Origin: a virus
Taxonomy: Duplodnaviria; Heunggongvirae; Uroviricota; Caudoviricetes
Length of the DNA stretch: 23,379 nucleotides
Reading direction: 5' to 3' (one strand)
IMG/VR virus record: IMGVR_UViG_2690316028_000004
Span: 1 to 23,379 of that record
Shown here: positions 1 through 23,379 of the stretch, in pieces
Position numbering within the stretch: position 1 is the first letter of the stretch
Layout: each line of letters begins with the position of its first letter
Made by a program: the position numbers and the translations under genes
The notes under the pieces: model-generated
Told to the model about the DNA's origin: nothing
Databases searched by the model: none
The model's input: only the letters and a program-made list of their open reading frames with translations

Positions 1-1063
1 CTTCTCCCAAACCAAGGTATGTGAGAAGACCAGCTACATCCTTTCCACTCAAATTAGTCAGCGTATTGTCCAGCGGTTGTTTACCTGCCAGCGCATTAAG
101 CATTGTCGTGGCAAAGTTCGGGTCATTCCCCAGCGCTGCCGCCAGTTCGTTCAGTGTATCCAGTGCCGCAGGTGCAGAACCCACCATTGCCGCAATCGCC
201 GATTTCACAAATGCCGTGGTGGCAATCTGTGTATTGTTGACCGACTGTGCCGCCGTGGGGGCTGTTGGCGTTCCGGTGAGTGCCGGACTCGACAACGGTG
301 CTTTTAGTGCCAGCGCATTGTTAATGGTGGTACTGAAATTCGGATCATTGTTAATGGCTGCGGCTATTTCTTTCAGCGTGTCCAGCGTGGCTGGCGCACC
401 ATTAATAAGGGCCGTCAGTGCCGCCTGTACAAACGCAGTGGTCGCAACCTGCGTGGTATTATTCCCCGCCGCTGGCGTTGGCGCTTTGGGGGTTCCGGTA
501 AATGTCGGGCTGGCTTTTGGCGCGTACTGTGAATGCGGGTCCGGTGCGGCAAGATGTTTTGCCATCTGATCATCCGCGTACACCTTCAGCTCCAGTGCCT
601 TGTCATCCACATACTTGCGAGTTGCCAGCACTACAGCAGGGTCGATTTTCAGGGTGATATTGTCCGTGCTGCTGGTAATCAGCACCATGCGCACGGTCTG
701 AGTGCGCCCGCTACCTTCAGCCAGTTGCGGCTTATAGCTTTCCGGGCAGTTGCCCACGGCAATCAATGCCCCGGACTCATCAAACAAGCCCACTTCACGT
801 ATCCACCAACCGCCCTCGTTTTCAGGGATCACCTGTTCGGCAATAATCTGGCTGCTGTTCTGCGGGTCGATATAAAGCATATTCAGCGCAGCCCGGCGTT
901 TCTCATTTACCAGTGCCGTCTGCTTTGCGTCCGGCGTTGGCAATACTCCACCGCCATCGCCCACCGCCATATGGGTAATTTTTAGCGGCACACCGAGCGC
1001 GGCGGCGCTGGCAAGTTTCGCCGCGCCAATATCCGTCAGCAGGGTATAAAATTTTGTGCTCAT
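1..1063 (-). CDS. H: Tail fibre protein H, N-terminal part (partial; continues past window start)
   Basis: Minus-strand translation from the ATG at 1063 gives MSTKFYTLLTDIGAAKLASAAALGVPLKITHMAVGDGGG..., the conserved P2 gpH-type N-terminus, and stays open to position 1. The ATGA overlap with the stop of upstream gene I indicates translational coupling. The plus-strand ORFs 21..569 and 533..985 are antisense shadows of this gene. Confidence 0.85.
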   Translation of the reverse strand, partial: MSTKFYTLLTDIGAAKLASAAALGVPLKITHMAVGDGGGVLPTPDAKQTALVNEKRRAALNMLYIDPQNSSQIIAEQVIPENEGGWWIREVGLFDESGALIAVGNCPESYKPQLAEGSGRTQTVRMVLITSSTDNITLKIDPAVVLATRKYVDDKALELKVYADDQMAKHLAAPDPHSQYAPKASPTFTGTPKAPTPAAGNNTTQVATTAFVQAALTALINGAPATLDTLKEIAAAINNDPNFSTTINNALALKAPLSSPALTGTPTAPTAAQSVNNTQIATTAFVKSAIAAMVGSAPAALDTLNELAAALGNDPNFATTMLNALAGKQPLDNTLTNLSGKDVAGLLTYLGLGE

Positions 1064-1665
1064 GGATTCACTCTCATTGTGTCAATAACATGGACCGCCC
1101 CGCCTTCATGCGCGGTGCCACCGGAAATAATCGTTTCGTTGATATACGGATAGATCGTGATTTCTTCGCCAAGATAGCTGGCGGCTCCCACCCAATGCGG
1201 GCCGCTGGTCTGCAGATTGATGGACATGCCGATCATGTGGCGGCTACATGGTTTGGCATCGCTTATCAGTCGCTCAAGTTCCAGATAGGTATCTTCAGTG
1301 ATGCCCTGGTCCTGCACGCCGATATCCAGGCGAAACGTGCCCGGTGTTTCTCCGGTCTGCCACCACTCAATAATGCGGATCAGGAATCCGAACGGCTCCA
1401 CCACCCGCCGCACGGCACTGGTGGTCCCTTTATGCTGATGAATATAAAAAGCATCCTTCACCACCTGGCGCTTGACGCTTTCTGTCCAGCCCTCGTCCCA
1501 GCGATCCACAGAGAACGCCCAGGCGAGATAAGGCAGGAAACTGACCGGACAGGTTGCCGGATTCCACAAGTCACGAAGCGGCACCTGCAGATCAGAAATC
1601 CCGCTGCAGGTTTGCGCCAGTCGGCGCTCCAGTGGTGTTGAACCCGGTGGCAGCAGACTATTCAT
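1060..1665 (-). CDS. I: Baseplate/tail protein I
   Basis: 201-aa ORF placed between J and H as in P2, with ATGA coupling to H. Confidence 0.85.
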   Translation of the reverse strand: MNSLLPPGSTPLERRLAQTCSGISDLQVPLRDLWNPATCPVSFLPYLAWAFSVDRWDEGWTESVKRQVVKDAFYIHQHKGTTSAVRRVVEPFGFLIRIIEWWQTGETPGTFRLDIGVQDQGITEDTYLELERLISDAKPCSRHMIGMSINLQTSGPHWVGAASYLGEEITIYPYINETIISGGTAHEGGAVHVIDTMRVNP

Positions 1666-2566
1666 CCGTTCCTCCGTTGGTTACGCTCCACTGCGTACAT
1701 GATGCCGCCTGTGTTTTGTTCAGGACCACATCCGCCAGAGGAGAAGCCAGCTCCACACGCTGCACCCCCTCAACATGCAGGGCGGCAAAGATGGCGCTAC
1801 GGCGAATATCCCGACCAAGACGCGTCTGACTGGCGATGTACTTCTGCAGGCTGGCTTTTGCCGCTGCCATTACCGGCTCTGCTTCCGGTCCAGGATAGAG
1901 AAAAATGGTGGCTTCCACGCGATACGGGATGATTTCTGCGCTGCGAACCGTCAGACGGTCAGCCACCGGGCGGACGTTCTCACTGTTCAGAGCTTTTTCC
2001 ACCACGTCCAGCAGGTCTTTTTCTGCAGTTCCATCGCCTTCGCGGCTAAGGACAGTCAGCACCACCTCTGCAGGTGCCGGGCTGGTTGCACTGGCATCCG
2101 CCACCCGACCGTCGGCGCTTCGGGCATGAAATTCATAAGCTGCAGTTGGCCCCGCAACAGAAAGCCCTTCAAAGGCTGCAGGCACACGCAGGCGCAACGC
2201 TTCATCGCTTTCCATCACAGCTGCAACCGGCGGCACAGCATCATTATCAGCAGGCGTCACCGTCAGGCGTGTCACGTTGTAGTTGGCAGCGAGCTGGTCA
2301 AGATCGCCGCCCATCGCGTAAGCCACCATCACCGCCTGCGCGGCTTCGTTAATGCGCTGGCGCAGAAGCAACTCACGGTAAGCGTTCTCCTGCAACAATT
2401 TAGTGGCGGGTTCAGATTCCAGTTCCAGCGTGCGGATCACTGCTTCCTGCTCATCTTTCGGATGAAGCGCCACAAATTCTGCCTTGCGTTCGGCAAGCAG
2501 CGTCTCAAAGTCCGGCACATCCACAATCTGCGGTGCAGGCAACTGTGAAAGGTCAATCACTGCCAT
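1658..2566 (-). CDS. J: Baseplate assembly protein J
   Basis: The ORF track extends to a GTG at 2605, but the internal ATG at 2566 (MAVIDLSQLPAP...) gives 302 aa, matching my recollection of P2 gpJ length. The start overlaps the W stop by a few nucleotides. Confidence 0.85.
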   Translation of the reverse strand: MAVIDLSQLPAPQIVDVPDFETLLAERKAEFVALHPKDEQEAVIRTLELESEPATKLLQENAYRELLLRQRINEAAQAVMVAYAMGGDLDQLAANYNVTRLTVTPADNDAVPPVAAVMESDEALRLRVPAAFEGLSVAGPTAAYEFHARSADGRVADASATSPAPAEVVLTVLSREGDGTAEKDLLDVVEKALNSENVRPVADRLTVRSAEIIPYRVEATIFLYPGPEAEPVMAAAKASLQKYIASQTRLGRDIRRSAIFAALHVEGVQRVELASPLADVVLNKTQAASCTQWSVTNGGTDE

Positions 2567-2912
2567 TCTCTGCTCCTGTTGATACGGAAAGGGACACAGG
2601 CACACCGTTATTCCGCCGCCCGGTCAGCTCCACCACCATTGAACCGTCAAAATTGCTGTTGATGGTGATGGAATCCAGCGTCAACCGTGGCTCCCAGCGA
2701 CTCAGCGCCACATACACTGCCGACATGATCTGCAGGCGTAATGCCGGATTTTGTGGCTGATCTATCAGTGCCGACAGCAGGGAACCATATTCCCGGCGGG
2801 CAATACGGCTACCCTGCGGTGTCAGCAGAATGTCCCGCACCGACTGGCGCAGATGATCAATATCAGTAATGACTTTGCCGCTGGTATTGTTCATCCCGCT
2901 ATAAAGCGTCAT
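2553..2912 (-). CDS. W: Baseplate wedge protein W (GPW/gp25 family)
   Basis: 119-aa ORF immediately upstream of J and downstream of V, the P2 position of W. Confidence 0.85.
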   Translation of the reverse strand: MTLYSGMNNTSGKVITDIDHLRQSVRDILLTPQGSRIARREYGSLLSALIDQPQNPALRLQIMSAVYVALSRWEPRLTLDSITINSNFDGSMVVELTGRRNNGVPVSLSVSTGAENGSD

Positions 2913-3487
2913 ACCGGGCCTCCGGTTGTATCGCCGCCTTTCAGGACGCCAGTATGCTGATGCGCATCAACCACGATCCCGTTAGAACTCATCGCTCCGC
3001 CGCCCTGGATAACGCCACCATTGATCACCACTTCGCTGTTAATACGCGTGCGGTCAGCCTCCAGTACAAACTCACTGGTTTTCATGGTGATGTTGTCAGC
3101 AGCCTCAATGACCATTGATTTGATGCCCCTGACATACCAGCGCCCGGTGGCGGGTTCGTATTCAAACCAGCCACCGTCAGGATGTTCTGTCACGCAGGCG
3201 TCCGCCGACGTCGACGGTGGTGCGAACTGATTCGAATAGACAGCGGGCAGCGCAAAGGCGGTTTCCAGATTGCCGCCCAGACTCAGCAGCACCACCTGCT
3301 CACCTTCCGATGGTCGCCACCATGTACGGGCATTCCCGGCACGCAGCGTCAGCCAGCTGATCCAGTTGGTTTCAAGCTCGCCCGTTTTCACCCGGCAAAG
3401 CCAGTTTTCCCGGTCCACTTCGGTGACTACCCCTGTGCGGATCAGGTTGGTGATAAGGCGCATGATTTCGGTTAATTGTGCGTTCAT
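2909..3487 (-). CDS. V: Baseplate spike/assembly protein V
   Basis: 192-aa ORF with the gpV-like pattern (RTGVVTEVD..., WLTLRAGNARTWW, C-terminal glycine-rich HTG...GG tail), overlapping the W start. Confidence 0.85.
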   Translation of the reverse strand: MNAQLTEIMRLITNLIRTGVVTEVDRENWLCRVKTGELETNWISWLTLRAGNARTWWRPSEGEQVVLLSLGGNLETAFALPAVYSNQFAPPSTSADACVTEHPDGGWFEYEPATGRWYVRGIKSMVIEAADNITMKTSEFVLEADRTRINSEVVINGGVIQGGGAMSSNGIVVDAHQHTGVLKGGDTTGGPV

Positions 3488-3533
3488 AGGGAAAGGTTGC
3501 CATCAGAGGAAGAAAGGCGGCAGTGCTGCAACT

Positions 3534-3551
3534 TGTATCAGTGCTGATACA
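3534..3551. promoter_or_regulatory. Candidate Ogr/Delta-type late-promoter activator site (TGT-N12-ACA dyad) upstream of V
   Basis: TTGTATCAGTGCTGATACAA is a near-perfect inverted repeat with TGT-N12-ACA, lying in the S-V intergenic gap where P2 carries late promoter P_V. Confidence 0.5.
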
Positions 3552-3555
3552 AAGA

Positions 3556-4002
3556 TCACCCCGCCAGCCATTGCAGAATCATGTCGCGGGTCATTGCCTC
3601 AACATCATCATTTACACCCAGAAGGCGACGCTCTGCGTAACGCACCTCCGGTCCCTTACGACTGACGCGATCTCGCAGGCCGTAATGGTGAACGCGGGCA
3701 ATGCGCTGCACCTTGCCTTCAAACTGCACGCTGGCAGAGTCGGTGCTGGCGGCAGTTTTCAGGTATTTTGTGGTGCGCAGCTTTGCAAACATCTGACGTT
3801 TGATACGGCCTTTTTTACTGCGTGCTGTTACCCGTCGCGGTTCATAGCTGCTGCCGTCAGGGTTGCGCTGCATCCTGATATTCTGCTGCTGTGTCCGGCG
3901 AAGTTCCTGCGCCAGCTGGCGCATCATGCGGCTTCTCGAGGCTGGTTCCAGATTCGCCAGCAAGGCACTCAGCCAGTCGTCCACCTTCTGCAGTTCAGCC
4001 AC
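3556..4002 (-). CDS. S: Tail completion protein S
   Basis: 148-aa ORF in the P2 S position, overlapping the R stop. Confidence 0.8.
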   Translation of the reverse strand: MAELQKVDDWLSALLANLEPASRSRMMRQLAQELRRTQQQNIRMQRNPDGSSYEPRRVTARSKKGRIKRQMFAKLRTTKYLKTAASTDSASVQFEGKVQRIARVHHYGLRDRVSRKGPEVRYAERRLLGVNDDVEAMTRDMILQWLAG

Positions 4003-4447
4003 GTTTCACCGTCCACATTTCTTCAGGTGCATCAGGTTCCGCTATAGCTTCAACGCTCGACACACTGCCGTCAGTGCTGACCAGCACACGTTCCGTCAGT
4101 TGCAGGTTCAGGCTGATATCACAGACATCGTTGCGCAGAATATCCACCTCAAAGGTGAATAGCTTTTCCCGTAACGCCGGGTTATTGATGGCATCGGGCT
4201 GGTTATCCCTCAGCCACAGCAAAACCGGGGCCATCAGCAGATTCTGGTCGCCGCTGAAATCTTCAATCACCGCGTTCAGGGTGTAACGGTACTCCCACGA
4301 CATGGAGCTGGCCCCCGTGGCAACCAGCGAACCGTTATCCACAAACAGATGCAGTTTGTCCGGGTTATTGCGGACATAAGGCACCGCTTTATTGAGGGCG
4401 TGGCGCAGGGATTGTGGTTTGTTCACTGTTTCGCTCCTGACACGCAA
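3995..4447 (-). CDS. R: Tail completion protein R
   Basis: 150-aa ORF in the P2 R position downstream of the lysis genes. Confidence 0.8.
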   Translation of the reverse strand: MRVRSETVNKPQSLRHALNKAVPYVRNNPDKLHLFVDNGSLVATGASSMSWEYRYTLNAVIEDFSGDQNLLMAPVLLWLRDNQPDAINNPALREKLFTFEVDILRNDVCDISLNLQLTERVLVSTDGSVSSVEAIAEPDAPEEMWTVKRG

Positions 4448-4679
4448 TAATCATGTCCACTTTGTCTGCACAGACCGCCCAGGCGGCCTCCGTTTCATCC
4501 AGCAACGCGTTCAGATCACCGTTAGTGCGCGGCGCTGCCTGATCCAGCCGACACGGCGTCACTCGCGGACAACCACTGACGGTAAGCTGCACCTCCGGTG
4601 AGCGTCGGACGTTCCCGCAGCCGGATAATGTCAGCAGGCAAAGGAGTATCAGCCCAGCGGCGTAAATCCTCGTTCTCAC
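4389..4679 (-). CDS. lysC: LysC-like outer-membrane spanin lipoprotein (Rz1 equivalent), nested out of frame in lysB
   Basis: 96-aa ORF starting MRTRIYAAGLILLCLLTLSGCG, a lipoprotein signal with a lipobox cysteine. It is embedded in and extends beyond the lysB reading frame. Confidence 0.65.
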   Translation of the reverse strand: MRTRIYAAGLILLCLLTLSGCGNVRRSPEVQLTVSGCPRVTPCRLDQAAPRTNGDLNALLDETEAAWAVCADKVDMIIACQERNSEQTTIPAPRPQ

Positions 4680-4950
4680 GTTTCAGTTCCTCAATCCGAT
4701 GTTGTCGTTGTCTCAGCAGCGCGCTGGTCTGTTCTGCTTCGGCATAGAGCCGCGCCTGCTCCCGGTTATTGGTTTCAGTCAGAATGGACAGGCTGATAAG
4801 CTGGCTGTTGCTCTTTGCCAGTGCCTGGCTTTTGCTCCGCAGCTCGTCTGCCTGCGTGCTGATGGTCTGGCTGGCATCAGCCAGCCGCCACGTCTGCCAG
4901 CCCAGCGACGCCAGTAATAACGCCAGCACAACCAGCAGCAACCGGTTCAT
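4522..4950 (-). CDS. lysB: LysB-like inner-membrane spanin (Rz equivalent)
   Basis: 142-aa ORF with an N-terminal TM segment (LLLVVLALLLASLGW) followed by a coiled-coil-like, charged region; in the P2 lysB position. Confidence 0.75.
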   Translation of the reverse strand: MNRLLLVVLALLLASLGWQTWRLADASQTISTQADELRSKSQALAKSNSQLISLSILTETNNREQARLYAEAEQTSALLRQRQHRIEELKRENEDLRRWADTPLPADIIRLRERPTLTGGAAYRQWLSASDAVSAGSGSAAH

Positions 4951-5324
4951 GCTGCTACCTGTTGCGCCATCTGGTTACGAGTGATCCAGAAGGCAATAAC
5001 GGTCAGCAGATAAAAGACCAGGGTAATGGCCCACCCCGTCCAGGCGAGACTTACGACAATCAGCAATCGCATAACCCAGCTGATAAATACGTTTTCTTTT
5101 CGGGTAATGCTCTTCAGCAAAGATGCCCTCAACTCCTGCCAGAGCGGGCCGTTCTTAATTAACGCAACCAGTGCTACCGGAATTGCCCCCCATGTCAGCA
5201 GGCAGGCTACCCAGACACCGGACGCTGCCAGTACCGGAAAAATCCCCTGCGGATACACCATTGCTGCGATTAACAGCGCCATCCATAACATCAGAAACAG
5301 TCCGCTGATTAATTTCTTTTTCAT
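4947..5324 (-). CDS. lysA: LysA-like lysis-timing membrane protein
   Basis: 125-aa protein with several hydrophobic helices, between K and lysB as in P2. Confidence 0.7.
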   Translation of the reverse strand: MKKKLISGLFLMLWMALLIAAMVYPQGIFPVLAASGVWVACLLTWGAIPVALVALIKNGPLWQELRASLLKSITRKENVFISWVMRLLIVVSLAWTGWAITLVFYLLTVIAFWITRNQMAQQVAA

Positions 5325-5325
5325 T

Positions 5326-5838
5326 TCAGTTTGCTCCCTGTAAACACCAGGCTATCTCCCGCGCACGGCGGTTATCCAGCCCCTGATTAAACACACCTTT
5401 TACATAAACCCAGCGCGGCAACTGTCGGCACGCATCCGCCCAGCGCCGCTGATTGAGCAATTTCACCAGCGTGGAGCTGCAGGCATTGCCCGTCCCCACG
5501 TTGAAGGCAAACGACACCGTAGCGTCATACACCTTCTGTGGTGGCTGTTGCTTCACACACCTTTCCAGTGCCCGCTCCACACGCAGCACGTTGGAGATCA
5601 GCCCTTCTGCTGCCTGTCGTTCCGTGATTGTTTTGCCGGGAATGACGCCCGATGTATTACCAATGCCGTCGGTCCAGACACCCGCGCTGCACTGATACGG
5701 CTGCAGACGACAGCCTTCGTAATCGGCAATCAGTTTCAGCCCCTCCACGGAGGTATGAAGCTGCTGAAAACCCGGCAGCGTGGCAGCAATAGCCAGCACA
5801 GCCCCGACAAGGCAGCGTTTAACGATTGATGGATTCAT
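5326..5838 (-). CDS. K: Endolysin K (phage lysozyme, GH24-like), possibly signal-anchor-release type
   Basis: 170-aa ORF with the phage lysozyme catalytic region (YEGCRLQPYQCSAGVWTDGIGNT) and an N-terminal hydrophobic stretch (CLVGAVLAIAATLPGF). Confidence 0.85.
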   Translation of the reverse strand: MNPSIVKRCLVGAVLAIAATLPGFQQLHTSVEGLKLIADYEGCRLQPYQCSAGVWTDGIGNTSGVIPGKTITERQAAEGLISNVLRVERALERCVKQQPPQKVYDATVSFAFNVGTGNACSSTLVKLLNQRRWADACRQLPRWVYVKGVFNQGLDNRRAREIAWCLQGAN

Positions 5839-6034
5839 AGTCCTCCCGCGAGATCTGCCCGTCGCGCAGAAGCTGGTAGGCTTTGTGTTTGTAGTACCAG
5901 TTGATAGCCAGCATCAGCACACCGATCATCAGGCCGCCCAGCGTTGAGGCATCCTTGATGGACAAATCGCCCAGCCAGGCCAGCACGACGGCGATGCAAT
6001 ACGTGATAAAGGCGCTGATTCGCTCAAGCGTCAT
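5819..6034 (-). CDS. Y: Holin Y
   Basis: 71-aa small membrane protein with two hydrophobic segments and a charged C-terminus, just upstream of the endolysin. Confidence 0.75.
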   Translation of the reverse strand: MTLERISAFITYCIAVVLAWLGDLSIKDASTLGGLMIGVLMLAINWYYKHKAYQLLRDGQISREDYESINR

Positions 6035-6037
6035 AAT

Positions 6038-6241
6038 TCAGTCCCATAGCTGGACGGTCTGCACGGTGGTGGTTGTCGGAATGTCCGGCAGCTCCACCTG
6101 CAGCCCGTGAGGTAAAAAGGGGCCGTATTCGGCAAGCCCCGGATTTGCCTTCAGTACCTGCTCCGTGACACCCTGCGTGCGCCCGTAATGACGCCAGCAA
6201 AGCGCGTCCACCGTGTCATACTGATGCGCACGCACTTTCAT
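6038..6241 (-). CDS. X: Tail protein X
   Basis: 67-aa ORF, the same length and position as P2 gpX, between L and the holin. Confidence 0.75.
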   Translation of the reverse strand: MKVRAHQYDTVDALCWRHYGRTQGVTEQVLKANPGLAEYGPFLPHGLQVELPDIPTTTTVQTVQLWD

Positions 6242-6768
6242 CAGATAAGCTCCACTGTGCAGTGCGGCGCATCCTGCACCCGACTGATGGCCCAGCGGGC
6301 GTCACGCCACAAATCACCGCTGGATTCCGCCAGTTCCTCGCCCCGCTTCACACCGGATGCCGTGGCGTCATAGTCCTGGTAACGTTCGTTGAGCATGGCG
6401 CGTGCCCAGCAGTAAACCGCGTTGAAATAGTGCTGAATGCGCTCGCTTTTGCCGTCCAGTTGTTCCGCCGGGACTTCTGCCAGCGAGGCATACCCCAGCA
6501 TCTGCTGGCGTCTGCGAAACTCATACAGCTCTGCGTTGACCTCCGAAATTGCCGACAGCGCAACCTGCTTTAAACGCGGCTGCGTCACCGTGCCGTCAGT
6601 GCGCATCACGCTGCGAAACTCCGACAGGTCCACATCAGGCCAGAACGGCGTGTTTCTGATGATTTCCGCCTGTTCCGGTGCCTGTTCTGGCGCAACAAAC
6701 TTCATGCTGCTTTCTCCTGAAATAGAGGGCGGTGGACGGGATTTTGATGTGGCTGTGCCTTTCGCCAC
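6241..6768 (-). CDS. L: Head completion/stabilisation protein L
   Basis: 175-aa ORF downstream of M; the true start may be the internal MKFVAPEQ. Confidence 0.8.
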   Translation of the reverse strand: MAKGTATSKSRPPPSISGESSMKFVAPEQAPEQAEIIRNTPFWPDVDLSEFRSVMRTDGTVTQPRLKQVALSAISEVNAELYEFRRRQQMLGYASLAEVPAEQLDGKSERIQHYFNAVYCWARAMLNERYQDYDATASGVKRGEELAESSGDLWRDARWAISRVQDAPHCTVELI

Positions 6769-6800
6769 CCCGTGCCGCCCGTGCGCGGGGGCACGTTCTG

Positions 6801-7451
6801 TCAGCGGCTGTCATTGCGCAGTCTGCGCTCCAGCTGCTGTTTGTCTTTTTTCACGCCACAGCGGGGATCGAGCTGTAACGCATGGTTGAGATGGTTAAGG
6901 GCAGAAGCCGGATTGCTTTCACTCAGGACAGCGCCAATCGCTTTATGCAGACGCGCCCGTGACTGGTCCGGCATATCCAGACCGTCTGTCAGCTCCAGCG
7001 TCTGCAACAACAGATCGGCATCAAAGCCGGTGGCGGCAAGCATTGCGCTCTGCGCCGCGTCTGCCATTTCCTCTGCCAGCACGGTCTGCACATTGCGGTT
7101 ACCCAGCGGCATCACCCAGCCATGACGCAGGGCATGACGCCCGATCTCCAGCGCCCCGGCATAATCTCCGGCATCAATGCGCCACAGCATCACGTACATC
7201 AGCACGTCATCCTGCTGTGCGCCTCCGGCAGTCAGGACACCCTCTGCCCAGGCGGCGTACTTCGGCAGCAGCTCCACCTTGATTTCCGCTTTTTTGACCG
7301 TGGACTGAACGCCCTTGAGACGGCGGCGGTCTTCCGCCAGTTGCAGCAGCATCAGGTCATAGCCCGACGCGTGGCGAACACTGCCGCCCTCGCGGGCGGC
7401 CTGTTCAGCCTGAACGCGCAGGCGATGCTGCCGTGCGGGACTCAGGCTCAT
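6801..7451 (-). CDS. M: Terminase small (endonuclease) subunit M
   Basis: 216-aa ORF in the P2 M position downstream of the capsid gene. Confidence 0.8.
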   Translation of the reverse strand: MSLSPARQHRLRVQAEQAAREGGSVRHASGYDLMLLQLAEDRRRLKGVQSTVKKAEIKVELLPKYAAWAEGVLTAGGAQQDDVLMYVMLWRIDAGDYAGALEIGRHALRHGWVMPLGNRNVQTVLAEEMADAAQSAMLAATGFDADLLLQTLELTDGLDMPDQSRARLHKAIGAVLSESNPASALNHLNHALQLDPRCGVKKDKQQLERRLRNDSR

Positions 7452-7454
7452 GGT

Positions 7455-8513
7455 TTATGCTCCGGCTTCTGCGGCGGCGGCGCTGAAGTCGCCAATCTGG
7501 ATGTTTTCCACCAGTGCTGCGCAGCGGTAGTCCTCAACCACATAGGCTTCGTTAACGGATTCAAAGTTTTCAATCCGGTCACGTTTCGGGTTGTCGATAA
7601 CCGAACGGCGGCGGGTGTCCTCCTGCCAGTAAATGGACAGGTTATCCAGACGGGTGATCAGCAGCGCATTCGGCGGGAAGAACGGCGCACGCACGGCCTG
7701 CAGACCACCCATGCGTTTCTGACTGATGATCATATCGGCAGCCAGTTTTTCACTGTTTTCCTGCTCTTTGTTGACCAGCGGGAAATACTTGTCAGACAGC
7801 AGCTCACGACCGCAAATCACCACCAGATCGTCATCGTCCTGGTAGACCACGTCGATAAGCTCATTGACCGCATCCATCACCACGGCGTCCAGGTTGGCAT
7901 ATTCGCCACCTTTCCCGACTTTCACCGCACCCGGTATGGTTTCACCGCCCGTGGTGGTGCTGCCCATGACGTGATCCGGTGCATCCTCACGGATTTTCTG
8001 CAGCCAGCCTTTGTTCACATCCTGCAGCAGCGGGTTTTCGCTACGGTTAGAGGTTTTCGCACGCTTCACTCCGTTAAAGCCAATCATGATGCGGTCCAGT
8101 GCCTGACGTTTCACGATGGCGTTACGGATACGCACCTGGAAATCCTGAAACTTCGCCCACAGGTCCAGCTTCGCGTAGGTCAGCACCGTGTCAAAGTTGG
8201 TCTGTTCGCATTTGTATTCCACATCGACCATCAGCGTCGGATCGACAGGTTCACGCTCTTTCGCGGTGGTGTCAGTGGTTCCGGCAATGGTGCTGCCAAC
8301 ACCCAGCCCCAGCAGCTGACCGGACTGCTCAGTCACTGGCGTGACGTTAATCAGCGTCAGGAAAGCGGCGGACTGCTGGATCTGGTCTTCCAGCGTCTGC
8401 TGCACAGACGGCTCTACAGTGAACTTGCTGGACAGTTCTTCAACTGCCACACCGTTCAGACGTGCCAGTTGCTGCAGGTAAGCGTTAAAAGCAAAGCGGG
8501 TATTCTTCTTCAT
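7455..8513 (-). CDS. N: Major capsid protein N
   Basis: 352-aa ORF, close to P2 gpN length, between scaffold O and M. The 503-aa plus-strand ORF 7122..8633 is its antisense shadow. Confidence 0.9.
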   Translation of the reverse strand: MKKNTRFAFNAYLQQLARLNGVAVEELSSKFTVEPSVQQTLEDQIQQSAAFLTLINVTPVTEQSGQLLGLGVGSTIAGTTDTTAKEREPVDPTLMVDVEYKCEQTNFDTVLTYAKLDLWAKFQDFQVRIRNAIVKRQALDRIMIGFNGVKRAKTSNRSENPLLQDVNKGWLQKIREDAPDHVMGSTTTGGETIPGAVKVGKGGEYANLDAVVMDAVNELIDVVYQDDDDLVVICGRELLSDKYFPLVNKEQENSEKLAADMIISQKRMGGLQAVRAPFFPPNALLITRLDNLSIYWQEDTRRRSVIDNPKRDRIENFESVNEAYVVEDYRCAALVENIQIGDFSAAAAEAGA

Positions 8514-8529
8514 CAGGTTTTGTGCTCCA

Positions 8530-9363
8530 TCAGCAATTGGTCAGAGTGTCAGCGGGGGCGTTACCGCCTGTTGCACGCTGGCGGTAGTCCTGGCGGCTGT
8601 CTTCATGACTCAGCTTATTCACCAGTTCGTTAAAGGCGGTTTGCTGCTCCTGCAGAGCAGTCTCCAGCTCAGACAGGCGTTCTTCCTGCTCAGACAGGGA
8701 TTTTTCGGTGCGTGCGCTCAGGTTCTGCTGCTCAGTGGCGACCAGCTCCACGGCCTTATGCACATCAGAGAACCGGGCGTCATCGGACTGCTCTTTTTTG
8801 GTAAACAGCGCCGTGACACGGGCAAACAGGGACGGCTTGTCCTCCTGGATTTCTTCCAGTTCGATCACCGTTTCCTCTGCAGCGGTAAAGAGATTGGCAG
8901 GATTCTGCTTGCGGTTTGCCAGCGGGTTATGGGCTGCACTGGCGCTGAATGTCAGCATTTCCGTACCCAGACTGGCAGGGTCATCAGTGGCAGCCAGGCC
9001 GACCAGGTAGGCTTTGCCCGTATCAGCGAACTTCGGGCTGACTTCCATAGAGGTGAATAATTTCTGGCCTTTTTTCACCAGTTCCACCAGGGACTCCGTT
9101 GGCTCAACGTCGGCATACAGCGCCATCTTGCCTGCCAGCGGACCTTCCGTGATTTCTTCAGCAAACAGCGCCGTCACCTTGCCGTAGCGGTTAAAGGTGC
9201 TGTCCGGCAGATAAGACTTGATGTGCTCAAGGTTAATCAGCGCGGTATACACCGCCGGGTTGTAGCTGGCTGCCATCTGTTCCAGCCATTCACGCTGGAT
9301 TTCGCGTCCGTCGGTGGTGGCACCTTCCACCCCGATGCGAAAACGCTTTGCTTTCACTGTCAT
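8530..9363 (-). CDS. O: Capsid scaffolding protein O
   Basis: 277-aa ORF, first gene of the minus-strand head operon, divergent from P. Confidence 0.85.
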   Translation of the reverse strand: MTVKAKRFRIGVEGATTDGREIQREWLEQMAASYNPAVYTALINLEHIKSYLPDSTFNRYGKVTALFAEEITEGPLAGKMALYADVEPTESLVELVKKGQKLFTSMEVSPKFADTGKAYLVGLAATDDPASLGTEMLTFSASAAHNPLANRKQNPANLFTAAEETVIELEEIQEDKPSLFARVTALFTKKEQSDDARFSDVHKAVELVATEQQNLSARTEKSLSEQEERLSELETALQEQQTAFNELVNKLSHEDSRQDYRQRATGGNAPADTLTNC

Positions 9364-9441
9364 GAGCCGTGCTCCGTTAGAAAAAACTTACTGGAGCCTT
9401 ATGGTTGCGGTGATGGGGGCAGTGAAACAATGCGCGGTATT

Positions 9442-9459
9442 TGTACCGACAACCACACA
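9442..9459. promoter_or_regulatory. Candidate Ogr/Delta-type activator dyad (TGT-N12-ACA) in the divergent O/P late promoter region
   Basis: TGTACCGACAACCACACA lies in the 142-bp gap between divergent O and P. Its centre is about 55 bp from the P start codon, the same spacing seen for the V-proximal dyad. Confidence 0.4.
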
Positions 9460-9505
9460 AACCGCAGGCGGGGAAAGCCTTCATTCAAGGCTGTAGGTTT
9501 GTGCC

Positions 9506-11272
9506 ATGAACACCACACTGACACCCGCAGATCTCGATCCCCGTCGGCAGGCCATGCTGCTGTACTTTCAGGGATACCGCGTAGCCCGCATTGCTGAAAT
9601 GCTGGGCGAGAAAGTTGCAACCGTTCACAGCTGGAAAAAACGCGACAAGTGGGGTGACTATGGGCCGCTGGATCAGATGCAGCTCACCACCGCCGCACGC
9701 TACTGCCAGCTCATTATGAAGGAGCACAAAGAAGGGAAAGATTTAAAAGAGATTGACCTGCTGGCGCGCCAGTCGGAGCGCCACGCGCGGATCGGCAAGT
9801 TTAACAATGGCGGCAACGAAGCCGACTTAAACCCTAACGTCGCCAACCGCAACAAAGGCCCGCGCCGTCAGCCGGAAAAGAATGTTTTCACCGATGAGCA
9901 GATTGAGAAGCTGGAAGAAATCTTCCATTCCTCCATGTTCAACTACCAGCGCCACTGGTGGGAAGCCGGAAAAGCCAACCGCATCCGCAACCTGCTGAAG
10001 TCACGCCAGATCGGCGCGACCTTTTACTTTGCCCGTGAAGCCCTGATTGACGCCCTGCTTACCGGACGTAACCAGATTTTCCTTTCCGCCAGCAAGGCAC
10101 AGGCCCACGTCTTTAAGCAGTACATCATCGACTTCGCCAAAGAAGTGGAGGTGGAGTTGAAAGGCGATCCGATGGTGCTTCCTAACGGGGCCACGCTTTA
10201 CTTCCTCGGCACCAATGCCCGCACTGCCCAGAGTTATCACGGCAACCTGTATCTGGATGAATATTTCTGGATACCGAAATTCCAGGAGCTGCGCAAAGTG
10301 GCTTCCGGTATGGCTATTCACAAAAAATGGCGACAAACCTATTTTTCCACGCCATCCAGCCTGACTCACAGTGCTTATCCGTTCTGGTCCGGTGCGCTGT
10401 TCAATCGTGGGCGCAACAAAGCCGATAAGGTGGACATCGACCTGTCCCACAGCAATCTGGCCCCCGGCCTGCTGTGCGCAGACGGGCAGTACCGCCAGAT
10501 AGTCACTGTGGAAGATGCGGTGCGCGGCGGCTGTAACCTGTTCGACCTCGACCAGTTGCGCATGGAGTACAGCCCGGACGAATACCAGAACCTACTGATG
10601 TGCGAGTTTGTGGACGATCTCGCGTCCGTGTTTCCGCTCAGCGAGCTGCAGGCGTGCATGGTGGACAGTTGGGAAGTCTGGACCGACTTTCATGCTCTGG
10701 CCCTGCGCCCGTTTGGCTGGCGCGAAGTGTGGATCGGTTATGACCCGGCAAAAGGTACGCAGAACGGCGACAGCGCCGGATGCGTGGTGGTGGCACCGCC
10801 AGCCGTGCCGGGCGGTAAGTTTCGCATTCTTGAGCGTCACCAGTGGCGCGGGATGGACTTCCGCGCCCAGGCTGACGCAATCAAAAAACTGACCGAGCAG
10901 TACAACGTGACCTACATCGGCATCGACTCAACCGGCGTTGGTCACGGGGTTTACGAGAACGTGAAAGCGTTCTTTCCTGCCGTCCGGGAGTTTGTCTACA
11001 ACCCCAACGTTAAAAACGCCCTGGTACTCAAGGCCTACGACATTATCAGCCACCGCCGTCTGGAGTTTGACGCCGGACATACCGACATTGCGCAGTCATT
11101 TATGGCAATCCGTCGCGCCACCACCGCCAGTGGCAACCGCCCGACCTATGAAGCCAGCCGCAGCGAAGAAGCCAGCCACGCCGATCTGGCATGGGCAACG
11201 ATGCACGCACTGTTTAACGAACCGCTGCAGGGCGAATCCGCCAATACCAGCAATATTGTGGAGATTTTTTGA
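9506..11272 (+). CDS. P: Terminase large (ATPase) subunit P
   Basis: 588-aa ORF, close to P2 gpP length, divergent from O and overlapping the Q start. Confidence 0.9.
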   Translation: MNTTLTPADLDPRRQAMLLYFQGYRVARIAEMLGEKVATVHSWKKRDKWGDYGPLDQMQLTTAARYCQLIMKEHKEGKDLKEIDLLARQSERHARIGKFNNGGNEADLNPNVANRNKGPRRQPEKNVFTDEQIEKLEEIFHSSMFNYQRHWWEAGKANRIRNLLKSRQIGATFYFAREALIDALLTGRNQIFLSASKAQAHVFKQYIIDFAKEVEVELKGDPMVLPNGATLYFLGTNARTAQSYHGNLYLDEYFWIPKFQELRKVASGMAIHKKWRQTYFSTPSSLTHSAYPFWSGALFNRGRNKADKVDIDLSHSNLAPGLLCADGQYRQIVTVEDAVRGGCNLFDLDQLRMEYSPDEYQNLLMCEFVDDLASVFPLSELQACMVDSWEVWTDFHALALRPFGWREVWIGYDPAKGTQNGDSAGCVVVAPPAVPGGKFRILERHQWRGMDFRAQADAIKKLTEQYNVTYIGIDSTGVGHGVYENVKAFFPAVREFVYNPNVKNALVLKAYDIISHRRLEFDAGHTDIAQSFMAIRRATTASGNRPTYEASRSEEASHADLAWATMHALFNEPLQGESANTSNIVEIF

Positions 11273-12309
11273 TGGGAAAGAGTAAGAAGAACCGAGCTGC
11301 GGCGACGAAACAGATCCAGCTTAAAAGTCAAACTACAGCCGAAGCATTCAGCTTCGGCGATCCCGTTCCTGTTCTGGACCGCCGTGAACTGCTGGACTAT
11401 GTGGAATGCGTACAGATGGACCGTTGGTATGAGCCGCCCGTCAGCTTTGACGGACTGGCGCGCACCTTCCGCGCCGCCGTGCATCACAGTTCCCCGATTG
11501 CAGTAAAGTGCAACATTCTGACCAGTACCTATATCCCTCATCCGCTGCTCAGCCAGCAGGCTTTTTCGCGTTTTGTGCAGGACTATCTGGTATTTGGTAA
11601 CGCCTACCTGGAGAAACGCACGAACCGATTCGGTGAAGTTATCGCCCTTGAGCCTGCCCTGGCAAAATACACCCGACGTGGATTAGACCTGGATACCTAC
11701 TGGTTTGTGCAATACGGCATGACAACGCAACCGTATCAGTTCACGAAAGGCAGCATTTTTCACCTGATGGAACCGGATATCAACCAGGAGATCTACGGCC
11801 TGCCCGGTTATCTTTCTGCCATTCCGTCAGCCCTGCTCAACGAGTCCGCCACGCTGTTCCGTCGAAAGTATTACATTAACGGCAGTCATGCAGGCTTCAT
11901 CATGTACATGACCGACGCCGCGCAGAACCAGGAGGATGTAAACAACCTCCGTAACGCGATGAAAAGCGCCAAAGGACCAGGTAACTTCCGCAATCTGTTT
12001 ATGTACTCGCCTAACGGCAAAAAGGACGGACTTCAGATCATCCCATTGTCAGAAGTCGCGGCGAAGGATGAGTTTCTGAATATCAAAAATGTCAGCCGCG
12101 ATGACATGATGGCAGCGCACCGTGTGCCACCGCAAATGATGGGGATTATGCCGAATAATGTTGGGGGGTTTGGGGATGTGGAGAAGGCAAGCCGTGTATT
12201 CGTCCGAAATGAGCTAATGCCACTACAAAAGCGATTACAGGAGATGAATGATTGGCTTGGCAAGGAGGCGATACGGTTTGATACCTACTCGCTAGATATA
12301 GCCCCATAA
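11269..12309 (+). CDS. Q: Portal protein Q
   Basis: 346-aa ORF, close to P2 gpQ length, with ATGA overlap to P. Confidence 0.9.
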   Translation: MMGKSKKNRAAATKQIQLKSQTTAEAFSFGDPVPVLDRRELLDYVECVQMDRWYEPPVSFDGLARTFRAAVHHSSPIAVKCNILTSTYIPHPLLSQQAFSRFVQDYLVFGNAYLEKRTNRFGEVIALEPALAKYTRRGLDLDTYWFVQYGMTTQPYQFTKGSIFHLMEPDINQEIYGLPGYLSAIPSALLNESATLFRRKYYINGSHAGFIMYMTDAAQNQEDVNNLRNAMKSAKGPGNFRNLFMYSPNGKKDGLQIIPLSEVAAKDEFLNIKNVSRDDMMAAHRVPPQMMGIMPNNVGGFGDVEKASRVFVRNELMPLQKRLQEMNDWLGKEAIRFDTYSLDIAP

Positions 12310-12313
12310 TAAG

Positions 12314-12337
12314 AAAAGCCACCGTTTGGTGGCTTTT
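12314..12337. terminator. Bidirectional intrinsic terminator between convergent Q and the cargo operon
   Basis: AAAAGCCACC-GTTT-GGTGGCTTTT is a perfect 10-bp stem with a 4-nt loop, flanked by A-run and T-run, lying between the Q stop (12309) and the minus-strand stop at 12344. Confidence 0.8.
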
Positions 12338-12343
12338 CTTCAT

Positions 12344-13084
12344 TTACTCAATAGGTTCAAACTCATCTTGAGGAATCAGCGTCGATTGACAGGCTTGGCT
12401 TAGTACCCCTGATAATTTACATAATAACCGATAGTTATGAGGAGCATCATCGCTAATCTTTTCGACCGTTAAAGTGATTGATTTTGGATCATCCAATAAC
12501 ATCTTCTTGATGTCATTACTTAAATACCTAGGGCAGTAACCAACGATTTCAGCTGGTTTATCTGCACGAACGACAACAGCATCCCCATCGTATTCATTTT
12601 GAAGATCCAAGCAAAGACGCAAAATTTGCCCCGGTTTCAATTCAGATACACGAGCATTAGCTAAGCTATTCAAGTAACCAAGTCCATGTAAGAAGAAAAA
12701 ATGCTCAAAGTTACCATCAGAATCAAAATCAATTTTTTTGAAAATCTGCAGCTGATCAGTGCTTCGTAAGCCTCCCGAGCGAGCAAGAATATCGATAGGA
12801 TTTACCTTATCTTCTTCAAATCCAAGCCATTTAATGAAACTCGGATACTCTGGACGTCTCGGTGATAAAAGGCGATTTTTAAAAAGAGGAAACAATTCTT
12901 CCGATACATAAGTTTCACGAACATCACTCATGCCGCTAAACTTTGTAAATTTAGAAGATTTAAGAGCACCTTTGGTATACCTGAAAACATACCCCGATTT
13001 GCGCTCTTGCAAGTTACCAACAACATGCCAGTCTCTGGTATCTGGTGCCTGCCATGCGACGTAAACGGAGTTTGTATTAGTCAT
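12344..13084 (-). CDS. Protein with HipA-N/HipS-like N-terminal region fused to a C-terminal HIRAN domain
   Basis: N-terminus: VVGNLQERKSGYVFRYTKG and LFPLFKNRLLSPRRPEY resemble the HipA N-terminal/HipS pattern. C-terminus: HGLGYL...ELKPGQILRLCLDLQNEYDGDAVVV...EIVGYCPRYLSNDIKKMLLDD fits the HIRAN motif layout. AT-rich; start overlaps the stop of the upstream kinase (ATGA). Confidence 0.6.
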   Translation of the reverse strand: MTNTNSVYVAWQAPDTRDWHVVGNLQERKSGYVFRYTKGALKSSKFTKFSGMSDVRETYVSEELFPLFKNRLLSPRRPEYPSFIKWLGFEEDKVNPIDILARSGGLRSTDQLQIFKKIDFDSDGNFEHFFFLHGLGYLNSLANARVSELKPGQILRLCLDLQNEYDGDAVVVRADKPAEIVGYCPRYLSNDIKKMLLDDPKSITLTVEKISDDAPHNYRLLCKLSGVLSQACQSTLIPQDEFEPIE

Positions 13085-13995
13085 TCTAGTAACCTTCTGC
13101 GATTTTCCATTACCATTAACGTTGCAAATCTACGTGCACTGTCGGATATACACGATGAAGGCACTTGGTTAAACACATCTGTAATGGAATCTTCTGTTAA
13201 AACGCTCAACTTACCTAACCAATGGTCGCGAGCGGCAACTCTCCCTTCAACTGCATGTTGAAATGCTTCAACAGTCAGCAAGGGCTTTTTATCAGTTTTT
13301 GCTTTGAATAGCTCAGAGCGAGCTTTTCTTACAAAACATGGGATTTGTCGATTTTTATCTTTAGTATTAAGCCGTTCGTTACGCTCATCATCTAACATCT
13401 CCCTTCCTAAACTAGCGGCATGATCGTATGTTGGACACAAAAACTGCTCACCAGTTTCATTGTTAAGCATGATTGCCCAATTTTCATGGTGGCGATCTTG
13501 ATTACTCACAAGTGCATCGAGCATCAAATATCCACAAAATACATCTGCTGCATTTAGCCCGGTTAGATCATATACACTCGGAGGAGGCTTGATAGATTCC
13601 CTATCTAAACAACCCAAGACCCTTGTGACAGTGTGTTCTCTGACCCTTACCGGCTTTTCCCCGGCTTGTAAAGGCCCAGGATAATCGAATGTCGAACTGT
13701 GAAGCACTTCATTTCCCATTACCATCCGGAAACCAGATGGAATGATATTCTGAGTCACCACACCGAATCGACCATTGTATCGCGCCAAATCATAGCTAGC
13801 ATGTGGAATGTTAAGCAAATGACATAACTCAGCAGCACACTTTTCAGACCAATGCTCGCCAGTACCTGGCCTAGAGTACTTAAACAACTGCAAATTTACA
13901 GTGTCATCGGAGAAATAGAACCAAAACTTCTCTTTGGTTCCTAACTGTTCAAGATCGTTAGCTACGGGGCTAAGCTCTACCAATTGGTATGGCAT
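13081..13995 (-). CDS. HipA-like Ser/Thr kinase core (HipT-like, lacks the HipA N-subdomain)
   Basis: 304 aa with a Gly-rich GTKEKF loop near the N-terminus, a catalytic-loop-like LDALVSNQDRHHENW and a downstream PTYDH, matching the HipA_C motif arrangement. AT-rich; first gene of a two-gene minus-strand operon. Confidence 0.6.
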   Translation of the reverse strand: MPYQLVELSPVANDLEQLGTKEKFWFYFSDDTVNLQLFKYSRPGTGEHWSEKCAAELCHLLNIPHASYDLARYNGRFGVVTQNIIPSGFRMVMGNEVLHSSTFDYPGPLQAGEKPVRVREHTVTRVLGCLDRESIKPPPSVYDLTGLNAADVFCGYLMLDALVSNQDRHHENWAIMLNNETGEQFLCPTYDHAASLGREMLDDERNERLNTKDKNRQIPCFVRKARSELFKAKTDKKPLLTVEAFQHAVEGRVAARDHWLGKLSVLTEDSITDVFNQVPSSCISDSARRFATLMVMENRRRLLE

Positions 13996-14088
13996 CTGAC
14001 ATCCCTGTTTAGCGGATTATGAATAAGTTAGGTTCCATTTTATCCAAACATTGTCAAATACCCTAAGATTTATTAGATGATAGAGCGA

Positions 14089-14108
14089 TACTGTATGTAT
14101 GTCCAGCA
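14089..14108. promoter_or_regulatory. Weak candidate LexA-box-like dyad upstream of the kinase operon
   Basis: ATACTGTATGTATGTCCAGC has CTG-N10-CAG spacing and an AT-rich centre, about 95 bp upstream of the kinase start codon. It is imperfect (CCAG rather than ACAG). Confidence 0.25.
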
Positions 14109-14147
14109 ATCAAATCAATATATAACTCTTATATGGCTTAACGCGCG

Positions 14148-14166
14148 CTCGTATCCCCGCCACGCC
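14148..14166 (-). other. cos: cos-like cohesive end site
   Basis: The reverse complement reads GGCGTGGCGGGGATACGAG, matching the first 13 nt of the 19-nt P2/186 cohesive end as I recall it (GGCG[A/T]GGCGGGGAAAGCA...). It lies in the non-coding AT-rich gap on the 3' side of Q. Confidence 0.5.
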
Positions 14167-14552
14167 TGCCCGCTTTATGTAGTGGTTTTCATGCACTTGC
14201 ATGACATAAACAAAAGCCCGCCATTCCTGGCGGGCCTCAACTAAAACGATCCTCAAACGATCATGCGAATTCATGCGGCATAGACATGCATTGTTGCTTT
14301 ATCGATCTTTTCTTACTTCAAGTGAGTCCTTATGGCCTCCTGTCCACCTTGCGCTGCGCGTTCCCCCTGCCTCCCTTTGTCATAACTTAGATTTAATCCT
14401 CATAAATCAAGAGGTACTACACAAAGTACCAACTCACAACACTCAACAAACAGCCAATAATGAGCATAATACTAACTTGACTACTCCATAAAAAAATACG
14501 TAAACTACATTCATCAACAGTATTTCTCTAAAAAAGACGGGGTCACAATTCA

Positions 14553-15083
14553 ATGGCTACTACCAACTGTATTACTGTACTTACTGCTCGTGGTTTAACA
14601 GAGATTTTGAACACAGGGGGAAGCCAAGCATGGAGACTTGACGCCAGCCATGCAGCTAAGCACGAATATTTAGTTTGTGTACAAAATTCGAGAAAGGACT
14701 GGGGATCACAAGAAGCAAAACATCATCATGCTTTTATGATCGGTCGAATCTCGGGAGTAAGCAGGGCTCCAGAAAACCCTAAACGCTGGATCATAAACAT
14801 CAATTCTTATGCTGAAATTGACATCCCAGGACAATGGGATGGCAATCGGAATCCCGTTTCTTATCGCAACCTCAAAGACATTGGCATTGAGGCTGACAAG
14901 TTGGAATTTAAAGCTCTTCCCAAATTAACCCCGACTAATTCGATTGTCGATCAAGCGGGTGATGAGTACGAAGAAGAAGAAGAAAATGTAGTTAAGCCGT
15001 TAACACTTCAGGAGGCAAAAGCAGGGCTAGCCCTATACTTTGGTGTTAATGAAGAAAATATTCAAATAACTATACAAGGTTAA
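14553..15083 (+). CDS. Hypothetical protein (176 aa, acidic C-terminal stretch) at the old/tin-equivalent cargo position
   Basis: ORF in an AT-rich island between cos and the SOS operon, on the strand opposite its neighbours. No motif recognised with confidence. Confidence 0.6.
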   Translation: MATTNCITVLTARGLTEILNTGGSQAWRLDASHAAKHEYLVCVQNSRKDWGSQEAKHHHAFMIGRISGVSRAPENPKRWIININSYAEIDIPGQWDGNRNPVSYRNLKDIGIEADKLEFKALPKLTPTNSIVDQAGDEYEEEEENVVKPLTLQEAKAGLALYFGVNEENIQITIQG

Positions 15084-15304
15084 GGCTTTTAAACCGGCAT
15101 AAGTGGCCATTACTTTTCGTTCGAAGTGGCGCTTCCGGTCTAACAAGCATCTAATAGGATTTTCGTATCTATCACAAATCCCAAAAGGTAATTTGCAGCC
15201 CATCATACGTAGCAAAACTAACGTTCGGTTAAATCTGAGCGGAAGTGAAAATAATGGTTACTGTATTTTACCCCATGACTAATGCCCCACTAAACTAGTT
15301 GTTC

Positions 15305-15347
15305 AACGTTGCTGACGTCAGAAGCAAGTTCAGACGCCAGCAACGTT
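15305..15347. terminator. Long inverted repeat / candidate bidirectional terminator between convergent genes
   Basis: AACGTTGCTGACGTC ... GACGCCAGCAACGTT forms a 15-bp stem with one G-U-compatible mismatch and a 13-nt loop, followed by TTTCTT on the plus strand. It lies between the 176-aa gene and the DinI-like gene. Confidence 0.5.
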
Positions 15348-15349
15348 TC

Positions 15350-15583
15350 TTAATGCAGCCAGCTGTCGTCTTCCCACACTTTCTGCATAATTTTCATCAC
15401 TTGCTTCCTTTCTTCGTCCAGTTGCAGTCCGGTCAGTTCCACACCGTTAGAGCTACCTTTGCGGATGCGAATTACCGTTTTTGGATATAGGGGGCGCAGA
15501 TTGCGGTAAAGCTCGTATTCAAGGGCGTCCAGGGTAGACTGGCTAATCTTCTGCTCTTTATCGATCATTATTTCAATGCGCAT
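15350..15583 (-). CDS. DinI-family protein (SOS-regulated; possible Tum-like antirepressor component)
   Basis: 77 aa beginning MRIEIMIDK... and ending ...VWEDDSWLH, matching the DinI pattern (MRIEV...W at the C-terminus). Downstream of a LexA-box promoter. Confidence 0.75.
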   Translation of the reverse strand: MRIEIMIDKEQKISQSTLDALEYELYRNLRPLYPKTVIRIRKGSSNGVELTGLQLDEERKQVMKIMQKVWEDDSWLH

Positions 15584-15594
15584 AAAAAGTCACC

Positions 15595-15783
15595 TCAACT
15601 GATGACATCCATTGAGCGGTTGTATTCATGGGTTCTGATTTTTGCCATGAGTTCATCAGTTAATTCAGAAACCCACTGCAGAGCCAGCCCCTTCTCTTCA
15701 TCACTACACTCACTAGCCGCTACAAGCTTAAGAAAAAAATCAATGCGCTGGAGCTTCAAAGACTCCAAAAAATAGTCCTGCAT
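15595..15783 (-). CDS. Small hypothetical protein, first gene of the SOS operon
   Basis: 62-aa ORF directly downstream of the LexA-box promoter and 11 bp upstream of the DinI-like gene, in a different frame. Confidence 0.5.
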   Translation of the reverse strand: MQDYFLESLKLQRIDFFLKLVAASECSDEEKGLALQWVSELTDELMAKIRTHEYNRSMDVIS

Positions 15784-15810
15784 CTTTCCTCCTATGACAC
15801 CAAAGCAATA

Positions 15811-15866
15811 CTGTATACATAACCACTGTTTATATTTACAGTATATAATAATCTTACTGATGTAAA
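15811..15866 (-). promoter_or_regulatory. SOS promoter with LexA operator (p95/tum-like)
   Basis: Perfect CTGT-N8-ACAG at 15826..15841 (CACTGTTTATATTTACAGTAT) and an adjacent half-site (CTGTATACAT at 15811). On the minus strand TTTACA (-35), a 15-nt spacer and TATACT (-10) overlap the box. Confidence 0.7.
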
Positions 15867-15935
15867 ACGTTTTTTTACGTTCATCGGCCTGATATTCCTG
15901 GTATTATTAAGAGCACGAATTGTTAACCCGCGTAA

Positions 15936-18356
15936 TTAATACAGGTTCCGCCACTTATCATCTTCCTTCAGACGCTGGTTCCGATAGAAGATACGCAAGC
16001 CTGCTCCTGATGGAATACTGCCGCCGCGAAGGAGTAAATCGACCTCTTTCTCGCTGCCATCAAATCCTCTGGACTTCAGTTCATAGACGAGCTGCTGTCG
16101 TTGATGGTCTGTAATTCGCTGTTTGTAGTCTCTACGCCGTTTCGGTTTCACCAGACGTAACCTTGCAGCCAGTTCCCGGCGCTCTTTTTTGTTCATACTG
16201 TGCAGGTAATCGTGCAACTCCCTGTCATCCATGCGGGTAATATCCGTTCTGGTGTCCCCATCAGCTGATTTATCTTTCTCCTGTTGGTTCAAATTTTCAG
16301 CAAGGGGACAGTTATTGCCACGAGTCCGAGTCCAAGGGGCGCAAGCGCCCTGGTCGGCTGCCGCCTCCTGAACGTCAACGGCTTTACGAACCATTTTCCA
16401 CTTCACTGCATGAGTGCAGATCTTGCCCTCTGCAATGGGTGACCAGATGCCATAAATACGAATACCGTGATCGCCATAGGCGGTCGGCTCTTCATTGATT
16501 TCATAAGCGGTTCTGATCAAGTGATATTTGCGAGGAACCAGCACGCCGCCCTGCCTCATAATGTAGGTGGCAAAACAGCCAGCATCAGCAGCAGCCAGGA
16601 TGGCATCAAGGCGCGGGTTATCCAGTACCGGCGCACCTGCTTTTTTGTCACCCTGCTGCCTTGCCGCCTGACCAGCCAACAACCGCAGTTCACGGTAAGC
16701 CTGACGCCCTGGAATACCAAAGAAGCGGAATTGCTGAACACGATGCAGAGACGCCCAGGCATTAACGTATTCAGCGTTATCACGCAGGGATTTACCCGTT
16801 TCCTTGCTGATCTCGCCAGCCAGACCACGCCCGTCAATGTTCTTACTGATGTATTTCGCGATGTAGCTTGTTGGCGTACCTTTGCGCGGGTTTATCAGCT
16901 CAGACTTAAAGCGTGGTCCTGTGTTATTACCCAGCTCCTCGCGGTCTTCACGAATGGCAAACTTACGCAACAAAGCAGTAATGGCGCGGCGATCTTTTTT
17001 GCGCATAAAACACAACAGGTGCCAGTGAACTGTACCGTCATGATGCGGCTCAGCCACCCGCACGCCATACCAGCGCAATCCGGCTTTGTGCATCGCCTTA
17101 CGAAATGCAGCAAACATGCCGACCAGATAATCACTGCTTTGTCTTACCGTCGCATTTGTCCAGGTCGGGTTGGGCCTGCCGTTATTTAGCGTGGAATGGA
17201 AACGTGACGGACAGGTGATGGTGTAGAAAACGGCGCAGTCACCGCGCATTTCCGCGATAAGCTCCAGACCTTTAACACAGGCCATCATCTCATTGCGGCG
17301 ATGTGCCGGGTTGCTGCTGCTGGCGTTTACCACATCTTCCATATCCAGCGTGTCGCCGTCTTCGTTCACCAGTTCATGAGAACGGAAAAACTCCAGCGAC
17401 TTACGGCGCTGCTCACGTTTATGCGTCACGGCTTCATAGCTGACATAGGGAGATGCTTTTTTGCTGACCAGGCAGACAGCACGCAACTGCTCTTCCCGCC
17501 ATTCGCAACGCATCTTCCACAATTTTCGATACCACCAGTCGGCGCAAAGCATACGTGCCAGCGAACCCGGTATGAGTTCATAGGGCACGGGTTTGCGGCG
17601 GTTTCTTTTCCGGCGGAGTTGCTCAAACGCAGGCGGGATAACATCCAGTCGCAGGGTTTCCGCTGCCACCTTTTCCCATGTCTTGCGGATTTCTTCTGGC
17701 TTAACGTCATCGGTGGCATATAAATCGCCACAAGCGGCATCAAGGCACATGCTCATATGCGCAGCTACCAGGGTGGACAGGCGCTTTACCTGATCCTGAC
17801 TCATTTCAGGCAGGATCAGCAGGCCCTCAAGCCCTTGATGGCTTGCCATAAAACGGAAAGAAGCGGATAGCTGACTGTCGCGTACACAATCCAGTCGCTC
17901 CAGACATGGCTTAATCGTCTCACGCAAATAGCGGGAATAAGCCTTTGGCCTGCCCAGGCTGCTGAAGTATTCGATACGTTGCATCAGCGGCTTGCTGATG
18001 TGGGTTGGCTGGGCGCTGACATCTGCCAGAATGACCATGTCCGGGTTAAAAAGCTGCTGCTCATGCGCAAGCTTTGCGCGGCTAATGAGCTTATCCTGCT
18101 CCATTTCGCGCTGGACAGGATCACGGGATTCATTAAAGAAATAACGCTCCCAGACCTGCTCACTCAGTGCCTCGCGGCGCAGTTGTTCCTGCTCGTTATC
18201 GGCAGCATACAGAGTGATCAGGTTTGAAAGTGCAGACTCCGGCGCAAATTCCGCCGGGTCCAGATAAGGGTTAATGGCCTTTTTCGGGCCGTTCCATGAA
18301 AATGATGCAGCGGCCTCGTTAAAGCCGCTAGAGTTGCTCATATCGTCATGACTCAT
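15936..18356 (-). CDS. A: Replication initiation protein A (rolling-circle nickase type)
   Basis: 806-aa ORF in the P2/186 gene A position at the end of the early operon; its start overlaps the Dam stop (ATGA). Confidence 0.85.
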
Positions 18357-19210
18357 ACACGCACCTCGTACACAGCAGAACTATCTACGCCACGCGAAGG
18401 ATCAAATCCCACCCAGCAGCGCGCCCCGGAAACAGCAATGATTTCTGTTGCAGATTTACTCTCGCCAGCCGACACGCCGATGCTGCGTTTTGCCTTGATG
18501 TAGTGGTGAGTGAAATTGCGATACAGCGAACGAATCAGGGATGTGTCACTGTTAGAAACAATGACCGGATGACCTTCAGATGATCGATGTTCAAGAACGG
18601 ATGCCAGGTGATACTGGTCATCTTCAGTGAAGCCATCAGTGTGATAGCCGGAAAACGTACCGTCATACGGCGGATCGCAATACACCACATCCCCCACCTG
18701 CAGCATCGCCAGCGTTTCATCAAAGCTTGCGCAGATAAACGTTGCACGCTGGGCTTTCTCTGCAAATGCGCGAATTTCTTTTTCAGGGAAATACGGATTT
18801 TTATAATTACCGTACGGAATGTTGAAATGCCCGCTCTTGTTATAGCGACATAATCCACGGTAACCATGACGATTGAGATACAGGAAATATACCGCTTTCA
18901 TGAAATCAGTAATTTCAGTGGAGTAATTAAACTCCTGCCTTATGTTGTAATAAGCCACCTCCCTGTTTGCGATCTCAAATAAAACTCTGGCGCGAGATAT
19001 AAACGATTCACAATCAGCGGCAACCTTTTTATAGAGGTTGATTAAATCAGGATTAATATCCGCAACCAGATAGCTGGGGTAATCCGTCTCCATCATCACA
19101 GCACAGGAACCCGCGAAAGGTTCAACCAGTCGCGGGCCAGCAGGAAGGTGTTTTTTCAGTTCGGACATAATGGCGGTTTTATTTCCCGCCCATTTCAGGA
19201 TGGTGCTCAT
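18353..19210 (-). CDS. dam: DNA adenine methyltransferase (Dam-like)
   Basis: [12 protein letters not shown]-terminus, FAGSCAV region and DPPY catalytic motif (CDPPYDGTF). The ORF track extends to 19270, but the ATG at 19210 overlaps the stop of the upstream gene (ATGA) and gives the typical Dam N-terminus. Confidence 0.85.
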
Positions 19211-19434
19211 ACAGCACCTCCGTTGTAATGTTTGCCTTTCAGCTCTGCAATTTCCTGGCAGGTAATGCAAAGCTGCACACCCGGAATGGCACGGCGGCGT
19301 GCTGGCGGAATTGGCGCTTCACACTCAATGCAAAGCACGCGAGACACGCCCGGTGTTTTGGCACGGGCAGCACGGATATGGCGCTGGCGTTCTTCTTCAA
19401 CGCGCTGCTGTACGAGATCCATTGCATCAGCCAT
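19207..19434 (-). CDS. TraR/DksA-family C4 zinc-finger protein
   Basis: 75 aa with CxxC-N17-CxxC (CIECEAPIPPARRRAIPGVQLCITC) in the early operon. Confidence 0.75.
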   Translation of the reverse strand: MADAMDLVQQRVEEERQRHIRAARAKTPGVSRVLCIECEAPIPPARRRAIPGVQLCITCQEIAELKGKHYNGGAV

Positions 19435-19673
19435 TAGTGGATCTCCTGCGCTTCGTTCTGGATTGCTTCAGCAGTCACACGCAGCAGTTCTGCCGCTTCC
19501 ACGTGGTTTAGCTGACGGGATGAGATATGACACGCCAGGCTATCAAGGCGAGCTGCCATTGCTTCAGCCCTTGCCCGGCGTTCTTCCAGACGAGCCTCTG
19601 TCAGTAAAATATTAAGCCCAGCATCATCCGGTCCGGTTTTAGTCGTGAGGATTTCAATATTACGCATAATCAA
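19434..19673 (-). CDS. Hypothetical early-operon protein
   Basis: 79-aa ORF coupled to the downstream zinc-finger gene; position corresponds to small non-essential early genes of P2/186. Confidence 0.55.
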   Translation of the reverse strand: MIMRNIEILTTKTGPDDAGLNILLTEARLEERRARAEAMAARLDSLACHISSRQLNHVEAAELLRVTAEAIQNEAQEIH

Positions 19674-19734
19674 TTCTCCTGAATTTAGATAAAGGGATGC
19701 TCGGCGGGTTTACGCCATTAATTTCATTAGTTGG

Positions 19735-20076
19735 TTAATTCGGCATGGTTAGCCGTCTGGGAAATAAGCTCACCACTGCACGAAAATGATTCATTGCTTT
19801 AATCAACTCCCGCTTTTCGTCAGTGGTCAGCTCATTGATGCTGATGCTATGACGTTCAGCCGGAATTTTTGCCATAAAGAATATGGCTGCCAGTGCTCGT
19901 TTATTTTGTTCGTTATTGATATCCCGTGGATCACGCATATCTTTAATAAACCGCTCAAGCTCTGACTCAATATTCAGGCCAAAAACTTTCGCCCTTAATT
20001 CCGCTATGTGATTAAGTCCATTCAGGCGTTCACCGGGGCTTAATGGAACAGTCGCCGCAGCGCCTTCAATAGCCAT
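19735..20076 (-). CDS. Hypothetical early-operon protein
   Basis: 113-aa ORF in the early operon on the coding strand of that operon. Confidence 0.55.
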   Translation of the reverse strand: MAIEGAAATVPLSPGERLNGLNHIAELRAKVFGLNIESELERFIKDMRDPRDINNEQNKRALAAIFFMAKIPAERHSISINELTTDEKRELIKAMNHFRAVVSLFPRRLTMPN

Positions 20077-20240
20077 TTGTTCCCCCGTTTTTTCGTAGAT
20101 AGTTCTGCCAGCAATTCATCTTGTGAACGGCACGGATGCCAGCGTTTACCATCCTCACCCATGATCCAGCCGTGACCGTAGTGCATTGCCGGGCTTTGTT
20201 TTACCAGCAGCGATGCAAATGATGGTTCTTTCGTCAGCAT
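20040..20240 (-). CDS. Small Fil-like early protein (tentative)
   Basis: Internal start MLTKEPSFASLLVKQSPAMHYGHGWIMGEDGKRWHPCRSQ resembles small proteins found just downstream of cII in 186-like phages. The ORF track extends the frame to 20270. Confidence 0.45.
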   Translation of the reverse strand: MLTKEPSFASLLVKQSPAMHYGHGWIMGEDGKRWHPCRSQDELLAELSTKKRGNKWLLKALRRLFH

Positions 20241-20247
20241 AAGCACC

Positions 20248-20766
20248 TCACAGCAAACCGAATGAAGCACCGAGGCCAGTCACGGTATCAACTGCACTCG
20301 CCATCGCAGGATTAGCCTGTAAACGGGCCTGCAATGAAACAGCAGCCAGCGCCATCAGTCGTGTTACAGAGTTAATGCTGCTGATAGCATCACGACGACC
20401 TGCACTGGTTTTTACATCGCCAGATACCGCACCTGCAGCAACACGTCCGATCTCTGCGGTTGCACTCATGACGTAATGTGGCAGTTTCTCTTTTGCTACC
20501 TCATTAATCGGTACACATGGCAGACAGTGAATCTGAGCCAGAAAGCCATCTACCAGCGTCGAATCTTCAGTCAGATCGGTAAGCAGCCAAATTTCTGGTG
20601 CGGTTAATAAATGAGGTTGAGCAGGGTTCAACTTGTTTCGCAGAATCTGCACATTCATTCCTGCACGTCCTGCCAGCTGCACCAGGTTGTGGCGCAGTGC
20701 GAATGCACGACAGGCTTCATCAAAATGTGGATGTTTGGAAACTTGGTAATCAAACATGGTTTTCAA
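20248..20766 (-). CDS. cII: 186-type CII-like lysogeny regulator
   Basis: 172 aa beginning [27 protein letters not shown]...[11 protein letters not shown], which I recognise as the phage CII (CP76) family pattern; second gene of the rightward early operon as in 186. Confidence 0.7.
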
Positions 20767-20821
20767 TTCCGAACTTATCGCAAAATCGAACTCAGCGTCT
20801 TATTGCGAAAATAGACGTCTA

Positions 20822-21025
20822 TTAAGCAGACAAAGCATCAACAGTCAGAGCAGCCAGGTTAATCATTACCTTTTCACGTTTTTTGTCTTTACGAAGACGA
20901 TGACGAGGTAGTCGGCCATCAGCCAACATGTCGTTAATCGTATCAATAGAAAGGCCAGTCAGTTCGCTATAACGTTCGATTGTGACATGTGGTGTATTCA
21001 GAGTAATTGAAATGTTAGGTGTCAT
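20822..21025 (-). CDS. Apl/Cox-like excisionase and early transcriptional regulator
   Basis: 67-aa HTH protein ([22 protein letters not shown]), first gene of the early operon and divergent from the repressor. Confidence 0.7.
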
Positions 21026-21170
21026 AAGGCAACATTCCTTCTAGATATGGCTTGTGGCGAGCCGTTGTTTGTCGTGATTAGTAGTGAAGGCTCCAAAAGA
21101 AGACTTCTGGTTCAACTTTAAGATCGCTTTTGGAATCTGTCAACGAATTTTGGATTTCTTTGGAGGATTT
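21026..21170. promoter_or_regulatory. Immunity switch region (pR/pL-type promoters and operators)
   Basis: Non-coding interval between the divergent apl/cox start and the probable CI start; P2/186 phages place their lytic and lysogenic promoters here. Individual operators were not resolved. Confidence 0.5.
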
Positions 21171-21740
21171 GTGGATTTCAATAGCGGCGGTAAGAAAGCC
21201 ATAGAACGTTTGGTTGAAGCATACGGGTTCGGTACCCGTCAGGCTCTCTGTGATCATTTAGGTGTTTCTAAGAGCACCATGGCAACGCGTTATATGCGTG
21301 ATATTTTTCCGGCAGATTGGGTAATCCAGTGCGCCCTTGAAACGGGTACCTCGCTTAATTGGCTAACAACAGGGCATGGTTCAAAGCAAGCATCAGCAAA
21401 TACAAATACTATAGAAGTAGTAAAATATTTATTGTCTGATGGAGCATTGCAGGAAGACGGTTTTTATATTTTTGATAAGGGATTTCTACCCTCTACGTTT
21501 AAAAAACCTTTTGTCATCACAGATAACAATTCTGAATTTATTTGTGATAAAGAATTTGATGATATACGTGATGGTAAATGGGTAATAAGTATTGATGGCG
21601 AAATAACAATCCGCGACATCACTCGTTTACCCGGTGGAAGAATTTTCGTTGAAGGTGGAAACAGAGCCTTCGAGTGCAAGATAGAAGATGTTGAAATAAT
21701 TGGAAAAATTATAAGCTTAACAGTTAAGTATGTTAGATAA
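21171..21740 (+). CDS. cI: CI-like immunity repressor
   Basis: Probable GTG start at 21171 preceded by GGAGG (21162..21166). The N-terminus contains the ERLVEAYGF and HCALETG...NWL motifs I recall from 186 CI. The ORF track offers a longer frame from a GTG at 21084. Confidence 0.7.
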   Translation: MDFNSGGKKAIERLVEAYGFGTRQALCDHLGVSKSTMATRYMRDIFPADWVIQCALETGTSLNWLTTGHGSKQASANTNTIEVVKYLLSDGALQEDGFYIFDKGFLPSTFKKPFVITDNNSEFICDKEFDDIRDGKWVISIDGEITIRDITRLPGGRIFVEGGNRAFECKIEDVEIIGKIISLTVKYVR

Positions 21741-21755
21741 TACCTGGAGGAAACT

Positions 21756-21938
21756 ATGCTTGGTAAGTTTTTTTTTGTGGTTTTATCATGCTCTTTGTTA
21801 TTAAACCCACTAACTACCTATGCTAAAAATTATCCTTGTTCTGGGAAAAAGGGAGGTGTCTCTCACTGTACCTCTGATGGAAAATTTGTTTGCAATGATG
21901 GAACCATCAGTAAATCCAAAAAAACATGCATCAAATAA
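21756..21938 (+). CDS. Small exported cysteine-containing protein (signal peptide; possible lipoprotein)
   Basis: 60 aa with N-terminal signal ([23 protein letters not shown]), four cysteines in the mature part, and GGAGG 8 nt upstream of the ATG. AT-rich; immediately downstream of cI. Confidence 0.6.
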
Positions 21939-21951
21939 TAAGGAAATATGA

Positions 21952-23283
21952 ATGAGCACAGATATAACTTTCGATATACGTGATGAATATAAAAGAAAAG
22001 CCATTGCAGAAAAAATAATAAGTTTGCTAGAGTCTAATATTCCTGTTTCACCTATGGTCATAGATGGGGACTGGGGGACTGGAAAAACAGAGTTTTCAAA
22101 AAAGTTAGCATCCTTAATTGAAATAAACTCGACCAATCATAAAGTAGTTTATATAGATGCTTTTACTGAAGATCACAACGATGCTCCCATACTTACAATA
22201 ATGGCCGCAATTGCAGCTCTATATAATAGCGATGAAAAAAAGGAATTAATATCTAAGGCATTGCCAGCCCTCAGATTCGGACTTAAGACTGTACTCAAAG
22301 CTGGTGCTGGTTGGGTATTAAAACAAAATGCGGATGAAATTAATGAGGAATTTGAAGAGGTTATCAAAGACGCTGCAAATTCAGCTATCGATGGAACCAT
22401 CGAGGCTCTGTTAGAAGATCATATCGAGGCACAAAAGAACGTTCTTGCTCTAAAAGAAGTACTAACCAAATTAGCTGGAGAAAGTAAACTAACAATAATT
22501 ATAGATGAGTTAGACAGATGTAAGCCTAGTTTTGCCATTTCTATTATTGAAAATATAAAACATGTTTTTGATATAAAAAACATTAACTTTTTATTAATTG
22601 CAAACACAACTCAACTAAAAGCATCCATAAATCATATCTATGGCTCTTCTGTAGACTCCAACCGTTATCTTGACAAATTTATAAAATTTACATACAGCCT
22701 TCCTGTTACCTTTAAGGAAGATAATTATAATGACACTTTAACTTCCAAAAATCATTGGATGATGCTATGTGAGCAATCTGAAAGGCTGACCGCTGCAGTA
22801 GAAGCCAGCGAAGATATTTTCTTACAGTTCATTGAAAGTAGAAAATTATCATTACGTGAGGTTGAAACACTTGCTAGATATGTTGAAATATACCAACTAC
22901 TATCAGGCGACAAAATTAGCAACAAATATATTTATGGATATTGCTATTACAGGACTCTAGCGATAATAATCTACACTTTTAACCGAGAGTTAGCTCTCAA
23001 CTTTCTTGAAGATAAAGTTGATGCTCAATCAATCATGAAATTGTTTGGTTTGTCTAAATTTTCATATCAAACAAGTGAATATAATGTAGATAATTATGAA
23101 TATGCTATATTTGGAATAGTTTACAAATACTTATCTGAAAACTCATCTCTTTTACCTACTGAGGAAAATATAAAAAGACAATGGGCAGAAATGAGTGAAT
23201 ACCATTTTTTAAAAGGTAGTGGCGGTATTGGTGAACCAACAAATATTGTGAAAGATGCTTTAAAAGTTTTTTTACTTCAGTGA
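21952..23283 (+). CDS. KAP-family P-loop NTPase
   Basis: 443 aa with Walker A GDWGTGKT and Walker B IIIDELDRC in a KAP-like arrangement; AT-rich; AAGGAAA upstream of the ATG; same strand as cI. Confidence 0.75.
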   Translation: MSTDITFDIRDEYKRKAIAEKIISLLESNIPVSPMVIDGDWGTGKTEFSKKLASLIEINSTNHKVVYIDAFTEDHNDAPILTIMAAIAALYNSDEKKELISKALPALRFGLKTVLKAGAGWVLKQNADEINEEFEEVIKDAANSAIDGTIEALLEDHIEAQKNVLALKEVLTKLAGESKLTIIIDELDRCKPSFAISIIENIKHVFDIKNINFLLIANTTQLKASINHIYGSSVDSNRYLDKFIKFTYSLPVTFKEDNYNDTLTSKNHWMMLCEQSERLTAAVEASEDIFLQFIESRKLSLREVETLARYVEIYQLLSGDKISNKYIYGYCYYRTLAIIIYTFNRELALNFLEDKVDAQSIMKLFGLSKFSYQTSEYNVDNYEYAIFGIVYKYLSENSSLLPTEENIKRQWAEMSEYHFLKGSGGIGEPTNIVKDALKVFLLQ

Positions 23284-23379
23284 TATGTATGGCTATACAA
23301 ATTCATACATTGACACTGGTTATATATGGGTCTTCCCCGATCATGGTGGGAAGGCTCAGAACGCCATATTCAGCTTTCC

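Follow-up and report, generated by a model that had tools for sequence, protein, structure and literature searches.

The two-gene cassette at positions 12344-13995 of the window (the whole analyzed stretch of DNA, 23,379 nucleotides) is, judged by its sequence, almost certainly a hipIN module, which corresponds to the PADLOC candidate PDC-M03. The best explanation as a whole, with a probability of roughly 0.6, is that this module is a self-contained unit of cargo, acquired horizontally by a 186/P2-like E. coli prophage and located in its cos-proximal anti-phage hotspot, where the kinase HipI would be controlled by a DNA-end-sensing partner, HipN, and would act against phages. The cassette is a genuine member of a known, uncharacterized candidate defence family, and its architecture is not new. 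The following features were assigned in and around it:

11272-12309, plus strand: portal gene Q, backbone flank, convergent with hipN (RefSeq 'phage portal protein', ORF)
12312-12339, no strand: hairpin separating the stop codons of the two convergent genes Q and hipN (sequence and RNA fold)
12344-13084, minus strand: hipN, 246 aa (ORF list), two-domain partner coupled to hipI (ORF, overlap, PADLOC, AF2, RefSeq)
12401-12706, minus strand: HIRAN domain of HipN, aa 127-228
12731-13084, minus strand: HipS-like N-terminal domain of HipN, about aa 1-118
13081-13995, minus strand: hipI, 304 aa (ORF list), short HipA-superfamily Ser/Thr kinase core without N-subdomain-1 (ORF, PADLOC, AF2, Foldseek)
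14077-14105, minus strand: sigma-70 promoter-like site TGGACA-17-TATCAT, about 80 nt 5' of the hipI ATG (consensus scan)
14133-14290, no strand: cos block, conserved among P2-like phages (94 P2-like phage records)
14213-14238, minus strand: intrinsic-terminator-like hairpin just before cos (terminator scan and sequence)

Both open reading frames were recovered on the minus strand, where the initial annotation had placed two genes. It had described them as an AT-rich operon between Q and cos, which agrees with a GC content of 0.38-0.45 over positions 12000-16000, compared to about 0.55-0.60 in the backbone, and with the end of Q at 12309 and the cos block at 14133-14290. The hipI stop codon and the hipN start codon share an ATGA at the junction (GAATGACT), an overlap of 4 nt, and the two genes are translationally coupled, as had been proposed. 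By annotation, the gene order is Q, hipN, hipI, cos, orf176, DinI, A. The cassette is therefore part of the variable genes between the replication gene A and the portal gene Q and adjoins cos, which is the position of the P2-like hotspot.

The name hipIN, for the kinase HipI with HipN, was introduced by Gerdes, Baerentsen and Brodersen (2021, mBio, PMC8262856). There, the module is defined by a short Hip kinase of ~279-321 aa without the HipA N-subdomain-1, and the HipI subclade is part of main clade XI. The 14 hipIN modules are presented without experiments, and Table 1 gives 'None' under experimentally analyzed modules for this clade. It was hypothesized that HIRAN recognizes phage DNA ends, leading to kinase activation and abortive infection. 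The initial annotation was not aware of a described HipT/HipS-HIRAN combination; this part is incorrect, since the module was published in 2021 together with a proposal of the mechanism. The location of hipIN in P2 hotspots is not discussed in the available parts of the article.

HipI fits this definition with its 304 aa, a Gly-rich loop near the N-terminus and a model that opens directly with the kinase N-lobe. The PADLOC-DB v2 profiles for PDC-M03, a pair of adjacent genes in which A is HipA-like and B is HIRAN, both matched nearly end to end (PDC-M03A with HipI, E 2.1e-122, aa 2-304; PDC-M03B with HipN, E 6.8e-93, aa 1-244). The family identity was assigned because of these scores and the fit to the published hipIN architecture, a kinase without N-subdomain-1 followed by a HipS-like and HIRAN protein, from which no architectural difference was found. 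Proteobacteria and Cyanobacteria fall into one subclade according to Gerdes et al., as in the loci analyzed here. Both proteins and their adjacency are shared with PDC-M03, the PDC systems being candidates only. No family for HipI or HipN is present in NCBIfam; in RefSeq, HipN is WP_000185756.1, 'HIRAN domain-containing protein'.

The pair WP_001146828 and WP_000185756 is listed for the P2 hotspot in Table S5A of Rousset et al. (2022), and a Vibrio homologue is called 'HIRAN-kinase' in Table S6 (PMC9122126). In their main texts, neither Payne et al. (2024), Vassallo et al. (2022) nor Rousset et al. (2022) refer to HipA or HIRAN, which occur only in these supplementary tables. For hipIN/PDC-M03, only bioinformatic mentions and no experimental work were found in the searchable literature; subscription journals may contain a validation. 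The initial annotation had considered that the pair could turn out to be a well-characterized, already named system; it is named and catalogued, but not characterized.

The three kinase motifs read from the sequence initially (GTKEKF, DRHHEN and PTYDH) were all found, as G19-T-K-E-K23-F24, D167-R-H-H-E-N172 and P188-T-Y-D191-H192, and are invariant in 27 of 27 homologues with 57-90% identity. They comprise the Gly-rich loop (G19-K23), the catalytic D167/N172 and the Mg-binding D191. With the Pfam model HipA_C (PF07804), HipI reached 20.7 bits at a threshold of 30.5, covering aa 154-225 only; a precomputed PF07804 match is present for many HipI homologues. A fold comparison was needed, because PDB sequence searches with each single protein (HipI, HipN) gave no match. 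The sole PDB match to the HipI profile was CtkA (PDB 3akj; E 5.5e-4).

The AF2 model of HipI (pLDDT 83.5, pTM 0.85) has a low pLDDT at aa 100-120, a candidate activation-loop region to which no residue-level motif equivalent was assigned. Using Foldseek, it matched CtkA (E 2.6e-10), HipA (3.7e-6) and HipT (1e-5 to 2e-4), and VPS34, ATM, ATR and mTOR were among the weak matches. The proposed shortened HipA-like kinase core is consistent with these folds and with the missing N-subdomain-1. HipT had been named as the relative; the nearest solved structure is CtkA. The hhalign alignment of HipI with K-12 HipA, which places D167/N172/D191 on D309/N314/D332, is biologically sensible and statistically weak and was used for residue correspondence only. 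HipI is a member of a divergent branch of the HipA superfamily. From its sequence and model, it is a kinase core that has kept its catalytic motifs and lacks the lid subdomain.

In HipN, the HIRAN domain (PF08797) was identified at aa 127-228 with 51.3 bits compared to a Pfam threshold of 24.7, and Couple_hipA scored 16.3 bits, below its threshold of 22.5. The Pfam comparison that had been suggested was thus successful for HIRAN, whereas HipA_C and Couple_hipA stayed below threshold by sequence, which was counted against the main explanation. No PDB match was obtained with the HipN profile, and a HIRAN-only profile gave a weak match to lp_0118 (E 0.39). An AF2 model with a pLDDT of 89 and a pTM of 0.84 was available for the fold search, which supported the reading of HipN as a HipS-like N-terminus and a HIRAN C-terminus and, together with the HipI model, the domain assignments for both proteins. 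According to the models, HipN is predicted to supply in trans the HipS/HipA-N-like domain that is missing in HipI, fused to HIRAN. The invariant HIRAN residues are Q162-N163-x-[YHF]-D166, of which D166 is presumably equivalent to the 3'-OH-binding Asp of HLTF. The conserved N-x-Y-D motif is retained, and DNA 3'-end binding is putative.

Compared to the named Hip systems, the kinase fold is shared with HipBA of E. coli K-12. In HipA, the N-subdomain is present in cis, and control is exerted by HipB, an HTH repressor, whereas HipI has neither and has cos and the terminator-like hairpin upstream. HipBST (E. coli O127, Legionella) has the order hipB-hipS-hipT; here, the kinase is followed by the HipS-like protein and there is no HipB/HTH gene. 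The HipS fold is common to both, but here HIRAN is joined to the HipS-like domain, and the kinase HipT is distant from HipI, with the Foldseek match given above and no sequence match. The gene order found here is the reverse of hipBST. HipL unites these three domains, in identical order, in one polypeptide; in the present cassette, they are divided into two ORFs by the stop codon in the ATGA overlap. The closest solved structure, CtkA (JHP940) of H. pylori, has a TM of 0.66/0.73 at ~15% identity. It is a stand-alone secreted kinase without a HipS or HIRAN partner and is not known to be an aaRS kinase, which was counted against the main explanation. HipAD/DS-6 (Brenes and Laub 2025; DefensePredictor, PMC13092281) also combines a HipA-family kinase with a partner other than HipB; its anti-phage activity was validated experimentally and depends on the catalytic residue. 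Its partner contains DUF3037 and DUF1829 instead of the HipS-like and HIRAN domains of hipIN.

The flanks of the cassette carry several signals. The hairpin at 12312-12339 has a folding energy of -21.2 kcal/mol (z -5.07; 0 of 200 shuffles were equally stable) and is probably a shared bidirectional terminator for Q and hipN, with no call in the consensus terminator scan. The promoter-like site at 14077-14105 agrees with the consensus in 10 of 12 positions. It is regarded as a candidate promoter only, because the number of sigma-70-like sites in the whole region was not above that of shuffled sequence. The hairpin at 14213-14238 (11 pairs, 7 of them GC, and a T tail) is terminator-like and may stop leftward transcription of the early operon, which would insulate hipIN from upstream transcription. 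Promoter-like site, terminator hairpin and AT-rich composition were counted toward the autonomy of hipIN.

Within 13996-14420, the matches of the 94 P2-like phage records are confined to 14133-14290. In the E. coli relatives, the homology continues to 14290 and the sequences diverge beyond it. The block contains a cos-like core at 14149-14166 on the minus strand (GGCGTGGCGGGG), identified by pattern match with 3 mismatches to a presumed cos consensus. The block has hipIN on its Q side, and on its A side, where old and tin of P2 are located, there is a second slot for variable cargo. The cargo pair catalogued by Rousset et al. is also from this hotspot (PMC9122126).

The conservation of the gene pairing, proposed initially as a check, was analyzed in 80 HipN loci. 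In 71 of them, the kinase gene is located immediately upstream on the same strand, and the two genes mostly overlap or abut. The loci are from Proteobacteria, Verrucomicrobiota, Planctomycetota, Cyanobacteriota, Campylobacterota and others. No third conserved component and no HipB-like gene was found, since no third gene occurs in more than 13 of the 71 loci. HsdR adjoins 13 and HsdM 8 of these 71 loci. hipIN is often located inside type I restriction-modification operons.

From this context, hipIN could plausibly act in defence or as a toxin-antitoxin pair, and by analogy an anti-phage role is probable because of the P2 hotspot, the adjacency of HsdR and HsdM, the listed accessions and the HipAD precedent. 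The gpA-gpQ hotspot of P2-like phages holds validated defence systems (PMC9122126). Counted against the main explanation are the absence of WP_001146828 and WP_000185756 from the systems cloned by Rousset et al. and the outcome for pFR108 (Exonuclease + HipA), the one HipA-containing P2 candidate cloned by them, which is outside the three additional defensive systems in their main text (PMC9122126).

During infection, HIRAN would bind free DNA 3' ends, for example those of incoming genomes, of intermediates in replication or recombination, or of degraded host DNA. This binding would cause an allosteric change in the HipN-HipI complex, and the kinase would fire. HipI could then phosphorylate a factor that the host cannot do without (by analogy, an aminoacyl-tRNA synthetase), and the resulting stop of translation would abort the infection and protect the lysogen population. 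This chain from DNA-end sensing over kinase release to translation arrest is tentative. HipL fusions are counted against the main explanation, since a single chain cannot be regulated by a partner that dissociates or is degraded. The same applies to kinase-less HipN homologues, located between HsdS and HsdR or beside SNF2, DrmA and pAgo genes, whose existence suggests that HipN is more than an antitoxin. Such a kinase-free use of the 'HipS-like' domain is not mentioned in the available parts of the literature examined on hipIN. It is doubtful, though conceivable, that HipI is gated directly by free DNA 3' ends, with HipN as both a portable HIRAN sensor and a clamp on the kinase, and that HipS-like plus HIRAN might be a kinase-independent sensor. 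Such gating would follow a logic similar to that of the PI3K-like kinases of eukaryotes, which are activated by DNA ends and distantly share their fold with the HipA superfamily.

Alternatively, an active HipIN holoenzyme could be tethered by HIRAN at DNA 3' ends and phosphorylate DNA-associated phage or host proteins, resulting in direct interference or in control of replication or packaging instead of suicide by translation arrest. This is rather unlikely, as free-standing HipS is the antitoxin in HipBST, the only characterized split system. Neither the HipS nor the HipA-N analogy is secure, because the HipS-like domains of HipN and HipL branch apart from HipS and HipA-N according to Gerdes et al. 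(PMC8262856).

A role of hipIN as an addiction module, which would stabilize the prophage or island by post-segregational killing with HIRAN replacing HipB as DNA-binding antitoxin part in autoregulation, is improbable. The toxin-antitoxin-like layout of a kinase homologue translationally coupled to a HipS-like partner would fit, as would the constant location on mobile elements and the selection by Gerdes et al. of modules with a DNA-binding protein as partner. However, the HIRAN domains characterized so far bind DNA ends and not operator sequences, and the single-chain HipL cannot use differential antitoxin decay (PMC8262856). Between the promoter-like site and hipI, only short repeat or palindrome matches of chance quality and no convincing operator-like palindrome were found. 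The repeated association with type I R-M operons and the placement in a defence hotspot are a better fit to immunity.

It is highly improbable that hipIN serves the life cycle of the prophage itself without immunity, for example by acting on cos ends in packaging, injection or induction. The cassette adjoins cos and HIRAN binds DNA ends (PMC8262856), but this allele was found in only 21 of 5426 complete E. coli genomes, compared to 1271 matched genomes for the query that also covered the end of the portal gene and the cos region. hipIN was therefore considered dispensable cargo. Its base composition is foreign to the backbone, and the pair is also present in a non-P2 island (a second E. coli hipIN allele), in R-M operons and in unrelated Vibrio elements (Vinavirales). 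A module specific to P2 was rejected on the same distribution. Inert or decaying cargo, currently functionless, is equally improbable: most of the tail and lysis genes are missing from the prophage that carries it, and the tape-measure gene is truncated, but both ORFs are full length and at least 99% identical across the 21 genomes, and every invariant catalytic and HIRAN residue is retained in a family conserved down to ~35% identity.

The gain from the genome scan is small, as architecture, name, candidate-defence status, presence in the hotspot and the mechanism hypothesis were already published. The E. coli allele described here is a convenient test case, being native to a P2/186-like prophage, 1.9 kb in size and apparently equipped with its own promoter (the promoter-like site) and terminator (the strong hairpin). 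If the explanation is true, persistence-type toxins would be linked to phage defence, and HIRAN, studied mainly in eukaryotic fork-remodelling enzymes, would gain a prokaryotic signalling role. A HIRAN domain that reads free DNA 3' ends and thereby switches on a HipA-type kinase would be a new sensing principle in bacterial immunity.

The cassette between the portal gene Q and the cos block belongs to hipIN/PDC-M03, a family already named and catalogued though still uncharacterised, and is not new. Both minus-strand open reading frames lie exactly where the initial annotation had placed them, and their location between Q and cos was borne out by the surrounding features:

12309: end of Q, convergent with hipN
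12312-12339: hairpin between the Q and hipN stop codons, 12-bp stem, -21.2 kcal/mol, z = -5.07
12344-13084, minus strand: hipN, HipS-like/HIRAN partner, 246 aa
13081-13995, minus strand: hipI, kinase, 304 aa
about 80 nt upstream of the hipI ATG: promoter-like site TGGACA-17-TATCAT
14133-14290: cos block
14213-14238: terminator-like hairpin closing the leftward early operon just ahead of cos

The junction between the genes reads ...GAATGACT..., so that ATGA is common to the hipI stop codon and the hipN start codon. The structural genes have a GC content of about 0.55-0.60, and over 12000-16000 it drops to 0.38-0.45. Within 13996-14420, the cos block is the only stretch that 94 P2-like phage records share, and it contains GGCGTGGCGGGG, which resembles the P2/186 cos consensus. 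Given the hairpin behind Q, the promoter-like site and the terminator-like hairpin by the cos block, the cassette makes up an autonomous unit. The kinase motifs quoted in the initial annotation are real: GTKEKF (G19-T-K-E-K23-F), DRHHEN (D167-R-H-H-E-N172) and YDH (Y190-D191-H192) are invariant across an alignment of 27 homologues with 57-90% identity.

On sequence alone, HIRAN (PF08797, HipN aa 127-228; 51.3 bits versus a threshold of 24.7) was the sole domain above its curated Pfam threshold. HipA_C (20.7 versus 30.5 bits) and Couple_hipA (16.3 versus 22.5 bits) scored below theirs, and NCBIfam holds no family for HipI or HipN. When the PDB was searched with single sequences and with profiles, the best match of the kinase was H. 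pylori CtkA (E 5.5e-4) and no match was found for HipN. The predicted structure of HipI (pLDDT 83.5, pTM 0.85) matched CtkA with a Foldseek E of 2.6e-10 (TM 0.66/0.73), E. coli and Shewanella HipA with about 4e-6 and weaker, and Legionella HipT with 1e-5 to 2e-4. In statistically weak hhalign alignments to K-12 HipA, D167, N172 and D191 of HipI were placed on D309, N314 and D332, and HipN residues 20-72 on HipA 11-65. The Q-N-x-[Y/H/F]-D motif is invariant in the HIRAN domain and was aligned to GNQYDDNAI of lp_0118. With sequence scores mostly sub-threshold, it is the predicted structure that settles the domain assignment; the kinase fold matches, the residue pairing and the kept HIRAN motif therefore support the initial reading as a HipA-type kinase with a HipS-like/HIRAN partner.

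The finding is thus real and was correctly read. The HipT/HipS-HIRAN combination had, in addition, been regarded as undescribed, which does not hold: the architecture was named hipIN by Gerdes, Baerentsen and Brodersen (mBio 2021; PMC8262856) and is catalogued as PDC-M03. In that paper, HipI denotes a short Hip kinase of clade XI without N-subdomain-1 and HipL the fused form; Table 1 there gives zero experimentally analysed modules for clade XI. A literature search found no experimental test of hipIN, whereas for HipAD/DS-6, a different HipA-family pair, anti-phage activity has been validated and requires the catalytic residue. In PADLOC-DB v2, both proteins were matched nearly end to end by the kinase model PDC-M03A (E 2e-122) and the HIRAN-partner model PDC-M03B (E 7e-93), and PDC-M03 is explained in two recent papers as the combination of a HipA and a HIRAN protein. 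RefSeq names the products "HipA domain-containing protein" (hipI) and "HIRAN domain-containing protein" (hipN), and PHROGs places both in families of unknown function. The exact pair was previously listed in the gpA-gpQ cos-proximal hotspot of P2-like phages defined by Rousset et al. (2022; PMC9122126): WP_001146828 and WP_000185756, the accessions found here, are included in Table S5A. A Vibrio crassostreae pair labelled "HIRAN-kinase" in Table S6 of that study shows 35% identity to each of the window's HipI and HipN.

A 90%-clustered protein collection yielded 955 kinase relatives at E <= 1e-5 and 535 HipN relatives. Against 50%-identity clusters, HipN matched 1226 at E <= 1e-3; nearly all of the best 150 are about 240-260 aa long and aligned across both domains. 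When one genome per species was scanned, a HipN relative was present in 308 genomes. Of 80 loci examined, 71 have a same-family kinase directly upstream of HipN and on its strand, the genes mostly overlapping or abutting. They come from Gamma- and Betaproteobacteria, Verrucomicrobiota, Planctomycetota, Cyanobacteriota, Campylobacterota, Nitrospirota, Bacteroidota and others. There is no third conserved gene, every other flanking family occurring in at most 13 of these 71 loci. The commonest neighbours within 2.5 kb (database loci L002-L081) were HsdR (13/71; for example L038:1-2466) and HsdM (8/71; for example L045:4213-5853), so that hipIN is often found within type I restriction-modification operons.

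Of the nine exceptions, one is truncated where its contig stops; the remaining eight were scored as kinase-less. These carry full-length HipN homologues (HipS-like plus HIRAN), matched at about 8001-8750 or at the positions listed in the scan, with no Hip kinase in the examined locus:

L036, L065, L067, L079: between or beside HsdS and HsdR
L047: after a SNF2 helicase, ZorD/DpdE-like
L053: after HD and DarG-like genes
L029: before DrmA
L028: before pAgo; only about 240 bp of contig precede HipN, and a kinase further upstream is possible

This suggests that the HipS-like plus HIRAN unit is able to work with non-kinase partners, and the kinase-less proteins in restriction-modification operons may be worth following. 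In a further arrangement, about one third of the genes for diDNase (deoxydinucleotide-specific nuclease) analysed in one study, mostly from Actinomycetes, directly adjoin a HipA plus HIRAN pair (PMC11706625), a hint that Gram-positive bacteria have a three-gene variant; the window contains no diDNase-type nuclease.

The window allele was found in 21 of 5426 complete E. coli genomes, always chromosomal and with at least 99% identity. Another 30, O157:H7 strains among them, have a second allele (about 67% nucleotide identity); it lies next to cdiBA, in an island that contains YfjI, a KAP NTPase and an ISL3 remnant. Carriage by 14-15 kb Vibrio cyclitrophicus elements, deposited as Vinavirales phages with the pair beside the integrase, is independent and by an unrelated kind of temperate element. 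Weak HipN-like matches were seen in Clostridioides phage phiCDKH02 and Rathayibacter phage NCPPB3778.

L086 (NZ_CP016625.1 1126819-1128478): second E. coli allele, outside P2-like prophages
L082 (PQ189286.1 1303-3017): Vibrio cyclitrophicus pair
L001 and L083 (NZ_CP042893.1 2994627-3037019): tandem E. coli CFSAN061772 prophages
14553-15083, plus strand: 176-aa ORF, WP_000246368.1, phrog_37247 (unknown function)

CFSAN061772 is the best-matching genome (100% identity across 12200-14600). Between ybjL and rcdA it has two tandem, apparently identical 186/P2-like prophage copies (about 21.3 kb each), possibly a misassembly; each has a truncated tape-measure gene and is without most tail and lysis genes, so that hipIN is present twice there, in a defective prophage.

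The E. coli relatives are homologous over Q, hipIN and the cos block as far as 14290 and diverge beyond it, and the same HIRAN protein is combined with DarT/Macro or Mrr (Mrr_cat) cargo in Table S5A of Rousset et al. (PMC9122126). Two independent cargo slots therefore flank cos. The second, on the A side, is filled by the 176-aa ORF, which adjoins a DinI-like gene (15350-15583), has no match in Pfam, PADLOC or NCBIfam and may be another uncharacterised hotspot gene.

HipI is an intact kinase core without a lid, and HipN supplies a lid-like domain in trans, fused to a DNA-end-binding fold. Their coupling is tight and ancient, and the contexts are recurrently defence islands and mobile elements. 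By analogy with HipT and HipS, HipI would be held in check by the HipS-like domain. During infection, free 3' ends would be engaged by HIRAN, the restraint would be eased allosterically, and freed HipI might phosphorylate an essential factor, by analogy an aminoacyl-tRNA synthetase, whereupon the infection would abort. DNA sensing with kinase release had been offered as a new hypothesis; the identical proposal is made in PMC8262856. Since HipL fuses all three domains, release cannot rest on partner dissociation or proteolysis, which makes an allosteric switch the likelier option.

In the main rival reading, the HipS-like domain would complete the kinase instead of inhibiting it, with HIRAN directing the holoenzyme to DNA ends. 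This reading is kept in play by the equivalent subdomain being integral in HipA, by the occurrence of kinase-less HipN genes next to DNA-acting enzymes and by the separate phylogenetic branch of the HipN/HipL HipS-like domains described in PMC8262856. Less likely in each case are a toxin-antitoxin role limited to addiction, a function in the cos biology of the phage itself, and inert cargo. What value the cassette retains is that, being compact and native to E. coli, it offers a test case for the published hypothesis of HIRAN end sensing and kinase switching.

Follow-up and report, generated by a model that had tools for sequence, protein, structure and literature searches.

The region at positions 15350 to 15866 of the window, which is the whole stretch of 23,379 nucleotides of viral DNA that was analyzed, is very probably the SOS induction operon of a P2-like prophage of the Fels-2/DuoHS type with 186-type immunity, and the 62-amino-acid (aa) product of its first gene is very probably the antirepressor of this prophage. 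The probability of this explanation as a whole is estimated at about 0.88. The operon is a split tum (tumA-tumB) operon, the DNA damage switch already characterized in 186/Fels-2-type P2-like prophages. It is genuine but ordinary and does not extend the known model.

Position and architecture of the operon

All elements that had been placed by an earlier, sequence-only reading were recovered on the minus strand, where they directly follow the P2-type replication gene A (Table 1). A pattern search returned the perfect CTGT-N8-ACAG box over a −10-like hexamer that had been described, and the 62-aa open reading frame (ORF62, TumA) and the DinI-like gene (ORF77, TumB) were found right behind this box, as claimed. 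The placement of these genes behind gene A and close to the right cos end is the same order as in 186, PSP3, Fels-2, and DuoHS. The window holds only part of the prophage, and a search of Rfam over the whole window gave no match. The tum operon is located at the edge of a cargo hotspot, with candidate defense genes adjoining. In Escherichia coli CFSAN061772, the tum module is 100% identical to that of the window, but the layout of CI and gpA differs.

Table 1. Features of the tum region and associated genes in the window
Feature	Position	Strand	Remarks
cos	14148-14166		
Intrinsic terminator, GGCCCGCC-loop-GGCGGGC + TTTTGTTT	14208-14236	minus	Canonical, just before cos
Strong stem-loop right after the tumB stop	15305-15347	minus	RNA fold −35.1 kcal/mol, z −4.2; no U tract
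tumB	15350-15583	minus	77 aa, DinI family
tumA-tumB gap	Between 15595 and 15583	minus	11 nt, contains GAGGTG
tumA	15595-15783	minus	62 aa, acidic, two-helix (predicted)
Shine-Dalgarno (SD) sequence of tumA, AGGAGG	15788-15793	minus	
LexA box 2, CAGTGGTTATGTATACAGTA	15809-15828	minus	Overlaps box 1 by 5 nt
LexA box 1, 20-mer TACTGTAAATATAAACAGTG	15824-15843	minus	Core CTGT-N8-ACAG at 15826-15841
Putative −10, TACTGT	15843-15838	minus	17-nt spacer; overlapped by LexA box 1
Alternative putative −10, TATACT	15845-15840	minus	15-nt spacer; overlapped by LexA box 1
Putative −35 of the tum promoter, TTTACA	15861-15866	minus	Matches the 186 p95 −35 position (TTCACA)
gpA (replication gene A)	15936-18356		
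cI, 186-type immunity repressor	21084-21740	plus	Probable start GTG at 21171

The proposed match to the SOS operon of 186 (p95-tum-orf97) held for the position, the promoter/LexA layout, and the DinI-like moiety. The 186 operon likewise follows gene A close to the right cos end, its promoter p95 has the arrangement TTCACA-N18-TACTGT with the LexA site over the annotated −10 hexamer TACTGT, as in the window, and 186 Tum is composed of an N-terminal domain and a DinI-like domain, both of which are also encoded by the window operon. The two operons differ in that 186 Tum is a single protein of 146 aa, the DinI-like part of which is additionally made from an internal start, whereas the window contains two genes; in that 186 possesses one LexA box instead of two overlapping boxes; and in that orf97, located downstream in 186, is absent from the window, which has other cargo instead. 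PSP3 possesses the same two-gene split, tumA and tumB, behind a LexA box, but this box is single, PSP3 TumA belongs to another subfamily (phrog_1993) with about 22% identity to the window TumA and no BLAST match, and the CI of PSP3 contains a duplicated N-terminal domain.

Essentially the same module as in the window, with an identical −35 hexamer, an identical box 1, and a double operator, is present in Fels-2 (STM2728/STM2726.1) and in DuoHS (ECHS_RS04495/ECHS_RS04500). Other genes are located behind tumB in these two prophages, whereas in the window tumB is followed by a hairpin and by a 176-aa ORF in convergent orientation. The primary source for the split tum of Fels-2 is said to be Bunny et al. 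2002. A LexA-repressed dinI together with a small antirepressor acting against a noncleavable repressor is also known from Gifsy-1, Gifsy-2, and Fels-1 (gfoA, gftA, fsoA; PMC3121763); these phages are lambdoid, however, with dinI as the first gene and with antirepressor and repressor families unrelated to those of the window.

TumA as the probable antirepressor

BLASTP did not align ORF62 with either 186 Tum or PSP3 TumA in pairwise comparisons, so that the homology of TumA rests on profiles and synteny. On this basis, TumA and the N-terminal half of 186 Tum are homologous, with an identity of only about 20%. In PHROG cross-comparisons, residues 1 to 70 of 186 Tum hit phrog_698 at 5.9e-6, and ORF62 hit phrog_8554 at 2.4e-8 and phrog_1993 at 2.2e-3. 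With a hidden Markov model of the ORF62 family, 186 Tum scored 27 bits and a Yersinia “tum protein” 33 bits, and hhalign aligned TumA with the N-terminal half of 186 Tum over residues 1 to 45 with a probability of 96.6% and an E value of 5e-10. Among 1.84 billion representatives searched by phmmer, ORF62 had only about 66 relatives, which were small stand-alone proteins; a fused Tum was not among them. TumA is identical at 61/62 positions to Fels-2 STM2728 and likewise to DuoHS ECHS_RS04495, and a pN/pS of 0 to 0.05 indicates purifying selection on ORF62. The AF2 model of TumA is a helical hairpin (pLDDT of 89.7), a generic fold for which Foldseek gave no significant match; ORF62 had no family in Pfam or PADLOC and no sequence relative in the PDB.

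The sequence-only reading had left open which of the two products is the antirepressor, but a published answer exists (PSP3 annotation; PMC3121763; PMC12055606), and it is the 62-aa product. In the E. coli HS prophage DuoHS, Δtum and lexA(Ind−) each abolish induction by mitomycin C (Phollow study, PMC12055606). The primers used for this deletion fused the ATG to the TGA of the 62-aa gene and kept the dinI-like gene and its SD sequence; primer NHR24, which includes the SD sequence AGGAGG of tumA, matches positions 15781 to 15803 of the window with one mismatch. The deletion addresses the necessity of the 62-aa gene, not its sufficiency, with a polar effect on translation of tumB uncontrolled. 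The tum gene is split in two in Fels-2 and PSP3 (PMC3121763). The PSP3 annotation lists tumA, “UV induction of prophage,” plus tumB, and antirepressor activity was assigned to the upstream PSP3 gene (Lemire 2011, PMC3121763, from a personal communication given there and thus second-hand). In Fels-2, STM2727 was induced 5.5- to 14.8-fold by a mutagen, and STM2726 to STM2728 act as one operon (PMC2225428).

TumB and the DinI-like moiety

ORF77 matched the Pfam family DinI (PF06183) over profile positions 1 to 63 of 63 with an E value of 1.9e-22 and 79.8 bits (gathering threshold of 24.2), and TumB belongs to PHROG 189, “RecA filament binding protein DinI.” It is identical at 76/77 positions (99%) to the DinI-family protein of Fels-2 and shares 78% identity with PSP3 TumB. 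The alignment with 186 Tum and host DinI that had been suggested as a check was run: the identity to the C-terminal half of 186 Tum (residues 71 to 145) was 41% (41 to 42% across comparisons), and phmmer aligned residues 1 to 75 on 1 to 77 with E. coli DinI (PDB 1GHH) at an E value of 6e-6. This full-length alignment extends through the acidic motif of the C-terminal helix (...WEDDSW versus ...WESADDW), but the identity to E. coli DinI is low, and TumB differs from it in being phage encoded and cotranscribed with the antirepressor. The pN/pS of ORF77, 0.03 to 0.13, indicates purifying selection. Judged from its family, TumB is probably a modulator of RecA filaments, and a modulation of RecA may reasonably be suggested, in line with the annotation of 186, which reads “modulates SOS induction.”

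In a survey of 288 loci, the dinI gene was separate, fused, or absent, depending on the lineage. It was located directly downstream of tumA as tumB in 65/65 Fels-2-type loci, and the two moieties were fused in frame in 67 of the 69 186-type loci. Among loci with a LexA box and tumA, dinI was present in 0/66 of the ev015 type and 1/21 of the Yersinia type, and 24 of the 67 PSP3-type loci were without it. By gene content, entire lineages that retain the LexA box and tumA can dispense with DinI. A count by protein lengths, according to which split forms would predominate among the 186-type relatives of Tum, was discarded because many of the short proteins result from truncated gene calls and because 67/69 of the closest 186-type loci in the survey are fused.

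The survey bears on an alternative assignment of the functions, in which the antirepressor is TumB, or in which both products are jointly needed like the two halves of 186 Tum, so that ORF62 alone would be insufficient. The lineages without dinI argue against this assignment, as does the loss of induction in the DuoHS deletion with tumB and its SD sequence intact, although that experiment concerns the necessity of tumA alone and had no control for polar effects on the translation of tumB. The single 146-aa polypeptide of 186, the in-frame fusions in its relatives, and the constant position of tumB under purifying selection would agree with a joint action; the DinI-like part of 186, however, is also made separately from the internal start and is annotated as a modulator, and the antirepressor activity in PSP3 was assigned to the upstream gene. 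A direct or joint antirepressor function of TumB is considered very unlikely.

Even less probable is a role of the operon as a host-directed SOS “moron,” composed of a DinI-like modulator of RecA and an unrelated small protein that aids the lysogen, with no function in prophage induction. ORF62 is homologous to the N-terminal domain of Tum, the 98%-identical DuoHS gene is needed for induction, and the module is syntenic with the tum genes of 186 and PSP3 in the presence of a repressor of the noncleavable 186 type. These observations outweigh that DinI homologues are common SOS genes of the lysogenic conversion type, that candidate defense genes adjoin the operon at the hotspot edge, and that ORF62 is without a Pfam family.

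Promoter and LexA operator

The −35 hexamer TTTACA is invariant across the window, DuoHS, and Fels-2 and aligns with the TTGACA hexamer in the promoters of colicin E1 and pesticin. Together with one of the two −10 hexamers (Table 1), it may function as the tum promoter. A strict sigma-70 scan called no promoter at this site because TACTGT matches TATAAT at only 3/6 positions. The region is AT-rich.

Of the LexA site described in the sequence-only reading, the presence and the perfect core stood, but the assumption of a single box did not, since the operator is double, with a second box overlapping the first. Using a weight matrix trained on operator sites, box 1 had the top LexA score in the window with 22 bits, compared to 10 to 28 bits for known E. 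coli operators, and box 2 scored 19 bits (plus strand). The strict CTGT-N8-ACAG pattern alone is insignificant, with 0.38 matches expected per window and at least one match in 32/100 shuffles. However, 287 of the 288 nonredundant related viral loci had a LexA box that scored 15 bits or more and was located no further than 150 nt upstream of a tumA-like start, compared to 4/3280 control windows (0.12%), and the box is kept in seven divergent phages although the flanks diverge.

The operator itself is, by its sequence, a colicin-type double overlapping LexA site. Two LexA sites 14 to 16 nt apart occurred in 55/65 Fels-2-type loci. From the −35 hexamer through box 1, the window is identical to DuoHS, and variation between the operators of the window, DuoHS, and Fels-2 is confined to spacer positions. 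A BLAST search with the operator matched more than 1000 Col-type plasmids, with matches just upstream of cea and pst, and a column-by-column alignment showed that the double operator corresponds base for base to those of colicin E1 (cea) and Yersinia pestis pesticin (pst). These operators span 35 to 40 nt, contain two LexA boxes offset by 15 nt, and are near-identical to that of the window; they differ in the plasmid bacteriocin genes downstream and in boxes positioned 11 nt further from the −35 hexamer. The colicin double operator is reportedly bound by two LexA dimers, leading to very tight repression with undetectable basal expression (PMC2994835). Direct binding of LexA at positions 15809 to 15843 is predicted, and two LexA dimers on this operator may result in a tight or late induction.

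A fortuitous CTGT-N8-ACAG match in front of a constitutive or phage-factor-controlled operon, as the chance expectation and the AT-rich region might suggest, is the least probable alternative by the scores of both boxes, their conservation between diverging flanks, the near-identity to the experimentally known colicin E1 operator, the damage induction of the Fels-2 genes, and the block of DuoHS induction by lexA(Ind−).

The CI repressor and the proposed switch

The window CI contains the Pfam domains Phage_CI_repr and Phage_CI_C, and no S24 peptidase domain was found in it by Pfam. Its identity is 33% to 186 CI, 86% to DuoHS CI, and overall 39 to 42% to Fels-2 CI. The CI of 186 is not cleaved by RecA, and the window CI is also of the 186 type. 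For a 186-type CI without an S24 peptidase match, an antirepressor route is expected, which supports the earlier claim of an antirepressor-based SOS induction. CI is the presumed target of TumA.

In the undamaged cell, host LexA on the double operator over the −10 and start region would keep the tum promoter shut. DNA damage would activate RecA, leading to self-cleavage of LexA and firing of the tum promoter. TumA would then bind CI noncovalently and keep it from binding its operators, and the inactivation of CI would derepress the early lytic promoter and direct the prophage into lytic growth. The antirepressor biochemistry of 186 Tum, which is binding of CI and prevention of operator binding, was reportedly described by Shearwin 1998. 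TumB most likely binds RecA filaments, tuning how strong the SOS signal is or how long it lasts, and would be an accessory protein, not an antirepressor. A contact between TumA and CI in this element is predicted.

The relationship between both proteins was evaluated with 149 unique TumA/CI combinations. Among pairs with at least 95% identical TumA proteins, the median identity of CI was 77% in the N-terminal domain and 42% in the C-terminal domain, and 1508 of 2267 such pairs had CI C-terminal domains with less than 60% identity. TumA identity follows the identity of the CI N-terminal domain even when the C-terminal domains are unrelated (rho of 0.70), a correlation confounded by phylogeny, since it comprises only about two deep lineages. 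Identical TumA proteins are paired with CIs that possess unrelated C-terminal domains but conserved N-terminal DNA-binding domains, and identical CIs occur with TumA variants that are only about 50% identical. It is conceivable, with the odds somewhat against it, that TumA is a broad-spectrum antirepressor that recognizes the N-terminal DNA-binding domain of 186-type CIs, perhaps as an acidic DNA-mimicking hairpin, and that the double LexA operator is a lineage-specific device that sets a high damage threshold. If so, one TumA could neutralize the CIs of numerous Fels-2-like prophages with unrelated C-terminal oligomerization domains, and heteroimmune P2-like prophages sharing a host would be cross-induced.

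Occurrence and annotation of the module

The operon would set the timing of the exit of the prophage from the chromosome, via LexA and a small antirepressor and not by repressor cleavage. Of 5426 complete E. coli genomes, 1125 carry the tum module, and prophages of Salmonella and Klebsiella contain it as well. Nevertheless, nearly all annotations of the 62-aa gene read “hypothetical protein” or, incorrectly, “levan regulatory protein.” Because the module is common but mislabeled, labeling of tumA should be useful for the prediction of SOS-inducible P2-like prophages. Modest additions to the known model concern the double colicin-type operator, the optional DinI, and the decoupling of TumA from the C-terminal domain of CI.

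Downstream of tumB and end of the transcript

A terminator scan and RNA folding gave no canonical terminator directly after tumB. The sole terminator-like match of the scan, a weak hairpin at the tumA/tumB junction, was no better than shuffles (z of −0.42) and was rejected. The strong stem-loop that follows the tumB stop is located at the edge of the conserved module, as the similarity to most related phages stops at about position 15295 or 15352. This stem-loop is possibly the end of the transcript or a stabilizer, so that the location of the transcript end given here is a predicted one. The canonical terminator just before cos is the positional equivalent of 186 t95b (186 annotation) and may be the distal end of read-through tum transcripts.

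Position of the tum operon and its known relatives

The window belongs to a P2/186-like prophage (Peduoviridae), reads in reverse compared to the P2 map, and encodes a terminase, portal, capsid, CII, Dam methylase, and 186-type CI repressor besides the gpA replication protein. The tum operon is located between gene A and cos, at the right-hand genome end, and exactly this interval is occupied by the SOS operon of phage 186.

Features of the tum region and of the cargo loci in the window
Feature	Position	Strand	Evidence or remark
−35 motif TTTACA	15866-15861	−	sequence
−10 motif TACTGT	15843-15838	−	sequence; after 17-nt spacer
LexA box 1, 20-mer TACTGTAAATATAAACAGTG	15843-15824	−	perfect CTGT-N8-ACAG core, 15826-15841
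LexA box 2 CAGTGGTTATGTATACAGTA	15828-15809		weight-matrix scan; overlaps box 1 by 5 nt
tumA (ORF62), 62 codons	15783-15595	−	sequence
tumB (ORF77), 77 codons	15583-15350	−	Pfam DinI PF06183, E 1.9e-22
Stem-loop	15305-15347	−	15+3 bp; −35 kcal/mol, z −4.2; no U tract
176-aa ORF (ORF176)	14553-15083	+	phrog_37247
Canonical terminator	14208-14236		just before cos; placed where 186 has t95b
cos (cohesive-end site) GGCGTGGCGGGGATACGAG	14148-14166	−	15/19 positions shared with 186 cos; flank also conserved
Second LexA-like box TGCTGGACATACATACAGTA	14089-14108	both	21 bits
Cargo pair, HipA-like kinase (304 aa) and HIRAN-domain protein (246 aa)	12344-13995	−	between cos and portal gene
gpA replication protein, 806 aa	15936-18356	−	Pfam Phage_GPA, E 7e-128
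cI (repressor)	21084-21740	+	
KAP-family P-loop NTPase, 443 aa	21952-23283	+	Pfam E 1.4e-53; immediately after cI

The tumA/tumB arrangement is already known. The GenBank record of phage PSP3 lists tumA ("similar to 5' end 186 tum; UV induction of prophage") and tumB, and Lemire et al. (PMC3121763) report that tum is split in two in Fels-2 and PSP3, with antirepressor activity in the upstream PSP3 gene. The module occurs in about a fifth of the complete E. coli genomes (1,125 of 5,426). The observation of an SOS-controlled operon was confirmed and its interpretation supported, and the system adds one more copy of a known, experimentally tested module; what small interest is left concerns its colicin-type operator and the relation of TumA to the CI domains.

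Promoter and LexA operator

The sequence-only reading placed a perfect LexA box over a −10-like hexamer on the minus strand, upstream of a 62-aa ORF and a DinI-like gene, and likened this to the 186 SOS/tum operon. All these elements are present, with a strong ribosome-binding site preceding the 62-codon ORF, and the likeness is supported by the same genome position and the same promoter layout, since annotated 186 p95 is TTCACA-N18-TACTGT with LexA over the −10 site. The bare CTGT-N8-ACAG pattern is statistically unremarkable, with 0.38 occurrences expected per window. No site in the window matches a LexA weight matrix, trained on known sites, better than box 1, whose 22 bits compare with 10 to 28 bits for real E. 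coli operators. A generic promoter scan did not call the tum promoter.

Box 2 indicates that the operator is double, which refines the single box of the earlier reading. Phages 186 and PSP3, a Yersinia phage, and ESSI-2-like phages possess one LexA box, whereas the window has two; the pair is present in 55 of 65 Fels-2-type viral loci, and variation of box 2 between the window, Fels-2, and DuoHS, a P2-like prophage of E. coli HS, is limited to spacer positions. A BLAST search with the 40-nt operator matched more than 1,000 small Col-type plasmids, at sites about 40 nt upstream of the genes for colicin E1 (cea) and Yersinia pestis pesticin (pst), and the double operator aligns column for column with the cea/pst operators. 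A published study reports that colicin-type double operators, occupied by two LexA dimers, cause very tight repression, with basal expression not detectable (PMC2994835). The double operator of the window would likely raise the damage threshold of induction or delay its firing.

Identity of the two gene products

ORF62 matched no Pfam family, and BLAST revealed no similarity to 186 Tum or PSP3 TumA, while 61 of its 62 residues are identical to those of Fels-2 STM2728. A profile search matched it to PHROGs 698, 8554, and 1993; PSP3 TumA belongs to phrog_1993, and residues 1 to 70 of 186 Tum match 1993, 8554, and 698 (5.9e-6). With an HMM from ORF62 relatives, 186 Tum reached 27 bits and a Yersinia "tum protein" 33 bits. 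The alignment with 186 Tum that the sequence-only reading had proposed was obtained by hhalign of the two family alignments (probability 96.6%, E 5e-10, residues 1 to 45 of both). Because the profiles connect the families, ORF62 is identified as TumA, the free-standing counterpart of the Tum N-domain. TumA is acidic, with a net charge of about −5 as counted from the sequence, and its structure prediction, of high confidence (pLDDT 89.7), is a two-helix hairpin, for which no informative structural neighbors were found.

TumA homologues (relatives of ORF62 such as P0018; MK416009.1, 6146-6436) are nearly everywhere labeled "hypothetical protein" and now and then "levan regulatory (domain) protein," apparently a misannotation that has spread between records. 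In some cases, the gene is called with an upstream extension, to 87 to 96 aa.

The ORFs are separated by 11 nt containing GAGGTG, tumB's own. ORF77 shares 99% identity with the "DinI family protein" of Fels-2, 78% with PSP3 TumB, and 42% with the 186 Tum C-terminal half, and in the proposed comparison with host DinI it aligned over the entire length with E. coli DinI (1GHH, E 6e-6). By these similarities, ORF77 is assigned as TumB. Purifying selection is strong on both tumA (pN/pS 0 to 0.05) and tumB (0.03 to 0.13).

Directly after the tumB stop, the unusually stable stem-loop could be a terminator, a stabilizer, or the recombination boundary of a cargo hotspot; similarity to most related phages stops at or just past it. 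Between tumB and cos, the convergent ORF176 had no Pfam or PADLOC match. The conserved non-coding block 14141-14290, which holds cos and the canonical terminator, is found in 1,272 E. coli genomes.

Induction and the antirepressor

In Salmonella with Fels-2, STM2726 to STM2728 behaved as a single operon, and STM2727 showed one of the strongest inductions by a mutagen within the LexA regulon, at 5.5- to 14.8-fold (PMC2225428). Mitomycin C fails to induce DuoHS in a lexA(Ind-) host, and deletion of "tum" likewise blocks this induction (PMC12055606, Phollow). The deletion primers, one of which aligns with window positions 15781-15803 with 1 mismatch, fuse the ATG and TGA of ECHS_RS04495 and keep the following ATGCGCATTG... 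gene. ECHS_RS04495 spans 189 bp and immediately precedes the DinI-like gene, and its product is identical to ORF62 in 61 of 62 positions. DuoHS is identical to the window from the −35 motif through box 1, and its CI is 86% identical. The sequence-only reading had left open which product is the antirepressor; this question has thus been answered experimentally in a near-identical element, in which the 62-aa gene is required and the DinI-like gene alone is insufficient. The deletion bears on the necessity of TumA, and it might also act on tumB by polarity.

Among 288 non-redundant IMG/VR loci from five TumA subfamilies, 287 had a LexA box scoring 15 bits or more in the 150 nt that precede the tumA-like start, compared to 4 of 3,280 control windows. 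The DinI-like gene is separate and downstream in the Fels-2 type (65/65), separate (43/67) or absent (24/67) in the PSP3 type, absent in the ESSI2_ev015 (66/66) and Yersinia (20/21) types, and fused in frame in the 186 type (67/69). In these loci, the LexA box plus the TumA domain is the invariant unit and DinI an optional module, which agrees with TumA as the antirepressor.

TumA and the CI domains

In eight sequenced phages, TumA is 98 to 100% identical and CII and gpA are 88 to 99% identical, but CI occurs in at least six types with 37 to 58% pairwise identity. CI of the window and of phages L002, L008, and L012 to L016 is a mosaic: the N-terminal helix-turn-helix domain is 60 to 98% identical, and the variation lies mainly in the C-terminal domain, swapped among the at least six types (28 to 97% identity) although CII, gpA, TumA, and TumB are nearly identical. 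For 202 long-flank viral loci, which comprise 149 unique TumA/CI combinations, the median identity between pairs that share a TumA was 77% in the N-domain and 42% in the C-domain. TumA identity correlated with N-domain identity (rho 0.75; 0.70 with unrelated C-domains) and more weakly with C-domain identity (rho 0.53; 0.28 with similar N-domains), and identical CIs also accompanied TumA variants that share only about 50% identity. These data argue against a tightly co-evolving, C-domain-specific TumA-CI interface and are compatible with TumA recognizing the conserved DNA-binding domain of CI. This pattern is a lead rather than a result because the pairs are non-independent and form essentially two deep lineages. 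In PSP3 CI (286 aa; L019, 319-1179), the N-terminal helix-turn-helix domain is present in two tandem copies.

Cargo genes and a second LexA-like box

The cargo pair matches PADLOC PDC-M03A/B, a candidate defense system (E 2e-122 and 7e-93), and this flank is rare, being found in about 21 E. coli genomes. The second LexA-like box lies about 95 to 113 nt upstream of this operon, whose first gene starts at 13995; no clear promoter could be assigned at the box. Of 9 related loci, 4 (in an Enterobacteriaceae MAG, Pectobacterium, a Pseudoalteromonadaceae MAG, and Buttiauxella) carry at −99 to −114 a box that differs in sequence and keeps the CTG-N10-CAG frame of the window's box. This suggests that PDC-M03 is SOS-regulated.

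The KAP-family NTPase may be another defense-type cargo gene. Fels-2 carries int at this position and DuoHS a small ORF followed by int; cI next to the KAP gene was found in 34 complete E. coli genomes. E. coli CFSAN061772 (NZ_CP042893.1, 2988009-3026759) contains a related prophage as two tandem, tail-deleted copies with truncated tape-measure genes; in one copy, the tum module, ORF176, and the PDC-M03 cargo are 100% identical to the window, and the cI/gpA region differs.

Follow-up and report, generated by a model that had tools for sequence, protein, structure and literature searches.

A candidate defence NTPase of the KAP family and a YdcA-type exported peptide in the repressor-integrase slot of a 186-like prophage

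Gene content of the lysogenic unit

The window analyzed here is the whole stretch of 23,379 nucleotides from a Caudoviricetes record (IMG/VR IMGVR_UViG_2690316028_000004), and its right-hand part holds the lysogenic region of a 186-like prophage. Two genes on the minus strand give the context: a cII-like activator gene in the early lytic operon (20248..20766; Pfam Phage_CP76, E 1.9e-41) and an apl/cox-like gene (20822..21025; phrog_575, Cox-like excisionase and repressor, E 1e-29). On the plus strand, the gene for the cI immunity repressor (21171..21740; Phage_CI_repr, E 3.3e-31, and Phage_CI_C, E 1.6e-28) is the first of the lysogenic unit; its reading frame is open from a GTG at 21084, and RefSeq relatives (NZ_CP104274 annotation) use a 189-aa form. 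Downstream, on the same strand, lie genes for a small, predicted secreted protein of the YdcA family (21756..21938, 60 aa; NF007463, phrog_6000) and for a soluble KAP-family P-loop NTPase (21952..23283, 443 aa; candidate PDC-S20 of PADLOC). The cI-to-ydcA gap is 15 bp long, with GGAGG inside it, the ydcA-to-KAP gap is 13 bp long, and both contain Shine-Dalgarno sequences. The GC content of positions 21501-23000 is 0.32-0.37, against 0.52-0.60 (about 0.55) in most of the prophage. The first-pass annotation had described two AT-rich genes 3' of cI on the same strand; their coordinates proved exact and the drop in GC was confirmed.

That annotation had also contrasted the two genes after cI with phages 186 and P2, in which int follows cI. 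In the 186 genome (NC_001317) cI and int indeed overlap by one base and lie in an annotated "lysogenic operon", and a position of ydcA and KAP between cI and int was borne out by 34 complete E. coli genomes with near-identical prophages, among them those of strains NC101 and NGF1, in which the order is cI-YdcA-KAP-int-attR (rcdA). In intact relatives int lies 80 bp after the KAP gene. The suggestion that sequence beyond position 23379 would show whether int follows needs a correction: the end of ISKox3, an insertion sequence of the ISL3 family, begins at 23328 and fills the rest of the window (23328..23379; annotated ISKox3 transposase elements of 711 E. coli records match it at 100%), so sequence past the window would not show int directly. 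At this point, 44 bp past the KAP stop codon and upstream of the position of int in relatives, the alignment with intact relatives breaks; none of the 34 cassette-carrying genomes has ISKox3 at the same place. The insertion cuts a promoter-like element that precedes int in intact relatives, of which the left part, a TTGACA -35 hexamer plus spacer, is present here (23310..23327, plus strand). The element in one such relative, L001, reads TTGACA-N17-AAAAAT (10311-10339; 10/12 matches), and 3' of it a strong hairpin covers the int Shine-Dalgarno sequence (z -5.8).

The ydcA and KAP genes come immediately after the repressor gene, on its strand and with such short gaps, which is the geometry of a cI operon. 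No terminator-like site was seen in the cI-ydcA or ydcA-KAP gap, and no convincing internal promoter was found, with 7 promoter-like hits compared to 10.1 expected in shuffles. From the geometry we infer that both genes are transcribed from pL in the lysogen.

A soluble KAP NTPase with a variable C-terminus

The assignment of the larger protein to the KAP family, made earlier from the letters, stood up to a profile search: the Pfam model KAP_NTPase (PF07693) matches it far beyond chance (182.5 bits, cutoff 20, E 1.4e-53) over residues 15-316, corresponding to positions 1-291 of the 293 in the profile. The PADLOC model PDC-S20 (PDLC04956) covers practically the full length (residues 1-441 of 443 against 1-447 of 450; 569 bits, E 2.6e-171), and three more PDC-S20 sub-models also match. 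Both P-loop NTPase motifs are there. Walker A (GxxGxGKT) is GDWGTGKT, residues 39-46 (22066..22089, plus strand, read from the sequence), with W41, G42, T43, G44, K45 and T46 invariant across 21 homologues; Walker B (hhhhDE) lies in IIIDELDRC, residues 182-190 (22495..22521, plus strand), with D185, E186, L187, D188, R189 and C190 invariant in the same set. A set of 1391 homologues, the most distant at about 40% identity, keeps the protein length and all NTPase motifs. The homologue search topped out at 71% identity, the exact protein being hidden in a 90% cluster that has an integrase as its representative.

Classical prokaryotic KAP NTPases, as later papers quote Aravind et al. (2004), have transmembrane helices inserted in the P-loop domain. 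The corresponding site between Walker A and Walker B is occupied in the 443-aa protein by residues 93-175 (22228..22476, plus strand), which, unlike the classical insert, are modelled as a soluble helical hairpin, in agreement with hydropathy. Its predicted helices span residues 93-127 and 135-175, with low confidence at 109-150 (pLDDT <50). A hydropathy scan found no membrane segment anywhere in the protein, the highest 19-residue Kyte-Doolittle mean being 0.93, below the usual 1.6. As the scan shows no hydrophobic segment, we rejected a membrane-anchored KAP protein like Tmn or EF_KAP.

The C-terminal helical region, residues 311-443 (22882..23280, plus strand), is variable and is the putative specificity or sensor part. 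It shows 59% and 36% identity to two other E. coli alleles, compared to 76% and 62% for residues 1-310, and diverges about twice as fast as the NTPase core; the 21-homologue alignment has no invariant column past Q315. We saw no recognizable effector domain (nuclease, protease or toxin) in the protein.

The nearest solved folds are those of the defence ATPases RdrA and BrxC, at modest TM-scores (about 0.37 relative to the query), and the fold also resembles ORC/Cdc6, DnaA and TnsC. RdrA, of the RADAR system, is about 790 aa long and acts with the deaminase RdrB, while BrxC works within the six-gene BREX system. Such partners (an RdrB adenosine deaminase, BREX genes) are absent here, identity to the two proteins is 7-15%, and a PDB search with a 21-sequence profile gave no match for the KAP NTPase at the sequence level. 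The PifA profile (720 positions) matches the core only (residues 11-252 against 17-255, E 7e-16), and the QatA profile also matches the core (E 1.5e-11). QatA acts with QatBCD; the neighbours here are ydcA and int, and the QatA equivalog NF041923 gives 41.3 bits, short of its cutoff of 600. These shortfalls in score or coverage, together with the missing partners, led us to reject an assignment to QatA, PifA or RdrA.

A conserved exported peptide

The smaller protein matches the NCBIfam YdcA-type model NF007463 (108.8 bits, cutoff 93) and phrog_6000 (E 2e-32), and Pfam YdcA (PF27300) is precomputed for its relatives; a core stretch is common to it and to the E. coli YdcA family as captured by the NCBIfam PRK10040 models and PF27300. 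Hydropathy and alignment predict a signal peptide at residues 1-23 (21756-21824, plus strand), the N-terminus being hydrophobic (19-residue Kyte-Doolittle mean 1.74). By charge and alignment the remainder is a basic mature peptide of 37 aa with four Cys (21825-21935, plus strand), and the structure model of the protein has a pLDDT of 79. The signal peptide drifts in sequence, with A at -1 and a small residue at -3 conserved; this signal-peptidase rule is kept in 12/12 aligned members, in which the four Cys are invariant. The earlier description of an exported protein thus agrees with the hydrophobic N-terminus, the -3/-1 rule and the family match, all of which predict export.

The mature peptide is near-invariant across Enterobacterales, Haemophilus and Moraxella, a pattern that speaks against an arms race. 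Judged by this conservation, YdcA is unlike a typical defence gene. About 11% of complete E. coli genomes have a YdcA gene after cI. Haemophilus phage HP2 has an unannotated one in the same position, beside an unrelated exported protein. Papers naming ydcA list it only among regulated genes. To our knowledge, its habitual site after cI in 186-like prophages and HP2 is undescribed.

The cI-int slot is a defence hotspot

We compared 80 viral contigs whose int is at least 99% identical and found that the interval between cI and int ranges from 389 to 2652 bp. Its occupants include Old (E 9e-235), PD-Lambda-1 (E 5e-120), an AriA/Old-like ATPase, PDC-M18A and PDC-M11A, and several others match no defence model; all examined occupants other than YdcA are AT-rich (GC 0.31-0.36). 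In ten contigs whose cI is of the same type (97-98% identical), YdcA is the only cargo. A search for the scar of a KAP deletion showed that the right junction of the YdcA-only prophages keeps the last three KAP codons (CTTCAGTGA), in a spacer of about 130 bp that is otherwise unrelated, a pattern compatible with gain as well as loss of KAP. The slot of another sister prophage (L116) contains a KAP relative truncated at its N-terminus. The surrounding block is mosaic, with cII 98-100% and int 95-99.7% identical, compared to 53-86% for cI and 54-71% for KAP. The flanks are thus conserved, while the cargo between them varies, is foreign in composition and includes known defence systems. Because sister prophages hold Old, PD-Lambda-1 and other cargo there, the cI-int slot behaves as an anti-phage defence hotspot.

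Similar hotspots are known from P2-related phages. A variable region between repressor and integrase was described in Vibrio K139-like phages (Rousset 2022, PMC9122126), and 8% of P2 defence systems lie between integrase and primase (NAR 2026, PMC13586616). The present slot shares with these the variable cargo between repressor and integrase, but belongs to an E. coli 186-like lineage next to rcdA and has its own set of occupants; we did not find KAP or YdcA among the occupants named in PMC9122126 or PMC13586616.

A role for KAP in the phage's own cycle (control of integration or excision, prophage maintenance, or homo-immune exclusion only) would suit a gene that sits between two core lysogeny genes, has alleles linked to the cI immunity alleles of the mosaic block and encodes a fold like that of proteins which load or regulate DNA machines (ORC/Cdc6, DnaA, TnsC). 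Yet the gene is missing from most sister prophages with the same int and from the ten YdcA-only contigs of the same cI type, and its AT-rich composition is foreign to the backbone. Its relatives, moreover, occur without adjoining cI or int: alone in lambdoid prophages of Citrobacter and Cronobacter, at the moron position between Q and holin, and in Vibrio next to type I RM genes and PDC-M72A. We consider an own-cycle role unlikely.

Relation to known KAP proteins and lysogenic accessory genes

PDC systems are computationally predicted defence candidates, identified from their embedding in BREX, DISARM or RM systems, and PADLOC lists 145 of them, as candidates only according to its authors (10.1101/2024.01.29.577857). 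With its full-length match, its single-gene organization lacking a fixed partner and its association with defence loci, nothing separates the 443-aa protein from the candidate family PDC-S20, of which the papers searched make no mention. Defence by KAP-domain proteins has been reported: such proteins of E. faecalis protect against phages, with loss of defence in a Walker B mutant of EF_KAP (PMC13552941), and Reve, a KAP-domain single-gene system from a P4 hotspot, protects E. coli (PMC13586616). The novelty implied in the first-pass annotation was therefore overstated, as PADLOC already lists the family and both P2-related cI-int hotspots and KAP-type defence are published (PMC9122126, PMC13586616, PMC13552941). 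PifA, Tmn, EF_KAP and QatA, which are KAP/YobI-type NTPases with experimental support for a defence role, belong to the same P-loop family and have conserved Walker A and B motifs. Tmn and EF_KAP differ from the soluble protein described here in having transmembrane helices, while PifA (profile of 720) and QatA (profiles of 593-646) are much longer than its 443 aa, and it stands solo.

The arrangement is analogous to that of lambda rexAB and P2 old/tin/fun, i.e., accessory genes directly after the repressor and in its orientation, for which expression in the lysogen and an effect on other phages are predicted. In sister prophages, Old itself occurs as an allele of the same slot. The analogy to rexAB drawn earlier holds as one of position, since the slot has Old and PD-Lambda-1 in prophages with int at least 99% identical. 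It does not extend further: ydcA and KAP do not form a functional pair and show no sequence relation to RexA or RexB in scans of PADLOC, Pfam, NCBIfam and PHROGs, which returned only KAP-type and YdcA-type matches.

A conflict-related function directed at something other than phages, either against plasmids and conjugative elements or as a counter-defence or addiction module that stabilizes the prophage, appears about as improbable as an own-cycle role. The nearest named sequence relatives of KAP do include PifA of the F plasmid and QatA, its structural neighbour BrxC comes from BREX, which restricts plasmids too, and the lack of a visible effector domain would fit such a function. The gene nonetheless stands alone in several contexts, with no toxin-antitoxin-like partner, its slot alleles Old and PD-Lambda-1 are anti-phage genes, and the KAP-domain proteins assayed so far restrict phages (PMC13552941, PMC13586616).

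The two genes are separable

Whether the two proteins work together had been left undecided in the first-pass annotation, and comparative data now indicate separable modules and not a pair. YdcA occurs without KAP in 593 of 5426 complete E. coli genomes and in 41 of the 80 viral contigs. Both genes, with this KAP allele, are found in 34 of the 5426 genomes, and any DNA-detectable KAP relative in 123. KAP occurs alone, in the order cI-KAP-int, in E. coli L086 and in Serratia L002 (52% identity), and in Yersinia a KAP protein (51%) occupies the cI-int slot beside a different, unrelated neighbour of 160 aa. The occurrences in L086, L002 and the lambdoid prophages, none with an obligatory partner, agree with the single-gene definition of PDC-S20.

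The idea that YdcA and KAP form one two-component system, in which the peptide senses or acts at the envelope and the NTPase transduces or executes, like RexA and RexB, draws on their adjacency, co-orientation and 13-bp spacing, and on the recurrence of the pair as a second, diverged allele combination (KAP 71%, YdcA 67-68% identical). Against this stand the many genomes and contigs with YdcA alone, the solo KAP genes in L086, L002 and the lambdoid prophages, the other neighbour in Yersinia and the unrelated exported protein next to YdcA in HP2. In addition, none of the 80 loci listed for distant KAP relatives has a YdcA gene nearby, and the NTPase has no membrane segment with which to meet a periplasmic peptide. 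We rejected functional pairing, as each gene is found without the other in the same slot; the comparative data already largely refute the two-component reading, and we hold it to be very improbable.

It is scarcely credible that the cargo is a functionless hitch-hiking remnant kept by linkage to cI. In favour of this are the low prevalence of the KAP gene, the insertion sequence that cuts off int in this possibly decaying prophage copy and the truncated relative in L116. Against it, 34 genomes carry an intact 443-aa ORF (99.6-100% identity), the exact protein occurs on 535 contigs, and length and NTPase motifs are conserved among homologues.

Proposed function

Our combined findings suggest that the region is probably accessory cargo in a repressor-integrase defence slot, comprising a solo anti-phage KAP NTPase and an independent exported YdcA peptide. 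For the NTPase itself, sequence and context make a single-gene anti-phage defence protein the most likely assignment. We infer this solo function, as opposed to reading it off directly, because no effector is visible and the validated KAP defence proteins carry transmembrane helices, a C-terminal domain or partners. The protein would be made in the lysogen on the cI (pL) transcript and may be a nucleotide-dependent switch related to ATPases of the ORC, STAND and RdrA type. Its fast-evolving C-terminal helical region could recognize a component of the infecting phage, upon which the conserved N-terminal NTPase module would oligomerize and hydrolyze NTP. As a result, phage development would be blocked or the infection aborted, with the effector step perhaps residing in the ATPase activity as such or in a partner from the host. 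YdcA would be a separate and much commoner lysogenic-conversion gene, whose product is predicted to be a Sec-exported, disulphide-bonded, strongly basic periplasmic peptide of 37 aa that probably acts on a conserved component of the envelope.

A bolder version, which we put forward tentatively and think rather doubtful, is that the NTPase is a minimal soluble immunity protein acting alone, for instance by using NTP to capture or take apart a phage assembly or by depleting nucleotides as ring-shaped oligomers, and that YdcA represents a new class of periplasmic factors in P2-family phages, serving lysogenic conversion or superinfection exclusion.

Significance

Overall, the find is solid but fairly ordinary. 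The survey adds a well-populated cI-int hotspot for the E. coli 186-like lineage. Should protection against phages by KAP be borne out, no known KAP-type defence protein would be simpler than this soluble, partnerless one of 443 aa, and one of the 145 candidates in PADLOC would be validated. The allelic series (100%, 71% and 56% identical) in otherwise near-identical prophages would then be well suited to mapping specificity to the C-terminus. The less expected item is YdcA, a very common and highly conserved peptide, predicted to be secreted, in the lysogenic operon of distant P2-family phages.

The cI-ydcA-KAP cassette and its downstream junction

Two open reading frames follow cI on the plus strand at exactly the coordinates given in the first-pass annotation: ydcA (21756-21938, 60 aa) and a KAP NTPase gene (21952-23283, 443 aa). 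The gene preceding them encodes a 186-type CI repressor (both Pfam domains match, E 3.3e-31 and 1.6e-28), with an apl/cox-like gene and a CII gene lying divergently on its 5' side. The gap between cI and ydcA is 15 bp, with GGAGG inside, and that between ydcA and the KAP gene is 13 bp. As had been claimed, this cargo is AT-rich, with a GC content of 0.32-0.37 over 21.5-23 kb versus 0.52-0.60 for most of the prophage. The premise that int follows cI in phage 186 was also sound: the two genes overlap by 1 base in its GenBank record, where the annotation joins them in a single lysogenic operon under pL and pE.

The cassette is present at 99.6-100% identity in 34 complete Escherichia coli genomes. 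Whether int lies beyond it was a question raised earlier, and the answer is split. In intact relatives such as NZ_CP104274, int starts 80 bp past the KAP stop and is followed by the host gene rcdA. In the window, however, alignment with all 34 genomes breaks at 23328, and the last 52 bases (23328-23379), beginning 44 bp past the KAP stop, are the end of an ISL3-family element, ISKox3, that separates the cassette from the position of int in relatives. ISKox3 was found at the KAP-int site in none of the 34 genomes. The prophage copy in the window may thus have lost normal excision.

The KAP-int spacer of intact relatives (10311-10375 in one such locus, L001; equivalent to the window from 23310 on, where the IS interrupts it) carries, directly 5' of int, a promoter-like element (TTGACA-N17-AAAAAT, 10/12 matches) and a very stable hairpin with a U-run after it (z -5.8), which covers the int Shine-Dalgarno sequence. 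Both are conserved among prophages with YdcA only, KAP only or both. Since the IS inserted inside the promoter-like element, we infer that the cI-ydcA-KAP message may end or be attenuated at the hairpin. Possibly the hairpin terminates or attenuates the transcript of cI and its cargo and also controls the translation of int.

The cI-int interval is a hotspot

We measured the cI-int interval in 80 viral contigs (L112-L191) that share at least 99% int identity with the intact relatives. The interval was ~399 bp with YdcA only in 41 contigs (in 10 of them cI matches the window's at 97-98% identity), 1626 or 1638 bp with YdcA and KAP in five, and of other lengths, from 1099 to 2652 bp, in 34. None of these 34 carried YdcA; two (2613 bp) had a weak KAP relative and the remaining 32 had neither gene. 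Besides YdcA and KAP, at least eight cargo types occupy the slot, all AT-rich in the cases examined (GC 0.31-0.36). They include PADLOC matches to Old (E 9e-235) and PD-Lambda-1 (E 5e-120), an AriA/Old-like ABC ATPase, PDC-M18A and PDC-M11A (examples: L146 4158-5924; L190 2632-4305; L184 4255-5908; L145 4945-5916; L138 4445-5908). Several slot occupants had no PADLOC match (a two-gene cassette that includes a multi-TM protein, a coiled-coil TM protein of 324 aa and a protein of 488 aa) and are candidates for new systems. The cI-int slot of the E. coli 186-like lineage is therefore a hotspot. Sister prophages are 98-100% identical in cII and 95-99.7% in int, whereas cI (53-86%), YdcA (65-87%) and KAP (54-71%) have diverged, so repressor and cargo move as one mosaic block.

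One 2613-bp variant (L116, about 3447-5913) holds an extra cI-like ORF of 307 aa, which looks like two repressor N-domains joined to one C-domain, and a KAP relative of 345 aa that is truncated at its N-terminus and has Walker B but no Walker A.

Cargo was also seen elsewhere. A second AT-rich block (12344-13995, minus strand; GC 0.38-0.45) sits at the known gpA-portal hotspot and consists of two overlapping genes, which match the PADLOC candidates PDC-M03A (E 4e-122; weak HipA_C kinase-like match) and PDC-M03B (E 4e-92; HIRAN domain). Nearby are a DinI-like gene (15350-15583) and two ORFs without a family match (14273-14491 and 14553-15083). Some sister prophages carry a DUF4917 protein (L096 5508-6491) between int and the attachment site, a reported minor P2 hotspot; it matches PDC-S21 (E 9e-122) and, weakly, SIR2.

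A soluble KAP NTPase

The proposed KAP assignment stands: the 443-aa protein matches PF07693 with 182.5 bits (cutoff 20), and its Walker A (GDWGTGKT) and Walker B (IIIDELDRC) motifs are invariant across 21 aligned homologues, down to 40% identity. PDC-S20, a single-gene PADLOC candidate (E 2.6e-171), and phrog_8614 match it over its full length, and PifA and QatA models in the NTPase core only; it is not QatA (equivalog score 41, cutoff 600). The exact protein occurs on 535 contigs, and its 90%-identity database cluster (4523 members) has phage integrases as representative and listed members; this is a clustering artefact, because of which homologue searches miss the protein's own cluster.

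The suggested check for transmembrane segments, made by hydropathy, came out negative. The Kyte-Doolittle mean is at most 0.93 in every 19-residue segment, so the transmembrane helices of classical KAP proteins, also found in Tmn and EF_KAP, appear to be absent. At the site of these helices in other KAPs, the AlphaFold model (pLDDT 80) places a long hairpin of helices at residues 93-175, modelled in part with low confidence, alongside the NTPase core and an all-helical C-terminal region. No sequence relatives were found in the PDB, and no effector domain (nuclease, protease, TIR, SIR2 or other) was detected. Identity to two other E. coli alleles is 76% and 62% over residues 1-310 versus 59% and 36% over 311-443, and the last invariant alignment column is Q315.

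YdcA and KAP are not a pair

The 60-aa protein, named YdcA family protein in RefSeq, scores above the NCBIfam YdcA-type cutoff (108.8 bits versus 93). In keeping with the earlier description of a small exported cysteine-containing protein, it has a hydrophobic N-terminus and a predicted mature part of 37 aa with four Cys, eight Lys and a pI of 9.5. Among members from Enterobacterales, Haemophilus and Moraxella, signal-peptide sequences vary, though position -1 stays Ala and position -3 a small residue; the mature peptide is almost invariant. Conservation this strong speaks for a conserved target in the envelope and against a partner in an arms race. Moraxella Mcat phages and phages of Acinetobacter and Pseudomonas carry homologues too.

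Whether the two proteins work together had been left undecided; each is found without the other. The arrangement cI-YdcA-int without KAP occurs in 593 of 5426 complete E. coli genomes, and a 63-aa YdcA variant in 19,603 blocks of the sequence collection. Conversely, cI-KAP-int without YdcA occurs in E. coli (KAP 56% identical) and Serratia fonticola (52%), and in Yersinia a 51%-identical KAP 3' of cI has an unrelated 160-aa companion. Solo relatives (45-46%) lie between the antiterminator Q gene and holin of Citrobacter and Cronobacter lambdoid prophages, on the opposite strand, and a Vibrio relative adjoins HsdM, HsdS and PDC-M72A. A YdcA gene was near none of 80 distant KAP loci. Haemophilus phage HP2 encodes an intact 60-aa YdcA, unannotated in its reference record (NC_003315 2486-2668, complement; L087 2920-3102), beginning at the final base of cI. 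Next come orf1(S), which encodes an unrelated, putatively exported protein (254 aa; N-terminus like a signal peptide, tRNA_anti-like OB fold), and int. HP2, a distant member of the P2 family, has in this the cI-YdcA-X-int layout of the window. Judged by gene content, YdcA and KAP are independent of each other, YdcA being a putative lysogenic-conversion peptide separate from KAP and far commoner.

KAP as a defence candidate

Carriage of defence cargo beside a repressor is a classical idea (rexAB). On the best reading, the prophage carries the KAP gene as cargo, probably expresses it together with cI, and the gene by itself is a candidate defence system. In favour of this reading, the gene is allelic with Old and PD-Lambda-1 (guilt by location) and turns up unaccompanied in two prophage families that are unrelated to each other and in one restriction island. 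Its product belongs to a defence-candidate family, is akin to RdrA and BrxC in fold, and has a fast-evolving C-terminus. The protein would act as an NTP-dependent oligomerising switch, triggered via its variable C-terminal region.

The link of KAP proteins to conflict systems is borne out by published defence by EF_KAP and three metagenomic relatives (PMC13552941), Tmn, and Reve from a P4 hotspot (PMC13586616). Those whose architecture could be compared all differ from the 443-aa protein. The family itself is not new, being already catalogued as PDC-S20. The 145 single- and multi-gene PDC candidates are, by their authors' own account, predictions only, based on the occurrence of relatives inside BREX, DISARM or type I RM loci (10.1101/2024.01.29.577857); our literature search found no papers on PDC-S20. 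A cI-int hotspot has been described in Vibrio P2-related phages (PMC9122126), and the integrase-primase interval is a minor P2 hotspot (PMC13586616). What is new is modest: the documentation of the slot and its occupants in the E. coli 186-like lineage, a KAP protein that by sequence and model is a soluble, effector-less, solo form, the independence of the ydcA and KAP genes, and the habitual post-cI position of YdcA, HP2 included.
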